Shown: piece by piece, positions 1 to 32,000 of the stretch
Layout of the letters: every line of letters starts with the position of its first letter
How positions within the stretch are numbered: position 1 is the first letter of the stretch
From: Candidatus Omnitrophota bacterium
GTDB lineage: Bacteria > Omnitrophota > Gorgyraeia > Duberdicusellales > 4484-171
Direction: 5' to 3'
Length of the DNA: 32,000 nucleotides
Assembly (NCBI GenBank): GCA_021735045.1
Contig: JAIPHU010000005.1
Span: 30,001 to 62,000, forward strand
Notes under the pieces: model-generated
What the model was told of the DNA's origin: nothing
The model's input: only the letters and a program-made list of their open reading frames with translations
Database searches by the model: none
Made by a program: the position numbers and the translations under genes

Positions 1-381
1 ATTTTTATGTAATACAATCCCCCCGATAATTTGGACATCAAAATGACGCATTCCTACAGTTCGTCTAGCAGCTTCCCGCACTAAAGCAAAGTAAAAAGGC
101 AAAATCCCATCAAGGATATTTTCTCTTTCTTTAGGTTCAGCTTTATCAGTTAATTTATTTTTTATTAATTTCCTAAACTCTAAGGTCTTTTCTTTAAAAT
201 AAGAATCCGGCTTATTAATTAATTCTGATTCGAAAGAATTAACCTTACTAGTTATCGGAGCCAGATGGGCAACCTCTCTTACCGAAGGAGCAGGTAACTC
301 TTTATTCAACAAAATATTGACCTTTGGTTCTAACTTATTAATTTTTTTCTGCGCCTTTCTAAAAATAAAGCCTCTTAACAT
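1..381 (-). CDS. secA: Preprotein translocase ATPase SecA, N-terminal 127 codons (gene runs off the left edge)
   Basis: My own translation of the minus strand starts at ATG 381-379, preceded by GAGGAG. It reads [13 protein letters not shown]...[40 protein letters not shown]. The segment [25 protein letters not shown] is the conserved SecA N-terminal motor motif. The frame stays open to position 1. Confidence 0.85.
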
Positions 382-408
382 CTTAATTTTCTCCTCATCT
401 TCTAACTT

Positions 409-1515
409 CTAACTTCTATCTTCCCCACCCTGACTCTTATTTACCCATTTCAGGTACCCCCAAATAAAGTCATCCAGCTGCCCATTTAATACAGCTTCAG
501 CATTATGATTTTCAATACCTGTTCTGTGGTCTTTTACCAAAAGATAGGGATGAAGAATATAAGACCTAATCTGTGAACCCCACTCTATCTTTTGTTTTTT
601 ACCTTTCATCTTATTAAGCTCATCTTGTTTTTCTTCTTCTTTTAGCTCAAACAGCTTAGCTTTTAAAACTTTAAAAGCAGCATGTTTATTCTGGTGCTGA
701 GACCGTTGATTCTGGCAACTTACCACTACCCCTGAAGAAATATGAGTAATCCTTACAGCAGAATCTGTAACGTTAACATGTTGACCACCGGCTCCGGAAG
801 CACGGTAGGTATCTATCCTTACATCCTGCGGTGCAATCTCAATATCTATGTCACCTTCAATCTCCGGAATAACATCAACTGAAGCAAAAGAAGTATGCCT
901 GCGCCGGCTAGAATCAAAAGGAGAAATTCTTACTAGCCTGTGGACCCCTCTTTCTGATTTCAACAACCCATAAACGCGTATTCCTTCAATAAAAAAAGTT
1001 ATACTTTTTATCCCAGCTTCATCCCCTTGAACTTGGTTAACTACCTTTAGATTAAACTTTTTTTCCTCTGCCCAGCGAAAATACATTCTAAACAACATCT
1101 CAGCCCAATCACAAGCTTCTGTGCCACCAGCTCCAGAATTAATTTCAACTATTGCATTAGCTTGATCAAATTTAGCTGAAAAAAGAGTCTTTAACTCCAA
1201 TTTTTTATATTTTTTTTCTACTTTTTTTAATTCTTGATTAATTTCTGGTTCAAGGGAACTATCTCCCATATTAATAAACTCTTCTAGTTCACCCAGCTTA
1301 CTATGCAAGTATTCCCAATCTCCCACATCAGTTTTAAGCCTTTTTAATTTTTTAACCGTTTCAGTTGAAGAATTGTTATTTTGCCAAAAATCTGACTCTG
1401 CCATTTGATTCTGTAGTTCTTTCATCTTTTCTTTTTTCTTTTCTATTGCTAATACCTTTTTTAAGCCAGCAGTACCTTTTTTTAACGTTAAAACTTTGCT
1501 CTTTATATCTTCCAT
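409..1515 (-). CDS. prfB: Peptide chain release factor 2, encoded as one uninterrupted frame
   Basis: 368-aa ORF with the RF2-specific SPF motif (RISPFDSS) and the GGQ motif (SGAGGQHVN). The N-terminal ~25 residues are in the same frame as the rest. Confidence 0.95.
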   Translation of the reverse strand: MEDIKSKVLTLKKGTAGLKKVLAIEKKKEKMKELQNQMAESDFWQNNNSSTETVKKLKRLKTDVGDWEYLHSKLGELEEFINMGDSSLEPEINQELKKVEKKYKKLELKTLFSAKFDQANAIVEINSGAGGTEACDWAEMLFRMYFRWAEEKKFNLKVVNQVQGDEAGIKSITFFIEGIRVYGLLKSERGVHRLVRISPFDSSRRRHTSFASVDVIPEIEGDIDIEIAPQDVRIDTYRASGAGGQHVNVTDSAVRITHISSGVVVSCQNQRSQHQNKHAAFKVLKAKLFELKEEEKQDELNKMKGKKQKIEWGSQIRSYILHPYLLVKDHRTGIENHNAEAVLNGQLDDFIWGYLKWVNKSQGGEDRS

Positions 1516-1541
1516 ATAAATATTATATCGTTTGTTTGGGC

Positions 1542-2609
1542 CTAGATAAGATTTTTATTGCGGAACTCTAACTCTAAATCCTCTCTTTGATCTGAGTATT
1601 CTAAGGCAACTTGACTGGCTATTTCTTTTGATTCAACCAATTCTAGAAGTGACTGATTAAATGTCTTCATCCCGTAAACATCCCCCGAAGCTATATATTT
1701 AGGTATCTCAAAAATTTTATCTTCTCTTATTAATCTGGATATAGAAGGGCTTAAAACCATCGACTCATAAGCAGGTATAAGCCCGCCCTCTTGTTTAGGA
1801 ATTAACCTTTGTGAAACTACACCTTTTAATAAAGTAGAAAGTTGACTAATAATTAAACCATGTTGATGAGGCGGGAAAAAGTTTATAATTCTCTGTATTG
1901 TTGAAGACGCATTTACCGTATGAATTGTAGAAAAAACTAAAACTCCAGTCTCAGCCGCAGTTAAAGCAGCATAACAAGTTTCGGCATCTCTAATATTACC
2001 TATAAAAATCACATCCGGTGAATGAAGAGCAAACTGCTTTAGGGCTTCTTTATAGTTTCTTACGTCTTTGCCTATTTCTCTTTGATTTACAATCGAGCGC
2101 TTATCTTTAAAAGTAAATTCTACCGGCTCCTCTATAGTTAAGATGTGATAACCCAAATTATTATTTATATATTCTAACATAGTGGCAATTGTAGTTGACT
2201 TACCTGAACCAGTTGCTCCGCTTAAAAGCACCATCCCTCTACGCTGCTTAGATAAATTAGTCAGTAACTTAGCAGGCAAGTTTAACTCTTTAAAACTGCT
2301 AAGTTTTAAGTTAATTTTACGGATTACAACCGCTGGAGTATTTCTTTGAAAAAAAACACTTATCCTAAACCGCCAATCTTCTTTATACCAAAAAGTAAAT
2401 TCACAATTTTTCCTCTCTTTTAAATCTTCTTTAGCTTTTAAATCCGGCAGTTTTTCTATTAAACTATCTATTTCTTCTAATTTTATTTTGGTATCCCCTA
2501 TTTGAGTAACTCTGCTGTCTATTCTAGCTTTTAGAGGGCTGCCTGCCCTTATAAATAAATCGGAAGAATTTTTTTCTATCATTATTTCAAATATTTTATC
2601 TATATTCAT
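1542..2609 (-). CDS. pilT: Type IV pilus retraction ATPase, PilT/PilU family
   Basis: 355 aa with Walker A GATGSGKSTT and PilT-like overall sequence (LTIEEPVEF, FSTIHT). AAGGAG lies upstream of the ATG. Confidence 0.85.
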   Translation of the reverse strand: MNIDKIFEIMIEKNSSDLFIRAGSPLKARIDSRVTQIGDTKIKLEEIDSLIEKLPDLKAKEDLKERKNCEFTFWYKEDWRFRISVFFQRNTPAVVIRKINLKLSSFKELNLPAKLLTNLSKQRRGMVLLSGATGSGKSTTIATMLEYINNNLGYHILTIEEPVEFTFKDKRSIVNQREIGKDVRNYKEALKQFALHSPDVIFIGNIRDAETCYAALTAAETGVLVFSTIHTVNASSTIQRIINFFPPHQHGLIISQLSTLLKGVVSQRLIPKQEGGLIPAYESMVLSPSISRLIREDKIFEIPKYIASGDVYGMKTFNQSLLELVESKEIASQVALEYSDQREDLELEFRNKNLI

Positions 2610-2637
2610 AAAACTACTCCTTTATCTGTTGTTTTTT

Positions 2638-2658
2638 GGGCGAGGACAAGCCTCGCCC
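2638..2658. other. GC-rich stem-loop between uvrC and pilT
   Basis: GGGCGAGG (2638-2645) pairs with CCTCGCCC (2651-2658) around a 5-nt loop. A T6 run sits on the plus-strand 5' side, so neither strand has a canonical U-tract after the stem. Confidence 0.4.
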
Positions 2659-2793
2659 CTACATTATTACTTCTGACATTTTATCACATCTTTTATCTCT
2701 TTCTCAAATTTTATTAACTTTTTCTTTATTCAAAATTTTCTTTTCCAAACTTAGCCATACCATGAAATCGATAAACTTGTTGGCCTTTTGCCC

Positions 2794-4023
2794 TTATTTT
2801 TTATATCTTTTCTTCCGGCGAATAAGATGATAAGCATGAGCAAACCGATGTGCTTCATCTCTGATTCTTTGCAATAACTGCAAACCAGGATTATCTTTGT
2901 TGAAAACTTTGGGCTTATTTTTATCAGGCAACCAAACTTCCTCATTACGTTTAGCTAAACCAATTAAACTAATATTTAACCCTAATCCGTTTAAAACTTC
3001 TTCTCCAGCCGTCACTTGCCCTTTGCCCCCATCGATTAAAATTAAATCCGGTAACTGTTTTTTTTCTCTTCTAAGACGTGAGTACCTTCTTAAAACAACT
3101 TCTTGAATCCTTTTATAATCATCGATACTTTCTACATCTTTTATCAAAAAACGGCGATAGCTACTCTTATCGGCTGTAGCATCTCTAAAAACCACAACTG
3201 AACCGGTAGCATCATTTTTTCCTAAAGCAGAAATATCAATAGCCTCAATTAATAAAGGCAACCTAGTTAACCCCAGGCTTCTTTTTAAAACCAGTAATTC
3301 GTGTAACCGGGGTTTCCCTTTATAGATATTTTCAATGGCATAAATTTTATCTCTAATCTTACTGGCTCGTTCGAATCTTTCTAAAGAAGATAACTTTTCC
3401 ATTTTCTTTTTATAAACAGATATCAGCTCAGGCCTTTTTCCTTTTAATATTTTTTTTATAGCTTTAATGTTTTCGTTATAGCTTACTGCAGTAATTTTCT
3501 GGGCACATGGCCCCGGGCATAGCCCCAGATAATAATACAGACAAAGGCTCTTTTTCTTTTTTTTAGAATGGCAAGAACAAAAAGGAAATATTTTTCGAAT
3601 TAACTTTAAAGCCTTTTTAAGTGAGCCTGTGTCTGTATAAGGCCCAAAATAATAACTATTTTTTTTATTTTTTGGCCGTGAAATAAAAACACGTGGATAC
3701 TTTTCTTTGGTAATTTCTATATAAGGATAGCTTTTGCTGTCTTTTAAAGAAATATTATATTTTGGCTTCTTTTCTTTAATTAAAGCAGCTTCTAAAATCA
3801 AGGCTTGCTGAGGACTTTCGCATCTTAGGTAATCGATATCTTTTACTTTTTCAATCAACATCCTGTTTTTACCTAAAAGTTTTGAATTAAAGTAGGATGC
3901 TACCCTTTTTTTTAAAGAAGTCGCCTTACCCACATACAAAATACTACCTTTTGCCGATTTCATAATATAGACGCCGGGGGCATCAGGCAGATTTTTTATT
4001 TTTTCTTTAATAGCCATCGCCAA
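2794..4023 (-). CDS. uvrC: Excinuclease ABC subunit C, short form without the C-terminal (HhH)2 domain
   Basis: Has the GIY-YIG N-terminus (GVYIMKSAKGSILYVGKA), a UVR-like helix (FERASKIRDKIYAIENI) and the C-terminal endonuclease motif LILIDGGKGQV...DEAHRFA. The ORF stops right after HLIRRKKRYKK. The track start at 4023 is TTG, and ATG at 4017 is the more likely start. Confidence 0.85.
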   Translation of the reverse strand: MAMAIKEKIKNLPDAPGVYIMKSAKGSILYVGKATSLKKRVASYFNSKLLGKNRMLIEKVKDIDYLRCESPQQALILEAALIKEKKPKYNISLKDSKSYPYIEITKEKYPRVFISRPKNKKNSYYFGPYTDTGSLKKALKLIRKIFPFCSCHSKKKKKSLCLYYYLGLCPGPCAQKITAVSYNENIKAIKKILKGKRPELISVYKKKMEKLSSLERFERASKIRDKIYAIENIYKGKPRLHELLVLKRSLGLTRLPLLIEAIDISALGKNDATGSVVVFRDATADKSSYRRFLIKDVESIDDYKRIQEVVLRRYSRLRREKKQLPDLILIDGGKGQVTAGEEVLNGLGLNISLIGLAKRNEEVWLPDKNKPKVFNKDNPGLQLLQRIRDEAHRFAHAYHLIRRKKRYKK

Positions 4024-5531
4024 AATAAATTAACTTGTTTTATCTTTAAAAAATATCCTCCTAAAAGAAAAATCACAAAACCAATACCGGCTACAACTGC
4101 AATTTTTATATATTTATTGTATGAAAATATTTGCCAAATAACCCAAGATGTTAATCCATGAATTAAACTTAAAGTTAAAACTTTAACAAAATAAATTTTA
4201 GTATCTTGCCAAGGAATAGCCCCAATTTTTTCTTTTAACAGATGAAAAAGTAAGAAAAAATTAAATATAGCAGCTAAACTGCTACCTAAAGCTACTCCCC
4301 CAACCCCTAAGGGAAATATTAATATTCCGCTTAATACCACATTAACCAAAAGAGCCAAACCAGCACTTTTTGCCGGAGTTTTGGTATCAGCTAAAGCATA
4401 AAAAGAGTTAACCATCAACTTTATACCGCAAAAAAATAACAAACCAAAAGAATAGAAAAAAAGTACTGAGGCAGTAATATTTAAAGAATACAGATCAAAC
4501 TCACCTCTCCCAAAAATAACATTAATTATACCGCGAGGCAGAAAAAGAAAAATTAACGAAATTGGTAAAACAAAAAAGATAACATTTTGAAAAGAAAAAA
4601 CTAAAAGTTCTTTAAACTTATTCATGTCTTTTTCTTTATGATAAAAAGATAAATCTACCATGACCACCCGCGAAAGTGACAAGATAACGATTGCAAAAGG
4701 AAATTGAATTAAACGATTGGCATAATAAATAGAAGCTAAAGCCCCCTGGCCAACGATAAAGGTAAGTGAAGAAAATATAGTATCAACAAGAACACTTAAA
4801 TGATAGATAAGACTTGAAAACAACCGGCCGACAAAAAGTTTAAACATTTTAATAATTTGGCTATTGCCTAAAGCTTTAATTAAATTAAATTTAAGCCTAA
4901 AGCCTTGTCGATATAGAGCAAAAAAAGAAACCAACAACTGGCAAACTCCACCGGCTAATACAGAAAAAACTAATACTTTTACCCCAAAAGCCCTGCCAAA
5001 AAATAAAATACCGCCAATAAAACAAAGATTTAGAAAAACCGGAGAGATGGCAGGAATAAAAAATTTTTTATAAGCATAAAGTATAGATGTAAAATTTGAA
5101 GTTAAACCGATCAAAAACAGATAAAAGAAAGTAATTTGGCTAAAAGATACTGCTAAATTAAATTTATAGCTTTGAGTTATAAACCCCGGAGCAACCAAGA
5201 TTACAAAATATTTTGCAAAAATAATACCAATCAAAGTAAATAACAAAAGAAAGAAACTTAATACACAGATTAAATCTTGCCCAATCCCTATTATTTTTTC
5301 TTTATCTTTACGGTATGAAGAAAGCACCGGCGTTGCTACCGAGTCAGAAAACCCTTCGGCAAAAATAGTTCTAAAAATATTCGGAATCCGAAAAGCTACT
5401 AAAAATGCTTCTAACCCAGCTGAGGTACCAAAAAAACTCGCAATCAAAACATCTCGAATAAATCCAAAAATACGAGACAACAAAGTTCCGGACCCCATTA
5501 AGGTGGTATTTTTTGCTATTTGTTTAAACAT
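3996..5531 (-). CDS. murJ: Lipid II flippase MurJ/MviN
   Basis: 511-aa polytopic membrane protein with the MviN N-terminal signature (SGTLLSRIFGFIRDVLIASFFG...AFRIPNIFRTIFAEG). Confidence 0.9.
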   Translation of the reverse strand: MFKQIAKNTTLMGSGTLLSRIFGFIRDVLIASFFGTSAGLEAFLVAFRIPNIFRTIFAEGFSDSVATPVLSSYRKDKEKIIGIGQDLICVLSFFLLLFTLIGIIFAKYFVILVAPGFITQSYKFNLAVSFSQITFFYLFLIGLTSNFTSILYAYKKFFIPAISPVFLNLCFIGGILFFGRAFGVKVLVFSVLAGGVCQLLVSFFALYRQGFRLKFNLIKALGNSQIIKMFKLFVGRLFSSLIYHLSVLVDTIFSSLTFIVGQGALASIYYANRLIQFPFAIVILSLSRVVMVDLSFYHKEKDMNKFKELLVFSFQNVIFFVLPISLIFLFLPRGIINVIFGRGEFDLYSLNITASVLFFYSFGLLFFCGIKLMVNSFYALADTKTPAKSAGLALLVNVVLSGILIFPLGVGGVALGSSLAAIFNFFLLFHLLKEKIGAIPWQDTKIYFVKVLTLSLIHGLTSWVIWQIFSYNKYIKIAVVAGIGFVIFLLGGYFLKIKQVNLFWRWLLKKK

Positions 5532-5551
5532 TTTCTTTTCTTAAAAAATAC

Positions 5552-5580
5552 TTGACAGTTTAAGCCAATTTCTATACAAT
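5552..5580 (+). promoter_or_regulatory. Sigma70-type promoter for rpsT
   Basis: TTGACA (5552-5557), 17-nt spacer, TACAAT (5575-5580). AAGGGGG lies before ATG 5606. Confidence 0.5.
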
Positions 5581-5605
5581 CTTTTCACTTAACAAAGGGG
5601 GAATT

Positions 5606-5863
5606 ATGCCACAAAGAAGAGCAGCAGAAAAAGCGCTTAGACAAAACGAACGAAAACGAAAAAGAAATCGCAAGATTAAACAAGAAGTTAAATCTACCTT
5701 GAAATCTTTTCGAAAATCTTTAGAAAAAAAAGATTCTGACAGCAGTAAAAAGAATCTCCAAAAAGTTTACAAGGCATTAGATAAGGCCGCTTCTAAAAAA
5801 ATAATCCATCCTAATAAAGCAGCCCGGAAGAAAGCCCGCTTAGCTCGTTCTCTAAGCAAATAA
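5606..5863 (+). CDS. rpsT: 30S ribosomal protein S20
   Basis: 85-aa very basic protein. MPQRRAAEKALRQNERKRKRNR... matches the S20 N-terminus. Confidence 0.9.
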   Translation: MPQRRAAEKALRQNERKRKRNRKIKQEVKSTLKSFRKSLEKKDSDSSKKNLQKVYKALDKAASKKIIHPNKAARKKARLARSLSK

Positions 5864-6538
5864 TTTAATCAAAAGCCTTTCCATCAAAAGACGAATATCG
5901 GTATTACTTTGTTTTAAAGCCCTATCTGCCTGCCAAAGCTGATCAAAGGCTTTTTCTTTTTTTCTTGAACTATTAATATATGAAAACTTAGCTGTAACTA
6001 AACCTAAAATTTGGGTAGCAACTGCCTTACCTTTAGTTTTTGAACCCAATAATTCCTCAAGGATAAATAAACAAGATTTAAGGTCATTTCTATATAGCTG
6101 TTTGCGAAAATCATCTATACTAAGCTCAGCTGGATAAACTTTACCTTCATGCCTTATGCTTTTTTCTAAAACATAACTAAAAAAAACATCAGAAATTATT
6201 TTTTTCTTTTTTTTCAAAGAAAAATAAGGTATCTCTGACTCAAAAATTATATAATTATAATCGAATATTTTTTGAATATTTGCAAATAAAAATTCTCTTG
6301 CCGGTTTAGCTAAACTGATAAAATTTTTAATTAAGATTACTTTCTTTTTTTGGAAAGATAAAGTAAAAACTAAATCTTTAAAAGAATCTAAATTTAGATC
6401 CCCTGCATATAGAGTCACTGCCCTAAGGGCAGAGCCCTCATTTTTAAATATATCTCTTTTAATGTTATTTATAATTTTTCGGCGCTGGAAAGGTTTACCG
6501 CCACTTACAAGATATGCCTTAGATTTTGCCCCTACCAT
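5852..6538 (-). CDS. holA: DNA polymerase III delta subunit-like protein (short, 228 aa)
   Basis: The sequence resemblance to HolA is weak. The position directly downstream of the lptE-like gene matches the leuS-lptE-holA order known from E. coli. It is about 100 aa shorter than typical HolA. Confidence 0.5.
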   Translation of the reverse strand: MVGAKSKAYLVSGGKPFQRRKIINNIKRDIFKNEGSALRAVTLYAGDLNLDSFKDLVFTLSFQKKKVILIKNFISLAKPAREFLFANIQKIFDYNYIIFESEIPYFSLKKKKKIISDVFFSYVLEKSIRHEGKVYPAELSIDDFRKQLYRNDLKSCLFILEELLGSKTKGKAVATQILGLVTAKFSYINSSRKKEKAFDQLWQADRALKQSNTDIRLLMERLLIKLFA

Positions 6539-7083
6539 GTCTCAACAACTGCTTCAGTTATCCTGCGCGCTGTATCATCAATCAATTCAGCTTGAGTAGC
6601 TACTTCACTTTTTTTATCTAAGAAAAAGCTTGCTTGACCAACAATACTTTTATCTTGAATAATATCTCCCTTGGAACTAATCAACTTCATTTTTACATGT
6701 AAGCGCAACCTTTGTTCTTCAGGATCATCACTATCTGTATATCTAAGAGTTTGGCGCTTATAGTCGGTCACTTGGCATTCCAGTTTAAGTGCGCCTTCAG
6801 GCTCACTTACAACATTTAAGCCACTTTGGATGTTAAACTCTGAAACTAATTTATTAGTCAATCTATCTTCAATTAACCTCGGATAAACTGTATAGCCAGA
6901 ATATTTTCTATCTTCTGAAGTTATATTTATCTTATTAATAACCGGTTTAATCCTGATTCTATTTTCCTTATACTTATAACCTTTAGTTGAATATCCACAA
7001 CCAGCTAGAGTCATTAGAAAAACTAATAATAGCTTATAAATTATTGCCAACTTTTTATTTGTAGTAAGAATTAATTTTAACAT
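6532..7083 (-). CDS. lptE: LptE-like outer-membrane lipoprotein
   Basis: Signal peptide with lipobox LAGC followed by GY, comparable to the L(S/A)xCGF start of LptE. Size of 183 aa and position upstream of the holA-like gene also fit. Confidence 0.55.
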   Translation of the reverse strand: MLKLILTTNKKLAIIYKLLLVFLMTLAGCGYSTKGYKYKENRIRIKPVINKINITSEDRKYSGYTVYPRLIEDRLTNKLVSEFNIQSGLNVVSEPEGALKLECQVTDYKRQTLRYTDSDDPEEQRLRLHVKMKLISSKGDIIQDKSIVGQASFFLDKKSEVATQAELIDDTARRITEAVVETW

Positions 7084-7087
7084 AGGC

Positions 7088-8038
7088 TCATTTGGATTTT
7101 GATAAACCGCCTAACTCTTTAAGTACCTGTTTAGCCTTCTGATAGTAAGGGGTGTCTGGATATTTATTGATTATTTTTTCTAAGTAAATCTTTGCACTTT
7201 GAGGCTTTTTTTGTTTTTTATAGAATAAAGCAATCTCAAATACTTTCTTAGCTTCTTTACTGCGAAGTTTAGCCAACTGGCCCTTTGCTTTTTTAGATAT
7301 CTTTGCCTCAGGATGTTCTTTTATAAACTCATCCAGCCTTTGGGTCGCTTTCTTAAGATAAGATGCATCATAGTCAGCCCCCGGAAAAGCTTGAGCTGTC
7401 GCCAAAGCCAGCTGATATTTTGCCGGAGTCGCCCAGCGACTATCTGGGTAATCATCGATAACTTTCTGAAAAGCTTCCCGTGCTTCTTTAAAACGACTTA
7501 GTTGAAGAAAAATTACTCCTAGTTTATATTGAGCTCGAGAAGCATACTCCGAATAAGGAGTTTCTTCAACAATACTTTGAAATATTTGAACCGAAGGATG
7601 ATTAACAAAGTCATATATTGAAATACCCAGCAACTTTTTATTTTCTCGATTTAAAAAGTATTCTCCAATATTATATTCTCTTTCTACAATCTCATTAATT
7701 CGTTTGCTATTAGGATAACTCTGGATTACTTTTTTAAAAGCAAGATAAGCTTCATATGGTTTATCAAGTTCTTCTAAGGTCCTACCTAAATAATACTGAG
7801 CTTCCGGACCCTCTTTAGAGTCAGGATAATTAACAAGAAGCTTTTTAAACTCTTTATAAGCCCTTTTAAACTCTCCTTTCTTAAAATACTTAATGGCTTC
7901 TTTATATTGAAGGGTTGGAGTAGCAAGGGCAGAATATTCAGGATTCTTCCATTTTTGAGTCTTCGGTGACCAAATCCAAAATGGATAAGCGTCAAAGCAA
8001 ATACAAGTAAATATTACCAAAAGAATCAATCTAATCAT
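7088..8038 (-). CDS. bamD: TPR-repeat outer-membrane assembly lipoprotein, BamD/YfiO-like
   Basis: 316 aa with an N-terminal hydrophobic segment containing Cys. It has repeated TPR-like units ending in YPDS/YPNS/YPDT, as in BamD family proteins. A YbgF/CpoB-like TPR protein cannot be excluded. Confidence 0.5.
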   Translation of the reverse strand: MIRLILLVIFTCICFDAYPFWIWSPKTQKWKNPEYSALATPTLQYKEAIKYFKKGEFKRAYKEFKKLLVNYPDSKEGPEAQYYLGRTLEELDKPYEAYLAFKKVIQSYPNSKRINEIVEREYNIGEYFLNRENKKLLGISIYDFVNHPSVQIFQSIVEETPYSEYASRAQYKLGVIFLQLSRFKEAREAFQKVIDDYPDSRWATPAKYQLALATAQAFPGADYDASYLKKATQRLDEFIKEHPEAKISKKAKGQLAKLRSKEAKKVFEIALFYKKQKKPQSAKIYLEKIINKYPDTPYYQKAKQVLKELGGLSKSK

Positions 8039-8044
8039 AAAGAA

Positions 8045-8073
8045 AATATATCAGAACCTCTTCTCTTTGTCAA
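8045..8073 (-). promoter_or_regulatory. Sigma70-type promoter ending 6 nt before the bamD-like ATG
   Basis: On the minus strand: TTGACA (8073-8068), 17-nt spacer, TATATT (8050-8045), then TTCTTT and ATG (8038). There is no Shine-Dalgarno sequence. Confidence 0.45.
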
Positions 8074-8082
8074 TCTATATGC

Positions 8083-8116
8083 AAAAACCAAAAAATTCCC
8101 ACCGCGGAGGTGGGAA
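8083..8116 (-). terminator. Rho-independent terminator downstream of yoeB
   Basis: The minus strand reads TTCCCACC-TCCGC-GGTGGGAA followed by TTTTTTGGTTTTT. Confidence 0.65.
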
Positions 8117-8133
8117 ATGGTTATTATTCTTAA

Positions 8134-8195
8134 CATTCGAATTAAGCGGCCCGCCTCGACAGCCGAAGGCTGGCGGGCGAGGTCTCGCTCGAATG
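8134..8195. other. GC-rich nested hairpin element (62 nt) between the yoeB stop and its terminator
   Basis: Outer stem CATTCGA (8134-8140) pairs with TCGAATG (8189-8195). Middle stem GCCCGCC (8149-8155) pairs with GGCGGGC (8172-8178). Inner stem CAGCC-GAA-GGCTG spans 8160-8172. The middle and inner stems share position 8172, so the exact register is ambiguous. Its GC content is far above the surroundings. Confidence 0.5.
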
Positions 8196-8220
8196 AGTTA
8201 TCAGACATTTTTATCTAAAT

Positions 8221-8484
8221 CTATTCATAATGCGTCCATAATCGAATAATTTTTATGGTTTTGTATTTTTTTATAATTTGGTAAACTACACGATGCTGAA
8301 TATTTATTCTTCGGGAATAAGCCCCTTCCAAGTCCCCTATTAATTTTTCAAAAGGTGGGTGTTTTTGGTAAGGATCTTTTTCTAAAATTTCAAGAATAGC
8401 TTCTGCTTTTGAGCGTAGCCCTGCAGCGGAAAGTTTTTTGGCATCTTTTTGCGCTTGCTTAGTATAGACGAGTTTCCAGCTCAC
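8221..8484 (-). CDS. yoeB: YoeB/Txe family toxin (ribosome-dependent mRNA interferase)
   Basis: 87 aa. SRRINIQHRVVYQI...IRLWTHYE matches the YoeB C-terminal catalytic region. The GTG start overlaps the antitoxin TGA stop (GTGA). Confidence 0.85.
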   Translation of the reverse strand: MSWKLVYTKQAQKDAKKLSAAGLRSKAEAILEILEKDPYQKHPPFEKLIGDLEGAYSRRINIQHRVVYQIIKKYKTIKIIRLWTHYE

Positions 8485-8723
8485 CAGTTTAGCTTTTTAT
8501 CGCATTTTTTAAGAGGAGTTTTTAATCCTTTGCGGATCGATTCCCTCATTTTAGGAATAGAAAGCAAAAATAAAGTTTCTTTAATTGCTCTCCAATCCTC
8601 TTGGCTAATCAGGACAGCATCGTGCCTTTTGCCACTAATTTGGATAGGTTCGTGAGATTCAGCTAATTTATCTAACAATTTATATAATTTTGCTCTTGCT
8701 TGGCTTGCTGTTAAAGTTGTCAT
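8481..8723 (-). CDS. yefM: YefM/Phd family antitoxin
   Basis: 80 aa. MTTLTASQARAKLYKLLDKLAESHEPIQISGKRHDAVLISQEDWRAIKETL is a typical YefM/Phd N-terminal domain. GGAGGTG lies upstream of the ATG. Confidence 0.85.
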   Translation of the reverse strand: MTTLTASQARAKLYKLLDKLAESHEPIQISGKRHDAVLISQEDWRAIKETLFLLSIPKMRESIRKGLKTPLKKCDKKLNW

Positions 8724-8743
8724 TGCTTTTCACCTCCATATAA

Positions 8744-8772
8744 AACGTACCATATTGCGTACGTCTTGTCAA
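8744..8772 (-). promoter_or_regulatory. TA operon promoter with an overlapping GTAC-core inverted repeat (putative operator)
   Basis: Minus strand: TTGACA (8772-8767), 17-nt spacer, TACGTT (8749-8744). The inverted repeat ACGTAC-N8-GTACGT (8745-8764) covers the spacer and the -10. Confidence 0.5.
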
Positions 8773-8949
8773 GGTGCTTTTATTTTTATTATTTATGCCT
8801 AACATCTACTATACAGCCGTCGTAATTTGTAAAAACTCCTATTTTTAAGGTAGCATATTTTTATAAATTTCTGAAAAAAATGCCAATTTATTTCGTCTAT
8901 AAGCAGAGGGTAAAAAAATAGGCGGCTTCCACCTAACAAGAAAGTTTTT

Positions 8950-8986
8950 TAGCAAATAAAACCATTTCCCACCTCCGAGGTGGGAA
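8950..8986 (-). terminator. Rho-independent terminator downstream of comEC
   Basis: The minus strand reads TTCCCACCTC-G-GAGGTGGGAA followed by ATGGTTTTATTTGCT. The stem is identical to that of the 8096-8116 hairpin. Confidence 0.6.
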
Positions 8987-8990
8987 TCGG

Positions 8991-10415
8991 TTAATTAAAT
9001 AAAAACCTACCCTTAATTAGGTATTTTCGTTTTGTGAACAAGACTATCGCGGTAAATAACAATAAATAATAGATGAAAATACCTAGAATTGAAAAAGAAT
9101 AGGAAAGATAAGAGTAAGGAAGAGATCCAAAAACCTTGGCAAGGCTTTGAAAAATATAGACGAGCCAAGATAAAACAGCTCCTAAGCTTTGAGCCAAAAA
9201 AGCTAAAGGAGATAAGATTAACAATAATAAGTTCAAAAACAGAATAAAAGTAAATATCGGAATTAAGATCAAATTAAAAAAGATGCTTAATAAATAAATT
9301 TTTCCAAAATAAAAGGATACAACCGGTAAAGTAAATAAAATTACAAACAAGGAACAAAGAAAAATTTGTTTTAGGTAGTTAATTAAAAGATTACCTTGTT
9401 GTTTATAAGGAAAAATCTTAAATCCCAACACAATTCCAAAAACGGCTAAAAAAGAAAGTTGAAATCCGATATCATAGATAATCGCCGGTGAAAATAATAA
9501 CAAGATTATACCGGCCAGCCCTAATGAATTTAATACCTCAACTCTTCTTTTGATAAAAAATCCAAAAACAAAAACAAGATACATAAGCACTGCTCTTTGA
9601 GTTGAAGGCCTAAAGCCAGTAGCAGCAACATAGAAAATAAGAAAAATTGATAAAATAAAAAGTATCGGGCCAAGGCTTATCGGAAAACACCTTAAAAAAT
9701 AAAACAAGATCAAAGAGAGAAGCCCCACATGAAGGCCGCTTATTGCTAAAAGATGAGCCAGGCCAGCATTTTGGATAAATTTCTTTTCTGGCCCAATTAG
9801 TTCTTTTCTGCCTAGAAATATTGCGGCAAGAAAATTTTTTGCTCTAAAACTACAGTTCTGCCTAAAAACATCTAAGCAATAGTCATTGGTCTCCTTAACT
9901 GCTTTTTCCCAAAAAGATAAAGGTATTTTTTCTAACGAAGTTTTCTTTTTAACCCAAAGATAATAAAACTCTTTACCATGATAGGTGCGTCTGGATAACT
10001 TTGCTTCAAATCTATATTTATTCAGATACTCCATTTTTTTAGAGTAATCAATAACTTTTGCCTGAAAATCTTGCCGGTGCCCGCCAACTTTGATAACTTT
10101 TGCTAAAAAAGTATTTTTATTATTCTTTTCTTTAGGCAAAGAAACTACCTTCACTATGACATTTTGTCTTTTTTTAAAACATATGTCTTTATGGCTAAAG
10201 TCGGAAACGATAAACAATAATGCGCCCAGGCAGATAATCAAAAAAGAAATAGCTAACTCTGAAGATAAAACTTTATTTTTTTTAGATAAAAAATAGGCTA
10301 GAAACCCAGATAAAATGAAAAGAAAACTAAACAAAAGATATAAAGAAAACAAACTGCCTAAAATAATACCAATTAAAAGAAATAGAAAAATAAAAAAGTT
10401 AAATACCTTTGCCAA
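8991..10415 (-). CDS. comEC: ComEC/Rec2 DNA-uptake channel protein, short form (no metallo-beta-lactamase domain)
   Basis: 474-aa polytopic protein with the competence-domain signature (AGLAHLLAISGLHVGLL). It has an N-terminal OB-like region and ends after the membrane domain. The track start is TTG. Confidence 0.8.
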   Translation of the reverse strand: MAKVFNFFIFLFLLIGIILGSLFSLYLLFSFLFILSGFLAYFLSKKNKVLSSELAISFLIICLGALLFIVSDFSHKDICFKKRQNVIVKVVSLPKEKNNKNTFLAKVIKVGGHRQDFQAKVIDYSKKMEYLNKYRFEAKLSRRTYHGKEFYYLWVKKKTSLEKIPLSFWEKAVKETNDYCLDVFRQNCSFRAKNFLAAIFLGRKELIGPEKKFIQNAGLAHLLAISGLHVGLLSLILFYFLRCFPISLGPILFILSIFLIFYVAATGFRPSTQRAVLMYLVFVFGFFIKRRVEVLNSLGLAGIILLLFSPAIIYDIGFQLSFLAVFGIVLGFKIFPYKQQGNLLINYLKQIFLCSLFVILFTLPVVSFYFGKIYLLSIFFNLILIPIFTFILFLNLLLLILSPLAFLAQSLGAVLSWLVYIFQSLAKVFGSLPYSYLSYSFSILGIFIYYLLLFTAIVLFTKRKYLIKGRFLFN

Positions 10416-10435
10416 TTGCTTATAGTACCTCTTAG

Positions 10436-10765
10436 CTAAAACTTTATATAATCTTTGATCAGTTTTGCCTTCTTTTTACCAATACCTTTTACTTTCTCTA
10501 AATCTTTAATTTTTTTAAAGGGCGGGTTATTTTTTCTATATTCTACTACCCGTTGTGAAAGGACCGGGCCTAGGCCAGGAATTTTCTCAAGATCAAAGGC
10601 AGAAGCTTGGTTTATATTTATAGATTGAACCTGTTTGCTGGCTGACTGATAAGAAACTGCGGTATCCTCTACTTCTAAATTAAAAAAACGGATCAATGTC
10701 CCCAAAAAAATAATAAAAGCTATGACAATCAGTACTTTCTTTTCTGGTGGGCTCAAGGAAAACAT
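10436..10765 (-). CDS. comEA: ComEA-like helix-hairpin-helix DNA-binding protein
   Basis: 109 aa with an N-terminal TM anchor and a C-terminal HhH pair (LEKIPGLGPVLSQRVVEYR...LEKVKGIGKKKAKLI). Confidence 0.85.
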   Translation of the reverse strand: MFSLSPPEKKVLIVIAFIIFLGTLIRFFNLEVEDTAVSYQSASKQVQSININQASAFDLEKIPGLGPVLSQRVVEYRKNNPPFKKIKDLEKVKGIGKKKAKLIKDYIKF

Positions 10766-10771
10766 TTAATT

Positions 10772-13234
10772 TTAAACTACAATATTAATAATTTTTCCTT
10801 TGATATAAATAATCTTTTTCGGTGGTTTACCAGCTATAATCTTTTTTATTTTATCTAGCCTTTGAGCTTTTTGAAAAACTTCTTCTTTACTCAGGCTAAA
10901 ATCAATAACTATTTTTCCTCTTACTTTTCCGTTTACTAAAATTGCAATCTCCCCTTTTTCTTTTTTTAAGAATTTTGGATTCACTTTCGGCCAGCTGCGA
11001 TCAAAGATAGTCCCTTGATTACCTAAAAGGCTATTTACCTCTTCACTAATATGGGGGGTAAAGGGTGAAAGCAGTAAAAAAACAATATCTACTGCTTGCG
11101 CAAATAATTCTTTTTTTATTCCTGCCTGAATCGATTTATAGGCCTGGTTTACTAACTCCATGATTCTACTAATTGCTGTATTAAATTGAAAATTACCTTC
11201 TAGGTCTTGAGTAACTTCATAAATAGTAGAGTGGATTTTTTGCATGAGGATCTTTTCTTGTTTTGAATCAATTTCCTCTTCTTTAAAATTATTTAAATTA
11301 TCCACCAGGCGTAAAGCTCTTTGCAAAAACCGCCAACTTCCCTGCAAGGCTTCGTCTTGCCAGATAGCTTCTTTTTGCGGTGGCCCCATAAATAAAATAT
11401 ATAAACGCATTGTATCGGCACCATATTTATCAATTATATAATCAGGAGCAACTACATTACCTTTTGATTTAGACATCTTTGCTCCATCTTTTACAATCAT
11501 GCCTTGGGTAAATAACTTAATAAACGGCTCATCAAAGTTTATTTTGCCTTGATCAGCTAAAAACTTGGTTATAAAACGTGAATACATCAGATGTAAAATC
11601 GCATGTTCAACTCCGCCAATATATTGGTCTACAGGCAACCAGTTGTCCACATCTTCCCTAACAAAAGGCAACTGCTTATTACCGGGTGAAATATAGCGAA
11701 GATAGTACCAGCTTGAATCAACAAAAGTATCCATAGTATCTGTTTCTCTTTTTGCCTCGCCCCCGCAGCGCGGACAGTTAGTTTGGATAAATTTTTTATC
11801 TTCTGCTAAAGGAGATTTTCCAGTCGGCAAGAACTTCTCTACCTCAGGAAGCAAAACAGGTAAATCTTTTTCATCCAACGGGACCTCTCCGCAATCTTTA
11901 CAATATACAATCGGGATTGGCGCCCCCCAATATCTTTGTCGAGATACCAACCAATCTTTAAGGCGAAAATTGGTTTTTCTGGATCCAATATTTTCCTGTT
12001 CCATAAAGTCAGCTATTTTTTCTTTGGCAGCTTCAGAGCCTAATCCATTAAAATCGCCAGAATTAATCAAACCCCCTTCTCCTTCATAAACCTCTTCTTC
12101 ATTTTCTTCTCCCGACGCTTCGGTCGGGACTCCCTTTGGTCGTGGGCCTTGGATAACTTTTCTAATCGGTAGTTGATATTTTTTTGCGAATTCACAATCT
12201 CTTTTATCGTGAGCTGGAACACACATTATTGCACCTGTTCCGTATCCGGAAAGTATATAGTTAGCAATCCAAATCGGTATTTTTTTACCAGTCATCGGAT
12301 TAATAGCAAACTTACGAGTAAAAATACCCTTTTTTTCAAAGTCCTGACTGTAAGCTAGAGAGGCTTCTTCTTTTTTGATCTGACTTACAAAATTTAATAC
12401 TTCTTCCTTGTTCGGTAAATCTTCAATTAACTTTATTACCGCAGGATGATTGTAGTTTAGGGCTAGAAAAGAAGCGCCAAAAATTGTATCTACTCTGGTT
12501 GTAAAGCAATCAAGGTGTTCATCTAGGCCTTCTACTGGAAATTTTATAGTTACTCCAACTGATTTTCCGATCCAATTCTTCTGCATACGCTTAACTCTTT
12601 GCGGCCATTCTTTTAGTTTATCTAGATCATCTAAGAGGCGCTGGGCATAGTCTGTTATCTTAAAAAACCATTGTTTAAGATTTCTTTGAATAACTTCATT
12701 GGAACACCTCTCACATTTTCCTTCGATTACTTGTTCATTAGCTAAAACTGTTTTACAAGACTCACACCAATTAACCGGAGCCTCCCTTCTGTAGGCTAGG
12801 CCTTTTTTGTAAAGCTGTAAAAATAACCACTGGGTCCATTGGTAATAGTTTGGAAAACAAGTAGCAATTTCTTTATCCCAATCATAACTTATCCCCCAAC
12901 TCTTTAACTGCTCAGTTATTCTTTTTATATTTTTTAAAGTCCAGTTACGGGGATGAATGTTATGTTTAATCGCCTGGTTTTCAGCCGGAAGGCCAAAAGC
13001 ATCCCAACCCATAGGATTTAAAACATTAAATCCATGCATTCTTTTGTATCTAGCAACAGCATCTCCAATTATATAGTTACGGCCATGGCCAACATGAAGT
13101 TCGCTGGAAGGATAAGGAAACATCACCAAGCAATAATATTTAGGCTTTTTAAAATCTTTAATCTCTACCTTAAAAGTATTATTTTCTTGCCAAAATTTTT
13201 GCCACTTTTTATCAATTTTCTTTGTGTATTCCAT
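10772..13234 (-). CDS. leuS: Leucyl-tRNA synthetase
   Basis: 820 aa with the HIGH-type motif (LHVGHGRNY), the KMSKS motif (KMSKSKGN) and LeuS-type zinc and editing regions. Confidence 0.97.
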   Translation of the reverse strand: MEYTKKIDKKWQKFWQENNTFKVEIKDFKKPKYYCLVMFPYPSSELHVGHGRNYIIGDAVARYKRMHGFNVLNPMGWDAFGLPAENQAIKHNIHPRNWTLKNIKRITEQLKSWGISYDWDKEIATCFPNYYQWTQWLFLQLYKKGLAYRREAPVNWCESCKTVLANEQVIEGKCERCSNEVIQRNLKQWFFKITDYAQRLLDDLDKLKEWPQRVKRMQKNWIGKSVGVTIKFPVEGLDEHLDCFTTRVDTIFGASFLALNYNHPAVIKLIEDLPNKEEVLNFVSQIKKEEASLAYSQDFEKKGIFTRKFAINPMTGKKIPIWIANYILSGYGTGAIMCVPAHDKRDCEFAKKYQLPIRKVIQGPRPKGVPTEASGEENEEEVYEGEGGLINSGDFNGLGSEAAKEKIADFMEQENIGSRKTNFRLKDWLVSRQRYWGAPIPIVYCKDCGEVPLDEKDLPVLLPEVEKFLPTGKSPLAEDKKFIQTNCPRCGGEAKRETDTMDTFVDSSWYYLRYISPGNKQLPFVREDVDNWLPVDQYIGGVEHAILHLMYSRFITKFLADQGKINFDEPFIKLFTQGMIVKDGAKMSKSKGNVVAPDYIIDKYGADTMRLYILFMGPPQKEAIWQDEALQGSWRFLQRALRLVDNLNNFKEEEIDSKQEKILMQKIHSTIYEVTQDLEGNFQFNTAISRIMELVNQAYKSIQAGIKKELFAQAVDIVFLLLSPFTPHISEEVNSLLGNQGTIFDRSWPKVNPKFLKKEKGEIAILVNGKVRGKIVIDFSLSKEEVFQKAQRLDKIKKIIAGKPPKKIIYIKGKIINIVV

Positions 13235-14078
13235 TATTTGAAAGCCTCCGAACCATTTTTAAATTTTTTAAATCATCATCTAGTTTTTCCTTGGGAGTTT
13301 CCAAGATAAAAGTTAAATTTTTTAATTTAGAATGATTTAAAATAAGACGAAATCCATCCTTACCAATATTTCCCCCTCCAATATGAAAATGACGATCTAG
13401 CTGTGAGCCTAATTCAACTTGAGTATCATTAAGATGGATTACCTTTAACTTATCTATTCCAACTTCTCGATCAATCTCTGAAATAAGCTCCTGAAGATTC
13501 TTTTTTTCATTTATCTGATAGCCAGCCGCCCAAGCATGAGCTGTATCAAGGCAAACTCCTAAACGATTCTGCATTTTTATTTTATCAAAAATAAATTTAA
13601 AATGAGAAAATTTATACCCTAACCAGCTCCCACTCCCAGCAGTATTTTCAATAAGAACTTTAGTTTTTACGCCTTTTGTTTTTCCTAAAATCAGGTTTAA
13701 GGCTTTAACTATTTTTAAAAGGCCAAGCTTTTCGGTACCCTTTTTATGAGAACCCATATGAGTCACTAAGTAATCTATGCCTAACTTATCAGCCTCTATT
13801 AAATCTTTAGTAAACTCTCTTATGGTTATCTGATGAAAACTTTCTTTGACAGAAGCAAGATTAAGAAGATAAGGTGCATGAACAATAACCGGATCTATCT
13901 TTGATTTTTTTCTTTTTTCTCTAAATATCTCAATATCTTCTGGGCTTAAAGACTTTCTTCTCCATTGCCGAGGGCTGCGAGCAAATATTTGCATAGTATT
14001 GCAACCAAGCTTTTCGGCTCTTTCAATTGATCTATAAATCTTGCCAGCAATTGATACATGAACACCTAATTTTAGCAA
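13212..14078 (-). CDS. nfo: Endonuclease IV (AP endonuclease)
   Basis: 288 aa. (M)LKLGVHVSIAGK... and HLNDT/HxxIGxG motifs are typical of Nfo. TTG start with AAGGA 6 nt upstream. The 3' end overlaps leuS by 23 nt. Confidence 0.9.
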   Translation of the reverse strand: MLKLGVHVSIAGKIYRSIERAEKLGCNTMQIFARSPRQWRRKSLSPEDIEIFREKRKKSKIDPVIVHAPYLLNLASVKESFHQITIREFTKDLIEADKLGIDYLVTHMGSHKKGTEKLGLLKIVKALNLILGKTKGVKTKVLIENTAGSGSWLGYKFSHFKFIFDKIKMQNRLGVCLDTAHAWAAGYQINEKKNLQELISEIDREVGIDKLKVIHLNDTQVELGSQLDRHFHIGGGNIGKDGFRLILNHSKLKNLTFILETPKEKLDDDLKNLKMVRRLSNNGIHKEN

Positions 14079-14121
14079 TTAAAATCCTTAATTTTATGAT
14101 TTTTTAAATTATTTTTAATTA

Positions 14122-14194
14122 TGGAGCCGGGGGGATTTGAACCCCCGACCTCAACACTGCCAGTGTTGCGTGCTCCCAACTGCACCACGGCCCC
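14122..14194 (-). tRNA. tRNA-Ala (anticodon GGC)
   Basis: Manual cloverleaf: GGGGCCG/TG/GTGC..AGCAC/CAACA-CTGGCAG-TGTTG/AGGTC/GGGGG-TTCAAAT-CCCCC/CGGCTCC/A. The G3:U70 identity pair is present. No CCA is encoded. Confidence 0.9.
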
Positions 14195-14353
14195 GTTGAA
14201 AATGCAATTATATAGCGAATACCTTAATTTTCAACGGCACTAAGCCAAATTCCTTGGCGAAGTGCCTTAGTAACCTAAATAAGATACTTCGTCATTTCAT
14301 TCCTCAGTATCAATTCGATTAGAACTTTTTCTTCGAAAAAGCTAAATCTCATT
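14195..14353 (-). ncRNA. Candidate structured RNA, copy 1, directly 5' of tRNA-Ala (unknown family)
   Basis: Helices read on the minus strand:
- P1: AAUGAGA (14353-14347) pairs with UCUUAUU (14284-14278).
- P2: CUUUUUC-GAA-GAAAAAG (14341-14325).
- P3: GAUACU-17 nt-AGUAUC (14311-14283).
- P4: GGCACU..GCCAA-GGAAU-UUGGC..AGUGCC (14266-14236).
- A 9-bp hairpin GUUGAAAAU/AUUUUCAAC (14235-14195) abuts tRNA nt 1.
The second copy at 23034-23190 keeps all helices through compensatory changes. Confidence 0.55.
14207..14234 (-). promoter_or_regulatory. Sigma70-like hexamers just upstream of tRNA-Ala, embedded in the terminal hairpin of the RNA module
   Basis: Minus strand: TTGAAA (14234-14229), 16-nt spacer, TATAAT (14212-14207), 12 nt before tRNA nt 1. 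Confidence 0.45.
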
Positions 14354-14355
14354 GA

Positions 14356-14384
14356 ATATTATCATCTCCCTAAGAAATTGTCAA
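14356..14384 (-). promoter_or_regulatory. Sigma70-type promoter for the structured RNA, copy 1
   Basis: Minus strand: TTGACA (14384-14379), 17-nt spacer, TAATAT (14361-14356). The predicted start falls within or next to the P1 5' strand. Confidence 0.5.
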
Positions 14385-14413
14385 TTGACAAAGATAAATA
14401 GCATTGTTATATT
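14385..14413 (+). promoter_or_regulatory. Sigma70-type promoter for tRNA-Leu and the helicase
   Basis: TTGACA (14385-14390), 17-nt spacer, TATATT (14408-14413). Its -35 abuts the divergent -35, forming the palindrome TGTCAATTGACA. Confidence 0.5.
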
Positions 14414-14454
14414 AATAATTCACGACAAACTAATCATTAACTATAAGTTAACTC

Positions 14455-14540
14455 GCCGGAGTGGCGGAATGGCAGACGCGCGGGATTCAAAATCCCGTCT
14501 TCGCAAGAAGGTAAGGGTTCAAGTCCCTTCTCCGGCACCA
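14455..14540 (+). tRNA. tRNA-Leu (anticodon CAA), CCA encoded
   Basis: Acceptor GCCGGAG/CTCCGGC and anticodon arm CGGGA-TTCAAAA-TCCCG. It has a long variable arm (TCTTCGCAAGAAGGT) and T arm AGGG-TTCAAGT-CCCT, and ends in ACCA. Confidence 0.9.
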
Positions 14541-14588
14541 ATTTAAGCTCTTCTTTTTTAACTTATAAATTCTGTTATAATAAATGCT

Positions 14589-16526
14589 ATGGATCAATTT
14601 CAGTTAGACCCCTTCCAAAAAAAATCTATTCAGCTTACCAAGGACCAAAATTCGGTAATAGTCAGCGCTCCGACCGGATCAGGTAAAACCCTAATCGCCG
14701 AAAGGCTTATTGAAGACTGTATCAAAAAAGAGGAAGGCATAATCTATACTGCACCAATAAAAGCCTTAAGTAACCAGAAATTTCGTGATTTTGGCAAAAA
14801 ATACCCGAATAAAGTGGGAATAGTTACCGGTGATGTCAGTATAAACAGAGATGCTCCCATTTTGATCATGACTACCGAAATTTTTAGAAATGCGATAATG
14901 GTCAACCCGCAAGAATTTAAAAGAATCAACTGGGTAATCTTTGACGAAATACATTACCTTGATGATATCGAACGCGGCACTGTCTGGGAAGAAGCAATAA
15001 TATTACTTCCGCCGAATATGAAAATGTTAGCCCTCAGTGCAACTATTCCTAATTCTAGGGAGTTTTCTGGCTGGCTTAAAAAGGTTCATCGGCATCCAAT
15101 AAAAGTAATAATCGAAAATAAAAGGCCGGTACCCCTCCATTTTTTCTTTCAATGTAATAATGGAATTTTTACAACCTTTAAGAAATTAAAACAGGTGCCT
15201 TCTTTTTCTCCAAGAATCAAACATCGCTCCTACAAGGAAGAATATAGGTCAAGCCGGCCCAATCGGATAAAAACCCTGATCAAATATATTCGTAAAAATA
15301 AAGCTTACCCTTGCATCTATTTTTCTTTCTCGCGCCGCCGCTGCGAAGAGCTCGCCTACGAACTTAGCAGTTTGAGCCTTATCTCTGAAACAGAAAAAGC
15401 TAAAGTAGATGAGTTGTTTGACCAACTAATAGAAAAATATGATACTGCTTCTTCACCTCATATAAACCATTTGAGGCCTATACTAAAAAAAGGGATTGCC
15501 TACCATCATGCCGGATTACTGCCTACTATAAAAGAAGTTATAGAACAACTATTTACAACCGGCCTGATAAAACTTATCTTTACCACAGAAACTTTCGCTC
15601 TTGGCATCAATATGCCAGTAAAAAGTGTTGTTTTTGATTCACTAAGTAAATTTTACGGCAGATACCACCACTACCTAAAAACTCGAGACTTTTATCAGAT
15701 GGCCGGCCGAGCCGGAAGAAGAGGAATAGATAAAGAAGGCTTTGTCTACAGCCGGGTTAACCCCTCTCATATTGATCAAATATCTTTAGAAAATATAATC
15801 TACGGTGGCTACGAGCCAATCAAAAGCCAGCTAAACTCATGCTATGCAACAATCCTTAACCTTTGGGCTCATATGGCTGAAAATATCTATCAAATATATC
15901 CCAAATCTTTTCATTTCTACCAAAGCAAACCCTGGCCGCAAAAAAAGATGCTTGAGAATATAAAAAATAAAGTCCTTCTTTTACAAAAACTTGATTATAT
16001 CGTAGGAAAAGAACTAAGCCCTAAGGCTCAGCTGGCATCAGGAATTTATAGTTTTGAACTAGCAATAGGAGAACTTTTCCAAGAAAACTATCTAGACAAA
16101 CTAAGCCCTAAAGAACTATTTGTGCTAATCGTAGCCTTAGTACATGAACCACGTAAAGGGCAAAGGCGTCCTAAACTGGACAAAAAAACCAAAAAAATAA
16201 AAAGGGAAACAAATAAAATAATTAGAAAAATTCAAAGGATGGAAAGAAGGTATAGGATATATCCTCCCAGTAAAAAGCTTTTTTTTCATTTAACCGAGCC
16301 AGCACAGCTCTGGTTCCAAGGAGCTCAATTTCATAAATTAATTAAAAACTCAAGAATAGACGAGGGCACTATCGTCCGGTATTTTAGAATGGCCCTTCAG
16401 GTATTAAGACAACTGCGCAAGGCAGGCCAAATTAACCAAAAATTAAAAGATAATATCAGCTACTGTATCCAAAAAACAAAAAGAGATGTCATCGATGCCG
16501 AGAACCAGCTTCGGCAGGAAATATAA
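14589..16526 (+). CDS. Ski2/Mtr4/HelY-like superfamily-2 RNA helicase
   Basis: 645 aa. LDPFQ...APTGSGKT (motif I), YTAPIKALSNQKFRDF, MTTEIFRN, DEIH box (FDEIHYLDD..RGTVWEE), LSATIPN and QMAGRAGRRG. The collinear motif set is typical of the Ski2-like family. Confidence 0.8.
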   Translation: MDQFQLDPFQKKSIQLTKDQNSVIVSAPTGSGKTLIAERLIEDCIKKEEGIIYTAPIKALSNQKFRDFGKKYPNKVGIVTGDVSINRDAPILIMTTEIFRNAIMVNPQEFKRINWVIFDEIHYLDDIERGTVWEEAIILLPPNMKMLALSATIPNSREFSGWLKKVHRHPIKVIIENKRPVPLHFFFQCNNGIFTTFKKLKQVPSFSPRIKHRSYKEEYRSSRPNRIKTLIKYIRKNKAYPCIYFSFSRRRCEELAYELSSLSLISETEKAKVDELFDQLIEKYDTASSPHINHLRPILKKGIAYHHAGLLPTIKEVIEQLFTTGLIKLIFTTETFALGINMPVKSVVFDSLSKFYGRYHHYLKTRDFYQMAGRAGRRGIDKEGFVYSRVNPSHIDQISLENIIYGGYEPIKSQLNSCYATILNLWAHMAENIYQIYPKSFHFYQSKPWPQKKMLENIKNKVLLLQKLDYIVGKELSPKAQLASGIYSFELAIGELFQENYLDKLSPKELFVLIVALVHEPRKGQRRPKLDKKTKKIKRETNKIIRKIQRMERRYRIYPPSKKLFFHLTEPAQLWFQGAQFHKLIKNSRIDEGTIVRYFRMALQVLRQLRKAGQINQKLKDNISYCIQKTKRDVIDAENQLRQEI

Positions 16527-16552
16527 AAATATATAAAATTATCATATAAAAC

Positions 16553-16580
16553 TTGACAATATCAAATATATTAGTATATT
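16553..16580 (+). promoter_or_regulatory. Sigma70-type promoter for rpmB
   Basis: TTGACA (16553-16558), 16-nt spacer, TATATT (16575-16580). GGAGGA lies 5 nt before ATG 16605. Confidence 0.5.
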
Positions 16581-16604
16581 AGTCCTTGCTAAACGGAGGA
16601 AAAA

Positions 16605-16853
16605 ATGAGCAGAAAATGTTTCGTATGTGGAAAAAAATCTATATCTGGAAACTCTATATCCCGCAAAGGTAAGGCAAAAAAACAAGGCGGGGTAGGTAAA
16701 AAAACGACCGGAATTAATAAAAGAAAGTTCCATCCCAATCTTCAGCCAAAAAAGATAATCCATGCAGGCAAGATTAAGAAAGTCTTGGTTTGTACAAAAT
16801 GTCTAAAAAAAGGAAAGGTTGAAGTAGCCTCAAGCAAGCCTGCAGTCTCTTAA
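16605..16853 (+). CDS. rpmB: 50S ribosomal protein L28 (with a Lys/Gly-rich internal insertion)
   Basis: MSRKCFVCGKK..SGN...KRKFHPNLQ matches the L28 N-terminal pattern (MxRxCxxxGKxxxxGN....KRxFxPNLQ). About 13 extra residues sit between GN and PNLQ. Confidence 0.8.
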   Translation: MSRKCFVCGKKSISGNSISRKGKAKKQGGVGKKTTGINKRKFHPNLQPKKIIHAGKIKKVLVCTKCLKKGKVEVASSKPAVS

Positions 16854-18488
16854 CACCAATCGAGGGTTATTGTGGTAGTTATCTTTATCTAAAGAAAAAA
16901 CTATATCAAATCTTTTCCCATAGTTTATAATTTCAGCTAGATCTTTATTATACAATACAGCCTCAAAAGTTCTGTCTCCATCAGTGAGCCAAAGAGAATA
17001 TCTTGATCTAATTTTTTCGATATTTTTTCTTTTGCTTACCCCTTCAGCCAAAAAAATTGGCTTAGGATTAGCTTCTCCATAAGGGTAAAACAAGTCTAGT
17101 CCGCCGATAAGATCCAGATCAATTTGATTAAAGTTTAACTTAGCATCTATCTCTAAAGCGGGCATAAAATCTTTTGAACTAATATCTTTGCTTATAGCTA
17201 AATTTATATTTTGACGAAAAAGATCTAACTTCTCTTCTTCTAACTCCATACCTACAGCCTTTTTGTGGCCACCATAAGAAGTTAAAGAAGTTGAACATTT
17301 ATCTAACATATCCATCAGATGAACCCCTTCTACAGAACGCCCGGAGCCCTTAGCTACTCCTTGATCAAAAGAAACCACAATAGACGGCCTACGGTACCTA
17401 TCTTTAAGCCGAGAAGCTACAATACCTAAAACTCCAGGATGCCAGCCTTTACTGCCAACAACTAAAGCATGTTCACCACAGAGGTCAGTTTTTACTCTTT
17501 CTTCAGCTTCTTTTAAAATCTGATTTTGAATATTTTTTCTTAATTTATTATGTTCATTAAGCTTTAAGGCGATTTTTTCAGCCTTTTTAATATTATCTGC
17601 TAAAAAAAGTTCCAAGGCATCGTTAGCGTGAGCTATACGCCCGGAAGCATTGATCCTTGGCCCCAAAATATAACCAATATGAAAATTACTTATATTCCTC
17701 TGTTTTATTTTTGCCACCTGGCACAAAGCCTTTATCGCAGGCCGCTTACTTGTCTTTAGGCGGTTGATACCTTCCTTAAGTAAAATCCGGTTTTCCCCTA
17801 AAAGCGGTGCAATATCACATACTATCGAAAGAGCTACTAAATCTAATACCTGATAACAATCTTTTTTTTCGATAAATTGAATAAGTTTAAAAGCTAAAGC
17901 TGCTGCAGTTAAATTAGAAAAAGGATATTTTGAATTTTTTATTTTTGGATTTACTAACGCTATTGGTTTAGGCATTTTGTCTTGAGGCAGATGATGATCT
18001 ACTACTATTACATCTATGCCTAAATCTTGAGCGTATTTTACTTCCTGACAAGAGTTGGTTCCGCAATCAAAAGCAACAATCAGATCTTTCTTTTGTTTTT
18101 CAGCAACATCAACTACTTCTTTACTTAATCCATAGCCTTCTTTAACACGGTCTGGTATATAAAAAGTAAAAATATCAGGATAGTTTTTACTAAACTCATT
18201 GAATACGGCCAAAGAAGTTATGCCGTCAACATCATAGTCTCCTAAAACCATCACTTTTTCTTTTTTAGATATTGCCTGCTCTATTCTTTTTTTTGCCTTA
18301 TTGATACCAGGCAACAACTTTGCTGAAAAGAGATTATCTAGGCAGGGGTAAAAAAAAGGAGCAACTTGATCTTCTCCAATTCCACGGGCTAAAGCGATAT
18401 CTATCAAAAGAGGATTTATCTTAAGCTTAGTTGATATTTCTTTGCTTTTTTTGGGGACATCTTTTATTTTCCAACGCTGTCTTTTCAT
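16830..18488 (-). CDS. recJ: Single-stranded-DNA-specific exonuclease RecJ
   Basis: 552 aa with DHH-family motifs (GDYDVDGITS, DCGT, VVDHHLP, GGHKKA). Confidence 0.9.
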   Translation of the reverse strand: MKRQRWKIKDVPKKSKEISTKLKINPLLIDIALARGIGEDQVAPFFYPCLDNLFSAKLLPGINKAKKRIEQAISKKEKVMVLGDYDVDGITSLAVFNEFSKNYPDIFTFYIPDRVKEGYGLSKEVVDVAEKQKKDLIVAFDCGTNSCQEVKYAQDLGIDVIVVDHHLPQDKMPKPIALVNPKIKNSKYPFSNLTAAALAFKLIQFIEKKDCYQVLDLVALSIVCDIAPLLGENRILLKEGINRLKTSKRPAIKALCQVAKIKQRNISNFHIGYILGPRINASGRIAHANDALELFLADNIKKAEKIALKLNEHNKLRKNIQNQILKEAEERVKTDLCGEHALVVGSKGWHPGVLGIVASRLKDRYRRPSIVVSFDQGVAKGSGRSVEGVHLMDMLDKCSTSLTSYGGHKKAVGMELEEEKLDLFRQNINLAISKDISSKDFMPALEIDAKLNFNQIDLDLIGGLDLFYPYGEANPKPIFLAEGVSKRKNIEKIRSRYSLWLTDGDRTFEAVLYNKDLAEIINYGKRFDIVFSLDKDNYHNNPRLVLRDCRLA

Positions 18489-18526
18489 GGTTTAATCTAT
18501 TTGCTTCTATTTTTTAGTTGATAAGG

Positions 18527-20122
18527 TTACATCTCTTTGACTGGCTCTATTCCTAAAATTTCCAAACCAAAGTAAAGAACTTCTTTAGTTGCTTGCAAAA
18601 TATTTAATCTAACCTTTGTTTTTTTAGGGTCATCACTTAACACTCTTACCTTTTCATAAAATTTATGAAACATCGAAGCTAGCTCTTTTAAGTATTCGAT
18701 AATAAATACCGGCTCAAGCAAATAGTAAGATTTCTGCAAACATAGAGAAAATTGCAGAAGCAGGCGTACCATAGCTAACTCTTGAGGCTCGCTTAGATAT
18801 TTACTAAAACTTTTATCCGGTTTTTTATCAGTTTTTAAAAAAATACTTTCGATTCGAGCACAAACATAATGAATATAGTATAATGGATTATCAAAAGAAG
18901 ATTTTTTGGCCAAATCAATATCAAAATCTAGATGAGAAGAATTTTTACGAGTTAAATAATAAAAACGTGTTGCATCCTTACCTACCTCTTTTATAAGTTC
19001 TGAAAGACGAATCAAAGTTCCAGCCCGCTTTGACATTCTTTGCTTGGATTTAAGCGATACCAGCTGAATAATAACAACTGCAAGCAAATCTTCTTTTTTA
19101 TAGCCTAGAGCCTTAAGTACAGATTTAATTCTACCGATATAACCATGATGGTCAGGCCCCCATAAGTTTATAAGCTTATCATAACCACGCCTACATTTAT
19201 CATAGTGATAAGCTATATCCGAAGCAAAATAAGTAAGTTGGCCATCTGATTTTTTAACTACTCGATCTTTGTCATCAGAAAACTTAGTTGAACTAAACCA
19301 CAGCGCACCTTCTTGCTCATAGATAAGGCCTTTCTTTTCTAAAAACTTTATAGACTCTTCTACTTTTTTTTCATTAATTAACTTTTTTTGGCTAAACCAG
19401 CTATCAAAAAATATATCTAACTTGCTAAGATCTGATTTAATTAAATTTTGCAGAGAAGATAGACAAAAATCATAGAGGTCGGCATTCTTGCCGTCTCGGA
19501 TATAGTCTGAGGCGATATCTTTTAAGTATTGGCCCTTATATCCACCTTCTGGTATCTGATAATCTTTACCTTCGATCTCCTTTATTCTTTCTTTAACAGA
19601 TAAAACCAAAAGTTCCATCTGCTTTCCTGCATCATTGAGGTAATACTCTCTTTGAACTTTATCCCCTTGAGCTTCTAACAAATTAGCAATCACATCACCA
19701 ACCACCGCTTGCCTTCCATGGGCAATAGAAAGAGGCCCGGTAGGATTGGCGCTAACAAATTCAATTAATACTTTTGTTTTTTTGTCTTCTTTAAAATAAT
19801 CTTTTTTATCTTTGATAATTTTTTCTAATGCTTTGATTAAAAACTCCTGAGAAAAAAATAAATTTATAAAACCTGGTTTTATCAACTCTATCTTTTCAAC
19901 CTGATTACCAACTTCTTTAATTAACTCTTCTTTAATTTTTTGAGCAACATCTAAGGGGTTCTTGCTTATTTTTGAAGCAATCTTTAAAGGCACAGCGGTT
20001 GATAAATCACCAAATTTTTGACGCGAGGACAGTTCCCAAACAGGATAGTCTAGATCTATATTATATTTTTTCTCAACTATCCCCTTCAAAAGAGAAGAAA
20101 CTCTATCATAAAAATTTTTCAT
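18527..20122 (-). CDS. argS: Arginyl-tRNA synthetase
   Basis: 531 aa with the class I HIGH region (SANPTGPLSIAHGR) and an ArgRS-type N-terminal and anticodon-binding layout. Confidence 0.93.
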   Translation of the reverse strand: MKNFYDRVSSLLKGIVEKKYNIDLDYPVWELSSRQKFGDLSTAVPLKIASKISKNPLDVAQKIKEELIKEVGNQVEKIELIKPGFINLFFSQEFLIKALEKIIKDKKDYFKEDKKTKVLIEFVSANPTGPLSIAHGRQAVVGDVIANLLEAQGDKVQREYYLNDAGKQMELLVLSVKERIKEIEGKDYQIPEGGYKGQYLKDIASDYIRDGKNADLYDFCLSSLQNLIKSDLSKLDIFFDSWFSQKKLINEKKVEESIKFLEKKGLIYEQEGALWFSSTKFSDDKDRVVKKSDGQLTYFASDIAYHYDKCRRGYDKLINLWGPDHHGYIGRIKSVLKALGYKKEDLLAVVIIQLVSLKSKQRMSKRAGTLIRLSELIKEVGKDATRFYYLTRKNSSHLDFDIDLAKKSSFDNPLYYIHYVCARIESIFLKTDKKPDKSFSKYLSEPQELAMVRLLLQFSLCLQKSYYLLEPVFIIEYLKELASMFHKFYEKVRVLSDDPKKTKVRLNILQATKEVLYFGLEILGIEPVKEM

Positions 20123-20155
20123 AATGTTTTGCCTTGGACAAAAAGCATATACATC

Positions 20156-21244
20156 TTAAATAATTCCAGAAACTTTTAAAACTTCCTTTGTGCTAGGCTT
20201 GATAACAGGAGGGCGTTTTATATTATTAATAGCTATTTGAGGGTCTTTTAATCCGTGTCCGGTTAAAGTGCAGGTAATAATTGTTCTTTTGCCTTTAATC
20301 TTTTTAAAAAAACCTTTTTTATTTAATTTTAGCAAGCCAGCTATAGAGGCTGCCGAAGCTGGTTCGGCAAAGACACCCTCTTGTTTTGCTAATATCTTAT
20401 AAGCAGAAATAATTTGATTATCAGTTACAGAATCTATTAATCCTTTTGACTCATCCTTAGCTTCAACTGCTTTTTCCCAACTAGCAGGATTCCCAATCCT
20501 TATAGCCGTAGCCAAAGTTTCAGGATTTTTAAAAGGTTTTCCTCTGACAATCGGAGAAGCTCCCTTGGCTTGAAACCCTAACATCTGTGGCAAACAAGAA
20601 CTCTTTTTTTGCGAATAATACTCTTTATACCCTTTCCAATAAGCAGTTATATTGCCAGCATTACCTACAGGAAGTATATGAAAATCAGGACTACAACCTA
20701 GATAATCACAAATCTCAAAAGCAGCCGTCTTTTGGCCCTCTATCCTGTAAGGATTAATAGAATTAACTAAAGTCACCGGGTAGTTAGTAGATATCTCTTT
20801 TACAATATCTAAAGCATGATCAAAGTTACCTTTGATAGCTACCACCTTTGCATTATGGATTAAAGCTTGGGCTAACTTGCCTAAAGCGATAGCCCCCTCT
20901 GGAATTACCACAACACACTTCATACCCGCTCTGGCCGAATAAGCTGCTGCTGAAGCAGAAGTATTGCCGGTTGAAGCACAAATTACAGCTTTCATCTTAT
21001 TTTCAACCGCCTTAGCCATAGCAACCGTCATCCCTCTATCTTTAAATGAACCGGTAGGGTTTAGCCCTTCGTATTTAAGATAAACTTCAAAGCTTTTACC
21101 TAACCGTTTTGATAAACTAGGCGAATAGATTAAAGGGGTATTTCCTTCTAGAAGGGTTATCCGGGGTGTTTTTTTGCTAACCGGCAAAAATTTTTTATAT
21201 CTTTCGATTACACCTTTATAAGCTTTTTTAGAGTTTAAAATCAT
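20156..21244 (-). CDS. thrC: Threonine synthase
   Basis: 362 aa with the PLP-lysine motif NPTGSFKDRG and ASTGNTSASAAAY. Confidence 0.93.
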   Translation of the reverse strand: MILNSKKAYKGVIERYKKFLPVSKKTPRITLLEGNTPLIYSPSLSKRLGKSFEVYLKYEGLNPTGSFKDRGMTVAMAKAVENKMKAVICASTGNTSASAAAYSARAGMKCVVVIPEGAIALGKLAQALIHNAKVVAIKGNFDHALDIVKEISTNYPVTLVNSINPYRIEGQKTAAFEICDYLGCSPDFHILPVGNAGNITAYWKGYKEYYSQKKSSCLPQMLGFQAKGASPIVRGKPFKNPETLATAIRIGNPASWEKAVEAKDESKGLIDSVTDNQIISAYKILAKQEGVFAEPASAASIAGLLKLNKKGFFKKIKGKRTIITCTLTGHGLKDPQIAINNIKRPPVIKPSTKEVLKVSGII

Positions 21245-21273
21245 CTTTTTTTTTAATATTATTTTAACAAAGG

Positions 21274-22542
21274 CTAAATCTTTTCTATCCTAATCAGCTG
21301 AGAGGGGCTTTTGACTATTGATAACTTATCTATTTTTGACATTGCTTTTTTTAAATCTTTTTCTTTAGCTTCATGAGTCACCATAACCAAGGGGACAAAT
21401 TTTCCTCTACTGCGCATTTTTTGACTTACAGATAATATGCTTATATCGGATAAAGCAAGAATTTTAGTAATTTTAGCTAAAGCCCCGGGCCTATCTTGAA
21501 TCATACATCTAAGATAATATTGATTTTCAACTTCCTTAATATCTTTTATAGTTAGATCTTCTTCTTTTCGTGCAAACCCTTTATTACCTGAGGCTATAGT
21601 TACAATATCTGAAACTACCGAAGAAGAAGTAGGTGTACCTCCAGCGCCTTCTCCAAAAAAGAGTAACTCGCCGGCCGGATGAGTGTATAGAGTTACCGCA
21701 TTATAAGCCAAAGGAATCCCGGATAGCGGATGCCGCTGCGGCACAAGCACCGGATGAACTCGCAAATCTAAAGAATTCCTGTTACGCTTAGCAATTGCCA
21801 ATAGTTTAATACGATATTTTAATTCTTTTGCATAAGTAATATCTAATAAAGATAGTTTTGTTATCCCTTCGGTATATACTTTAGAAAGCTTAGGCCAAAT
21901 TCCATAACAAAGGTAACTTAAAATACAAAGCTTATGAAGAGTATCTCCTCCTTCTATGTCAAAAGTTGGATCTTGTTCAGCCAATCCTTTTTCCTGAGCT
22001 TGAGTAAGAGCTTTTTGAAAACTAATATTTTCTTTTTCCATTTTATAAAGTATATAGTTGGCTGTGCCATTTAAAATTCCAAAAATTTTATCAACTTGAC
22101 AGCCAATTAACCCTTCTGATACGCTTTTTATAATCGGAATCGCTCCACAGACAGAAGCTTCAAAACCGACTGATACATCATTTTTTGCGGCTAAATTAAA
22201 AATAGTTTTCCCATTTTTAGCTAAAAGAGCCTTATTTGCTGTAACCAAGCTCTTTTTATTTTTCAAAGAATCCCGGATTAGACTATAAGCTGGTTCTATC
22301 CCGCCAATTAACTCGATAACTATATCAATATCAGGATCGTTAATAATTTTATAAGGATTGGTAGTAAAAGGTAATGAAAACTCTTTGGCAACCTTGCCCT
22401 TAGAACGGTTAGCATCACAAACTTTTTTAATCTTAATATCTAAAGAAGTCCGCCTTGTAATTAAAGAAGAATTTTTCTTTAATGTCCTTAAAACCCCTTG
22501 CCCAACTGTCCCTAAACCAATCAAACCTATTTTTTTAATCAT
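21274..22542 (-). CDS. hom: Homoserine dehydrogenase with C-terminal ACT domain
   Basis: 422 aa with a Rossmann N-terminus (IGLIGLGTVGQGV), the catalytic region (ILNGTANYIL) and an ACT-like tail. Confidence 0.93.
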   Translation of the reverse strand: MIKKIGLIGLGTVGQGVLRTLKKNSSLITRRTSLDIKIKKVCDANRSKGKVAKEFSLPFTTNPYKIINDPDIDIVIELIGGIEPAYSLIRDSLKNKKSLVTANKALLAKNGKTIFNLAAKNDVSVGFEASVCGAIPIIKSVSEGLIGCQVDKIFGILNGTANYILYKMEKENISFQKALTQAQEKGLAEQDPTFDIEGGDTLHKLCILSYLCYGIWPKLSKVYTEGITKLSLLDITYAKELKYRIKLLAIAKRNRNSLDLRVHPVLVPQRHPLSGIPLAYNAVTLYTHPAGELLFFGEGAGGTPTSSSVVSDIVTIASGNKGFARKEEDLTIKDIKEVENQYYLRCMIQDRPGALAKITKILALSDISILSVSQKMRSRGKFVPLVMVTHEAKEKDLKKAMSKIDKLSIVKSPSQLIRIEKI

Positions 22543-22892
22543 TTATCTAACTCTTTGTTTATAAAATTTCCAATCTTTTTTAAAAAAGCCTCATCTGAAT
22601 CTTTAAACTGTATGTGAGTCTCATAAAGTAAATTTTTTACTTTCTCTTCAGAGTTCACTACTTGGCCGGTAAGTTTTAACTTATCCGAGGCAAAAGGAAA
22701 ACGAATAGTCATAGATAAAAGTGTTCCTTGCTCAAAACCTTTATTAGTAGTCAAAAATAATCCTCCTTGACTAACATCTTTGGTTTGGCTAAGGTCAAAA
22801 TCAGAAGGAGGTTCTATAATTTTATAACTTACAATAAAATTAGCATTCAAACGCGGATGTTTTCTTCTTTCTGGACCTTTATATTTTCCCAT
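22539..22892 (-). CDS. PilZ-domain protein (putative c-di-GMP receptor)
   Basis: Contains an RxxxR motif (RRKHPR) and a DxSxxG motif (DVSQGG). I moved the start to ATG 22892, which follows GGAGGAGG, because the longer track ORF (to 23000) runs through tRNA-Pro. The stop overlaps the hom start (ATGA). Confidence 0.75.
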   Translation of the reverse strand: MGKYKGPERRKHPRLNANFIVSYKIIEPPSDFDLSQTKDVSQGGLFLTTNKGFEQGTLLSMTIRFPFASDKLKLTGQVVNSEEKVKNLLYETHIQFKDSDEAFLKKIGNFINKELDK

Positions 22893-22958
22893 ACTACCTC
22901 CTCCTTTTATTTCTGTGTAGCCCCACTTGCCTTTTGCCTTGTATTGGGCGAAGCAGAA

Positions 22959-23034
22959 TCGGGAGAGCGGGATTCGAACCCGCGACCCCTTGCACCCCAT
23001 GCAAGTGCGCTAAGCCAAACTGCGCCACCTCCCG
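22959..23034 (-). tRNA. tRNA-Pro (anticodon GGG)
   Basis: Manual cloverleaf: CGGGAGG/TG/GCGC..GCGC/A/CTTGC-ATGGGGT-GCAAG/GGGTC/GCGGG-TTCGAAT-CCCGC/TCTCCCG/A. It has the C1:G72 pair and G37 typical of tRNA-Pro. No CCA is encoded. Confidence 0.88.
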
Positions 23035-23190
23035 TTGAAAATGCAATTATATAGGGTTATTCTTTCATTTTCAACGGCACTGAACCGACTTCTTCGGCGA
23101 AGTGCCTAAACACCTAAATGAGATACTTCGTCATTTCATTCCTCAGTATTAATTCGACTAATCCCGGCGTTCCGCCGGGAAAGTCTCATT
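23034..23190 (-). ncRNA. Candidate structured RNA, copy 2, directly 5' of tRNA-Pro (unknown family)
   Basis: Same architecture as 14195-14353:
- P1: AAUGAGA (23190-23184) pairs with UCUCAUU (23123-23117).
- P2: CCCGGCG-GAA-CGCCGGG (23179-23163).
- P3: AUACU-17 nt-AGUAU (23149-23123).
- P4: GGCACU..GCCGA-AGAAG-UCGGU..AGUGCC (23106-23076).
- A 9-bp hairpin (23075-23034) whose last C is tRNA-Pro nt 1. Confidence 0.55.
23046..23074 (-). promoter_or_regulatory. Sigma70-like hexamers just upstream of tRNA-Pro
   Basis: Minus strand: TTGAAA (23074-23069), 17-nt spacer, TATAAT (23051-23046). Confidence 0.45.
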
Positions 23191-23192
23191 GA

Positions 23193-23221
23193 ATTCTATC
23201 ATGCTTTATAAGGGCTATCAA
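23193..23221 (-). promoter_or_regulatory. Sigma70-type promoter for the structured RNA, copy 2
   Basis: Minus strand: TTGATA (23221-23216), 17-nt spacer, TAGAAT (23198-23193). It sits at the same position relative to P1 as in copy 1, although the hexamer sequences differ. Confidence 0.5.
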
Positions 23222-23222
23222 G

Positions 23223-23693
23223 TTAAATCGCCTTAGCTGTAAAAGAAAATTGCTTAAGCAACTTACCTTGTGTGTAAATTTTTATTTGATATTGGCCTAA
23301 AGGGTCCCCTTTGCTTAACCCCCATACATTGTAAATAATCCCATCTGCTAAATTAGATGATCTTTTAGTGATTGCTTTCTTTCCGTTTCTACTTATTTTT
23401 GTTGATTTGGTAACTAGTAATTTTTTAGGCTTCTCAGGAAAAACAACAACTTCTTCCCAGGATATATCTTTGTCTATCTCCTCGGTTACAATAATCCAGC
23501 CAAAACCAAGATCATCTTTTAAGGTGATTATTTCTGTCTCTTTAATTTTAGGAATATCGCCTCGATAACCAACTACTAAACCAGATTTTGCTCCCAAAAC
23601 CTTTACCTGATAACCGTTATTAACAGCATATAACCCTAGGCCTAGCAAAATAACAACTGTTATAGTTACTATCATCGGCTTCTTTGATTTCAT
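23223..23693 (-). CDS. Hypothetical membrane-anchored or secreted protein
   Basis: 156-aa ORF with an N-terminal hydrophobic anchor (MIVTITVVILLGLGLYAV). It is tightly packed between gpsA and the RNA promoter. I recognise no family with confidence. Confidence 0.6.
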   Translation of the reverse strand: MKSKKPMIVTITVVILLGLGLYAVNNGYQVKVLGAKSGLVVGYRGDIPKIKETEIITLKDDLGFGWIIVTEEIDKDISWEEVVVFPEKPKKLLVTKSTKISRNGKKAITKRSSNLADGIIYNVWGLSKGDPLGQYQIKIYTQGKLLKQFSFTAKAI

Positions 23694-23710
23694 TTGCCCT
23701 CCAATATAAA

Positions 23711-24715
23711 TTAATTTATCTTTTCTTTTTTTAACGGCCGATTCATCAAATCGGTAACCGCTTGGTAAGCTGACTTATTTTGGTATAACACAGCATACAC
23801 TTGTTCAATGATTGGCATAGTTACCTTGAACTTTTTACTTATTTCATATGCTGATTTTGTAGTTTCTATGCCTTCGGCAACCATATTCATATTTTCGGTA
23901 ATCTCTTTAAGCTTTTGGCCTTTACCTATAAGCTCTCCAACTGTCCTGTTGCGAGAATGAGGGGAAAAACAAGTAGTCATTAAATCTCCTAGCCCACTAA
24001 TTCCCCAAAATGTTTTGGGTTTAGCTCCTAGCTGTTTGCCCAACCGCGTAATTTCAACTAACCCTCTGGTTACCAGCGCAGCTTTAGTATTTGTACCAAA
24101 GCCTAAACCATCGGATATACCACAAGCTAATGCAATAACATTTTTCAATGACCCACCCAGCTCAACACCAGCAATATCGCTATGGAGATAAATCCTAAAA
24201 GTCTGACTATTAAATAATTTTTGCAGTTTTAGCCCTATTGATTCTTGCCCAAAGGCCATAATCGCAGTTGTCGGTATGCCCTTAGCTACTTCTTTTGCTA
24301 TAGTGGGTCCTGAAAGGACAGCAATATTATCTGTTTTTAACTCTTCTTTTATAATTTCTGAAACTCTTTTTAACGACTTTAGTTCAATACCTTTACTTAC
24401 ACTTACAAAAATTTTATTTTTGAAGTTTTTTTGGCAAGCAAATATTTCTTTCAACACTTTTCTTACAAACTTAACTGGAATAGCAATTAAAATAACATCT
24501 TCATCTAATGTTTGGCTTAAGGAAGGTTCTATAGACAAACAGGAAGGAAATTTTACATCTTTTAGGAAAGTCTTGTTCTCTCTTTCCTTTTCCATCTCGA
24601 GATTATGCTGTTTAAATACACTATGAAGTTTTACCTGAACATCTTTTTTAGCTAAATAAACCGCTAGAGTTGTACCCCAGCTACCAGCACCAATTATGGA
24701 TATCGAATCTTTCAT
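23711..24715 (-). CDS. gpsA: NAD(P)H-dependent glycerol-3-phosphate dehydrogenase
   Basis: 334 aa with IGAGSWGTTLA, GPTIAKEV and LKNVIALACG motifs. Confidence 0.93.
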   Translation of the reverse strand: MKDSISIIGAGSWGTTLAVYLAKKDVQVKLHSVFKQHNLEMEKERENKTFLKDVKFPSCLSIEPSLSQTLDEDVILIAIPVKFVRKVLKEIFACQKNFKNKIFVSVSKGIELKSLKRVSEIIKEELKTDNIAVLSGPTIAKEVAKGIPTTAIMAFGQESIGLKLQKLFNSQTFRIYLHSDIAGVELGGSLKNVIALACGISDGLGFGTNTKAALVTRGLVEITRLGKQLGAKPKTFWGISGLGDLMTTCFSPHSRNRTVGELIGKGQKLKEITENMNMVAEGIETTKSAYEISKKFKVTMPIIEQVYAVLYQNKSAYQAVTDLMNRPLKKEKIN

Positions 24716-24720
24716 AGATT

Positions 24721-24780
24721 AGTTAATTGGTTAATTAGTTAATTGGTTAATTTTCTACTCACCAATTAACCACTCACCAA
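24721..24780. repeat. Tandem and inverted repeat block between tRNA-Gly and gpsA
   Basis: AGTTAATTGGTTAATT occurs twice in perfect tandem (24721-24736 and 24737-24752). The inverted copy ACCAATTAAC (24761-24770) can pair with GTTAATTGGT (24738-24747). ACTCACCAA also occurs twice (24757-24765 and 24772-24780). Confidence 0.8.
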
Positions 24781-24785
24781 AAATA

Positions 24786-24856
24786 AGCGGGCGAGCGGAG
24801 TCGAACCGCCATATCTGGCTTGGAAGGCCAGTGTTCTGCCATTGAACTACGCCCGC
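24786..24856 (-). tRNA. tRNA-Gly (anticodon UCC)
   Basis: GCGGGCG/TA/GTTC..GAAC/A/CTGGC-CTTCCAA-GCCAG/ATAT/GGCGG-TTCGACT-CCGCT/CGCCCGC/T, with discriminator U. Confidence 0.9.
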
Positions 24857-24857
24857 A

Positions 24858-24942
24858 TGGGCAGGGGAGGATTTGAACCTCCGAAGCGCAAGCGCAACAG
24901 ATTTACAGTCTGTCCCCTTTAACCAGACTCGGGAACCTGCCC
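24858..24942 (-). tRNA. tRNA-Tyr (anticodon GUA), class II long variable arm
   Basis: GGGCAGGTTCCCGAG...ACAGA-CTGTAAA-TCTGT plus a long variable arm and GGAGG-TTCAAAT-CCTCC/CCTGCCC/A. It closely parallels E. coli tRNA-Tyr. Confidence 0.9.
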
Positions 24943-24949
24943 GAAAATA

Positions 24950-25023
24950 AGCCGGCGAGAGGAATCGAACCTCCAACATCCTCATTACAAGTGAGGTGCT
25001 CTGCCAGATTGAGCTACACCGGC
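24950..25023 (-). tRNA. tRNA-Thr (anticodon UGU)
   Basis: GCCGGTG/TA/GCTC..GAGC/A/CCTCA-CTTGTAA-TGAGG/ATGTT/GGAGG-TTCGATT-CCTCT/CGCCGGC/T. Confidence 0.9.
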
Positions 25024-25865
25024 AATTTTTTAATAGCCTGGGGCAAATAGTTAATTAAATCAGAAGCTACTACACAACTTTGAGTTTTTTCTTGAGCGGC
25101 TAAATCTCCGGCTAAGCCATGAAGATGCACCCCTAACTTTGTCGCTTCATAACTATTAATACCTTGAGCGATCAAGCCAGCTATCATCCCACTCAATACA
25201 TCACCGGTTCCTGCAGTAGCCATAGCTGGATTACCAGTATCATTTTCAAAAACCATCTTCCCATTAGTCACTAGAGTTCTGTGCCCTTTAAGAGCAAGGT
25301 TAAGATTATATCTAAGAGCAAAGTTTTTCGCAAGTTCTTTTCTGTTTTCTTTAATTTGCCTAATTTTTTTCTTTACCAGTCGAGAAAACTCTCCTAGATG
25401 AGGAGTTAATACAATGTTCTGATTATTATTTTTCTTTAACACTTTTAAACTTAAAGAAAGAATATTAAGGCCATCAGCATCTATGACCAAAGGTTTATCC
25501 ACTTTTTTAATTATTTTAATTACTAATTTTTGCGTAGCAGGATGCAATCCAGCTCCTGGCCCTAAAACTAACACGCTAACTTTATCTAAACTTCTCTCTA
25601 TTGTTTTAAAGGCTTTAGCCGATAGATGGCCTTTCTTATCCGCCAAAGGAATACTCATTTCCTCGGTTAACTTTATTTCAAATATCGAATGCAAGCTCTC
25701 AGCTACTGCTACTTTTACCAAACCAGCCCCAATACGTAATGCGGCCTGGGCGCAAAGACAAACTGCTCCGGTTAACCCGGGAGAGCCTCCGACTACAAGA
25801 ACTTGCCCATAACTTCCCTTATGGGTTTCAGGTTTTCTTTTGAGCAACTGCATAAGCGACTGCAT
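25014..25865 (-). CDS. nnrD: ADP-dependent NAD(P)H-hydrate dehydratase (YjeF C-terminal type, dehydratase domain only)
   Basis: 283 aa with HKGSYGQVLVVGGSPGLTGA and GTGDVLSGMIAGL motifs. The last 10 nt, including the TAG stop, lie inside tRNA-Thr. Confidence 0.88.
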   Translation of the reverse strand: MQSLMQLLKRKPETHKGSYGQVLVVGGSPGLTGAVCLCAQAALRIGAGLVKVAVAESLHSIFEIKLTEEMSIPLADKKGHLSAKAFKTIERSLDKVSVLVLGPGAGLHPATQKLVIKIIKKVDKPLVIDADGLNILSLSLKVLKKNNNQNIVLTPHLGEFSRLVKKKIRQIKENRKELAKNFALRYNLNLALKGHRTLVTNGKMVFENDTGNPAMATAGTGDVLSGMIAGLIAQGINSYEATKLGVHLHGLAGDLAAQEKTQSCVVASDLINYLPQAIKKLPV

Positions 25866-25881
25866 AATCTTTAATGAGACT

Positions 25882-25954
25882 GTAATTTTTCAAGCTTAAA
25901 ATAAAGAAAAATTACTTAGTCGAACTAATCCTTGACATCTTAGATGTCAAGGAT
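25882..25954 (-). terminator. Three consecutive hairpins downstream of acpS (possible terminator block)
   Basis: A 27-nt perfect palindrome ATCCTTGACATCT-T-AGATGTCAAGGAT (25928-25954) starts 2 nt after the acpS stop. It is followed by TTAGT-CGA-ACTAA (25916-25928) and GTAATTTTT-N16-AAAAATTAC (25882-25915). On the minus strand the second hairpin is followed by GUAAUUUUUCUUUAUUUU. Confidence 0.45.
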
Positions 25955-25955
25955 C

Positions 25956-26327
25956 TTATTTAGGTAATCCCTTTTTTTGAACTTTTTGTGCCACTGCACA
26001 AGCGACTGCATAATCTTCAATATGTGTTATCGAAAGAATCAAATCAGCTTTTGTATCTTTTTTAAAGCTGCAATAAGGTGCTCCATTGGTTCTATTTAAT
26101 ATAATGATATCCCGAAAACTTAAGGGTATGCTTTTTGAAATTGCTTTTATCACTGCTTCCTTAGCTGCAAATCTAGCCGCTAGCCTTTGATAATACATCT
26201 TACCTTGAGAAATCCCTTTTACTTCTTCTGGGTTAAATATTCTTTCGACAAAACTACTGCCCCATTTTTTAATGGCACCCCTAAACTTATCTATCTTGAC
26301 CATATCTATACCAATACCTAAAATCAT
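25956..26327 (-). CDS. acpS: Holo-[acyl-carrier-protein] synthase
   Basis: 123 aa. MILGIGIDMVKIDKF... and the C-terminal SITHIEDYAVA are typical of AcpS. It lies downstream of pdxJ, as in E. coli. Confidence 0.9.
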   Translation of the reverse strand: MILGIGIDMVKIDKFRGAIKKWGSSFVERIFNPEEVKGISQGKMYYQRLAARFAAKEAVIKAISKSIPLSFRDIIILNRTNGAPYCSFKKDTKADLILSITHIEDYAVACAVAQKVQKKGLPK

Positions 26328-26354
26328 CTTTACATCTATTGACTTATTAAATTA

Positions 26355-27077
26355 TTATTTTTTTAAAAATGAGAGCATTTTTTTAACTGCTGGTGCCAAT
26401 CCCAGAAAAATAGATTCGCAAATTATGGAATGGCCGATATTAAACTCTTGGATTTCATTTATTTCTACTATTTTTTTTATATTTTCATAGTCTAGCCCAT
26501 GGCCAGCCGCAACAAAAAACTTTTTTTCTTTAGCAAATAAAGCTGCCCTTTTAATTCTTTCTAGTTCTTTTTTTTGTTTTTCTTTAGGAATCTTTTGAGA
26601 AAACTGGCCCGTATTAATCTCAACTATCTCAACCCCTAAATCTTTAGCTGCTTTTATTTGTTTTTTTATTGGGTCTATAAATAAACTAACTTTTATTTTT
26701 TTCTTCTTAAGCCGATTAACTGCTTTTTCAACTTTCTTATAGTTTTTAACTAAATCTATTCCGCCTTCAGTAGTTAGTTCTTTTCTGTTTTCAGGAACTA
26801 AAGTAGCCTGATCTGGTTTTAATGTTTCTGCCAGAGAAACTATAGAGGCTGCAATTGACATCTCTAAATTAAAAGGAATCTTTATAAGATCTTTAATCAA
26901 GAAAACATCCTCTTTTTGAATATGCCTCTGGTCTTTGCGCAGATGAGTAACTATTGAATCACAACCGGCTTTTTCAGCTATTACAGCAGCTGTAGCTGGA
27001 TCCGGATAAGTAGTAAAACGAGCCTGGCGCAATGTAGCTACATGATCAATATTTATTCCTAATTTAGTTCTTCTCAT
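26355..27077 (-). CDS. pdxJ: Pyridoxine 5'-phosphate synthase
   Basis: 240 aa with LGINIDHVATLRQAR and HLRKDQRHI motifs. Confidence 0.93.
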   Translation of the reverse strand: MRRTKLGINIDHVATLRQARFTTYPDPATAAVIAEKAGCDSIVTHLRKDQRHIQKEDVFLIKDLIKIPFNLEMSIAASIVSLAETLKPDQATLVPENRKELTTEGGIDLVKNYKKVEKAVNRLKKKKIKVSLFIDPIKKQIKAAKDLGVEIVEINTGQFSQKIPKEKQKKELERIKRAALFAKEKKFFVAAGHGLDYENIKKIVEINEIQEFNIGHSIICESIFLGLAPAVKKMLSFLKK

Positions 27078-27089
27078 TTTTACCTTATC

Positions 27090-27245
27090 CTAGATCTGAA
27101 TACCTTGAGTAATCTCTCCGCTTACATAATACCAAACTATTACAGCTATCACCAAAGCCACCAACTTAAGCCAAAAATTATAAGTAACAGCCATTTTTAA
27201 ATCAATCTTTTTTAACCATCTTTTAACTATTTTTATCCATTCCAT
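27090..27245 (-). CDS. 51-aa small membrane protein resembling only the N-terminal TM anchor of CdaR/YbbR
   Basis: This is my own translation; the ORF is not in the track. It reads MEWIKIVKRWLKKIDLKMAVTYNFWLKLVALVIAVIVWYYVSGEITQGIQI*. It starts 12 nt after the cdaA stop, at the position CdaR occupies in cdaA-cdaR-glmM operons. There is no clear SD. Confidence 0.35.
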   Translation of the reverse strand: MEWIKIVKRWLKKIDLKMAVTYNFWLKLVALVIAVIVWYYVSGEITQGIQI

Positions 27246-27256
27246 TATATACCTGC

Positions 27257-28015
27257 TTAAGTTTTAGTTAACTGCCCTTTTAAAATAGTAAACAAATCAT
27301 TAGGGCTTAGACGTCTAGTAAGTTGGCCCTCTATTGCTAAAGATATTATTCCTGTTTCTTCAGAAACAACAATAACCACAGAATCAGCTGTCTCAGAAAG
27401 CCCCACCGCAGCCCGATGCCTCATCCCTAATGTCCTTTCTATATTGGGATTATCTGATAAAGGAAAAAGACAAGCCGCAGCCACAATCCTGGAACCTTCT
27501 ATAATGACTCCTCCATCATGCAATGGAGCTGAGGGATAAAATATATTCTGCACTAACTCCGAAGTTATATCTGCATCTAAGACAACCCCGCTTTCAGTAT
27601 ATTTTCTTAAACCCATCTCTCTTTTTATTGCAATTAAACCGCCTATTTTCTTTCGAGAAAGAACACCTACAGAAGATACTATCTCTCTTAAAACCTGCTC
27701 CATCTTCTCAATTTGAGGCTCCATGTGAAAAATATGACGCCTACCTAATCGGATTAACCCTTCTCTTAGCTCAGGCTGAAAAATTATAGCTACAAGAATA
27801 AGAAAAAAAGCAAAAAGATAAGTGAGTATTCTAGTTAAAACCGGTAAACCTAAAAGCTGAAAGGCAAGTAAAGAAATTACCAAAACAATTATACCTCTTA
27901 AAAGATATACGGCTTTGGTTCCTTTCAAAAATAAAAATATCCTATAGATAACCATCCATAAGATTATTATCTCAAGAATCGACTTCCAATTAAGTATTTT
28001 AACTAAACTTGTCAT
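27257..28015 (-). CDS. cdaA: Membrane-bound diadenylate cyclase CdaA (DisA_N domain)
   Basis: 252 aa with three N-terminal TM helices plus the DAC motifs PLHDGGVII and GMRHRAAVGLSE. Confidence 0.9.
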   Translation of the reverse strand: MTSLVKILNWKSILEIIILWMVIYRIFLFLKGTKAVYLLRGIIVLVISLLAFQLLGLPVLTRILTYLFAFFLILVAIIFQPELREGLIRLGRRHIFHMEPQIEKMEQVLREIVSSVGVLSRKKIGGLIAIKREMGLRKYTESGVVLDADITSELVQNIFYPSAPLHDGGVIIEGSRIVAAACLFPLSDNPNIERTLGMRHRAAVGLSETADSVVIVVSEETGIISLAIEGQLTRRLSPNDLFTILKGQLTKT

Positions 28016-29226
28016 TTTTTTACCAATGCAGAAAAAAGTTTAATGGCGTCTTTTGTCTGGCCCACATCATGAACCCTTAAAATATTAGCTCCTTTAGTTA
28101 ATGCAAATATCTGAGCTGCAATAGTAGCCCCTAGCCGTTGTGCTGGGCCTTTTTTAATTATATCACCGATAAAAGATTTACGCGACAACCCAATAAAAAT
28201 TGGTACTCCTAAAGCTTTAAATTGATATAAATTATTTATTATATCTAAATTATGTTTTTTTGACTTTCCAAATCCAATGCCCGGGTCGATAAAAATTTGG
28301 TTTTTATCTATTCCTTTTTTTTGACAATAGTCTATTCTTTTTCTTAAAAAATCCCCTATCTCTTGGCTAACTTGATTATAACTAGGATTAACCTGCATAG
28401 TCTGAGGATTCCCCTGCATATGCATAAGCACACAGCCTAAATTATATTTTTTTATCAAAGAAGTTATTTTATTGCTTTTTAGGGCGGTAATATCATTTAT
28501 AATATCAGCCCCTGCTTCAACAGCTGCTTTGGCTACTTTAGGCTTATAGGTATCAACTGAAATAATTAAACTCTTAAACTCTTTCCTAACGGCTTTGAGC
28601 ACCGGGATAAGCCTGTTTATTTCTTCCTGGGGTTTTATTCTCCTAGAAAATGGCCGAGTTGATTCTGCACCAAAGTCGATAATCTTAGCGCCATCTTTAA
28701 CCATCACAGAAACTTTATCTAAGGCTAACTTTTTTAAGCCAAGAGAAGGCTGATCTGCCTTAGATAACAGGCCATCGCCAGAGAAAGAATCTTTGGTAAT
28801 ATTTACTATTCCACAAATAATCGGTTTATTTATTCGTAAACTTTTATCTCTAGCTCTATAGTTATAACTAGTTTTTTCGCTATTTTCTAAACTTTCTGAT
28901 AATTGCTTAGATAATATTTTTAATCTTTTAGTCTGATTTTTTAATTTTTGACAAAGCTTCTTTAACTGGCTAATACTGCCAAAAAGCAACACGCCTGTTT
29001 CAATATCTTTAATCAAAGCATTTCTTTCTACAGCTGCATCAGAACCAAGAGAAAGTAGATGCTGTTTTAATATATTAGCTTCCCAGGATCTTATTCCTTG
29101 AACCTTAAAACTTCTAAATACAGACTTAGGACTCAGTATCTTAGTACCTTCTTTAGTTACCCCTAAAGAAAGAATTGCTTTCTTTGCTTCTTTTTGATTG
29201 TCTAAAGTTAATGGAACTACATTCAT
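28012..29226 (-). CDS. folP: Dihydropteroate synthase with a ~125-aa N-terminal extension
   Basis: The C-terminal ~275 aa carry ICGIVNITKDSFSGDG, DFGAESTRP and the GxSRKSF motif (IGLSRKSFIG). The N-terminal 125 aa lie outside the canonical pterin-binding barrel. Confidence 0.88.
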   Translation of the reverse strand: MNVVPLTLDNQKEAKKAILSLGVTKEGTKILSPKSVFRSFKVQGIRSWEANILKQHLLSLGSDAAVERNALIKDIETGVLLFGSISQLKKLCQKLKNQTKRLKILSKQLSESLENSEKTSYNYRARDKSLRINKPIICGIVNITKDSFSGDGLLSKADQPSLGLKKLALDKVSVMVKDGAKIIDFGAESTRPFSRRIKPQEEINRLIPVLKAVRKEFKSLIISVDTYKPKVAKAAVEAGADIINDITALKSNKITSLIKKYNLGCVLMHMQGNPQTMQVNPSYNQVSQEIGDFLRKRIDYCQKKGIDKNQIFIDPGIGFGKSKKHNLDIINNLYQFKALGVPIFIGLSRKSFIGDIIKKGPAQRLGATIAAQIFALTKGANILRVHDVGQTKDAIKLFSALVKK

Positions 29227-29262
29227 TTAGGTTAAGGAAAGATAAATATAGTTAAATATTTT

Positions 29263-31149
29263 TTATGAAGCTGAGTCTTTTTCTTTTTGTTTAGATAAAC
29301 CAACTATTTTTTTAAACTCTTGAGCCCCGAGTACTTCTTTATCTAATAAAACATCTACAAGCTTAGCTAAATCTTTTTTATTATCTTGAATAATTTTTTT
29401 GGCTCGGAGATAACATTCATCCACAATTCGTTTTACCTCTTGATCGACAATCCGGGCAGTTTCCTCGCTGTAATCTTTTTCTTTCATCATATCCCTGCCT
29501 AAAAATACAGGGCCATGGCTTTTGCCTAAAGTATAGTTACCCAGCTTATCGCTCATCCCATAGTCACAAACCATCTTGCGAGCTAACTTTGTTACTGCTA
29601 CCAAATCACTCATTGCTCCGGTTGTAATATCATCTAAGTTCACTTCCTCAGAGGCTCTACCTCCTAAAGCAACGGTAATTTCGCCCATAAGCTGCTTTTT
29701 TGATTTATAGCTTCTGTCTTCTTGAGGTGGGATAAAAGTATAACCCCCAGCCATGCCTCGGGGAATAATTGATACTTTTGCCATAGAATCAACTTCTGGA
29801 ATAACAAGGGAAACTAAAGCATGGCCGCCTTCATGAAAAGCAGTTATCTTTTTTTCTTTTTCTGACATTACCCGGCTTTTTCTCTCCGGCCCCATCATTA
29901 CTCTCTCAATCGCTTCTTCAAGCTCTTTCTGAGTTACGGATTTCTTATTTCTGCGTGCAGCTAGTAAAGCTGCTTCATTACAGAGATTTTCTAAGTCAGC
30001 CCCGGAGAAGCCAGGTGTTCTTTTAGCAACTTCTTCCAGATTTACTTGAGAGGATAAGTTTATTTTTTTAGTATGCACTTTTAAGATTCCTTCTCTCCCC
30101 TTTATATCCGGTGCACTAATGACAATTTGACGGTCAAACCGGCCCGGCCTAAGCAAAGCAGGATCTAATACATCAGGGCGGTTTGTAGCAGCTATGATTA
30201 TAACCCCTGTTTCGGTTTTAAATCCATCCATCTCAGATAAAAGTTGATTTAGGGTTTGTTCTCTTTCGTCATGTCCTCCGCCTAAACCAGCAAAGCGTTG
30301 TCTGCCAACCGCATCAATTTCATCAATAAAAATAATACAGCCTTTATTCTCAGATTTAGCTGCTTTTTTAGCTTGATCAAACAAAGACCTAACCCGAGAT
30401 GCCCCTACTCCAACAAACATCTCCACAAAATCAGATCCTCCTATTGAAAAAAATGGCACTTCTGCTTCACCGGATACAGCCTTAGCGAGCAAAGTCTTAC
30501 CACAACCAGGAGGGCCCATAAGAAGAACTCCTTTAGGGAATCTGCCGCCAAGCCGCTGAAACTTCTTAGGGTCTTTTAAAAACTCAACTACTTCCTGCAA
30601 CTCTTCTTTTGCCTCATCAATTCCAGCTACATCGCTGAAAGTAACTTTTTTAGCTCTATTTTTATCCAAAATAGCGTGTTTTGACTTACCAAAACCCCAA
30701 ATTTGTGAACCCATTTGATTTCCCTTACGAGAAAAGTACCATAAAAACAAAATAAAAATAAGCATCGGCCCAAAGAAGTAAAGAAAGTTAGTAAAAGCAG
30801 TGCTGGCAGGCTCAATCTCAAAATTATCTACATTTTGCCGCATCAAAGAGATAATCTCTTTATTTTCTTTAGGGATATACACATAAAAATATTTCTGGCC
30901 TTGGGGCTGATTGAACTGTCCTTGGACAAGATTTTCTTTTAAAGTAATTGACTCTATTTGATTGGTTTCAGGGTTATTTTTAACTAAATAGTAAAATTCA
31001 GGATATTTTAATTTTTTAGCAAATCCCCCCATATTAGCCCCAAAGAGGTTAGCTAACCAGATAACAGCCATAAATATAATAATTATATATAGAGCTCGGC
31101 GGAAAAAATTAGGATTAGGTTGTTTTTTCTTGTTCTTTTTTGGTTTCAT
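29263..31149 (-). CDS. ftsH: ATP-dependent zinc metalloprotease FtsH
   Basis: 628 aa with two TM helices, Walker A GPPGCGKT, the AAA second region of homology and the zinc motif HEGGHAL. Confidence 0.97.
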
Positions 31150-31173
31150 TGATAGCTATTATACTTGCATTAG

Positions 31174-32000
31174 TTACAAAATCAAGGGCTGAATCGAAAC
31201 AGCCTTTTTTTCTTTTTTTATCACAACTTTGGGTAAGTGGATACTAGCCTGGTCCCGGCCTTCTAAAACCAATTTTTTTACCTCAGCCAGATGGGCCTGA
31301 TCTATTCGGCGGGTATCCCCCTTTATTTGTTCAATAGCAATTCTTATTACATTATTAAAAATAGCCGGATGCAGTTCTCTTAGGCCTTTTAAATCAAGAG
31401 ATAAACCTCTCCCTGATTTTTTTTGCCGAAGACGCCTAAACTCACGCTCAGAGAAATTATAGATAAAATCATAATCAAGGCCAGTATTAACTGCTAGATC
31501 AGATAACCTGTCTGTAATAGATTCATTGATGGCTTCAAGCTGTGGCAGAAGTTTAATTCTTATCTTATTTCGGAGAAACTTTATGCTTCGATTGCTCTTG
31601 TCTAGGCAAAAAGAGATATTTTTTTTATCTAACCAGTTTAAAATTTGATCTTTTTCTAAATCAATAAAAGGCCTAACCACAGTTAAGCTCTTAAAATTAG
31701 ACTTAGGCAAAAACCCTCGTAACCCTTTTAAACCTGTACCTCTTATTATCCGCATTAAAACAGTTTCAGCTAAATCATCTTTATGATGAGCCAAAGCAAG
31801 TTTTTTTATTTTTGTTTGGCGAGAAACTTTTAGGAAAAAATCAAAACGTAACTTCCGAGCAGTTTGCTCTAAAGAGTCTCCGGTAAAGAAATCATTTACC
31901 ATCTTTTTTTCGCTAATAAACTCTATCTCTAACCTTTTACATAAATCTCTAATAAACTTTTCTTCCCGGTCGCTCTCTTCTCTTAGGCCATGATTAAAAT
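31174..32000 (-). CDS. tilS: tRNA(Ile)-lysidine synthase, C-terminal ~275 codons (gene runs off the right edge)
   Basis: The frame stays open upstream of the track's ATG (31902) to the window edge. It reads ...FNHGLREESDREEKFIRDLCKRLEIEFISEKKMVNDF..., and HxGLR + D..F...C is the TilS core. LALAHHKDDLAETVLMRIIRGTG follows. It lies upstream of ftsH, as in many bacteria. Confidence 0.85.
   Translation of the reverse strand, partial: FNHGLREESDREEKFIRDLCKRLEIEFISEKKMVNDFFTGDSLEQTARKLRFDFFLKVSRQTKIKKLALAHHKDDLAETVLMRIIRGTGLKGLRGFLPKSNFKSLTVVRPFIDLEKDQILNWLDKKNISFCLDKSNRSIKFLRNKIRIKLLPQLEAINESITDRLSDLAVNTGLDYDFIYNFSEREFRRLRQKKSGRGLSLDLKGLRELHPAIFNNVIRIAIEQIKGDTRRIDQAHLAEVKKLVLEGRDQASIHLPKVVIKKEKKAVSIQPLIL

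Follow-up and report, generated by a model that had tools for sequence, protein, structure and literature searches.

Correia elements and BIMEs are mosaic intergenic repeats or MITEs that bear promoters and whose transcripts are processed; Correia elements are delimited by clear terminal inverted repeats, with a constant TA duplication. The Ssn family of ~94-aa GIY-YIG ssDNA nucleases was described together with the NTS/Ssn-related motifs (SRM); these enzymes recognise a single strand of the hairpin, in ssDNA form, and their cut falls a few nucleotides upstream (Chenal et al. 2025, PMC11893778). The hairpins of the SRM, like those of the CGTC-tagged REPs, act as one-strand ssDNA targets of small GIY-YIG nucleases. 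The Neisseria NTS reads CGTCATTCCCGCGMAVGCGGGAATCYRG, and the published search pattern is HGTCWYN(0-2)YYVSBRHN(0-5)WNVSBRGN(0-2)RNCYNB (PMC11893778). The CGTC-tagged REPs, which include the Neisseria dRS3, are presented in the text of their description as having a terminal CGTC/TGTC tag, an 8-9 bp stem that opens with A-T pairs, and a 4-5-nt loop (Di Nocera et al. 2013, PMC3733652). Here we analyse a repeated module lying upstream of tRNA genes in the window, i.e., the whole stretch of 32,000 nucleotides of a Candidatus Omnitrophota bacterium. The original prediction saw in it a conserved 5' RNA module shared by different tRNAs. We favour, with a probability of roughly 60%, the view that the module is a mobile mosaic of hairpin repeats with a spare tRNA promoter and not a dedicated tRNA-linked regulatory RNA.

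The ~190-bp repeat announced upstream of tRNA-Ala and tRNA-Pro is indeed found at both places (Table 1). Both copies are on the minus strand, and their alignment (14180-14420 with 23020-23260) has a mean column identity of 83% over ~240 nt. The differences are concentrated in P2, in the P4 inner stem, and in the spacer of the last hairpin, and the P2 stem is wholly exchanged (AGCUUUUUC/GAAAAAGUU versus CCCGGCG/CGCCGGG). Two copies had been counted, but a search with a covariance model of P1-P2-J2/3-P3 recovers exactly three copies of this core in the 32-kb window. The 9-bp hairpin that was said to end at the 5' end of the tRNA does abut it, except that in copy 2 the final base of the hairpin is itself nucleotide 1 of the tRNA. 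The expectation that no terminator separates module and tRNA holds, as a consensus scan of positions 14050-14600 found no terminator-like site; consensus scanning also places a divergent promoter for tRNA-Leu near copy 1. The module had been thought to match no known RNA family, and the Rfam check agrees: with Rfam 15 only tRNAs reached the gathering score in the window, and nothing credible appeared at E up to 10 on copies 1 and 2 or on the elements of the class-A and class-B loci. Searching the literature for sequence strings of the element returned nothing relevant, except that dRS3-type strings led to the description of the Ssn family.

Table 1. Positions of the module copies and neighbouring features in the window (N..N and N-N, first and last nucleotide; a slash in the left boundary marks the junction).
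Feature	Position	Strand	Basis
tRNA-Ala(GGC)	14122-14194	-	ARAGORN and Rfam
Copy 1, tRNA-proximal promoter cassette in 9-bp hairpin GUUGAAAAU..AUUUUCAAC	14195..14235	-	scan, 11/12
Second promoter-like site TTGAAA-16-TATAAT, inside the 9-bp hairpin	14234..14207	-	scan, 11/12 positions
-35 TTGAAA and -10 TATAAT of the proximal promoter-like site	14234-14229; ends at 14207	-	
Copy 1, P4, bipartite hairpin GGCACU..AGUGCC	14236..14266	-	regex matches, both strands
Copy 1, three-way-junction core	14274..14356	-	R2 covariance model, 96.9 bits
Copy 1, left boundary TTCAAT/GAGA, and P1	P1, 14353-14348 with 14283-14278	-	
Copy 1, P2; J2/3; P3	14343-14323; 14322-14311; 14310-14284	-	
Copy 1, 21-mer CUGAGGAAUGAAAUGACGAAG, tip of P3, hairpin with two tandem G.A pairs	14287..14307	-	exact matches, variants, folding
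Upstream promoter-like site TTGACA-17-TAATAT with TG extension	14384..14356	-	consensus scan
tRNA-Pro(GGG)	22959-23034	-	ARAGORN and Rfam
Copy 2, promoter cassette/hairpin	23075-23035	-	
Copy 2, P4	23106-23076	-	
Copy 2, 21-mer	23146-23126	-	
Copy 2, three-way-junction core	23113..23193	-	R2 covariance model, 98 bits
Copy 2, upstream promoter-like site TTGATA-17-TAGAAT	23193..23221	-	same promoter before tRNA-Pro in relatives
Copy 3 of the core, between acpS and nnrD, no tRNA	25870..25964	+	R2 covariance model, 81 bits
146-nt insertion relative to relatives, containing copy 3	25847..25992	+	alignment with L094 and L100; translations
Direct repeats flanking the 146-nt insertion, ACTGCAYAAGCGACTGCATAATCTTYAAT	25847-25875, 25993-26021	+	

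The helices initially proposed are real, since compensatory changes keep them paired across seven copies. Copies 1 and 2 both outscore 200/200 shuffles in folding (z = -4.0 and -4.7), and pair counts over the seven copies give 80.5% of paired cells versus 65% in shuffles, with 12 pairs altered on both sides, a number matched by 0/500 shuffles. P2 covaries at 8/8 pairs; it is wholly different in each copy yet always paired, while J2/3 and P1 remain nearly unchanged and the junction UAGYCGAAUU is conserved across the core copies. P1 is almost invariant and therefore contributes little evidence of covariation. This helix, given as AAUGAGA/UCUUAUU, exists, but it shares 2 nt with GAUAC/GUAUC, so that P1 is best drawn with 6 bp, stacking immediately on P3. 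The inner stem of P4 covaries among copies, as do pairs 2 and 9 of the 9-bp hairpin in L072, L091, and L092. The proposed switch between CGAAGU and ACUUCG has a simpler explanation: the complementarity is there because P3 and P4 are opposing, inverted arms of one palindromic unit of the repeat, and the switch is no more than the capacity of any inverted repeat dimer to fold in two ways. An HMM of the module aligns palindromic class-A elements, i.e., whole palindromic units, to the P3..P4 stretch. On the plus strand, P4 of copy 1 is a GGCA-CUAA..GAAG-UGCC arm, the inverted partner of P3, and the arm frame of the module P4 reads GGCA-CTGAACC..GGCGAAG-TGCC.

What had been taken for an invariant 17-nt loop of P3 is not a loop but a structured hairpin with two tandem G.A pairs: C-G, U-A, G.A, A.G, G-C, G.A, A.G, A-U, and U-A, capped by a GAA triloop. 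Near-variants of this 21-mer at the same loci have compensatory changes at pairs 5-17, 8-14, and 9-13, and G3.A19/A4.G18 and G6.A16/A7.G15 are fixed among them, giving the consensus CUGA-S-GA-RY-GNA-RY-GA-S-GAAG. An alternative fold with the upstream GUCAUU was discarded, since changes in the natural variants are compensatory only if the two tandem G·A pairs form. Sequence rules and the covariation pattern rule out readings as a K-turn, as box C/D, or as a minimal ORF (AUG AAA UGA). The motif is not a hammerhead either, although its CUGAGGA..GA recalls one: it has GAC where GAA is required and lacks a strand for stem I/III, and the Rfam hammerhead models gave no match on the modules at E up to 10.

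The exact 21-mer (CTGAGGAATGAAATGACGAAG) occurs 92 times in 90 stretches of a collection of species-representative genomes, often several times per genome. The hosts are Clostridia, Synergistota, Ignavibacteria, Chloroflexi, Elusimicrobia, Armatimonadota, Planctomycetota, Verrucomicrobiota, several lineages of the candidate phyla radiation (CPR), Omnitrophota, and one Micrarchaeota MAG (DPANN archaeal). It was absent from the viral contigs searched, and the whole palindromic unit had no real match in plasmids or phages. About 68 of the 92 matches, the palindromic class, are flanked by GTCATY..RATC, and in 65 of the 92 an inverted right arm (..GATTCTTCGCTACGCTCAGAATGAC) follows past a variable centre. 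These palindromic units are intergenic, only 8/59 lie between divergent genes, and where a gene ends <60 nt upstream the unit is in sense orientation in 19 cases and not in 7. Non-Watson-Crick pairs of the outer stem, read on the motif strand, are G.U in 54 cases versus A.C in 10. The remaining ~24 matches have other flanks, which are mutually complementary, and for 12 of them a tRNA or tmRNA gene lies less than 150 nt away, with few exceptions on the strand of the motif. In L046 and L074 the motif runs into tRNA-Val, its last G being also nucleotide 1 of the tRNA; in L031, L062, and L046 the inserts are bracketed by direct repeats, 16-21 nt long, of the 3' end of the tRNA. A glmS ribozyme (Rfam) adjoins the motif in L007.

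The usual arm of the 21-mer family, GTCATTC-TGAGCGAAGCGAAG-AATCTC, has the frame of the Neisseria NTS. Both groups are hairpin repeats present in many copies and many phyla, with the frame (N)GTCATTC-stem-loop-stem-GAATC-Y (here in the palindromic class), a defined orientation, frequent inverted pairs, a strand-specific constraint, and ~90-95-aa single-domain GIY-YIG genes flanked by repeats. They differ in the stem, which is CUGA..GAAG with tandem G.A pairs in the 21-mer family and CCCGC..GCGGG in the NTS. In the module, P3 has lost the GTC tag, reads GAUA..UAUC, and retains only the A-U closing pairs and the C past the stem. The published SRM pattern matched 0/149 related arms in 870 kb, the NTS control being matched, and fits neither the typical arm, nor the 21-mer arm, nor the module P3. 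It misses the 149 arms because these have tandem G.A pairs in place of C-G pairs, and since it matches none of them we treat the 21-mer arms as a divergent subfamily and not as a proven SRM member. A physical association with nuclease genes is seen in 7/90 loci, where ORFs of ~80-100 aa homologous to GIY-YIG nucleases (stop-to-stop 78-179 aa) share a locus of at most 8 kb with the motif. The ORF directly adjoins the motif in several of the seven, and in L030 it has a left arm on one side and a right arm on the other. All three neighbour proteins tested carry the Pfam GIY-YIG domain; NCBIfam and PDB offered no name beyond the domain, and a large protein search labels them only "GIY-YIG nuclease family protein". 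Neither the window nor the Omnitrophota loci examined contain a GIY-YIG gene.

The resemblance to CGTC-tagged REPs can be drawn from the text description of those repeats (PMC3733652), which presents a short tag followed by a stem opening with A-T pairs, head-to-head dimers able to form larger structures, locations mostly downstream of ORFs and between tandem or convergent genes, a spread over several phyla including Micavibrio, and, in that text, no known dedicated transposase. The 21-mer family has the NGTC tag and a ATTCTGAG/CTCAGAAT stem, and it agrees with that description in its dimers, given the inverted right arm in 65/92 matches, and in its position mainly downstream of ORFs. The difference lies in the loop, described as 4-5 nt in the REPs: here the palindrome spans 85-120 nt with internal loops and a variable centre, so that a long structured interior stands in the loop's place.

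The third copy of the core has no tRNA beside it. Its P1, J2/3, and P1' are as in copies 1 and 2, its P2 is new, its P3 is an ordinary, fully Watson-Crick 12-bp hairpin of the same length as in the other copies, and it lacks P4 and the cassette. In relatives, acpS and nnrD overlap and the insert is absent. The 146-nt insertion duplicates ~29-41 nt of the target, leaving both overlapping ORFs intact; copy 3 lies antisense in this operon junction and is followed by CCCUUUUUUU. Further copies were found upstream of tRNA-Gly in L072, where the promoter cassette is duplicated, and in L091, where tRNA nucleotides 1-16 are duplicated. Another, upstream of tRNA-Ile in L092, has its 5' end cut off and is accompanied by a cassette-only unit. 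In L065 a copy of the core occupies the pyrE 5' UTR with a covarying P1 (AAUGAAG/CUUAAUU), and 13-14 nt separate the end of the motif from the start codon in L033, L040, and L065. The genes downstream of the core copies are thus unrelated: four tRNA specificities, pyrE, and the antisense operon-junction site. In a metagenome scan, a module-specific pattern matched 2 loci only.

The sequence TTYAAT/GAGAY is found at the left junction in 6/6 copies with an intact 5' end, and 5 of these 6 begin 0-12 nt past a -10-like hexamer in sense orientation. Target duplications are long and variable (16, ~36, and ~29-41 nt), and terminal inverted repeats are weak, the ends GAGACTTAGCC/GGCTCAGTGCC agreeing at ~8/11 positions and in some copies only. 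The variation of duplicated targets among sites rules out an integrase-type attachment site, and the absence of covariation between J2/3 and the TTYAAT target rules out pairing between them. We found no transposase or defined transposition mechanism, and no tnpA/tnpB gene in the loci examined.

We compared the same loci in syntenic contigs of relatives whose helicase is 68-92% identical. At tRNA-Ala, the orthologous loci lack the module in relatives with a helicase 83-92% identical, where the same TTGACA-17-GATAATAT promoter is separated from the tRNA by a leader of 11-66 nt. The leader measures 11-26 nt in L094, L096, L097, L101, and L102; in L098 the insert is an unrelated one. What precedes tRNA-Pro differs between genomes: the full module, a variant lacking P3, or a leader of 36 nt. 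The same promoter and the 36-nt leader are found in L096 and L100, where only the first ~15 nt of the leader are common to the module. The variant, in L094, has P4 (covarying GGCGCU..AGCGCC) and the cassette, with two ordinary palindromic units just upstream. Between tRNA-Tyr and tRNA-Gly, which are separated by 1 nt in the window, L096 has a left-arm variant, P4, and the cassette; the cassette is thus present without P1-P3 in both L092 and L096. Hence, the idea of a conserved 5' module dedicated to tRNAs is not supported: the module is absent from the tRNA-Ala orthologues and variable at tRNA-Pro, its core also occurs at sites without tRNAs, and its P3 and P4 are members of a cross-phylum repeat family. 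Nor is the upstream promoter the module's own. Its TTGACA-17-TAATAT hexamers are present, but relatives without the module keep the same promoter before tRNA-Ala, which makes it the ancestral promoter of the tRNA. With the polarity of gain versus loss set by parsimony over a handful of genomes, the module at tRNA-Ala is most likely a recent insertion.

This leads us to a scenario in which hairpin-forming repeat DNA would have entered the short leader that joins a tRNA to its promoter. The insert would combine 1) a three-way-junction repeat element of Omnitrophota of ~85-105 nt, which always starts right after TTYAAT; 2) the inverted arms P3 and P4, from a cross-phylum repeat family with the frame GTCATTC-CUGA..GAAG-AATC, as in SRM and CGTC-tagged REPs; and 3) a second copy of the clade's standard tRNA promoter and leader (TTGAAA-16-TATAAT-..TTTTCAAY), carried along with the insert. 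The ancestral promoter would now transcribe the insert as a long 5' leader, whose release by RNase P is plausible, and the proximal promoter would still give normal short-leader precursors, so that the net effect on the tRNA is probably small. The helices would persist for the needs of the repeat family and not for a tRNA-specific role, and the constraint that keeps the mosaic foldable plausibly acts on one DNA strand. As for the mechanism of insertion, microhomology at TTYAAT together with a variable duplication is easier to reconcile with illegitimate recombination or template switching than with a classical transposase, and this combination agrees with none of the element families compared here. 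The insertion scenario draws on the presence/absence polymorphism in close relatives, on the third copy at a non-tRNA site with a duplicated target, on the shared arm architecture, and on the GIY-YIG genes adjoining the same motif in other genomes. A number of observations count against it: a variable but always paired P2 with near-invariant J2/3 and P1 fits a selected RNA as well; sense starts close to a promoter are found in 5/6 copies, and one copy sits in the pyrE 5' UTR of L065; P3 has no GTC tag, the SRM pattern is unmatched, and the window has no GIY-YIG gene; no transposase was found, and the target duplications are unusually long and variable.

Among the described systems, Correia elements and BIMEs are close in being small non-coding repeats made of hairpin modules and inserted next to genes, with a possible outward promoter, co-transcription, and presence/absence polymorphism between strains. 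The module differs from Correia elements in its weak inverted repeats at the ends (~8/11), its constant TTYAAT left junction, and a duplication ranging from 16 to ~41 nt. It resembles a MITE in being a multi-copy non-coding element (3 in 32 kb) with empty sites at tRNA-Ala and acpS/nnrD, but a classical DDE-type MITE is ruled out by the weak terminal repeats and the lack of a fixed duplication length. The TTYAAT left junction and the hairpins recall IS200/IS605-type non-autonomous elements, which are excluded by the long duplications and by the absence of tnpA/tnpB in the loci examined. Like sRNAs of the 3'ETS-leuZ type, the module would be made in one transcript with a tRNA and freed by tRNA-processing nucleases; unlike them, it lies 5' of the tRNA and not 3', is not conserved at the locus, and is also found away from tRNAs. 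A riboswitch or other cis-regulatory leader, T-box included, was rejected on account of its absence at orthologous loci, the unrelated downstream genes, the missing terminator, and the lack of an Rfam match.

Could the P1-P2-P3 junction nevertheless be a functional RNA domain at the 5' ends of transcripts, working as a leader or as an sRNA freed by RNase P or by termination? Such a domain would have spread by duplication and acquired a repeat-type hairpin as its P3, the tRNA copies yielding a 5' fragment of ~160 nt and copy 3 an RNA of ~105 nt ending at a U tract. We regard this as possible but doubtful. The covariation of P2 and P3, the conserved junction UAGYCGAAUU, G.U pairs that fit the sense strand only, and the CCCUUUUUUU that follows copy 3 are what one would expect from it, and so are the promoter-proximal position of 5/6 copies with an intact 5' end, the pyrE 5' UTR copy of L065 with its covarying P1, and the motifs placed 13-14 nt before start codons in L033, L040, and L065. 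However, hairpins read as ssDNA on one strand would yield equal covariation and the same G.T asymmetry, P1 is nearly invariant and says little on covariation, the core is missing at the orthologous sites of close relatives, and the genes downstream of it (four tRNA specificities, pyrE, the antisense operon-junction site) share nothing. A narrower version, in which the junction would be an undescribed RNA domain of transcript 5' ends in Omnitrophota and their neighbours, fitted with the two-tandem-G.A repeat hairpin and acting as an RNase P-cut or, for copy 3, self-terminating sRNA or as a cis leader, seems unlikely to us from comparative sequence data. If it were true, spread to new promoters would be a way of gaining new expression sites; more broadly, a functional RNA would mean a new class of leaders or sRNAs.

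The tandem arrangement of two strong promoter-like sites could also suggest regulation of the tRNAs at the DNA level, with a dimeric factor bound to operator-like inverted repeats (GGCACT..AGTGCC, GTTGAAAAT..ATTTTCAAC) lying beside or across the -35 and the start region, in a cassette that recurs ahead of several tRNAs. This is improbable: substitutions in the P4 inner stems, and at pairs 2 and 9 in the 9-bp hairpin, are compensatory, which points to conservation of the pairing and not of a recognition sequence, the G.U pairs would be A.C mismatches on the opposite strand, and copy 3 and L065 have neither tRNA nor cassette. Even less credible, indeed very hard to sustain, is that the resemblance arose by chance or that the assembly wrongly joined a repeat to the tRNA-Ala locus. 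The copy-1 junction is confirmed by the window alone, as the L106 contig stops at the divergent promoter adjoining it, but the similarity is far beyond chance, copy 1 is distinct since its P2 and the inner stem of its P4 are found in no other copy here, copy 2 recurs unchanged in L106, an independent assembly, and homologous copies exist in L072, L091, and L092.

If the module is, as we favour, a mobile mosaic of hairpin repeats, then hairpin repeats of the Ssn/REP type reach far past the published search pattern, with a tandem-G·A subfamily in Clostridia, Synergistota, Ignavibacteria, Chloroflexi, CPR bacteria, Omnitrophota, and a DPANN archaeal MAG. These repeats would cluster where tRNA and tmRNA genes end, in many cases with duplication of the tRNA termini, which bears on how stable-RNA loci tolerate insertions. 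There is also a caution for the discovery of non-coding RNAs, because covariation together with a promoter does not tell a functional RNA from a DNA repeat selected on a single strand. In Omnitrophota, the repeats, the three-way-junction element, and the spare tRNA promoter would together remodel tRNA leaders within close lineages.

The core of the module, a three-way junction of P1, P2 and P3 that lies in the minus-strand inserts upstream of tRNA-Ala (copy 1) and tRNA-Pro (copy 2), occurs a third time, at acpS and nnrD (Table). Direct duplications of the region where these genes overlap, ~29-41 nt long, stand on both sides of this third copy, and because the overlap was duplicated around it, both reading frames are intact. 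The insertion with its duplication altered the C-terminal tail encoded by acpS, which reads ..AQKVQKKGLPK in place of ..AQKKT.

Table. Positions of the features discussed in the window and in fetched loci (L-numbers)
Feature	Locus	Positions	Strand	Details
Core copy 3 and flanking duplications	window	25847-26021	+	between acpS and nnrD; opposite strand to copies 1 and 2
Palindrome TTGTCAATTGACAA	window	14378-14391		TTGACA -35 box on each strand; serves divergent tRNA-Leu and tRNA-Ala promoters
Tandem ~125-nt units	L096	5355-5618		tRNA-Ala/tRNA-Leu interval
Tandem ~125-nt units	L097	9352-9740		tRNA-Ala/tRNA-Leu interval
Tandem ~125-nt units	L098	9423-9866		tRNA-Ala/tRNA-Leu interval
AT-rich inserts	L094	20385-20980		Thr-Tyr-Gly tRNA cluster
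AT-rich inserts	L100	10263-10740		Thr-Tyr-Gly tRNA cluster
Two ordinary palindromic units	L094	18560-18720	-	GTCATCCTAAAGCGAAGCGAAGGATCTC.. and GTCATTCTGAACGAAGTGAAGAATCTCTGTTTGGTTTGAGATTC..CTCAGAATGAC
GIY-YIG paralogues	L069	1191-3400		four, alternating with tRNA genes
Tandem array, ~70-nt units	L043	6600-6780		Micrarchaeota MAG; unit GATCTTGAGTT-CTGA..GAAG-AACTTGAGAG
glmS ribozyme	L007	1933-2155		Roizmanbacteria; 41 bits, gathering score 37

The independent assembly of the same organism (L106, GCA_021735365.1) is interrupted exactly where the copy-1 module lies, and a second break falls at the tRNA cluster. Such breaks are what repeats are expected to cause, and the copy-1 junction is thus backed by the assembly of the window only. 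The palindrome beside it is kept in every relative examined. The tRNA-Ala/tRNA-Leu interval of three syntenic relatives holds one to three tandem units each, every one including a tRNA-Leu 5'-end fragment (..cgccgccactccggc) and a small hairpin; these units add to the cases in which tRNA termini have been duplicated here. The spacers of the Thr-Tyr-Gly tRNA cluster turn over fast; they measure 7 and 1 nt in the window, against 129-182 nt for the inserts of two relatives. Ordinary palindromic units are also found in L094, an Omnitrophota relative, with a centre, CUCUGUUUGGUU, almost identical to that of the Clostridia copies.

Farther afield, four MAGs of the candidate phyla radiation and 'Gammaproteobacteria' (L031, L046, L062, L082) carry motif-bearing inserts with a tRNA on one side and, on the other, a direct repeat, 16-21 nt long, of this tRNA's own T-arm and 3' end, an arrangement that occurs twice, in tandem, in L031; in these lineages a short GUUUAY lies 5' of the CUGA hairpin. 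In L069, the 21-mer from the tip of P3 forms the end of one ORF and abuts a truncated tRNA-Gly 5' half, which is followed by an intact tRNA-Gly. The Micrarchaeota array has the exact 21-mer in its first unit only, and the 5' edge of the glmS ribozyme carries the 21-mer arm, whose right-arm counterpart is located in a 90-nt stretch inserted into the ribozyme.

In five loci (L033, L040, L065, L030, L029), 10-14 nt separate the end of the hairpin from the start codon that follows it, in genes encoding a response regulator, a stress protein, PyrE or GIY-YIG proteins. Judging from this spacing, the 3' strand of the hairpin, GAAGG/GGAG, may have a second role as a ribosome-binding site.

Follow-up and report, generated by a model that had tools for sequence, protein, structure and literature searches.

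A small family of modular, hairpin-rich spacers at tRNA genes in one group of Omnitrophota

Introduction

RNase P makes the 5' ends of tRNAs, and RNase Z cuts precursors that lack CCA past the discriminator base. In mitochondrial tRNA punctuation, as with the tRNA-flanked small RNAs of eukaryotes and viruses, tRNA-processing enzymes define the ends of neighbouring RNAs as well. Correia elements, which like RPE and ERIC sequences are small palindromic repeats, carry promoters and are co-transcribed with genes. In Escherichia coli, 3'ETS-leuZ and ITS-metZW are transcribed spacers of tRNA operons that survive as RNAs (Lalaouna 2015, cited in PMC8166272).

The element described here lies on the minus strand of a 32,000-nucleotide stretch of Candidatus Omnitrophota DNA (GCA_021735045.1, JAIPHU010000005.1:30001-62000), the whole of which is referred to below as the window. 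The window holds two copies, and the second of these (copy 2, body 23035-23193), adjoining tRNA-Pro(GGG), belongs to a small family of hairpin-rich spacers, not described before, that is found at tRNA genes in one Omnitrophota group. All full copies and all tRNA-linked partial copies occupy the position of a tRNA-operon spacer, bounded upstream by a promoter or a tRNA and downstream by a tRNA of the same strand. Like tRNA-operon spacer RNAs, the element lies within a tRNA transcription unit and against tRNA ends, so that processing-made ends and tRNA-coupled synthesis are predicted; unlike the E. coli examples, it is three times longer, with five hairpins and a putative internal promoter, it is modular, it moves between tRNA loci, and it is known here from sequence alone.

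Other described systems share single features with it. As in REP and REPIN sequences (PMC8049555), one hairpin, P3, is short and imperfectly palindromic, its mismatches being fixed, and its core recurs many times per genome in other bacteria, often as inverted doublets that form long hairpins. However, REPs are species-specific, whereas the 21-nucleotide core of P3 crosses phyla and has no GTAG head; furthermore, only the P3 module, and not the backbone, belongs to a repeat family. Within the window, P3 occurs twice. As with putative mobile promoters (PMC3575422), a near-identical candidate promoter cassette stands before tRNA-Pro, tRNA-Ala, tRNA-Gly and accB, but here it is enclosed in a covarying inverted repeat with a covarying hairpin before it, and is nearly always locked to position +1 of a tRNA. 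T-box leaders and riboswitches resemble the element in being structured non-coding leaders, some 150-200 nt long, that contain tandem G·A motifs and are connected with tRNA biology; unlike a T-box, the element lies upstream of a tRNA gene rather than a synthetase gene and is without specifier, T-box sequence, terminator or Rfam match. Mitochondrial punctuation differs from the present case, which is bacterial, has helices flush with the presumed cut sites and is recognised from position. The element is outside every family tested, and the nearest to it are tRNA-operon spacer RNAs, REP/REPIN sequences and mobile promoters. We tentatively read it, at just short of even confidence, as a selected, transcribed, modular tRNA-flanking spacer or leader with an internal promoter and with ends set by tRNA processing.

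Two copies adjoin tRNA genes in the window

Copy 1 (14195-14384, body 14195-14356) adjoins tRNA-Ala(GGC), found by both ARAGORN and Rfam directly 3' of it (14122-14194), and copy 2, the promoter -35 hexamer of which begins at 23221, adjoins tRNA-Pro(GGG) (22959-23034; ARAGORN, and Rfam at 56 bits), in which CCA is not encoded. Both copies and both tRNAs are on the minus strand, and each copy stops exactly at its tRNA; position 23034, taken by the first-pass annotation as the start of copy 2, is the first base of tRNA-Pro. The copies are about 85% identical, with compensatory changes among their differences, and the predicted fold of each is more stable than that of its shuffled counterparts (z = -4.1 and -3.4). 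A 28-mer spanning P3, ATACTGAGGAATGAAATGACGAAGTATC, has two exact occurrences in the window (0 expected, from 100 shuffles), the terminal inverted repeat also occurs exactly twice, and no other notable direct repeats were found in the 32 kb beyond these two copies. The window is ordinary chromosome of a metagenome-assembled genome, with housekeeping genes, the neighbours in the window and in related loci being genes for PM0630-family, PilZ, GpsA, AP endonuclease, helicase and ThiC proteins, and no transposase or integrase genes were found near either window copy.

Read along the minus strand, copy 2 opens with an upstream promoter assigned by promoter scan, with TTGATA (23216-23221) as its -35 and TAGAAT, preceded by TG, as its -10 (23193-23198); the last T of the -10 is the first base of TTCAATGAGAC. 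The 5' strand of Stem A, UUCAAUGAGAC (23183-23193), is paired by RNAalifold with its 3' strand, GUCGAAUUAA (23149-23158), and between them lies P2 (CCCGGCG-GAA-CGCCGGG, 23163-23179), a variable module. P3, a hairpin with tandem G·A pairs (23124-23148), contains the 21-mer CUGAGGAAUGAAAUGACGAAG at 23126-23146 and is followed by a conserved linker, UCUCAUUUAGGUGUUUA (23107-23123), in which a small hairpin, AUCU/AGGU, may form. P4 (23076-23106) has an outer stem, GGCAC/GUGCC, and an inner stem, GCCGA/UCGGU. The terminal 9-bp hairpin, GUUGAAAAU...AUUUUCAAC (23034-23075), has position +1 of tRNA-Pro as its last base and encloses a sigma-70-like candidate promoter that matches 11 of 12 consensus positions (-35 at 23069-23074, -10 at 23046-23051). 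Copy 1 is laid out in the same order on the same strand: upstream promoter (-35 at 14379-14384, -10 at 14356-14361), Stem A (14346-14356 with 14310-14319), P2 (14323-14343), P3 (14285-14309), linker (14267-14284), P4 (14236-14266) and terminal hairpin with internal promoter (14195-14235).

Covariation supports a row of hairpins

RNAalifold, applied to seven full copies, gives Stem A enclosing P2, then P3, the small linker hairpin, P4 and the 9-bp terminal hairpin, with 17 compensatory pairs, a count to be read in light of the fact that the copies are drawn from few related metagenome-assembled genomes and hence are not independent of one another. Within the 3' half (linker, P4 and terminal hairpin; nine copies), 96.7% of paired cells can pair and double changes occur at 7 pairs, compared with 2.1±1.1 in column shuffles, none of 500 of which reaches the observed value, and 0-2 when the partner strand is slid. 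Every cell of P4 pairs across these nine copies, with two compensatory pairs in the outer stem and three in the inner, and the terminal stem is 98.8% paired with two. One of the latter pairs is U-A in the Pro and Ala copies and C-G in the Gly copies, where the C-G uses the first base of tRNA-Gly; the pair thus follows the position of the partner base, which is either -1 or the tRNA's own +1. Stem A (UUCAAUGAGAC/GUCGAAUUGA), for which pairs were counted by script because the MAFFT alignment misplaced one divergent copy, has compensatory changes at four positions and a G·A/A·G pair that is invariant in 14 of 14 copies, and it survives as a simple hairpin in locus L096, from which P2 is absent; in other copies the P2 stem is replaced. 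The closing stem of P3 covaries in L091 (A-U to C-G), the linker hairpin has one compensatory pair in the seven-copy RNAalifold model, and the linker sequence CUUAUUUAGGUU..UAAGG is kept in all full copies. Taken together, covariation supports the predicted P2, P3, P4 and terminal hairpin.

The substitutions in the pairwise comparison from which the fold was first proposed are all present. P2 is CUUUUUC-GAA-GAAAAAG in copy 1, so that six of its seven pairs are replaced in copy 2 with length and loop kept; the inner stem of P4 changes from GCCAA/UUGGC to GCCGA/UCGGU; the terminal stem is the same in both copies; and the general claim that the stems are held by compensatory change agrees with independent copies from several genomes. 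The stem termed P1 fares otherwise. The change from AAUGAGAU/AUCUUAUU to AAUGAGA/UCUCAUU is present, but it is one-sided, P1 is mismatched in L091, and its partner does not follow a 5'-strand change in copy L110d1, which the partner in Stem A does follow; in turn, the change that breaks P1 in L091 is compensatory in the linker hairpin. Because Stem A and the linker hairpin, which holds the former P1 3' strand, both covary and both exclude P1, the latter is at best an alternative fold.

Also reassigned are three segments described in the first-pass annotation as invariant and single-stranded: the P3 loop is a self-paired tandem-G·A hairpin, the 'junction' UCGAAUU is part of the Stem A 3' strand, and CUAUAUAAUUGC is a candidate -10 promoter box. 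Their conservation has other explanations, the last loop being a predicted sigma-70 promoter and the P3 loop the core of a scattered repeat. The proposal that the minus strand is the functional one had been argued from wobble pairs, which is weak, since about three G·U pairs are set against C·A or A·C mismatches in Stem A of three independent copies, which would be G·U on the opposite strand; better evidence for the minus strand comes from the tandem G·A pairs, which never vary, and from the fact that tRNA-linked copies always share the orientation of the tRNA.

Comparison with known RNA and repeat families

At gathering thresholds, Rfam 15 reports only the six tRNAs in the window; over 22900-23350, with E values up to 10, it reports nothing plausible, and neither 18 related loci nor the 21-mer in its palindromic-repeat form gave a match. 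Searching the literature with sequence strings turned up nothing of relevance.

Several specific candidates were considered and rejected. A T-box leader is contradicted by the lack of an Rfam hit, of a terminator on the minus strand and of a codon consistent with Gly, Pro and Ala across the copies; CCC in P2 of copy 2 and GCU in P2 of copy 1 look like specifiers, but the Gly copies are without an equivalent. The hammerhead-like CUGAGGA is followed by AUGAAAUGAC-GAAG, which forms a self-paired rod with two tandem G·A motifs, with no stem II/GAAA and no Rfam hit. As regards MITE or Correia-type elements, the ends TTCAATGAGAC and ...GCATTTTCAAC are not inverted repeats, the only border feature of this kind being the short direct repeat TTCAAY. 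No TnpB, IscB or IS110 recombinase gene is adjacent, as would be expected of an omega RNA (IS200/605) or a bridge RNA (IS110); partner genes for a retron or an integron are likewise missing, and attC core sites are in the wrong order. The tandem G·A motifs of Stem A and P3 are flanked by regular pairs and lack the three-nucleotide bulge of a K-turn. A 6S RNA is at odds with a row of separate hairpins and with the absence of an Rfam 6S hit, and a 25-codon reading frame from AUGAGA in copy 1 is broken in copy 2 by a 2-nt indel.

Relatives, modules and borders

Comparison across genomes establishes a family with common structure, covariation, sequence conservation and defined module boundaries, comprising about ten full and ten partial copies in at least eight related Omnitrophota genomes. 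An exact scan for the P3 21-mer, with one genome per species, returned 90 stretches, in only one of which, L072 of another Omnitrophota genome, does the match extend over the whole element, directly 5' of tRNA-Gly(CCC); a TCGAATT+21-mer pattern in metagenomes returned only L091, also 5' of tRNA-Gly(CCC). Further loci in relatives were fetched by way of neighbouring proteins, and these contain full copies at tRNA-Pro (L095, with two, L096/L097 and L098-L101) and between thiC and tRNA-Gly(CCC) (L108, which is in the window's own genome, and L110/L111). Full copies thus stand 5' of tRNA-Pro(GGG), tRNA-Ala(GGC) and tRNA-Gly(CCC), in the window, L072, L091, L095, L096, L098, L108 and L110, and the search for further copies 5' of other tRNAs that had been suggested for the element was productive. 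The expected linkage to tRNA genes also holds, in that all tRNA-adjacent copies are co-oriented with the tRNA and all copies but one adjoin a tRNA on its strand; the exception is L112, where a 3'-half cassette (R1, 70 bits by covariance model) precedes the ribosome-binding site of accB.

Each half also occurs alone. For the 5' half, which comprises Stem A with its enclosed P2 and then P3, the starting point in L102, L095 and L110 is the tRNA-Gly discriminator base; the 3' half, wherever it is linked to a tRNA, ends between tRNA positions -1 and +2; in L106/L107 it ends at tRNA-Gly(UCC) within a Thr-Tyr-Gly operon. Some related loci are empty or nearly so. At tRNA-Pro the element is absent from L102, where the promoter sits directly against the tRNA, and is reduced in L105-L107 to a 36-nt leader beginning UUCAAUGAGAC; tRNA-Ala has only an 11-nt leader in L098, L096 and L106, and in L102 a 27-nt hairpin of Stem A only. 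Since it is missing or reduced at the same loci in relatives, the element must be dispensable. Given that it is modular, with P2 and P3 swapped or lost and with empty sites in relatives, it is not a single fixed RNA.

Between genomes, identity of the 3' half is 77-97%; flanking coding DNA reaches 73-81%, the neutral spacer after tRNA-Pro about 48% and the tRNA 96-100%, which upholds the earlier view that the copies are not the product of a recent passive duplication. Copy 2 clusters with other Pro-locus copies, whereas copy 1 is closer to Gly-locus copies (88-89%) than to copy 2 (82%) and therefore reached the Ala locus by a later transfer. Both borders carry TTCAAY as a short direct repeat, and copies of the 5' end of tRNA-Gly lie at one border in L091 (17 nt) and L108 (22 nt), with none at the window copies and no integrase gene. 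These borders fit a scenario in which the element began as a spacer between tandem tRNA genes and later underwent deletions and transfers.

P3 and the mobile-repeat alternative

The 21-mer of P3 folds on itself through the pairs C-G, U-A, G·A, A·G, G-C, G·A, A·G, A-U and U-A, closed by a GAA loop, and nested copies have GC-AAAA-GC or GC-AUCA-GC in place of the tip. Different P3 variants are seen on backbones that are orthologous or nearly identical, namely GAUUUCGAAGCGAAGCGAGAAAUC in L095, the CUGAACGAAGUGAA type in L096, GAUUUCGAACAAAGUGAGAAAUC in L108 and CCCUGAGCGAAGCGAAGGG in L102, and P3 is absent from L098. Outside the family the 21-mer spans many phyla, from Clostridia to bacteria of the candidate phyla radiation (CPR), with up to five or more loci per assembled genome; no match was found in viral contigs. 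In 56 of 92 occurrences elsewhere it forms the left arm of a long palindrome (in Clostridia, Synergistota and other groups). Of the remaining 36, a tRNA or tmRNA gene is found no more than 150 nt away in 12, against about 2% expected by chance, and in 10 of these 12 it is on the same strand. The last G of the 21-mer is tRNA position +1 in L074, L046 and, with a tRNA fragment, L069, such junctions being found in CPR genomes as well as in one genome assigned by binning to Gammaproteobacteria; in L007 a glmS ribozyme match carries the 21-mer at its 5' end. P3 is thus an exchangeable tandem-G·A hairpin module borrowed from a cross-phylum repeat, and it probably belongs to a selfish repeat family.

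It is a larger step to regard the whole element in this way, as mobile REP- or MITE-like palindromic hairpins and duplicated promoter pieces that have piled up at tRNA loci and are kept for their mobility as single-stranded or cruciform DNA, the RNA being functionless. The breadth of the 21-mer (90 stretches over many phyla, with its 56 palindromic settings) speaks for such an accretion, as do the swapping of P3 between L108 and L110, which are otherwise 97% identical, the nested repeat arms within P4 of L095a and L096, the variable presence of the element, the tRNA fragments duplicated at its borders in L091 and L108 and the TTCAAY repeats at both ends; moreover, the C·A mismatches of Stem A would be G·T on the opposite strand. 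The backbone (Stem A, linker, P4 and terminal hairpin), on the other hand, is conserved at or above the level of coding DNA at orthologous loci, the tRNA-linked copies are all co-oriented, the whole element has no terminal inverted repeats and no transposase or integrase gene nearby, only two copies are present in 32 kb, and on the opposite strand the invariant G·A pairs would become mismatches between pyrimidines. No RAYT (Y1 transposase) gene was found in the window or the fetched loci. The possibility raised earlier, that the element belongs to a mobile repeat family scattered without regard to tRNAs, applies to the P3 core, which is scattered over phyla and mostly away from tRNAs, but not to the backbone, which is outside the repeat family, and as an account of the entire element we consider selfish accretion unlikely.

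Two candidate promoters

The two window copies differ in their upstream hexamers as first annotated, TTGACA-17-TAATAT in copy 1 and TTGATA-17-TAGAAT in copy 2, and in both the last base of the -10 is the first T of TTCAATGAG. Owing to this contact, transcription would be expected to start about 7 nt later, inside Stem A and the 5' strand of the proposed P1, and transcripts from the upstream promoter should lack the outer half of Stem A and the outer part of P1. In L102 and L105, where the element is missing at the Pro locus, the same predicted promoter directly serves tRNA-Pro. The upstream promoter thus appears to be the ancestral tRNA-Pro promoter, now displaced upstream of the whole spacer.

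In addition, the segment first described as a conserved last loop forms, together with the 5' arm of the terminal stem, the sequence TTGAAA-N16/17-TATAAT, with a match at 11 of 12 consensus positions. The distance from the end of its -10 box to the tRNA is 12 nt, which is the native spacing in element-free relatives, and its spacer sequence, AAGGTATTCGCTA, is unusually conserved. This is a predicted second, near-consensus sigma-70 promoter for the tRNA, both promoters being assigned at consensus level only. The final T of the internal -10 is lost in three of nine copies (L091, L095b and L096) with the stem retained, and promoter function alone is for this reason insufficient to explain the conservation. 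Copy 2 could also be reached by read-through from the PM0630-family gene, which in the window is without the post-stop hairpin seen in relatives.

Discussion

We infer that the element is transcribed, that it is processed by RNase P and RNase Z and that it has an end-sealing or stabilising role. Three sources of the RNA are envisaged: initiation at the upstream promoter, transcription of a tRNA operon lying upstream, and read-through. RNase P would then separate the spacer from the tRNA, and RNase Z would cut the other end where a tRNA precedes the spacer. In the modelled folds at Ala, Pro and Gly, the first base of the spacer is paired after a cut past the discriminator and the last base is paired after a cut before +1. 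As the helices would reach the cut sites exactly, the released spacer, or the end of a neighbouring mRNA, would start and end paired, and base-paired ends should, we propose, give protection from end-dependent nucleases. The internal promoter would maintain expression of the tRNA with a short leader, the terminal hairpin doubling as a promoter at the DNA level. As a counterpoint, a hairpin placed directly at the RNase P site could impede processing instead of assisting it.

The spacer might instead act in trans, as an excised small RNA of about 150-165 nt that is made with the tRNA, like the E. coli sponge 3'ETS-leuZ, and that works through the linker or through a protein bound to the G·A helices. 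Both ends would be sealed, predicting a stable RNA, the linker CUUAUUUAGGUU..UAAGG and the tandem G·A motif are conserved throughout, and functional tRNA spacers have a precedent in the E. coli cases treated in PMC8166272. However, either half can occur without the other, relatives have lost the element, P2 and P3 are freely variable, and a pseudoknot between linker and loop (UUUAG with CUAWA) is mismatched in five of nine copies with no compensatory change, so that this alternative seems to us rather improbable.

A broader proposal, which we regard as similarly doubtful, is that the two halves are portable 'end-sealing' cassettes, with tRNA genes acting as processing punctuation and hairpins guarding either the neighbouring mRNAs (thiC, PM0630, gpsA and accB) or the spacer, and with the G·A hairpin as a pan-bacterial module that serves or targets tRNA boundaries.

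If the DNA rather than the RNA were under selection, P4 and the inverted repeat round the -35 and the start site would form an operator or cruciform regulating the tRNA promoter. The enclosure of the promoter in an inverted repeat in all copies, the recurrence of the same cassette upstream of accB in L112 and the unusual conservation of AAGGTATTCGCTA are all consistent with this arrangement. The arms and P4 stems nevertheless vary while remaining complementary (CCGCUGAAAAU, CAUUAAAAAU, GUCGA/UCGAC, GCUUA/UAAGC), which is the signature of nucleic-acid pairing rather than of a site bound by protein; in three of nine copies the -10 box has decayed with the stem kept, and the L106 module lies within a tRNA operon, where it would be transcribed anyway. 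We therefore judge a purely DNA-level role very unlikely.

Hardly credible, finally, is a riboswitch- or T-box-like switch in which alternative pairings (P1 versus Stem A, the 3' side of P3 with the 5' side of P4, and P4 versus a terminal stem lengthened by two pairs into the tRNA) gate RNase P access or read-through into the tRNA: several helices are indeed mutually exclusive, CGAAGU of P3 is complementary to ACUUCG of P4, with equivalents in L095 and L096, and CC at the end of P4 could pair with the first G residues of the tRNA, but the minus strand has no terminator, there is no Rfam riboswitch or T-box match and no specifier that tracks tRNA identity among the copies, P3 is missing in L098, P3-P4 complementarity is weak in L108, and the long-range P3/P4 pairing, given by RNAalifold with four sequences, is contradicted by a double change in L091 that breaks it and is compensatory for the local P3.

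Whichever account applies to the element as a whole, the 21-mer hairpin points to an undescribed and very widespread module, the mobility, protein binding or RNA-end protection of which is now open to testing. Should selfish accretion be the true explanation, the loci would represent an ordinary repeat hotspot of modest interest. If, as we favour, the element is a transcribed spacer with ends set by tRNA processing, it would add a structured RNA family to a poorly known phylum and would provide a bacterial case in which tRNA-processing sites set the ends of a neighbouring structured RNA, with helices at the cuts. The family also illustrates a route by which a tRNA gene may acquire a second, portable promoter.

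Distribution and junctions of the 21-mer

The 21-mer CTGAGGAATGAAATGACGAAG, which forms the core of the tandem-G·A hairpin P3 in the tRNA spacer element, occurs exactly in 90 stretches (L001-L090) recovered by a scan of genome contigs, and its hosts span Clostridia, Synergistota, Chloroflexota, Ignavibacteria, Elusimicrobia, CPR phyla, Planctomycetota and one Micrarchaeota genome. In most of these stretches the 21-mer is the left arm of a long palindrome, GTCATTCTGAGG...GAAGAATCTC...GAGATTCTTCGCTACGCTCAGAATGAC, and palindromes carrying it are found at several loci in each genome. No match to the 21-mer was found in Rfam or in a literature search.

Several copies adjoin or overlap a tRNA, a tRNA fragment or a ribozyme match. 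The hairpin and tRNA-Val(UAC) are fused at two loci (L074, 4082-4102, and L046, 476-496, both minus strand), one from a Levyibacteriota genome and one from a genome binned as Gammaproteobacteria, such that the last G of the 21-mer is position +1 of the tRNA. The 21-mer also adjoins a duplicated 5' half of tRNA-Gly (L069, 3257-3277, plus strand) and duplicated tRNA 3' ends (L031, L062 and L028). In a Roizmanbacteria genome, the hairpin (L007, 1933-1953, plus strand) and a match to the glmS ribozyme (1941-2155, plus strand; 41 bits against a gathering threshold of 37) overlap at the 5' end of the latter, as though the hairpin had been grafted onto the first stem of the ribozyme.

Surroundings of the window copies

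Upstream of copy 2, which precedes tRNA-Pro(GGG), a PM0630-family gene has its stop codon 1 nt before the -35 box of that copy (window 23222-23226). Whereas this gene is followed by a CCACC...GGTGG hairpin in three relatives (L096, L102 and L105), the window gene lacks the hairpin; given this absence, read-through into copy 2 is plausible. Upstream of copy 1, which precedes tRNA-Ala(GGC), a near-consensus promoter for the divergent tRNA-Leu(CAA), TTGACA-17-TATATT (window 14385-14413, plus strand), stands back to back with the copy 1 upstream promoter at their -35 boxes, the two sharing the central palindrome TTGTCAATTGACAA.

Elsewhere in the window, a cassette of a YefM/Phd antitoxin (8481-8723) and a YoeB/ParE-type toxin (8221-8484), both on the minus strand, occupies an otherwise ORF-poor gap of 0.9 kb (8095-8987). 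Inverted repeats of 39 nt (8095-8133 and 8949-8987; 85% complementary) bound the cassette on both sides, and a CCCACC...GGTGGG hairpin lies within each of them.

Variant arrangements in Omnitrophota relatives

At the 'empty' tRNA-Pro site of L102 (10465-10545), the -10 hexamer, TAAAAT, ends only 2-3 nt before the tRNA, which would place a normal start site inside it; this tRNA-Pro has either an unusually close start or a dependence on another promoter. In L095 (1819-2270), the element precedes tRNA-Pro twice in tandem, the copies being separated by ca. 100 nt in which there is a weak T-arm-like motif; the first has a different terminal hairpin and a repeat arm nested within its P4.

The element's promoter cassette, including its conserved spacer AAGGTATTCGCTA, is also present between efp and accB in L110 (2590-2645) and L112 (2660-2795). 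In L112 a P4-like hairpin accompanies it, together with an inverted repeat, CAUUAAAAAU/AUUUUUAAUG, which is fully re-paired and extends as far as the accB ribosome-binding site.

Downstream of tRNA-Gly(CCC), three loci (L108, 9093-9260; L110, 9619-9800; L112, 9716-9900) carry a conserved tRNA-like segment of ca. 75 nt, GCGGGAWAAYCUA...GAGRUUWUGCCGCUCGCCCGCU, which is sometimes repeated and terminates in a duplicate of the tRNA-Gly(CCC) 3' end; in L110, additional copies of the element's 5' half come after it. The arrangement looks like what repeated integration or tandem duplication would leave behind.
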